A DNA stretch of 26,296 nucleotides, from assembly GCA_016840855.1 (NCBI GenBank), contig JAEORO010000165.1, forward strand, positions 1 to 26,296, given 5' to 3'. The position numbers and the translations under genes were made by a program. Below the pieces are notes generated by a model. The model was given only the letters and a program-made list of their open reading frames with translations. It ran no database searches and was not told where the DNA came from. Shown piece after piece: positions 1 through 26,296 of this stretch. The first letter of the stretch is position 1, and the number at the start of each line of letters is the position of its first letter. This DNA comes from Candidatus Thorarchaeota archaeon. GTDB taxonomy: Archaea; Asgardarchaeota; Thorarchaeia; Thorarchaeales; Thorarchaeaceae.

Positions 1-66
1 AGCTCCTTTGAGGGCTTCATCTAGTGCAGCTTTTTCCTTGTCGGTGAGTTTCTTTCCAGACATCAT
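1..66 (-). CDS. N-terminal fragment of a gene running off the left edge (MMSGKKLTDKEKAALDEALKGA...), product unknown
   Basis: Open minus-strand frame from ATG at 66 (or 63) to the window edge, with an upstream AGGGGA purine tract. Not in the ORF track. Confidence 0.6.
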   Translation of the reverse strand, partial: MMSGKKLTDKEKAALDEALKGA

Positions 67-176
67 TTATTCCCCTACAGCAAGCTCATTGTGTACAACG
101 CTTCGCTATGTATAAGCTTTGCGAGAAATTATGTCATTCTGTACCATTTCTCTCCTATGATTCTATCCTTGATGTA

Positions 177-878
177 TTAATTTCTGATGAATATCAAGAA
201 ACTATAGTGTCCAAGACGGCTGAGCGTGTTTGGTTCCGAGTTTCGGGTCAAGTAAGTAGTTGAAAAATCATTCAAATTGATGTCCTTCCCATCTAGAAAC
301 TGAAATCCAACTGATTCCAAGATGTCTACATTGTTTACGATATAGAGTGAGCAAGGCATAGTAACAATAAGAAGCGCGCCTTTCTTCAGGGACCTATGTA
401 CTTTCTGAAGACTGATCATAATGTCACTTTGTTCTTTGTAGTATTCATGTAGATATCCAACAATATCGTTATTTAGAATACCAATATCAAAAACCTCTGG
501 AGGTATGTAACTATGTGATTGTAGATGATGATCAAACCATGTCATAGTTTCAGGATTGTTTTCGAGATATTCAACCAATCCAGGTCTAAGTTCTGCTTCT
601 TCATCCATTGTTTCCATTTTAGCTTGAATAACTCGAACATTCTCTAATAGCGCTGACTCCTCAATCTTTCCTAGTAGGCTATCAAGACGTAACGCATGTA
701 AGTCTATACAATAAATAACTCTCCTATTTCGATGATTGAAAACTGGTAAAAATTCAGGAAGTAGATTTACAAAGAAAGATGCAGTCCTATCATGCTCGCC
801 AGCCGCAAAATCACCAATCAGAATTAATTCTTCTGATAGTAGTGATGAAAGACGATTCAAAAGAACCTCGCTTTTCAT
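177..878 (-). CDS. Class I SAM-dependent methyltransferase-fold protein (divergent)
   Basis: Degenerate motif I (IGDFAAGE), VIYCID strand, FDIGIL, and the typical late motif LQKVHRSLKKGALLIV. Confidence 0.6.
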   Translation of the reverse strand: MKSEVLLNRLSSLLSEELILIGDFAAGEHDRTASFFVNLLPEFLPVFNHRNRRVIYCIDLHALRLDSLLGKIEESALLENVRVIQAKMETMDEEAELRPGLVEYLENNPETMTWFDHHLQSHSYIPPEVFDIGILNNDIVGYLHEYYKEQSDIMISLQKVHRSLKKGALLIVTMPCSLYIVNNVDILESVGFQFLDGKDINLNDFSTTYLTRNSEPNTLSRLGHYSFLIFIRN

Positions 879-942
879 TATCCAAGCAATTGGATAGACT
901 TTGAAGCTGTCTGAAGTCAGTAAGATACCCTCCTAACATTTT

Positions 943-1263
943 CTATGGGTACTTGACTTCGAAGAGCTTTAAGCCCTCATTTTCAGTCATCACGTAGTGC
1001 TCTTCATTTGCATCCAATAAAATGAAATCACCTGGTTTGAGATCAAAGGTTTCTCTACCATCTGTAATTTTCCCATTGCCTGATATAACATAGATAACTT
1101 GCCTTTCAGAATGAACATGAGGTCGTTTTGGAACATCACTATTTGCCATAACAATTCGTACGCCAGCAGTCACTTCTTCCTGAACAACATCATGTGCAAG
1201 CGCAACTCCCATCACTCCTTCAATCCTACTAGGAGTCATTTCAGATTCATTAACCTTCATCAT
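943..1263 (-). CDS. Cupin-domain protein
   Basis: PHVHSERQVIYVISGNG and LKPGDFILLDANEEH cupin motifs. Start moved to ATG 1263, which follows AGGTG; the track's GTG start lies within that RBS. Confidence 0.85.
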   Translation of the reverse strand: MMKVNESEMTPSRIEGVMGVALAHDVVQEEVTAGVRIVMANSDVPKRPHVHSERQVIYVISGNGKITDGRETFDLKPGDFILLDANEEHYVMTENEGLKLFEVKYP

Positions 1264-1332
1264 TGTAAACACCTGATACTCTATAACCTGTTAACAGAAA
1301 GACCTTATCAGGGCTACGACTTCCGGATTATT

Positions 1333-2577
1333 ATGGATTCAATATCATCTCTCTTAAGAAACAAGCGCGTAGGAGTCATTGGCTTTAATGCTCGACCTAT
1401 AGCTTGCTCAGCAAAGAGAGCTGGTGCAAAAGTCTTTGTTTCAGACTATTGGGGAGATGATGATCTTTCAGCTTGTTGTGATGATTGGGTTGCCATCTTA
1501 ACACCCACTCCAGGAGCACGCCAAAGGCAACCACTAGATGTTCCACTCTATGAAAGCCTTGTACAGAATCTATTTCATCTCATGGAAAAACAAGAGTTAG
1601 ACTATGTTTTTGTTGGAAGTGGTTTTGATGACCATACTAACGCGCTCATACCATTACACAAAGAAGGATTGTTAATTGGTTGCTCACCAAATCAAATGAA
1701 AAAAGCGAGAGATTTTGCATCTCTTGCGAAAATCGCAGAAGTCCATGGTATTCAAACACCGAAACGTCAGGTAGTGAAAACACCAGATGAAGCGCTGAAA
1801 CTTACTGGAGATATCACATTCCCATTTTTAGTGAGACCAACTCATTCAGGGGGCGGAAGTGGAATCAGACTTGTTCGCGGTCCACATGATGTCATTAATG
1901 TATATAGAGAAACCGAAGAAGGTGGGTATGAACCTCGAGTTGTTCAAGAATATATACGTGGAATAGACATCAGTTGCAGTGTTCTTGCTGCAGAAGATAA
2001 ATCTATCACGCTCTCTGTACAGGGACAACTCATTGGCATGCCAACCGCTGGAAGGAACTGTGATTTCGCTTATTGTGGAAATTACCATCCAAGTGGTCTT
2101 GCAAAGGAAACGATTTCTAGAATTGCTGAGATTTCTGAAGTTATTAGTGAAGTATTAGATTTAGAGGGGTCAGTTGGAATCGATTATGTTGTTGATGAAT
2201 CAAATCGAATCTGGCTTATGGAAGTAAATCCAAGAATTCAAGGTACTCTGGAGCTGATAGAAGCTGCAAGTGACCTTTCAGTAACAAGTCTTCATGTCCT
2301 GGCCTTTCAGGGAGTTTTACCTGAAAAAATTCCTGAAATAAAACCAAGTGTGAAGTTGATTGTTTATTCAAGATGTGATGGACTAGTACCGGATTTAGCA
2401 AAATTTCAAAAAACTGTGGATAGAACTCCTAAGGGTGTAATGGTGAACGTGAGAGATCCAATATGTACGATTATTGAGGTTGGGAAATCGATGACCGATT
2501 GTTATCGGAGAGCATCTGACACTGCTCTCACCATTCAGAAGGCTGTAGCACATGAGAAGGAGTCAGCCCCTAGATGA
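1333..2577 (+). CDS. ATP-grasp carboligase (COG2232-like)
   Basis: FPFLVRPTHSGGGSGI, VVQEYIRG, GSVGIDYV and LMEVNPRIQGT ATP-grasp motifs; N-terminal DYWGDDDL and GSGFDD resemble COG2232. The track's 78-aa extension is antisense to the cupin, so the start was set at ATG 1333. Confidence 0.8.
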   Translation: MDSISSLLRNKRVGVIGFNARPIACSAKRAGAKVFVSDYWGDDDLSACCDDWVAILTPTPGARQRQPLDVPLYESLVQNLFHLMEKQELDYVFVGSGFDDHTNALIPLHKEGLLIGCSPNQMKKARDFASLAKIAEVHGIQTPKRQVVKTPDEALKLTGDITFPFLVRPTHSGGGSGIRLVRGPHDVINVYRETEEGGYEPRVVQEYIRGIDISCSVLAAEDKSITLSVQGQLIGMPTAGRNCDFAYCGNYHPSGLAKETISRIAEISEVISEVLDLEGSVGIDYVVDESNRIWLMEVNPRIQGTLELIEAASDLSVTSLHVLAFQGVLPEKIPEIKPSVKLIVYSRCDGLVPDLAKFQKTVDRTPKGVMVNVRDPICTIIEVGKSMTDCYRRASDTALTIQKAVAHEKESAPR

Positions 2578-2682
2578 TCTCTTTAGAATCACAACAGTAA
2601 CAATGCCCATAACAAGTGATAGTGTATTCAGCAAACTTTAATCAGTTAGTATGCGTATCCCTAACTAATAGAGGTGTGCAAG

Positions 2683-3786
2683 GTGCGAAATTGTGAAAAA
2701 TGTGGTAAAGCAAACCAGCCAACACGAAAATTCTGTATTCGATGTGGAGCGTCACTACTGAAGAAAGATGCACCAAAAGAGAAGGCACCTCTTCCAACAG
2801 CGACTACACCAGAAGTCCCAGTAGCTGCAGAAACACCCCCGACAGTAAGTCCACCTCCAACTTCTGAAGAAGAAAAATGGGTAAAACCAAGTTCTGTTGC
2901 TAAAGACCGAGTAAGGTCTGCAGGAGGATTAACAAAGCCAAAATCTGAATTTGAGAAAGCTAAGGAAGCTTTTGCTAAAGCTGAAACTGTTGGGATTGAT
3001 GAAGCTGATGGCTCTGGCGTAATAGAAACCCGGATGCTTCGCGCTAGTGAGGTCAAAGAGTTACTTGAAGGCCCGGGAATGATGGAAGGTATGGAAGACA
3101 TACCTCCACCAAGAATGATGGAGGGAAGCGAACCACTTCCACCTGAAGCAATGGACCTAATGCCTCCTTCAGGACCTACATCATCACAGATTGAAGAGTC
3201 CATCCTAGGCGCACGATCAGCCTATATCGAACACCCTCCAGAGCCTGAACCTGAACCTGAACCTGAACCCGTACACGAACCAGAGCTAATGGTAGCTCCG
3301 CCTACTGATGAAGATTTGATTCCAGGAGATGCTGAAAAAGAGCTCTCAGCAGATTATGAGATGGAAGGTAAAATCCCAGTTCTTGAAGCTACTACAGCTG
3401 AAGAAGAAACAGAATCTGAATTAACCTATGATGAATCAGAAATGTCAGAAACAGAAGAAATACCTGTTGCACCAGCTAAAGCAGAGCCTGTAAAACCTCC
3501 TCCTAAAGAGGCACCAGCAGCTGCTGATGCGGATCTTGACCTTGTGATTGCTTGCCCTGATTGTGGAAAGGTCATCAATGTGGATATGTTCGAATATCCC
3601 AAAGAAGTCTATAGCAAAATGGGTGCAGCTCGTTTGAAACAAGCTAGATTCTTTGTGGTCCAAGGAAAGCCTGATTTAGCAATGACTGCAGTTCGGAAAG
3701 CACGAGCACTTTATGAAAAAGCGGATGATAAAAAAGGTCTCAAAGATGTCCTCAAGTTAGTTGAATCCCTTGCTCAGGTTGATTAA
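2683..3786 (+). CDS. Zinc-ribbon protein with long Pro/Glu-rich disordered linker and C-terminal CxxC plus TPR-like helices
   Basis: CEKC...CIRC at the N-terminus, P/E/A-rich middle, then CPDC and amphipathic helices. GAGGTG at 2671-2676 precedes GTG 2683. Confidence 0.8.
   Translation: MRNCEKCGKANQPTRKFCIRCGASLLKKDAPKEKAPLPTATTPEVPVAAETPPTVSPPPTSEEEKWVKPSSVAKDRVRSAGGLTKPKSEFEKAKEAFAKAETVGIDEADGSGVIETRMLRASEVKELLEGPGMMEGMEDIPPPRMMEGSEPLPPEAMDLMPPSGPTSSQIEESILGARSAYIEHPPEPEPEPEPEPVHEPELMVAPPTDEDLIPGDAEKELSADYEMEGKIPVLEATTAEEETESELTYDESEMSETEEIPVAPAKAEPVKPPPKEAPAAADADLDLVIACPDCGKVINVDMFEYPKEVYSKMGAARLKQARFFVVQGKPDLAMTAVRKARALYEKADDKKGLKDVLKLVESLAQVD
3244..3267 (+). repeat. (CCTGAA)x4 in-frame microsatellite encoding PEPEPEPE
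   Basis: Four perfect hexamer copies read directly from the sequence. Confidence 0.9.
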
Positions 3787-4574
3787 GATTTCAACCAGAG
3801 TTCCATGAACTTCTCTTTCTCCTTTGGAAAATCTGAGAAGCACTCGCACATCAAAAGGAATCGATTATCATAGCCACGTTGTTTTAATTCCCGGAAAATT
3901 GTGTCAAAATCAATTTCGCCTTCGCCAATGGGTAGATGTGTGTCATACCTTACAGCCAATTCACGAATCTCACCTTGAGAAACCTCTCGCTCTTTCTTTA
4001 GTTTCAAGACATCATCTATCATTTTAGATCCGTGATTGTCATGTACATTGACCATAGCAATCCTATCATAAAATGTTGAAATATGATCTAGTGCTCTGTT
4101 TCTAGTTGCTAGAATCTGACCATGACCAATATCAAGAGCCATCTTCATATCAGGAAACATATCAAATAGTAGCTGGGTTTCGGTATAGTACAAGCCTTGA
4201 GTTTCTACAGCAAGAGTCACACCTGACTCTTTGGAAGCCTCACAAGCGAGAGGCAATGCTCTTAGAAAGATGTCAATATCATCATCATCATAGAAGAGAG
4301 ATGATAGCATAGTATGAAACGTCACAAGCTCTGCATCAATCTGCCGCCCCAGATCTATATAGGGAACAATGCCTCGACTAAGCTCAATGGGTTTCCAGTC
4401 AGGGTTACTTGGTAGATGAAGGGTACACTGAATACCTGCGTCATTCAAATCTTTCTTTGCTTCAGTGAAATCAATGGTGAAATTCAGGTCCATCCTCAGA
4501 TCGATAAAATCAGGTTCATTCTTTGTGGCGCTTCGTATCTGTTCGTTGTTACGTGCGAAGGTTCCTATCTTCAT
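3783..4574 (-). CDS. Sugar-phosphate isomerase/epimerase (xylose isomerase-like / AP endonuclease 2 TIM barrel)
   Basis: TLHLP, LAVE, ALDIGH, VHDN and HLPIGEGEIDF motifs. Its stop overlaps the convergent gene's stop at TTAA 3783-3786. Confidence 0.85.
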   Translation of the reverse strand: MKIGTFARNNEQIRSATKNEPDFIDLRMDLNFTIDFTEAKKDLNDAGIQCTLHLPSNPDWKPIELSRGIVPYIDLGRQIDAELVTFHTMLSSLFYDDDDIDIFLRALPLACEASKESGVTLAVETQGLYYTETQLLFDMFPDMKMALDIGHGQILATRNRALDHISTFYDRIAMVNVHDNHGSKMIDDVLKLKKEREVSQGEIRELAVRYDTHLPIGEGEIDFDTIFRELKQRGYDNRFLLMCECFSDFPKEKEKFMELWLKS

Positions 4575-4720
4575 CTTGTACGACCCTTAGGTTGGAAGGG
4601 ATGAATATGCCTTTTCTCACTTTTGGTGGATATTCTCCAGTTCTCCCTCGTAGAGATAGAACATGGGCGATAGTGTTATTAGATGAATAGCGTTTTCAAC
4701 AGCTATAGACGCTATTTCGC

Positions 4721-4726
4721 GGAGTG
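4721..4726 (+). promoter_or_regulatory. Putative ribosome-binding site GGAGTG, 8 nt upstream of CTG 4735
   Basis: The same GGAGTG hexamer precedes the ATG starts at 11554 (7 nt) and 23526 (10 nt). Confidence 0.6.
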
Positions 4727-4734
4727 GACAGACC

Positions 4735-5262
4735 CTGCCAGAAAATGTTGACTACTTATTTAAGCTGGTCTTCTTGGGAGAAGGAGCAGTAGGGAAAACC
4801 AGTCTGGTAGGTCGGTATGTCTATGATAGCTTTGAGGGCGATTACTTAGCGACTATCGGTACGGACATACATGTAAAAATGGTGACCGTCGATCAAACAG
4901 TAGTCAAGCTGGTAATCTGGGACATAGCTGGCCAAGATAATTTTGCACAGCTTCGAAGGGCGTACTACATGAATGCTTCTGGAGCATTCTTTGTTTTTGA
5001 TACAACGCGACCTGAAACTCTTGAGCGTGTGGATGAATGGATCAACGCTCTTTTTACAGTAACTGGGAAGATTCCCCTTGTGCTTCTAGAGAACAAAGTC
5101 GATCTTGATAGTGCACTAACAGAAGAAGAGAAGGATGCTGTGAAGAAAAAACATAGCATTCCGATAATTCCGACGAGCGCCAAAGAAGATACAAATGTTG
5201 AAGAAGCTTTTAGACAAATGACTCGTGACATACTTGTCAAGTCGCGTATCAAAAAGAGTTAA
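4735..5262 (+). CDS. Rab-like small GTPase 1 (probable CTG start, 175 aa)
   Basis: G1 GEGAVGKT, G2 ATIG, G3 WDIAGQ, G4 NKVD, G5 TSAK. In-frame upstream sequence (L)PENVDYLFKLVFL supplies strand beta1. The exact start is inferred. Confidence 0.92.
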   Translation: MPENVDYLFKLVFLGEGAVGKTSLVGRYVYDSFEGDYLATIGTDIHVKMVTVDQTVVKLVIWDIAGQDNFAQLRRAYYMNASGAFFVFDTTRPETLERVDEWINALFTVTGKIPLVLLENKVDLDSALTEEEKDAVKKKHSIPIIPTSAKEDTNVEEAFRQMTRDILVKSRIKKS

Positions 5263-5287
5263 CTCACAGCGTGAAAGGAGTTATGCA

Positions 5288-5809
5288 ATGGTGAGCAACG
5301 CGCAACCCGACTTTGTTCATAAGCTTGTGTTCCTAGGTGACAGTAGCGTTGGAAAGACCTCGCTAGTGCAGCGTTATGTTTACGACAGTTTAGCTCCAGA
5401 CATTGGTCGAACCATTGGAGCAATGTTGCATGTCAAATCTGTTGACTTTGAGGGGGCAAAGCATAAACTCGTAATTTGGGATCTTGGAGGACAAGAGTCC
5501 TTCTCAGCCCTGCGAGAACAATACTGCGCAAATGCATCTGGGGCATTCTTTGTTTTTGATAGGACACGCATCGATACACTGAAACATATTGATGATTGGC
5601 TTAATGCACTGTACAATGCTGCTGGAAAAGTTGCTGTCGTGGTTGTTGAGAATAAAATGGATTTAGAAGCTGTAATCTCAGACGATCAGATTAAGGGAAT
5701 GCTAGAAGCTCGTTCATTGAAGCATATTCAAACAAGCGCTACAGAGAACTTGAATGTGAACAGGGCGTTTGAAGAGTTAGTAAGGGAGATACGTACATCA
5801 AAGAGATGA
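5288..5809 (+). CDS. Rab-like small GTPase 2 (173 aa)
   Basis: G1 GDSSVGKT, G2 RTIG, G3 WDLGGQ, G4 NKMD, G5 TSAT. AAGGAG at 5275-5280 precedes ATG 5288. Confidence 0.92.
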   Translation: MVSNAQPDFVHKLVFLGDSSVGKTSLVQRYVYDSLAPDIGRTIGAMLHVKSVDFEGAKHKLVIWDLGGQESFSALREQYCANASGAFFVFDRTRIDTLKHIDDWLNALYNAAGKVAVVVVENKMDLEAVISDDQIKGMLEARSLKHIQTSATENLNVNRAFEELVREIRTSKR

Positions 5810-5818
5810 ATTCAACCA

Positions 5819-6505
5819 TCAATCAAGCATGCTCGCTTCTTCTTCTTTATACAACAGCCCAAGTTTTACGCGTTCACCAGTTATCATGTGGGTTGCACTC
5901 TCTGCTATTCTAATTGCTTGGTCTGCAGCACGTTCGCAATACCTGCCAACAATAATATAGTACATTGCAAGTTCACTGATGTCTCTTCGCCGATTCAGGT
6001 ATTCTGCAATCTCTTCAAACATATCAACTGCCTCTCTATCACTTTGAGCTTCAAGTTTTTCGAGCTCTTCTATTTCAGAGAGGTCTTCAGTAAGGACTGC
6101 TCTGATGCTTATGTCAATGGCGGAAATGGCTAATTCTGCGAGATACGGTAGTGAAACGAGTTCTTTGAAATGGTCAAAATCCTCACAAAGCTCTACGATT
6201 TTACCAATCTTTTCTGCATATTGACCAACCCTACGAAGGCAGCTTGAAGTATTGTTGTAAGTAATTAAACGTCTCAGCTCTACTCCTGTTGGTTGGTGTT
6301 TTGAAACTGTATCAAAAACAAGTTCCTCTACTTGTTGGTGTAGTTGTTCAACCTGATAAGACACTCTCCCAGTTTCATCAGCCAATTCTAAATCTAAGTC
6401 TTCAAAGGCTTCCATTGCCTTTGTAAGAGCTGTTCTGACAAGTGAATGCAGGTTGGTTAGATGTTTGGTGATATCAGAAGTTCTTGTTTCTAATGTTGAA
6501 GCCAT
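5819..6505 (-). CDS. phoU: Phosphate uptake regulator PhoU (second copy)
   Basis: Two helical PhoU repeats, QP..ELR and YCERAADQAIRIAE...ITGE; located at the end of the pst operon. Confidence 0.88.
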   Translation of the reverse strand: MASTLETRTSDITKHLTNLHSLVRTALTKAMEAFEDLDLELADETGRVSYQVEQLHQQVEELVFDTVSKHQPTGVELRRLITYNNTSSCLRRVGQYAEKIGKIVELCEDFDHFKELVSLPYLAELAISAIDISIRAVLTEDLSEIEELEKLEAQSDREAVDMFEEIAEYLNRRRDISELAMYYIIVGRYCERAADQAIRIAESATHMITGERVKLGLLYKEEEASMLD

Positions 6506-6579
6506 TCTACATCAACTCGCTTCCATGAAAGAGTACCACATCATATCATGCATCTTGGATTAAGGTGTTCCTATTCACA

Positions 6580-7266
6580 TTAATGCGGTGAATCACCGGA
6601 CTTTCCCTTATAGGCAATACCAAGTTTTTTCCTCTCACCAGTCACCATATAGACAGCTCGTTCAGCAATGGAAAAAGCATGGTCTGCAGCACGTTCGCAA
6701 TATCTACCCACAATTACATAGAACATTGCCATCCTTGTGATGTCTGTTCTCTGGCGTAGATATTCAGCAATCTCTTCAAACATCTCACCAGTTTCACGAT
6801 CACTCTCAGCTTCCAGCTTTTCAAGTTCATCTATCTTGGAGAGGTCTCGGTCCGTTATTCCTAACATAGCATAATCAATTGTGTCTTTGGCGAGTTTTGC
6901 AAGGTAGGGCAATGAAATGAGCTCCTTGAAATGCTCTAATCCTTCACATAATCGTACGATGTGAGCAATCTTGTAAGAATAGCGTCCAATTCTGTATAGA
7001 TGGTGAGTAACTTGAAGATATGTTGCTAATTCTCTTAGGTCTTTAGCAACAGGTTGCCTTCTAGCTATTGTTTCAAAGACACTATTTTCAATCTTTATCG
7101 ATAATTCCTCAATCTTTTCTGATTTATCACGCACTTCAGCAGCCTTTGCTTGATCTAGTTCTTCAAATGCTTTCATAGAATCCATGAAGGCATCAGTGCT
7201 CATCTTGTGAAGCTGTCGAATCTTCTTATTGATCTCACCAATGTAACGTTCGAGTTGCGATGCCAT
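6580..7266 (-). CDS. phoU: Phosphate uptake regulator PhoU (first copy)
   Basis: IARRQPVAKDLR and YCERAADHAFSIAERAVYMVTGE are classic PhoU signatures. Confidence 0.93.
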   Translation of the reverse strand: MASQLERYIGEINKKIRQLHKMSTDAFMDSMKAFEELDQAKAAEVRDKSEKIEELSIKIENSVFETIARRQPVAKDLRELATYLQVTHHLYRIGRYSYKIAHIVRLCEGLEHFKELISLPYLAKLAKDTIDYAMLGITDRDLSKIDELEKLEAESDRETGEMFEEIAEYLRQRTDITRMAMFYVIVGRYCERAADHAFSIAERAVYMVTGERKKLGIAYKGKSGDSPH

Positions 7267-7276
7267 TTCTTATCAC

Positions 7277-8041
7277 CTACCCTATTCGACCTGTGATGAA
7301 CGCCTCGGTTCGTTCATCCGCAGGAGCTTCTAGAATCCTGCTGGTCTTATCAAATTCTATTAATTCTCCTAAGTACAGGAAAGCAGACTGGTCTGATACA
7401 CGAAAAGCTTGTTGAACGTTGTGGGTGACCAGAATGACTGTGTAATCCTTCTTCAAATCTACAAGTAACTCTTCTATCTTTGCAGCGCTTATTGGATCAA
7501 GTGCCGAAACTGGTTCGTCAGCCAAAAGTACAGGGGGGTCTACGGAAAGCGCTCTTGCTATGCAAAGACGTTGTTGCTGGCCTCCCGAAAGGTTTGGAGC
7601 TGGTTTTTCTAACTCATCTCTCACCTCATCCCACAATGCAGCTTTTCGAAGCGATTGCTCAACAATCTTGCTTAGCTCGTCTTCATCTTTAACTCCGTGA
7701 AGTTTTGGACCATAGGTAATGTTATCATAGATACTCATAGGGAATGGATTAGGTTTCTGGAAGACCATACCTATTTGCTTACGGAGGTCATAAACGCTTG
7801 ATCCATTGGCATAGATATTCTCCCCTCCAAAGAGAACTTGTCCCTCAAGGCGAAATGAAGGGACTAAATCATTGAGACGATTCAGTGTACGTAGTAGCGT
7901 GCTCTTGCCACAACCTGAAGGTCCCATTATTGCTGTGATTGAATTATCTTCAAAATAGCATGTTATATCCTTTAGAATAGGTTTCTTACCAAACCAAGTT
8001 GAGAGATTCTTTACTTCTATATGGTATTTCAATTCAGCCAT
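7277..8041 (-). CDS. pstB: Phosphate ABC transporter ATP-binding protein
   Basis: GPSGCGKST, GMVFQKPNPFPMSIYDN, LSGGQQQRLCIARAL, DEPVSALDP, and the ending FITGRIG. ATG overlaps the pstA stop (TGATG). Confidence 0.97.
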   Translation of the reverse strand: MAELKYHIEVKNLSTWFGKKPILKDITCYFEDNSITAIMGPSGCGKSTLLRTLNRLNDLVPSFRLEGQVLFGGENIYANGSSVYDLRKQIGMVFQKPNPFPMSIYDNITYGPKLHGVKDEDELSKIVEQSLRKAALWDEVRDELEKPAPNLSGGQQQRLCIARALSVDPPVLLADEPVSALDPISAAKIEELLVDLKKDYTVILVTHNVQQAFRVSDQSAFLYLGELIEFDKTSRILEAPADERTEAFITGRIG

Positions 8042-8955
8042 CAAACAAGCCTCCTAGTGACTTTTCGTGAGATAATGTTAGCAATAACATCGACTGTGAG
8101 AACCATAATCATGAGAGCGAGTGCAGTCCCATGTGCTTTTGCTTGCAGATACTCACGTGGGTCGCTGATATATGCCCAGATTGTGTAGGGCATTGATGCA
8201 ACCCAAGAGCCAGCACCAGTGAGTTCTGTAGGAACACTCAAGCTGTTTCCTGCTGTGAAGATTAGTGGAGCTGTTTCCCCCATCACACGCCCAATTGCTA
8301 GAAGAACACCAGTAATGAGTCCAGGGAATGCTGCTCTTATTGTGACATTCCAAGTTGTAGACCATTTTGTTGCACCAAGTGCTAATGATGCCTCTCTCAA
8401 TGCCATGGGTACTGCCCTAAGAGCTTCTTGAGTTGTCCGAAGAACTGTTGGTATCATCATGAACGCAAGAGTCAGACTTCCAGCAACAAGTCCCATACCC
8501 AAATGTAGGAAATCAACAAGGAATGCAAATCCAAATGCTCCAAATATAATTGAGGGAATACCTGCAAGGACATCTGAAGCAAACTCTACAATTATGCGAC
8601 CCCAACCAGGCTGAGTATATTCAGTAATGTAAACAGCGCCAAGAACACTCAGTGGGATACCAACCATGCTAGCAAGGACAATCAGTTCAACCGTACCAAC
8701 TAGGGCATTTCTAATACCACCTTCAAGACCAACTCCTGGAAATGTAGTGAAGAATTCAATACCTTGTCCCAGCCCAGTCCCAAACACTTGACTAAATCCA
8801 ATACTTGCGACCTGAATCAATACAAGGAAGAAGGGAGAAATCACAATCAAAACGACAATAGCTAGAACGATCTTGAAGAGAAAATCCATGAAATGACGAC
8901 GAGAATGGGTTGCATTCCTAAGATACGCAATCAACGTATCTTTCCAGTTGGACAT
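8041..8955 (-). CDS. pstA: Phosphate ABC transporter permease PstA
   Basis: LAGIPSIIFGAFG, EALRAVP..LREASLALGATKW, GRVMGETAPL. ATG 8955 overlaps the pstC stop (TAATG). Confidence 0.95.
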   Translation of the reverse strand: MSNWKDTLIAYLRNATHSRRHFMDFLFKIVLAIVVLIVISPFFLVLIQVASIGFSQVFGTGLGQGIEFFTTFPGVGLEGGIRNALVGTVELIVLASMVGIPLSVLGAVYITEYTQPGWGRIIVEFASDVLAGIPSIIFGAFGFAFLVDFLHLGMGLVAGSLTLAFMMIPTVLRTTQEALRAVPMALREASLALGATKWSTTWNVTIRAAFPGLITGVLLAIGRVMGETAPLIFTAGNSLSVPTELTGAGSWVASMPYTIWAYISDPREYLQAKAHGTALALMIMVLTVDVIANIISRKVTRRLV

Positions 8956-10001
8956 TAGATATACCCCCTTGTCTTCATTCCCCATCGGATGAAGAATTTT
9001 GCAGTCAATGTGAAGCAAATAGACATGATCATGAGAACTAGTCCGACTGCAAAGAGAGCTGACCTCCATAACGGAAACACAAACGCATATCCCAACTGAT
9101 TTGTGATAATGCTAGTCATAACGTATGTTGGATCGAATAATGTGTAAGGAATTTGTAGAGAGTTTCCTGTGACTAGCAACACAGCCATTGTTTCTCCAAC
9201 AGCTCTCCCCAAAGCTAGTACTATTGCAGCGCCAACACCTGGTAATGCAGCTGAAATCACGATTTTTCTGGCAGTTTCGCTTTGAGTCGCTCCAAGAGCG
9301 AAGGAAGCTTCTCGAAGACTCAAAGGCACAGTCTGCAATGCATCATTTGTTATTGTCACTATTGTTGGTAGTAACATGATTGCTAGTATCACCCCTCCAG
9401 CTAGAAGGCTCAGTCCGTTTGTATCACCTTGGAACCAAGGCATCCATGCAGTGAGAGGATTACTCTGAACCCCTGGAGCGAGAACATCCTTGATGAATGG
9501 AACCATCACAACATATGCCCATAAGCCATAAACGATTGACGGAATCGCCGCCATCATTTCTGTAATCATTTTGATAGGTGTGCGCAGCTTCATTGGACAA
9601 AATTCTGAGAGGAAGATTGCACCACCAATGCCAAGTGGTACTGCAAGTCCAATTGCGATTGCTGTGCAAAATAAAGAACCAACAATGAATACAGCAATTC
9701 CATATAGGTTTCTATTTGGGTCCCAAGTTGGTCCAATGATGATCCCTGGTCCCCCTGCAGGATCGGTTAGAATTGGTGTGGATTCATACCAAAGAAAAGA
9801 TAGAATCAAAACAATGATGAGCGTACTAGCAAACGCAGGAACAAGCAGCAAAGCCTTTCCTAGCATATCTGTTTTTCCTGACCGATCAGCATCAAAGAAA
9901 TCAATTATGGGAACAACCAGACGTTTCAATAATTTATGAATCGGAGAATCATCTTCCGTCTTTTTTTGATGTTCAATTGCATGAGTATAAACTTTAGTCA
10001 T
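8955..10001 (-). CDS. pstC: Phosphate ABC transporter permease PstC
   Basis: AAIPSIVYGLW, LREASFALGAT, LGRAVGETMAVLLVTGN. Start set at ATG 10001, which follows GAGG. Confidence 0.95.
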   Translation of the reverse strand: MTKVYTHAIEHQKKTEDDSPIHKLLKRLVVPIIDFFDADRSGKTDMLGKALLLVPAFASTLIIVLILSFLWYESTPILTDPAGGPGIIIGPTWDPNRNLYGIAVFIVGSLFCTAIAIGLAVPLGIGGAIFLSEFCPMKLRTPIKMITEMMAAIPSIVYGLWAYVVMVPFIKDVLAPGVQSNPLTAWMPWFQGDTNGLSLLAGGVILAIMLLPTIVTITNDALQTVPLSLREASFALGATQSETARKIVISAALPGVGAAIVLALGRAVGETMAVLLVTGNSLQIPYTLFDPTYVMTSIITNQLGYAFVFPLWRSALFAVGLVLMIMSICFTLTAKFFIRWGMKTRGYI

Positions 10002-10024
10002 TAAGTGTTCCTCATCGCACAGTT

Positions 10025-11086
10025 TCAAATGGAAGGCGATAGCCACATCACAATATTGAGAGAGTAATCTTGTGCAGCAGTACCATTGATGGGTACGTAA
10101 CCTACTCTACTGATGAATCTTTGACCTTGAACAAGACACCATGTCAAGAAAGTGATTGTGTTCAGTTTCAAGTAATTTCGATTTACAAGATAAAACAAGA
10201 GTCGTGCTATTGGATAAGCTCCTTCAATTTCAGAGTTCATGATATCTTGTCCTGGACTGGTAAGATTAGATGGAATAGCTTTTACTGCATTCGAAACTGA
10301 TGGAGTAACCCATTCTCCATTACCAGGATTATACAGTTTAGCTGAAACCAAATCTTCCATAAAAGCAAGACCCACATAACCTATTGCAAGCTGATCCGCC
10401 TCAACACCAGAAGCCACCCCAGGATTACCATCTACAGCATTAACTCCTGCAGGGAATGACAACGCTTCTTCATGACCTAATAGCCATTCGTATTCTGCTG
10501 CATTTGCATTCACATTTTGATCTGCAGTTTCTAGCCATTTAGCAAAGGTTGCAGTGGTCCCACTGGCATCGGATCTGACAAAGACATCGATAGGACCAGT
10601 TTGTTGAACTATTACAGAAAAAATTGTTGAGAACTCTGCCCATGTTGTAATGTTCCTTTGAAAGATAGCCACTGCCATATCGCAATCTAGTTTGAATATT
10701 GAACCATTTACTGCTTCATTAACTACTATACTGAGAGCATCAGCAGAAATAGGTAGAATTTCAACAGTCGGATTTCCATCGATGTACTCTTGTTTGGGGT
10801 AAGAGCTAGATGCCCCAATATCAATTAAACCTTCAGCTACCAAAGATTGGCCATACCCGGACCCCCCAGAATTTAGATTGACTGTTAAACTTGGATAGAC
10901 TGCATTGAATTCGGTTGCCCAAATCTGTGAAAGGGGGTAGACCGTCGAGGAACCTGCGGTTGTAATTGTACCTTGCATCCCAGCACCAGGTGGAGGACTT
11001 ATGAAAATAATACCTCCTATACCAAGAAGAACACCGATTATCAAGCCTACAGCTAGACTGCTTTTGTGTTTCCAAATGGACTTCAT
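10025..11086 (-). CDS. pstS: Phosphate ABC transporter substrate-binding protein, N-terminal membrane anchor
   Basis: AGSSTVYP, SGGSGYG, RSDASGTT, AIGYVG, YPIARLLF; hydrophobic N-terminal helix without a lipobox Cys. Confidence 0.95.
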   Translation of the reverse strand: MKSIWKHKSSLAVGLIIGVLLGIGGIIFISPPPGAGMQGTITTAGSSTVYPLSQIWATEFNAVYPSLTVNLNSGGSGYGQSLVAEGLIDIGASSSYPKQEYIDGNPTVEILPISADALSIVVNEAVNGSIFKLDCDMAVAIFQRNITTWAEFSTIFSVIVQQTGPIDVFVRSDASGTTATFAKWLETADQNVNANAAEYEWLLGHEEALSFPAGVNAVDGNPGVASGVEADQLAIGYVGLAFMEDLVSAKLYNPGNGEWVTPSVSNAVKAIPSNLTSPGQDIMNSEIEGAYPIARLLFYLVNRNYLKLNTITFLTWCLVQGQRFISRVGYVPINGTAAQDYSLNIVMWLSPSI

Positions 11087-11236
11087 TTGCAGACTCCTCT
11101 AGATAGTATTCATATTAGCAATCAGTAGTTTCGAATTAAGGTAATCGCAATAGTTAGTAGAGAATTGAAACTCTCTGAAACTATTACAACAGAAAAACCA
11201 TGCTATCTAGTTAAATGTTAAGCATAAAAGATCTAT

Positions 11237-11554
11237 TCAGCGCATCCATCTCAAATCCTTAACAATAAAATTCGCGATAGCATCAAGATGCTTCCCTAGT
11301 TTCCTTCCTTTATTCGTAAGTATGTGGAATATCTCGTTTCCTTCTTTCTCAACGGTGATTAGCTCATTATCTAGGAGGAACTTACGAACACTTGCAACTC
11401 GCGCACCATTCAGAGCTGGCAAAGTCTTTGTCTTTAATCCAGCTGATATTATTTCATCTGCTCTTGCCTTTCCTTTAAGTCGAGTCAATAGCAAGATGAC
11501 AGTCAGTTCATACTCACCACGTAGAAGCTTCACAAAGGGACTTATTTTCACCAT
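11237..11554 (-). CDS. Winged helix-turn-helix transcriptional regulator
   Basis: 105 aa, basic; LLDNELITVEKEG...HILTNKGR matches the wing/LTxKG motif. GGAGTG RBS upstream. Confidence 0.8.
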   Translation of the reverse strand: MVKISPFVKLLRGEYELTVILLLTRLKGKARADEIISAGLKTKTLPALNGARVASVRKFLLDNELITVEKEGNEIFHILTNKGRKLGKHLDAIANFIVKDLRWMR

Positions 11555-11678
11555 AGAATCTCACTCCACAGATGGAATCTTTCTGCTTCATTAGCAAATA
11601 TAGAAATTTCCGACTTATTGCTACTACAGAAGCTAAATTTATGACTCAGACACGACCATGCATATAGTGGTGAAGGGA

Positions 11679-12515
11679 ATGGTTCAAAAACCAGATAATA
11701 CCTTAAACGATCTTGACCCGAAAGCATGGGTCAAAGCGACAAAATCATGGTTCATCATCAATCCTCGGTCAAGATCACATATGCAAATGAATCATCCTGC
11801 AAAATTCCCCGAGGAATTAGTTCAACGATTGGTCACGTATTTTACAAAGGAAGATGGTTGGGTTCTTGATCCATTTGCAGGCGTTGGAAGCACTCTTGTT
11901 GCATGCAAAGAATCTTGTAGGAATGCAATTGGAATAGAGTTGAATGAGGAATTTGTTGAGGTTGGTCAATTAGCATTAGATAGTGTTGAAGGTAATGGAT
12001 ACCAAGCTCTACTTCACGGTGATTCGAATGACGCGATTGATTTAATCTCGAAGCACTTTACAGATGAGTCACCTTTGTTTGATTATGTTATTACATCACC
12101 ACCTTATTGGAACATGTTGAGAAAATCTCGAGGTGGCAATGATTCAGTGCAAAAGCAAAGGATGCTGGATGGCCTGAAACAATATTACAGTGATTCCTCC
12201 AAAGATCTTGGAAATATCGAGGTTTATAACGAATACATAAACAGTGTATGTGGAATTTTGAATGGACTCAGTTCTCTGTTATCTGAGAAAGCCTATCTCA
12301 CTGTCGTTGCACAGAACATGAGAGATGTCGATGGGATTTTGAAGCCAATCGCTTGGGACTTGGGGAGAGAACTATCGAAGAACTATGATCTTCGCCAAGA
12401 GATGATTTGGTGTCAAGACAATAAGAGACTAGGTTGCTGGGGATATCCTACAACCTATGTTTCGAATGTCCATCACCATTATTGTATCATTCTACAGAAG
12501 AGAAAGCTTGATTGA
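11679..12515 (+). CDS. Amino-(N4C/N6A) DNA methyltransferase, orphan
   Basis: HPAKFP, VLDPFAGVGST (motif I), GIEL, ITSPPYW (motif IV). ATG 11679 follows GGTGA; alternative start at 11658. Confidence 0.88.
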   Translation: MVQKPDNTLNDLDPKAWVKATKSWFIINPRSRSHMQMNHPAKFPEELVQRLVTYFTKEDGWVLDPFAGVGSTLVACKESCRNAIGIELNEEFVEVGQLALDSVEGNGYQALLHGDSNDAIDLISKHFTDESPLFDYVITSPPYWNMLRKSRGGNDSVQKQRMLDGLKQYYSDSSKDLGNIEVYNEYINSVCGILNGLSSLLSEKAYLTVVAQNMRDVDGILKPIAWDLGRELSKNYDLRQEMIWCQDNKRLGCWGYPTTYVSNVHHHYCIILQKRKLD

Positions 12516-12577
12516 TTTTAAAGTGCAAGAGTAAATATGTCTTCAACTCACACTAATTATCGAGGATATTATGCTTC

Positions 12578-13090
12578 ATGGAAACTGCAGAGATTTTAGG
12601 AATTGATGAAGAAGACCTTCACGGGTTCATGGCAGTTCTTACGAATATTTGGGAACACGATAAGCCAATCTTTTTTCCAGAATTAAAGCTAACACTTAGT
12701 AAATATGGGGAAACACCTGAATTGCTGTTTGGGGTATACATCTATTCTGTAGGGGCTTGTATCATCGTTGCATTTCTGGAATATCAACGAGAATTATCAA
12801 CAGCAATTTTCGAGATTCATGGATTCTGCTCAGATGTGTATGATCGCCCAAGAGGAGAATTTCAATATGGAGAGAAAAGACTGAGTGATATTATCATGAA
12901 AAACGCAGGTAAGGATTACAAAGCTTTCTCTACAATTCCTCCGGGAGGTCTTTTTATCTGTCCAAAGTGTAAGGCGCAATACACATTTCGTTCCATGAAA
13001 GTTTCAGCAGAAGGACAAGTTGAGTGTCAAAATTGCGGTCGCTTAGTGAATTTTAGTAGTGATGAGGAGGAAGATACGAGAATCTCCTAA
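12578..13090 (+). CDS. Hypothetical protein with C-terminal zinc ribbon (paralog A)
   Basis: CPKCKAQY...VECQNCG; GAGG RBS upstream. Confidence 0.8.
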   Translation: METAEILGIDEEDLHGFMAVLTNIWEHDKPIFFPELKLTLSKYGETPELLFGVYIYSVGACIIVAFLEYQRELSTAIFEIHGFCSDVYDRPRGEFQYGEKRLSDIIMKNAGKDYKAFSTIPPGGLFICPKCKAQYTFRSMKVSAEGQVECQNCGRLVNFSSDEEEDTRIS

Positions 13091-13157
13091 ACTATGCTGT
13101 AACAACATTAGTGCTAAATCCTTTCAAGACAACATCAAATATGAAGGTGGGACTCTG

Positions 13158-13658
13158 GTGACTGAAACTGTTGAGCTCTTCGATTTAGAAGAAAACGAAT
13201 TCAAAACAATTCTCAACAATCTAGGAAGTATCTATAGCACCAAAAAGAATTGGTATGAAGCAGGTTTAGATCCAATATTCAAGAATTTTGGTGAACTTGA
13301 TGAACTTATGTTTGGAGTTCATTTGTTCAGTCAAGGTCAGGGAATTAGTATCTCAATCATCTTGTCTGAGTATAATAGGGACACAAAGTGTAGCATTTTC
13401 AACATTAGCAGTATCTACATGTCAGGATTATCAGCGTATTCCACTTTTAAAAAAGGTGAAATCAAAATAAAAGAAGCATTACAAGGACTCACTTTCGAAG
13501 AGCTGGAAGCCTACACTAGACAAGGAGTCTATGAAGGAAGTAACGAGATTTTTCAATGTCCTCATTGTAATGCACAATACCGATTGAGGGTGCTTCGCGT
13601 TACTGAAGATGGAAAGGTTGAGTGTCAGAACTGTGGTGTTCTTTCAGATCCCACTTAG
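13158..13658 (+). CDS. Hypothetical protein with C-terminal zinc ribbon (paralog B)
   Basis: CPHCNAQY...VECQNCG. GTG 13158 follows AGGTGG and aligns with the start of paralog A (METAEI / MTETVEL). Confidence 0.8.
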   Translation: MTETVELFDLEENEFKTILNNLGSIYSTKKNWYEAGLDPIFKNFGELDELMFGVHLFSQGQGISISIILSEYNRDTKCSIFNISSIYMSGLSAYSTFKKGEIKIKEALQGLTFEELEAYTRQGVYEGSNEIFQCPHCNAQYRLRVLRVTEDGKVECQNCGVLSDPT

Positions 13659-13720
13659 ATTAGTAAAGAAGAGAGCGCTGTTGCACACGATTCATAAGGC
13701 GCTTTAATCGCCATTGCATT

Positions 13721-14608
13721 ATGTCTGGTCGTATTCGCGATTTAGCCATTGACGATTATGAACATGTCAAAACATTATGTGAAACAATATGGGAAGGAAA
13801 CGATTACATTCCAGACATTTTTCCAGTATGGGTAAACAAACCCAATGGAAAAACCATTGGATTATTTGAGAGCGATGAACTATTAGCGATTGGGAATCTT
13901 GAGAGAATCAAGGACACTGACATAGCCTGGATTCAAGGACTTAGGGTGAAAGATGGTCATCGAGAAAAGGGATACGCTACGGTCATAACATCTGAACTAG
14001 TCAAGCAAGCTAGAAACCTTGGCATCAAACATCTATGGTATGCAACCAGTTCCAAGAATGAAGCATCTATGAGGGTTGCAGAGAAATGTGGATTTCATAT
14101 TGCAGATAGGACAGGATACTTCCGCATTTACAAACCATATCCAGACCATTCCAAGCCAAGCCTAAGCATTGTACCTCTTTCAGTGAGTCCAGAGCGGCTC
14201 TTTGAACTATTAATAAAAAATCCCGAATTAGTGGAAAGTCATATTTTTCCGCTTGCATGGCATTTTGAATTCAAAACTCAAGAAGGCCTTACTAGGCTGC
14301 TAGAGAATGCAGTTTCAAAAGTAGTGCTAGATGATTCTGGCAAGACACAGGGTCTTTACTGTTTCGTAGAGATGAAAAGAAAAGATGAACGGACAGCTGC
14401 ATTCACAGTCTTTGCAACAGACCGAGCTGTATTTGTTGATATTATGTCTAGAATGATAGATGAAGCTGAAGCAATAGACGCAGATCGAGCAGTATTCTTT
14501 CTTGGTCCGCGAGTTACAGAGTGGGCATTAAACTTGGGTTACGTTTCAGATGAATTCATCGGTCGCAAGTTCTTGCTTTATGAGTTGAATCCACGAATAA
14601 GTCGTTAA
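13721..14608 (+). CDS. GNAT family N-acetyltransferase with C-terminal extra domain
   Basis: WIQGLRVKDGHREKGYA (motif A), NEASMRVAEKCGF (motif B), N-terminal IWEGNDYIP. Confidence 0.9.
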   Translation: MSGRIRDLAIDDYEHVKTLCETIWEGNDYIPDIFPVWVNKPNGKTIGLFESDELLAIGNLERIKDTDIAWIQGLRVKDGHREKGYATVITSELVKQARNLGIKHLWYATSSKNEASMRVAEKCGFHIADRTGYFRIYKPYPDHSKPSLSIVPLSVSPERLFELLIKNPELVESHIFPLAWHFEFKTQEGLTRLLENAVSKVVLDDSGKTQGLYCFVEMKRKDERTAAFTVFATDRAVFVDIMSRMIDEAEAIDADRAVFFLGPRVTEWALNLGYVSDEFIGRKFLLYELNPRISR

Positions 14609-14638
14609 AGAAAGAAAAAAGGCTGGAATTACCAGCCT
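14608..14638 (-). terminator. Hairpin plus U-tract terminator between convergent genes
   Basis: AGGCTGG-aatta-CCAGCCT (14620-14638), followed on the minus strand by TTTTTCTTTCTTT. Confidence 0.7.
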
Positions 14639-14641
14639 ATT

Positions 14642-15004
14642 CTAACCTGGCGTGAAATGAGCTCTCACATTAGGTTGAATAAAATAGATGAAACAGATTA
14701 GACTCAGACCTACACCTGGCCAGTTTTCTCCTATTGCATAAAGAACGATTGCGAATACTGTAAATATCACAGCAATCAACCACCCAGTGTAGTCTTGTTT
14801 CAAGACCAAGAAGTAAATACCGAATCCAATCAGAGCTAGAACTGCACCTAAGAGAGATAACTCGTTCTCCCAAATTGCGTATTCAATACCTCCCACTACT
14901 AAACCAGTAATTGATTCAAGTAGTACAAAAAATGCGGCATATGTCACTTCTTTTGGTCGTGCACCTGCAGTTGTACCTGCATCAGCCATTGGAATTTCTG
15001 TCAT
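14642..15004 (-). CDS. Small integral membrane protein (about 4 TM helices)
   Basis: Four hydrophobic segments, RP motif before TM1, C-terminal PNVRAHF; GGTGA RBS. Confidence 0.8.
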   Translation of the reverse strand: MTEIPMADAGTTAGARPKEVTYAAFFVLLESITGLVVGGIEYAIWENELSLLGAVLALIGFGIYFLVLKQDYTGWLIAVIFTVFAIVLYAIGENWPGVGLSLICFIYFIQPNVRAHFTPG

Positions 15005-15064
15005 GGTATATCACCATAGATTACAAACAATTCACGATGGGTAATATTACTCTTTCGAGATGTA

Positions 15065-15559
15065 CTAAGTTTCTGTTTCATCCTCATATTCGTAGAGAAT
15101 TGACCAATGTGGAGCATAGGAGATAGGTTCGAGGTCTCTTGCTTCCAGTTCGAGCGCCTCAACCTCTGCTACAATCTTCCGGAGTGTGTACGACTTGACA
15201 CCTTCCCACCGAAGAAAATCACTAAGGTTTCGAGAGAACTCACCCTGATATCGTCCACATCGCCCTCCACAGAACACCTTGGTTTCCTCTCTAATCTCCA
15301 GAACACCTTCGCACCACTTACACACAGCTTCTATTCCATGGATAAATAACCGGCCATTGATTAGCTGAACGAATAGAACGGTTTCATCGAAATCACAGAC
15401 GCCCCAATCTTCATCTTTATTGGTCGTCTTCATCCAGAGCTTCCTCTCGGGTTTAGACCGCTTCTTTGGATTTTTTGGCGGCTCAGTGGAACTAGGTTTG
15501 GGGACTTCTTCCTCGCCCTCACCGAAATCTGAAAGTCTGGTTTGGAAGCTCCGCGTCAT
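15065..15559 (-). CDS. Hypothetical protein with N-terminal PIP-box-like motif and 4-Cys zinc finger
   Basis: QTRLSDF at residues 6-12, charged linker, CKWC...CGGRC. Confidence 0.75.
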   Translation of the reverse strand: MTRSFQTRLSDFGEGEEEVPKPSSTEPPKNPKKRSKPERKLWMKTTNKDEDWGVCDFDETVLFVQLINGRLFIHGIEAVCKWCEGVLEIREETKVFCGGRCGRYQGEFSRNLSDFLRWEGVKSYTLRKIVAEVEALELEARDLEPISYAPHWSILYEYEDETET

Positions 15560-15698
15560 GTCCGTATGTATCTGAAAGGTATTGATAAACTTCTATCACT
15601 TTGACACAAAGCTCAGAGTAAGTTGAAAGCATAATTTCCAATTTGACAGAAAGAATATCAAGAAGAAATACCTCATTCACGCTACAGGAGGATCGTGT

Positions 15699-16220
15699 TT
15701 GCAATTTCTGGATTCTTACTTCTTGATGATTATGATACTTCTTGTCATCTTCGTGCTAGTGTTCATATTTTCTGGATTAATGGTACTAAAGGAGTGGGAA
15801 CGTGTTGTAATCTTTCGTCTTGGAAAGTACCTTGGAGTAAAAGGTCCCGGGATAATTTGGAAATTGCCAATTTTGGACTATGTTGTCTTGAAGGCATCCC
15901 TGCAAGAACAATCGACAGATGTAGACACTGGAAGGTACATTTCATCTGAAGGTTCAACTCAGAGAGTGGTAGGCCTAGTTACATGGAGGATTGATGATCT
16001 CAAGAAGTATGCACTCAGCATAGACAACCATCAGCAGTCTATAGCCATCGCGATCCACCATCATGTGCTAAAAGATGCGGAGTCAATGATGAGCGATGCA
16101 GCCTATATTGATGTTGATGAATTGAACTCAGAAGTTGAGGAAGCTCTTGAAAGCACATTTTCTAAGTGGGGACTCCAAATAATTAAAATCGACCTTCATA
16201 TGGCTCGTTATTTTGGATAA
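15699..16220 (+). CDS. SPFH/band-7 (stomatin-like) membrane protein, short form
   Basis: TM helix then LKEWERVVIFRLGKYLGVKGPG..LPILD, ending KWGLQIIKIDL. GGAGG RBS before TTG. Confidence 0.88.
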   Translation: MQFLDSYFLMIMILLVIFVLVFIFSGLMVLKEWERVVIFRLGKYLGVKGPGIIWKLPILDYVVLKASLQEQSTDVDTGRYISSEGSTQRVVGLVTWRIDDLKKYALSIDNHQQSIAIAIHHHVLKDAESMMSDAAYIDVDELNSEVEEALESTFSKWGLQIIKIDLHMARYFG

Positions 16221-16223
16221 TAT

Positions 16224-16262
16224 GAGGGGTTAACAAGTTAACCCTCCTTTTCTGCTCTTTCT
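16224..16262 (+). terminator. Hairpin plus pyrimidine tract after the SPFH gene
   Basis: GGGTTAA-caag-TTAACCC followed by TCCTTTTCTGCTCTTTCT. Confidence 0.65.
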
Positions 16263-16292
16263 TAAACTTCATTCTAATATTACTAGAGAGGC

Positions 16293-16369
16293 CATACCCA
16301 ATTTCTGAGTCGCGGAAAATCTGGAAAATCATATACAAATAATCTATTCAACATACCCATTTTCTGAGT
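16293..16369. repeat. 18-bp intergenic direct repeat (17/18 identical), 41-bp spacer
   Basis: CATACCCAATTTCTGAGT at 16293-16310 and CATACCCATTTTCTGAGT at 16352-16369. Confidence 0.85.
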
Positions 16370-16380
16370 ATAGATTTCTC

Positions 16381-17811
16381 TCATTCCGAAATTCCAGCAA
16401 GGTATTTTGCTATCTTCTTCCTTAGATCCAAATCATACCCCTTGAGGATAGCAACATCCTCCATCTGAGGAGACCCACCACCATGGAGACCTGCAACTGC
16501 CACAACACCTCCGATAGATGAGCACAACATATCAGAGAGAGCTCGATAGAGTTTATACACATCCTCGGAAGGTACATCCTCTTTTCGCTTGATATATTTC
16601 TGAAGTAGTGGTCCAATTTCCTGATCATAGAAGTCTGCCTCGTGAGGAAGCGTAGCGGGTAATCCACCTGATAGATCAGCTAGAATCTCAAGTTCGTGAT
16701 AGTAATTCTTTCCCGCATGTTTGCGACCAACATTGCAGAACACAGCATCTGGAATCATAGTACCTGAATCATCTTTGGTCGCAGTGTGTGCAGCGGCAAT
16801 ACCAGCAGCATATACAAGCTCACTAACACTGATCAGATCTGCAAGTTTCGACTGAACGTGTTTCTTATCCTCAATTCCACTATATTCACTCACCAATGCG
16901 CTAAAGCCGAGGATAATTTCAGAGCTTGCTGGCTTGCAACCAGTGTAACTGTGTCTATGATAGAGAGCAAATAGTAGTGCAGCCCATCCACCGAATGCGT
17001 GTTCATCTTCATACCCGCCAAGGAAAACACGCTCGTTAGGAATAAAGACATCATCAAAAATTATGAAATTCTCAACATCTCCAACATCACCAAAAGGACA
17101 AGAGAAGTGCTCTCGTTTATGACTCGATGCACGAGTTACTAGTTTGACACCATCCCAATCACCTGGAACTGCAAAAGCAACTGAGTAAGCATCCTCCTGT
17201 GGAGTTAGCATCCGAGTTGGGAGAACAATGATTTCTTCTGCAACTGCAGCAGCAGTGATGTGATTCTTAGCACCTCGGACTACTATGCCATCATCTCGAT
17301 GTTCAATGACTCGCAAGTATAGATCTGGGTCAGCTTGCTCATGAGGGCGCAAAGCTCTGTTACCTTTAACGTCAGTTTGAGCGCAGCTACCAATGATATT
17401 ATTCTCCTGCCAGTATTTTAGATATTTCAGGAATCTCTGATTATATGGTCGACGGGTCATTGCTTCCGCCCTGTATGTGATTATGGATAATGCATTCATT
17501 GCATCAATCCCCATGCATCGAAAAACACAGCCCCCAGTTTGACGGCAGAGTTTTCTCGTTAATTCCTGCTTCTTAAGTAGGTCATCAACACTCTGGTGAA
17601 TATTGGTGAAGCGATTAATTGTACCAAATTCCTTGGACTCCACCTCAAGTAAGTTCTGGAACTCGGGGTCCTTAACTTTGTCCAAAGTCTGAGCCATGAC
17701 TCCTGCGACTGCTCGTAGTCGTGGGTCATCACGCTTAACATTTTCACCATTAATGATTACATTAGGTTTCATTTGGTAGAGCTTCTGTAGATATTCTTCT
17801 CCAGTCCTCAT
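16381..17811 (-). CDS. 4-hydroxybutyryl-CoA dehydratase-like protein (AbfD/HpaB family, FAD and [4Fe-4S])
   Basis: CVFRCMGIDA, QTDVKGNR, DPDLY, GIVVRGAKNHIT, HRHSYTGCK, HGGGSP. Confidence 0.9.
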   Translation of the reverse strand: MRTGEEYLQKLYQMKPNVIINGENVKRDDPRLRAVAGVMAQTLDKVKDPEFQNLLEVESKEFGTINRFTNIHQSVDDLLKKQELTRKLCRQTGGCVFRCMGIDAMNALSIITYRAEAMTRRPYNQRFLKYLKYWQENNIIGSCAQTDVKGNRALRPHEQADPDLYLRVIEHRDDGIVVRGAKNHITAAAVAEEIIVLPTRMLTPQEDAYSVAFAVPGDWDGVKLVTRASSHKREHFSCPFGDVGDVENFIIFDDVFIPNERVFLGGYEDEHAFGGWAALLFALYHRHSYTGCKPASSEIILGFSALVSEYSGIEDKKHVQSKLADLISVSELVYAAGIAAAHTATKDDSGTMIPDAVFCNVGRKHAGKNYYHELEILADLSGGLPATLPHEADFYDQEIGPLLQKYIKRKEDVPSEDVYKLYRALSDMLCSSIGGVVAVAGLHGGGSPQMEDVAILKGYDLDLRKKIAKYLAGISE

Positions 17812-18041
17812 CTAAATCAACCCTAGGACATAGAGAAATCTGATACTTAACTTAAACGGACGCCCAAAAATATTGAAATCTTGGTAGCAGTCACCTCAAT
17901 AATAAGCAAAACTTTGTTCTAGGTGTCAGAAATTTTGGATTTTGTGAGTGAATAATATTCGACAGTTCCTAAAGAAAATCTCGGCAAAATAAGAAACGCT
18001 CTTAAGCAGGACTCAAGAGAGGCATTTAGAGGAGATATTTC

Positions 18042-19121
18042 TTGGCAGATTATCTTGAGAGTTTGAAAGGAGATATTATTACTATCACCAAGACGCTTGA
18101 GAAGTTCTTTAATGATAAAATCGAGCAAGTGACACCACTTGGTTCATGGCATAAACAGTACTACTCGAATATCAAGGAGTACATCATGCGGGGAGGAAAA
18201 AGACTACGTCCAGTTCTTGTTCTTTTGGGATACAAAGCTGTCAAAGGCGATACAGTCCCAAAGAATCTATACACAGCAGCCCTATCGGTCGAGATTCTAC
18301 ATAACGGGTCGTTGCTGCATGATGATCTTATTGACCACGATGAAACTAGAAGGGGAGGCAAGACATTCCACGCAACCTATCGAGACCTCTACTTTGATAG
18401 AACCAAGGATGAAAAATCATCATTCGATCATGGAATGACTATGGCTATACTTGGTGGTGACTCTCTGATTAATCTCGGAGCATCTGCTATTACAGCAGCT
18501 AATTTGAATCCGGATGTTACCTCGCAGTGTCATCATCTCTACGAGTTCGCATTCCAACACCTTGTTGATGGTGTTTTACTAGAGATGAATATGATACATG
18601 ACAAAGCCGCAACCTCAGAAACCTACTTGCAGATGGTTCGAATGAAGACCGCTGTTCTTTTCGACCGTTCACTTATGATGGGGGCAGCAGCAGCTCGAGC
18701 AACTAATTCTCAACTGAAAGCGCTTGAGGAGTTTGGAATAAAAGTTGGTCAAGCATTTCAGGTTCAGGACGATATTCTTGGGTCATTTGGTGCTGAAGAA
18801 AAACTTGGAAAATCCGTTTCTGGTGATATCAGGGAAGGTAAAAAGACCATGCTCGTCTTTGAAGCCTATGCAAAATCAAATGATAAACAGAGGAGAGAAC
18901 TTGATCACTTATTGGGCAAACCCGGAATCACTGATCAAGAGATTGAACGAGTACGTGAACTGTTTCGTAAAACTGGAGCACTAGAATCGACACAAAAGAA
19001 AATGACTCAACTTTTGACATCGGGTCAGAAGGCACTTGACAAAGCAGAGCCGCCTTTGGATACAAAATATAAGGAGTTCCTTATAGGTCTCTCAGATTTT
19101 CTTGTGCAACGAGATTTCTAG
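18042..19121 (+). CDS. trans-Polyprenyl diphosphate synthase
   Basis: GGKRLRP, FARM HDDLID..RRG, KTA, SARM FQVQDDILG, GK..GDIREGKKT. GAGGAG RBS before TTG. Confidence 0.95.
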   Translation: MADYLESLKGDIITITKTLEKFFNDKIEQVTPLGSWHKQYYSNIKEYIMRGGKRLRPVLVLLGYKAVKGDTVPKNLYTAALSVEILHNGSLLHDDLIDHDETRRGGKTFHATYRDLYFDRTKDEKSSFDHGMTMAILGGDSLINLGASAITAANLNPDVTSQCHHLYEFAFQHLVDGVLLEMNMIHDKAATSETYLQMVRMKTAVLFDRSLMMGAAAARATNSQLKALEEFGIKVGQAFQVQDDILGSFGAEEKLGKSVSGDIREGKKTMLVFEAYAKSNDKQRRELDHLLGKPGITDQEIERVRELFRKTGALESTQKKMTQLLTSGQKALDKAEPPLDTKYKEFLIGLSDFLVQRDF

Positions 19122-19186
19122 ATTTAATCATTATGACGTACAAAGACACAGTTTTATTGTTATCAAATTCTGATTAATTGATTTTG

Positions 19187-20107
19187 ATGACATATAGAGT
19201 GCGGAATTACCATTTTGACACAGACCTTGATGACGCTCGATTATTCCTTGGTGAAATTTTCAATCATACAAAAAAGCTCTATACCTGGGTACCTACAAGG
19301 TTGGAGAATGAAAGACATGGTCCTTGTGGATCTGAAGAACAACGTGAGGACGATTCCAAACTAAGAATTTGGGAATACTATGATGGTGATTCTTCATCTA
19401 TTGCAGCACTAACAATCCTGGAGTCGTATGGCTATTTCTGGATGAATGTTCATCCTGATCACGATAAGCTTGTTCATAAGATAATTCCTGCAATAGAAGA
19501 ACAGAGAAGACAAATGAACAAGGGCAAGAAGGAGGAGCTGAAGATCGGCACACCTGTTCCGGTTGGTTTCAAGTCACGAATAGAACATCTCAAAGAATTT
19601 GGATATGAAGATGGGGGACTCTGTGAGCACAATCAAGTAAGACCCCTAGATTTACCGCCGCCTGACTTCCAACCTCCTGAAGGATATATTGTTAGGCATG
19701 TTAAATTACCTGAAGATTTTGAGCCTTATAGCGAAGCAGTAAACACTGTGTTCTCTCATTGTGGTATGACTGAGAAACTAGCTATGCTTTATACTGAAGC
19801 TGGATTCTACCATGATGAACTAGATCTTGTTGTTGAAGCTCCTGACGGAAGTTTTGCATCTTTTGTTACTGTAAGGGTTGATCCACTAACAAGAATGGTG
19901 GAACTTGAACCAGTTGGTACGCATCCAGACCACAGAGGTAAAGGTCTTGCACAAGCTGTATGTGCTGAAGGCATCAGACGTGTTCAAAAACATAATCCAT
20001 CATGCATTGTCATTTTGGGAGCCGCCTCGAGTGAAGCAGCAGCCAAACTCTATGCGTCTCTTGGTTTTGATAAGGAAGATGTTCATCTCTGGAAAAAAAA
20101 TCTCTAG
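19187..20107 (+). CDS. GNAT family N-acetyltransferase (two-domain)
   Basis: ELEPVGTHPDHRGKGLA and AAAKLYASLGF. Start uncertain (TTG 19178 or ATG 19187). Confidence 0.9.
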   Translation: MTYRVRNYHFDTDLDDARLFLGEIFNHTKKLYTWVPTRLENERHGPCGSEEQREDDSKLRIWEYYDGDSSSIAALTILESYGYFWMNVHPDHDKLVHKIIPAIEEQRRQMNKGKKEELKIGTPVPVGFKSRIEHLKEFGYEDGGLCEHNQVRPLDLPPPDFQPPEGYIVRHVKLPEDFEPYSEAVNTVFSHCGMTEKLAMLYTEAGFYHDELDLVVEAPDGSFASFVTVRVDPLTRMVELEPVGTHPDHRGKGLAQAVCAEGIRRVQKHNPSCIVILGAASSEAAAKLYASLGFDKEDVHLWKKNL

Positions 20108-20143
20108 ATATCACAAAAAGAAAAGTGGGGATGAGTAATTCTC

Positions 20144-20734
20144 CTAGAGAAAATTCATGATTCTCATCCCGGCTGCACGAGCTGATTCAAGAACACGAGT
20201 GTTTTCACGAACGGAGCTGCGGCCATTCATTCCAGCTGCGACCACAGTTTCTAGATACTTCATTCCAAGATAATTACAGATGTCTTTAATCATCCCAATG
20301 GTGTGTTGCGCATAATTCTCATCGCCACCACCCATCGGAATTGCTGCAATAATCTGTTTTCCTTGAAACTTCCTTTGGTCAACACCATACCATCGGTCAA
20401 TAAAAGTCTTGAACTGAGCTGTCGGACCCCACCAATAAATTGGAGTGCCTAAAACCCATACTTCCGATTTCTCCATTAACGGCAATAGTTTCTTCATATC
20501 ATCGTCATGTACACATTTTCCAGTGCGTTGACATCCGTTGCAAGCTTGGCAAGGAGCAATATCGAGTTCATTAAGAATGACTTTTTCTGATGTTGCTCCT
20601 TGTTCAACAGCTGATGCAAGTATGGCATCTACCAAGGTTTCAGTATTTCCTTGACGCCGAGGACTTCCAACAATCCCAAGAACATGCTTGTTCTCGTAAG
20701 GTGCTATCCATTTCACCTCCAATGGTTTTCTCAT
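20144..20734 (-). CDS. Iron-sulfur flavoprotein (Isf-like, flavodoxin/FMN-reductase family)
   Basis: GSPRRQGNT, CQACNGCQRTGKC (CX2CX2CX5C), GTPIYW, KTFIDR. ATGA overlap with the upstream gene. Confidence 0.92.
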   Translation of the reverse strand: MRKPLEVKWIAPYENKHVLGIVGSPRRQGNTETLVDAILASAVEQGATSEKVILNELDIAPCQACNGCQRTGKCVHDDDMKKLLPLMEKSEVWVLGTPIYWWGPTAQFKTFIDRWYGVDQRKFQGKQIIAAIPMGGGDENYAQHTIGMIKDICNYLGMKYLETVVAAGMNGRSSVRENTRVLESARAAGMRIMNFL

Positions 20735-21663
20735 CTTTTTACCATGACTATCTCAAAGTCAACAAGCTCAGGACGGATTTCTGCAAGACCTATCATTGCA
20801 GAATTATTTGACTCAAAATAGCTCTCAGCTTGAATCTTGATATCAGTCCATCCTGCTTTTTTGCATTCTTTAGCTAATTCAACTAGTAACCGGGGCCAAG
20901 CATAGTTGTACCCTGGTCTCATTGCTGTGAATCTCATGATAATCTTCTCTTCATCACCAAAAACTCGCGCATTGTTTGGTTGAAAACGAAGTGGAGCAGT
21001 TGCTGCTACGACCTTATCCCCATCAAAGAGAATTACTGCATGACCATCTTTCAAAACCCTGTCTCTGAAATAAGACTTGATTCTTTCCTCATCAGAGATC
21101 TGGTTACGAAGAGACTCCTCAGCTAGAAAAATTTCTACCAAATGGTCCATGTCATTCTCAGTCGCTACTTTGGTTGTGAGTGCAGCCGCTTCCTCAGAAA
21201 GCTCCAGATTGCTTGTTTCAACCACATCAAGTGGTAGAATATATCTGAAAATACGAGTATCCTCAACAAAACCTCGTTTTTTGAAGAAATCCAACTGTGT
21301 GTTTCTGAGGTTCGATCGCTGTATAATAGTTGTACCAATTTCCTTGGTTCCTTCTCTTGCGTCTAGGTAGGTCATCATTTCATCAAAAATCTTCAATTGA
21401 ACATCAGATGGGCAACTAGGCATAGTCCATGGATAACCCACATAGGTTCTTCCTGTTTCTGATGATGAATCCCTAGCTGTGACATAAGCAAGGGGTTCGC
21501 CTTCATTAGTTAGAGCATACCTTGTCATTTCAGGAGCTCGTTGCAAGTTACGGTCCCGAATAACCTCAGCTCTCTCAGGGATGCCTGATGCATGAGAGAA
21601 AATCTTGGCTTGGATATCTTCTAGACCTTTATCGGGTTCCCATACTGTGTACTTGACTTCCAC
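20731..21663 (-). CDS. Hypothetical protein, probable divergent tandem GNAT fold (paralog 2)
   Basis: FFKKRGF resembles GNAT motif B; KVATENDMDHL resembles a second domain start. GTG start follows GGAGG. Confidence 0.7.
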   Translation of the reverse strand: MEVKYTVWEPDKGLEDIQAKIFSHASGIPERAEVIRDRNLQRAPEMTRYALTNEGEPLAYVTARDSSSETGRTYVGYPWTMPSCPSDVQLKIFDEMMTYLDAREGTKEIGTTIIQRSNLRNTQLDFFKKRGFVEDTRIFRYILPLDVVETSNLELSEEAAALTTKVATENDMDHLVEIFLAEESLRNQISDEERIKSYFRDRVLKDGHAVILFDGDKVVAATAPLRFQPNNARVFGDEEKIIMRFTAMRPGYNYAWPRLLVELAKECKKAGWTDIKIQAESYFESNNSAMIGLAEIRPELVDFEIVMVKR

Positions 21664-21666
21664 TAG

Positions 21667-22608
21667 CTATTCCTCCATGTTATAGAAAAAGAAAACTTCG
21701 CGTTCCACAATCTCAGGTTGCATACTCGCTATACCTTGGACTACTGGACCTTGAGCTCTAAAACCAAAGAAAGATCTTATTGGAACTTGCGTCCATCCAG
21801 CTTCCTTTGCTTGTTTTGCTACTTCGATTAGCAACCTATTCCATGCATGAGTATAGCCAGGTCGAAGTGATGTGAATCGCATGATGACTCTATCTTCATT
21901 ACCTTCTAGGATTCGGCCATCAGGTTTGAAAAGTAGTGGTGCACTTGCAGCGACTGCTTTGTCACCATCAAAGAGAATTACAGCGTGCCCATCCTTTAGG
22001 ACTCTGTCTTTGAAATAAGGAGCATATGCTTCGTCATTAGGAAAAGCCTGACTCATGAAGGGATCTGACTTTGTCAACTCTATTAGGGTATCAAGATCAG
22101 CATCGTTAGCAACTCGACATTTCAGCCCTTCAGCAGGACCAGACACCTTCAACTTGCTTGTTTTTTCAACATTAAAGTCCTTGGAGTAAGTATAGGCAGT
22201 TTCATCCTTTGCAAAACCTCTCTGCTCAAAGTACTCGATTTGTGCATCCTTTGTTTTTGATGCTAGAACAACACTTGTCGATATTCGCTTAGTGTCTTCT
22301 TTACTCTTCCAATAGGCAATCATGTCCTTGAGTAGTTTGTCTTTGACCTCAACTGGACATTCAGGAAGCGACCAAGGATATCCAATATGAACCTTTCCAG
22401 GTTCTTGTGGTATTGTAAGTGAGGTGATGTAAGCTAGTGGTGCTCCACCCTTTGTGAACGCATAACGTGTGGCATCATTTCCTCTCATATCGTTTCGAGG
22501 TCCGATTTCCTCAGCATTAGCAGGAATACCTGACACCTCAGTGTAAATCTTTGCTTGGACATCTTCTAGTCCCTGACCAGAAGCCCAGTTTTTGTAAACA
22601 ACATTCAT
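21667..22608 (-). CDS. Hypothetical protein, probable divergent tandem GNAT fold (paralog 1)
   Basis: YFEQRGF and RVANDADLDTL; collinear with 20731..21663. ATG 22608 follows GGAGG and aligns with the paralog's start. Confidence 0.7.
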   Translation of the reverse strand: MNVVYKNWASGQGLEDVQAKIYTEVSGIPANAEEIGPRNDMRGNDATRYAFTKGGAPLAYITSLTIPQEPGKVHIGYPWSLPECPVEVKDKLLKDMIAYWKSKEDTKRISTSVVLASKTKDAQIEYFEQRGFAKDETAYTYSKDFNVEKTSKLKVSGPAEGLKCRVANDADLDTLIELTKSDPFMSQAFPNDEAYAPYFKDRVLKDGHAVILFDGDKAVAASAPLLFKPDGRILEGNEDRVIMRFTSLRPGYTHAWNRLLIEVAKQAKEAGWTQVPIRSFFGFRAQGPVVQGIASMQPEIVEREVFFFYNMEE

Positions 22609-22902
22609 CTCGATTTCTCCTCCTGTTGTTTTGTAAAAGCAAAACAAATGAATAATAATGGTTTACCTATTAAACCTTATTGCTTAAGATGCTTGAATAA
22701 GCAAACTTATATTACGCGTTAGTGTGGTATGTAAACTATCAAGGGAGTTTATCAATCACTGTGAGTTAGGTCGATAGAACAGGATTTCCGCAAACTTTCA
22801 TAGCGCAAGTATGACCATGTTTTAGAAATTTATTCCCTTACTTAGGATCATCTTGAATACTTTTGCTCTACAAGAAATAGTAATTGTCGAATTGGAAATA
22901 AC

Positions 22903-22935
22903 GGAAGGCTGGGTGTAATTCACCCAACGCCTTCC
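22903..22935. terminator. GC-rich bulged hairpin downstream of the NIPSNAP gene
   Basis: GGAAGGC-TGGGTG-taatt-CACCCA-ac-GCCTTCC: 13-bp stem with a 2-nt bulge. Confidence 0.55.
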
Positions 22936-22953
22936 AAAAATACAACTTGTTAC

Positions 22954-23253
22954 TTATGCTTCAGCCATCATTGGCAAAAGCTTTGTTGATTCAATCGAGG
23001 TACGAACTTCCTGAAGCCTCTTACTTAGCTGGACATATTCTTCATCATTTCGAAGACTTTCAACCTTCATCTTGTAGTCGTTCTCATCTCTATACTTTGA
23101 AAGGTAATAGACCTCATTCTCGTTCTCAGCATTTACCCAGAAACCTACAATATCCACATGATGTTTATCATAGATTTTCTGAAATTTCTCCCGCAAATCA
23201 TCCATCTCTTTACCGGACTTTGAATTGGATCGATATAACATGTATAATGCCAT
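22954..23253 (-). CDS. NIPSNAP family protein
   Basis: About 99 aa; Y..K.GK, KHHVDIVGFW, NEVYYLSKY, IESTKLLP fit the NIPSNAP dimeric alpha/beta barrel pattern. Confidence 0.8.
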   Translation of the reverse strand: MALYMLYRSNSKSGKEMDDLREKFQKIYDKHHVDIVGFWVNAENENEVYYLSKYRDENDYKMKVESLRNDEEYVQLSKRLQEVRTSIESTKLLPMMAEA

Positions 23254-23525
23254 GATAATCACTGATAATTCACTATAGTTAATTACATATATTAGTTTTG
23301 AAATGTGATAAAACGACTAGATGGGGGTAATGAAACTCACTAGGAGGAACAATATGTTTTCTAAAGCCAAGATATTCGTGTAAATGCACAATTTGAAAGG
23401 GTTAAAATATTAGTGCAAGAGCTCAATGTTTCTAATTCTAAAAGTTACAAACCGGAATGACTACTAGAGATAGATACTTGGAAATGAAATCCATCTATCG
23501 ATATGGAGAGGAGTGAGAAGACGAT

Positions 23526-26296
23526 ATGTCTAGGAGAGCTACTACAAGGATTCTTGCGTGTTATCTTACGTGCCTGATGCTTTTTGTACCGTTTGTTGGA
23601 TTATTGGATTCAACATTCGGATCAGTATCTGAGAAAAATGCGAACAGGAATATCCAGCAAGAAACAGCAGTTCTTGCAGCAGATGAGATGCCACCGCGCA
23701 TGAGTGCAGACTTGGTGTATGACTCTGAGTCAGACAGAATTATCTTCTTTGGAGGATCAACTAGTACTTTAGTTCCTGAATATGACGACACTTGGAGTTA
23801 TGATTTCAACACTAATACATGGAAAAACATGCAACCTTCCGTGCACCCACCTGCTACGGATTTTCATCAGATGGCGTATCATTCTGGACAGGATAAGATT
23901 GTTCTTTTTGGTGGTCATGTAAGTGGCACTAGTATACAACTTCGAAACCACGATGAGACTTGGGTGTATGATTACAACTCGAACACTTGGACTAATATGA
24001 ATCCTGCTTTGAGACCACCTCCATTTTGCGGAGGAACAATGGCCTATGATAGTGAATCGGACCTCATTGTTTTGTTTGGAGGATATGGAGATACTGGTGC
24101 TCCTGGGGGCAATATTTTATCGGTAACATGGACATATAACCTGACATCAAACACATGGACTGATGTCACAACAAGTTCTCAACCCTATAGGCGCTCCTGG
24201 GCTACAATGGCATATGATAGTGAGTCTGATCTCATGGTCTTTTTTGGAGGTTTCAATTGGACTGGATATAACGAAGGAATCGTAACAATGTTTAACGATA
24301 CCTGGACCTATGACGTTGACACAAATACATGGACTGAGATAGCCACCGAAGGTCCAAATCTAGTGGGAGATCTTACCTATGACAGCGCGTCAGATAAAAT
24401 ACTTTTCTTTGGCGGGGCTGCAGATGTGTCTGAATTAGCTAAAGATTGCCGGTCTGAAATCTGGACGTATGACACTAACACAGAAACATGGGAGAATATG
24501 AATCCTAATCCTAAACCAGGTATTAGGTGTCGAGGAGAAGTGGTTTATGATAGTGAGTCGGACAGAACCATCCTTTTCCAGGGAGTACTCAATGGAGGAT
24601 GGGCCAATGAAACTATGGTTAATGACTGCTGGTCTTACGACTATAATAACAACTTGTGGAATGATGTTGATTCCGACTGGCAGCAAGTAACCCCAGTTGT
24701 TTCTCCAGCGAAGAGAAGCGGATCACCCCCAGCATATGATGACGAGTCTGACAGAATGGTCATATTCAGTGGATGGTCGGAAACGGACTCTTTCAACGGC
24801 ATGCCATATAATGACACCTGGAGCTATGATTACAATAGCAATACATGGACGAATATGTCCCCAATAGTTCTACCCCCCGGACGAGGGGGTCACACCATGG
24901 CATATAGCAAAGAGGATGACATTATAGTCATGTTTGGAGGCTCAATTGAAGGGGAGTACCAAAATTGGGCCTATATGGATGACACCTGGGTGTATGACCT
25001 GAATGCCAACACTTGGACAAACATGTCTCCCATCAGTCATCCAAGTCCGAGAGTCTATGCGAGTATGGCCTATGATAATGAGTCTGATGTCTTCGTATTG
25101 TTTGGAGGTGTAACAAGCTATGAGATTGATGATTTTACTATTAGTCATGAAACTTGGATATATGATCTGGCATCCAATACTTGGACTGATGTCACTACTG
25201 GAGTGCATCCATTAGCCAGGTATAACGCAGGCATGGCATATAACTGCATCAGCAATCGAATGCTGCTAGGCGGCGGTGATGGGAATTATCCATGTGATAT
25301 CTGGGAGTATCAGAGTACAACTAATGAATGGACAGAAGTGTCGCATATCACTGCTCCTCGACCATTCGGCTTTACAATCTCATACGATTTGGAGTCACAG
25401 ATTGTAGTTGCAGCCGGAGGCCCAATTGGGGCTTCTCAAGATTCATTCATTAATGAAACATGGACATTCGACCAAACCTCAGGTAATTGGACCAATATGT
25501 TCTCACTCTATTCTCCTCCAGCTAGGCGTGGTCATTCCCTTGCATATGATGTTGAATCTGATAGAACTATAATGTATGGCGGAAGTGCACTAGGAGAGCT
25601 ACTGGGCGACACATGGGTATACAACTATAAACTCAATGATGAGATGTACTTGGACTTTGACGATGATGATCTCGTGAATTATCTGGAATCACAAATAGGC
25701 ACAGACTATCATAATGATGACACGGACTCAGACCTTATGCCTGATGGCTGGGAGTACTTCAATGGTCTGAATCCATTAACAGATGATGCAGACGATGACC
25801 TTGATAGCGATGAGCTACTGAACCTAGAGGAGTACCAACATGGAACTGACCCCAATAACAGTGACTGTGATGCTGACTCCGTATCAGATGGACTGGAAGT
25901 TCACACATATGGAACTTCGCCCCTTGATGATGATTCAGATGATGACCTCATGCCTGACGGTTGGGAGATCAATTTTGGATTGGATCCTCTGCTCAATGAT
26001 ACCTATGATGACCTGGATGATGATGGTCTTCTGAATTATAATGAGTACTTGAATGGCACCTATCCAAACAACAATGATACAGATTCCGACCAAGCAAGTG
26101 ATGGATGGGAGGTCTTCTGGGAATTTGACCCTCTGGATCCATCAGATGGGGCAGGAGATGCAGATGGAGAAGAGCTTTTGAACTACCAAGAAGAGTATTA
26201 TGGCACAAATCCCCGCAATCCTGACACTGACGGTGATACATATTCAGACTACTGGGAGGTCATGAACGGATTCGACCCTCTTGACCCACATGTTCC
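23526..26296 (+). CDS. Large secreted/surface protein: signal peptide, 12 Kelch repeats, >=9 bacterial TSP3-like Ca-binding repeats (3' end outside window)
   Basis: Manually translated, stop-free for 923 codons from ATG 23526 (MSRRATTRILACYLTCLMLFVPFVGLL...). GAGGAGTGAG RBS upstream. Missing from the ORF track, presumably because it has no stop in the window. Confidence 0.95.
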   Translation, partial: MSRRATTRILACYLTCLMLFVPFVGLLDSTFGSVSEKNANRNIQQETAVLAADEMPPRMSADLVYDSESDRIIFFGGSTSTLVPEYDDTWSYDFNTNTWKNMQPSVHPPATDFHQMAYHSGQDKIVLFGGHVSGTSIQLRNHDETWVYDYNSNTWTNMNPALRPPPFCGGTMAYDSESDLIVLFGGYGDTGAPGGNILSVTWTYNLTSNTWTDVTTSSQPYRRSWATMAYDSESDLMVFFGGFNWTGYNEGIVTMFNDTWTYDVDTNTWTEIATEGPNLVGDLTYDSASDKILFFGGAADVSELAKDCRSEIWTYDTNTETWENMNPNPKPGIRCRGEVVYDSESDRTILFQGVLNGGWANETMVNDCWSYDYNNNLWNDVDSDWQQVTPVVSPAKRSGSPPAYDDESDRMVIFSGWSETDSFNGMPYNDTWSYDYNSNTWTNMSPIVLPPGRGGHTMAYSKEDDIIVMFGGSIEGEYQNWAYMDDTWVYDLNANTWTNMSPISHPSPRVYASMAYDNESDVFVLFGGVTSYEIDDFTISHETWIYDLASNTWTDVTTGVHPLARYNAGMAYNCISNRMLLGGGDGNYPCDIWEYQSTTNEWTEVSHITAPRPFGFTISYDLESQIVVAAGGPIGASQDSFINETWTFDQTSGNWTNMFSLYSPPARRGHSLAYDVESDRTIMYGGSALGELLGDTWVYNYKLNDEMYLDFDDDDLVNYLESQIGTDYHNDDTDSDLMPDGWEYFNGLNPLTDDADDDLDSDELLNLEEYQHGTDPNNSDCDADSVSDGLEVHTYGTSPLDDDSDDDLMPDGWEINFGLDPLLNDTYDDLDDDGLLNYNEYLNGTYPNNNDTDSDQASDGWEVFWEFDPLDPSDGAGDADGEELLNYQEEYYGTNPRNPDTDGDTYSDYWEVMNGFDPLDPHV
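23691..25635 (+). repeat. 12 Kelch-type repeats (consensus P..R....MAYDSESD..VLFGG...NDTWxYDxxxNTWTNM)
   Basis: Counted directly from the translation. Confidence 0.92.
25653..26296 (+). repeat. >=9 Asp-rich repeats DxDxDxxxD/NxxE...GxDP
   Basis: Examples: DTDSDLMPDGWEYFNGLNP, DLDSDELLNLEEYQHGTDP, DTDGDTYSDYWEVMNGFDP. Confidence 0.9.

Follow-up and report, generated by a model that had tools for sequence, protein, structure and literature searches.

The GTPase pair and its start region

The window, by which we mean the whole stretch of 26,296 nucleotides that was analysed, corresponds to contig C112 of a 3.36-Mb assembly, whose completeness is 92% and in which small GTPases were matched 24 times. 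On its forward strand lies a tandem pair of genes encoding small GTPases: GTPase 1 (4735..5262, as delimited here), a Ras/Rab-like protein of 175 codons followed by a TAA stop at 5260-5262, and GTPase 2 (5288..5809), a paralog that is 48% identical and has an ATG start behind the sequence AAGGAG at 5275-5280. GTPase 1 matches the Pfam Ras profile (PF00071) with E = 1.1e-43 and 149.1 bits against a cut-off of 21.6, and residues 10-167 span profile positions 1-161 of 162, i.e. a full-length domain. Small GTPases are recognized by a G1 P-loop GxxxxGK[ST], a G3 motif DxxGQ, a G4 motif NKxD and a G5 motif SAK, and the corresponding motifs GEGAVGKT, WDIAGQ, ENKVD and TSAKE are all present in GTPase 1. 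The β1 strand and P-loop (KLVFL-GEGAVGKT, residues 10-22) are encoded at 4762..4800, as placed by the Pfam Ras profile and by alignment with Rab38, which begins at residue 5. Rab38, Rab23, Rab32 and a Thorarchaeota Rab (PDB 7ezb) are the best solved relatives. Eukaryotic Rab proteins proper carry a C-terminal cysteine prenylation motif; the tail of GTPase 1 (...ILVKSRIKKS) is free of cysteine, and ‘Rab-like’ therefore refers to sequence similarity only.

The reading frame of GTPase 1 is closed upstream by an in-frame TGA stop (4684..4686, + strand), which is followed by 16 sense codons, the codon CTG (4735..4737) and then PENVDYLFKLVFLGEGAVGKT; translated across the start region, the frame reads ...SRSGQT-LPENVDYLFKLVFLGEGAVGKT. 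An earlier note on this DNA had claimed that no ATG, GTG or TTG lies in this frame between TGA 4684 and a TTG at 4774, that the β1 strand ahead of the P-loop is encoded upstream of that TTG, and that translation is initiated at the CTG, which lies 8 nt behind the hexamer GGAGTG. The gap is indeed free of canonical starts, the first being TTG 4774..4776, which corresponds to residue 14. Ras profile position 1 falls on residue 10, so that a start at this TTG would remove profile positions 1-4. The Shine-Dalgarno-like GGAGTG is found at 4721..4726; its core, GGAG 4721-4724, starts 14 nt before the CTG and leaves a spacer of 10 nt.

Three ATG codons lie close by. The first of these, ATG 4745, opens the out-of-frame ORF of 15 codons (4745..4792, + strand) that the earlier note had described and had thought might compete with the CTG. 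Such competition is unlikely: the GGAG stands 24 nt before ATG 4745, compared with a genome-wide peak at 12-15 nt, and the ATG is unconserved, arising from Asn-Val codons that vary among orthologs. The other two are features that the earlier note had missed. ATG 4683-4685 is one base out of frame, overlaps the TGA and opens an ORF of 22 codons that ends at TGA 4749, and ATG 4663..4665 lies in frame ahead of TGA 4684, where it opens only the short ORF MGDSVIR* and is not the start of GTPase 1.

Conservation of the CTG codon and of the Shine-Dalgarno sequence

The C at position 4735 was examined in assembled Logan contigs from two other studies, not in raw reads. A contig from the first study covers 4560-4760 with 0 differences, and one from the second covers 4658-4907 with 3 substitutions, none of them at 4735, and with no insertion or deletion. 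The base is thus C in both, and the same codon is CTG in 21 further loci of the genus; C4735 is not an assembly error standing in for A, G or T, an eventuality that the earlier note had allowed for.

Of 28 genomes of the genus, 24 contain the tandem GTPase pair, in 25 loci altogether; L026, a locus of a different family within the order, served as outgroup. The alignment of orthologs that the earlier note had suggested places CTG at this position in 22/25 genus loci and TTG in the remaining 3/25, the loci being those of related species and not independent trials, with GTG in the outgroup; the codon is therefore NTG in 26/26, and the CTG is aligned with canonical starts both within the genus (TTG, three loci) and outside it. 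In the outgroup, the GTG follows GGAGG by 7 nt and is the sole canonical in-frame start after the upstream stop. A control was provided by nine other columns that are leucine in all 25 loci: each of these uses 4-6 different codons, with a combined share of CTG and TTG of 8-56%, compared with CTG or TTG in 25/25 loci at the start column. CTG makes up 14% of the leucine codons elsewhere in these GTPase genes. Since other invariant leucine columns vary in their codon, the constraint acts on the nucleotides N-T-G and not on leucine.

The onset of coding was also located. In the genus alignment, the three codon positions have mean column entropies of 0.24/0.23/1.40 from +3 to +89 and 1.19/1.19/1.17 from -36 to -1, and three-base periodicity, and with it coding constraint, begins exactly at the codon CTG 4735. 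In seven of the 25 loci (L001, L021, L003, L008, L007, L009 and L020), the interval from the upstream stop to the CTG is devoid of any in-frame ATG, GTG or TTG; their next canonical start lies +13, +13, +4, +24, +46, +24 and +48 codons downstream, respectively, and in four of the seven it lies behind the P-loop. An open in-frame ATG is present 51 nt upstream in nine others (L022, L002, L006, L010, L013, L016, L018, L024 and L019), and a longer form of the protein may be made from it in those nine species. A search for RNA sequencing runs containing the stretch returned none.

The Shine-Dalgarno sequence is conserved alongside the codon. A GGAG starts at -17 to -12 in 24/25 genus loci, and positions -14 to -11 are nearly invariant even though the codons that they would form switch between Arg and Trp. 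Upstream of 2432 first ATGs of long ORFs in the genome, GGAG was counted 60, 68, 71 and 90 times at -15, -14, -13 and -12, respectively, and roughly 5-20 times elsewhere; the GGAG at -14 of GTPase 1 falls within this peak. The observation of the earlier note that GGAGTG also precedes two ATG starts in the window is correct (ORF starts at 11554 on the minus strand and 23526 on the plus strand), and the pattern is not above chance in the window, with 3 matches against 2.34 expected.

Taken with the placement of the GGAG, the periodicity boundary and the seven loci that offer no alternative, the NTG in 26/26 loci supports the CUG initiation proposed in the earlier note, and translation of GTPase 1 very probably starts at CTG 4735, as a CUG codon in the mRNA.

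The upstream motif, alternative starts and the initiator tRNA

A conserved DNA motif of 21 nt, GGCGATAGTGTTATTAGATGA, lies upstream of the gene at 4666..4686 (+ strand) and includes TTATTA (4676-4681) as well as ATG 4683, which is out of frame, and TGA 4684, which is in frame. Allowing up to 6 substitutions, it is matched in 23/25 genus loci, and in 21 of them there are no more than 4; the matches with 5 substitutions, in L014 and L015, are weak. The motif starts 69 nt before the start codon in 12 loci, 68 nt before it in 10 and 74 nt before it in one, and because its frame relative to the gene toggles in this way it cannot be coding in all loci. A search of the genome that allowed up to 3 mismatches gave no second copy, and region 4540-4800 has no match in Rfam. 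In its layout, the TTATTA being placed some 55-59 nt ahead of the start codon, the motif resembles an archaeal BRE/TATA element, and it may on this account be the promoter of the tandem GTPase pair. If it is a promoter, both upstream ATGs (4663 and 4683) lie within or before it. Base profiles upstream of 1675 first ATGs of the genome have no TATA peak; the hexamer TTTATA clusters weakly at -90 to -40 (14/16 occurrences, among 363 Shine-Dalgarno-led genes), a signal too faint for the motif at 4666-4686 to be judged by it. A conserved upstream ORF, MGDSVIR*, was considered for this region and rejected, as its ATG 4663 is not conserved, being replaced by ACG, CTG, GAG or ATT in other loci.

The same motif bears on the possibility that translation begins at ATG 4683 (MNSVFNSYRRYF...) and enters the GTPase frame by a +1 shift, either programmed or produced by an insertion or deletion error in the runs of T or A. 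The 22-codon ORF opened by this ATG does overlap the CTG, in nine other loci the equivalent ATG shares the GTPase frame, which is open from there, and some of those nine have GTTTC where the window has GTTTTC. An error of this kind is contradicted by the contigs of the two other studies, which are free of insertions and deletions here, and a programmed shift by the lack of any visible conserved slippery site. The ATG belongs to a DNA motif that is kept 68 or 69 nt before the start regardless of frame, no codon periodicity is seen upstream of the CTG, in-frame stops separate the equivalent ATG from the CTG in L009, L014, L015, L017 and L020, and the outgroup begins at the aligned GTG. This reading is accordingly most unlikely. 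Much the same low probability attaches to a start at another near-cognate codon upstream of the CTG. Both ATA 4687 and ATT 4714 lie in frame behind TGA 4684, and genes of one family in the genus, which seem to start at ATC or ATT, offer a precedent; in the first 20 loci, however, ATT is present at -21 in 6 and ATA at -48 in 4, so that neither is conserved. Neither is preceded by a GGAG with the usual spacing, both lie upstream of the conserved GGAG, and the region around them is as devoid of periodicity as the remainder of the sequence ahead of the CTG.

A start at TTG 4774, where gene callers place it to give a protein of 162 aa, or the decay of the locus into a pseudogene, is highly improbable. 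TTG 4774 is the first canonical start, and versions of 162 residues that begin MGEGAVGKT are present in public databases, yet such a protein loses the β1 strand along with the first positions of the Ras profile, and the codon is CTC, TTA, CTT, CTA or CTG in other orthologs and hence not conserved as a start. Residues 2-13, which it would leave out, show clear purifying selection and periodicity from +3 onwards, and a pseudogene is at odds with conservation of the whole gene in 24/28 genomes of the genus. There is scarcely any likelihood that translation starts at ATG 4663, in frame with GTPase 1, with TGA 4684 read through or decoded as selenocysteine: ARAGORN does report a tRNA-SeC gene in the genome, and in L005 AGA replaces the TGA so that the frame is open from the equivalent of ATG 4663, but TAA takes the place of the TGA in L012, the ATG is replaced in other loci as described above, in 10 loci the motif does not share the frame of the gene, periodicity is absent upstream of the CTG, and the other ORFs of the window close normally under table 11.

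With CTG 4735 as the preferred start, the question of which tRNA would read it was addressed in the assembly and in related genomes. ARAGORN found no tRNA-Met in this assembly, with or without introns; Rfam gave 38 tRNA matches, only one of which is a CAU tRNA, with the appearance of an elongator, and a search for the initiator-type stem-loop motif in this assembly turned up nothing but a non-tRNA hairpin. Across 61 genomes of the family, an initiator-type anticodon stem-loop with CAT occurs 19 times; ten of these loci were inspected and have tRNA-like 3' flanks, six of them ending in an acceptor sequence plus CCA. ARAGORN returned nothing in 8 family loci that hold the initiator-like sequence, probably owing to introns. 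Stem-loops with CAG were matched five times in the 61 genomes, compared with 7 in a chance control (both variants together), and the two that were inspected are not tRNA-like; a dedicated CAG initiator is unlikely because the matches stay within the chance control and those inspected do not resemble tRNAs. The initiator tRNA of the family would thus appear to have a normal CAU anticodon. The 3' end of the 16S rRNA was likewise not found in this assembly by a search with short motifs, and because both it and the initiator tRNA are absent from the assembly, pairing is inferred from relatives.

A plausible course of events can be put together from these elements. The mRNA of the tandem pair would begin a few tens of bases upstream of the CTG, probably behind the TATA-like motif at 4666-4686. 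GGAG 4721-4724 would pair with the 3' end of the 16S rRNA and so bring the CUG into the P site, where the ordinary initiator tRNA (CAU) would read it with a first-position mismatch, as it would for GUG and UUG. The product would be a Ras/Rab-like GTPase of 175 residues, most likely with Met as its first, and with a complete β1 strand and P-loop. It also fits the data that CUG, as a weak codon, may set the level of GTPase 1 against that of its partner GTPase 2.

Probable CTG starts in other genes of the genus and their significance

Initiation at CTG was also sought genome-wide. A strict screen was confined to codons of long ORFs that precede the first canonical start by 12 codons or more: GGAG precedes 9/161 CTG codons, compared with 146/11566 for all codons, and GGAGG precedes 6/161, compared with 36/11566, so that CTG is the codon most often found behind a ribosome-binding site. 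A looser genome-wide screen gave a weak signal (CTG 56/1882, or 3.0%, against a background of 2.0%), with CAG and TCC equally high.

Six of the nine CTG candidates from the strict screen were traced across the genus. In an MTHFR gene (genome G000, C255:16948) the aligned position has CTG in 22 of 24 loci, CTT followed by TTG in 1 and GTG in 1; it is preceded by GGAG in 23/24, an in-frame stop stands at -6 in four loci, the Pfam domain extends from residue 6, and it is +37 codons to the next canonical start. A PUA/PAPS-reductase gene (C25:20132 of the same genome) has CTG in 25/25 loci and GGAG in 25/25, with a stop at -3 in six; 2 of 27 loci, whose N-terminus lies off the contig, were skipped in this count. 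In nine loci representing other genera of the family, the same gene has CTG at the extrapolated position in 3 and, by eye, behind a GGAG a few codons off in 2 more, and in other families of the phylum the gene has ATG. The gene of an unnamed protein (C211:9540) has CTG in 21 loci, TTG in 1 and CTA in 1 (23 loci, with 2 of 25 at contig ends), its next canonical start lying +71 codons downstream. The pattern is looser in the remaining genes. An ABC permease gene (C15:12302) has CTG in 6 and TTG in 3 of 18 loci, the rest being unaligned at the codon (3 of 21 lie at contig ends), and a gene for a secreted Ig-domain protein (C49:2460) has CTG in 9 and ATG in 2 of 28 loci, the rest differing. For the ABC permease, an ATG was seen by eye near by in some distant loci. 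The window itself contains a second such gene (177..920, - strand), in which an apparent CTG start at 920-918 lies behind GGAGG 933-929; an in-frame TAG stop precedes the CTG by 15 nt, the first canonical start follows it by 14 codons, and at the aligned start position of 23 genus loci CTG is found in 7, ATG in 1 (L094) and TTG in 1 (L103), with differing codons in the rest. To judge from these alignments, CUG initiation is a recurrent, conserved habit of the genus and of related genera of its family.

A further and more tentative suggestion is that Asgard archaea of the Thorarchaeota type may have re-tuned start selection, such that CUG (and AUC or AUU in the one family that seems to use them) has become a regular, selectively maintained start on Shine-Dalgarno-led mRNAs. 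The suggestion arises because CTG has been retained across long divergence, with no drift to ATG, in 22/25, 22/24, 25/25 and 21/23 loci of four genes, while the start of the partner GTPase 2 cycles between ATG (15 loci), GTG (6) and TTG (4) in the same 25. If true, it would mean either that CUG is efficiently read in this lineage or that it holds certain proteins, for example one member of the GTPase pair, at a low level.

CUG starts as such are known, and Baudet et al. reportedly described CTG and ATC starts in Deinococcus deserti in 2010. No relevant report of CUG or CTG starts in archaea, Asgard archaea included, was found in the open-access literature and bioRxiv. Archaea are described in a review as permitting starts at AUG, GUG and UUG, with aIF1 discriminating against AUU (PMC4705826), and among about 69,000 reconstructed ancestral prokaryotic starts, another study counts only 4 that changed to CUG (PMC5622118). 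The start of GTPase 1 is like the GUG and UUG starts of archaeal and bacterial Shine-Dalgarno mRNAs, as outlined in the former source, in having an NUG codon preceded by a Shine-Dalgarno sequence, with decoding presumably by the usual initiator tRNA despite a mismatch at the first base (PMC4705826). TTG and GTG are indeed found at the same position in some GTPase 1 orthologs; the difference lies in the first base, which is C in GTPase 1. In D. deserti, rare CTG and ATC starts, with N-terminal peptide evidence and one gene per codon in the table of the source, likewise occur on prokaryotic leadered mRNAs and were overlooked by gene callers (PMC4007540). That organism, as presented there, is a bacterium with peptide-proven starts, whereas the present host is an Asgard archaeon with CTG starts predicted in at least seven gene families and conserved across the genus. 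Near-cognate initiation at CUG in eukaryotes (PMC4705826) also treats CUG as a working but weaker start, and the host lineage here is the archaeal group closest to eukaryotes; unlike the eukaryotic process, which relies on scanning and Kozak context, the codon of GTPase 1 would be chosen by a Shine-Dalgarno sequence 10 nt upstream. A second difference is that no AUG isoform of GTPase 1 is evident.

The immediate consequence concerns annotation. GTPase 1 belongs to the same protein family as the Thorarchaeota Rab-like GTPases already studied (PDB 7ezb, E = 7.5e-32 over residues 5-170), and the portion of that work drawn on here concerns the proteins and does not address start codons (PMC10933270). 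Among the best 120 database homologs, the closest are named GTP-binding protein or Rab family GTPase and come from Thorarchaeota. In 114 of these 120 a P-loop is recognizable, and their starts have been called at 26 distinct offsets that range from +13 to -42 codons with respect to the CTG codon. Of the 114, 11 are called at the codon itself, two examples of which begin MPENVDF..., as expected for a TTG there; 12/114 are truncated into the β1 strand, and many others carry spurious extensions. Standard gene finders would thus wrongly shorten or lengthen the CUG-started proteins of this group, and constructs or alignments built on such automatic calls would be wrong. Asgard small GTPases are studied as forerunners of the switches of eukaryotic membrane traffic, with sequences that are taken from automatic calls.

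CUG-started genes that are conserved throughout a genus and reach its sister genera would indicate that start choice is wider than the AUG/GUG/UUG rule of gene finders. They would offer a concrete case for examining the strictness of start selection in the archaeal relatives of eukaryotes, and, if the re-tuning suggested above is real, it would represent a step towards the near-cognate start repertoire of eukaryotes, taken in their closest archaeal relatives.

Apparent CTG starts in other genes

A second gene in the window (177..920, minus strand) appears to begin at CTG 920-918, which lies 8 nt after a GGAGG at 933-929. An in-frame TAG is found 15 nt upstream of this CTG, and the nearest canonical start (ATG, GTG or TTG) is located 14 codons downstream. 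At the aligned position in the orthologs CTG is present at 7 of 23 loci, with ATG in L094 and TTG in L103, and a Pfam search with the protein returned no match. In the 3.36-Mb assembly that contains the window (G000; positions given as assembly:contig:position), five further genes have a CTG behind GGAG or GGAGG that lacks a canonical alternative and has been kept across the genus: those for MTHFR (G000:C255:16948), a PUA/PAPS-reductase protein (G000:C25:20132), an unnamed protein (G000:C211:9540, minus strand), an ABC permease (G000:C15:12302) and an Ig-domain secreted protein (G000:C49:2460). Two additional candidates (G000:C68:9152, minus strand, and G000:C159:18793) show GGAGG followed by CTG after 7-9 nt, and 12 codons separate this CTG from the following canonical start; neither matched Pfam.

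In nearly all leaders of the PUA/PAPS-reductase gene (L109-L133), an out-of-frame ATG, TTG or CTG comes immediately after the GGAG, 10 nt before the CTG, giving GGAGATG, GGAGTTG or GGAGCTG; in L125 this codon makes ATG-TAA. The codon may lengthen the pairing with rRNA, or may form a minimal start-stop ORF.

Sequence upstream of GTPase 1

The 21-nt motif GGCGATAGTGTTATTAGATGA (4666-4686), conserved to a degree that exceeds the coding sequence, has matches at 23 of the 25 loci of the genus, where its spacing to the start is constant, and occurs as a single copy in the genome; it may be a promoter or an operator of the GTPase pair. Between this motif and the GGAG, a 6-bp inverted repeat (ATAGCG 4687-4692, CGCTAT 4710-4715) was seen by eye to be retained in several close orthologs and absent from distant ones. 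Public gene calls place the start of GTPase 1 orthologs at 26 offsets (in 114 of the 120 best database homologs, P0001-P0120), and some of these calls include the upstream DNA motif translated as ...GDSVIRR....

Start codons and initiator tRNAs

Raw counts of starts behind GGAG in G000, background included, are 414 for ATG, 185 for TTG (the second most frequent) and 87 for GTG. ARAGORN reports a tRNA-SeC gene in G000 and left the initiator tRNA genes of the family genomes (L165-L175) uncalled; these genes seem to carry interruptions, probably introns, in the region of the D-arm or T-arm. Genes for one family of secreted proteins with Ig domains (G000:C236:5402-5419 and L068-L081) have a strong AAGGAGG/GGGGGG site followed 5-8 nt on by ATC or ATT, and no ATG, GTG or TTG precedes the signal peptide. 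In G000:C236 ATC 5417 is the sole fitting codon, and L075 has a stop codon 9 nt upstream. AUC and AUU may serve as start codons in this family.
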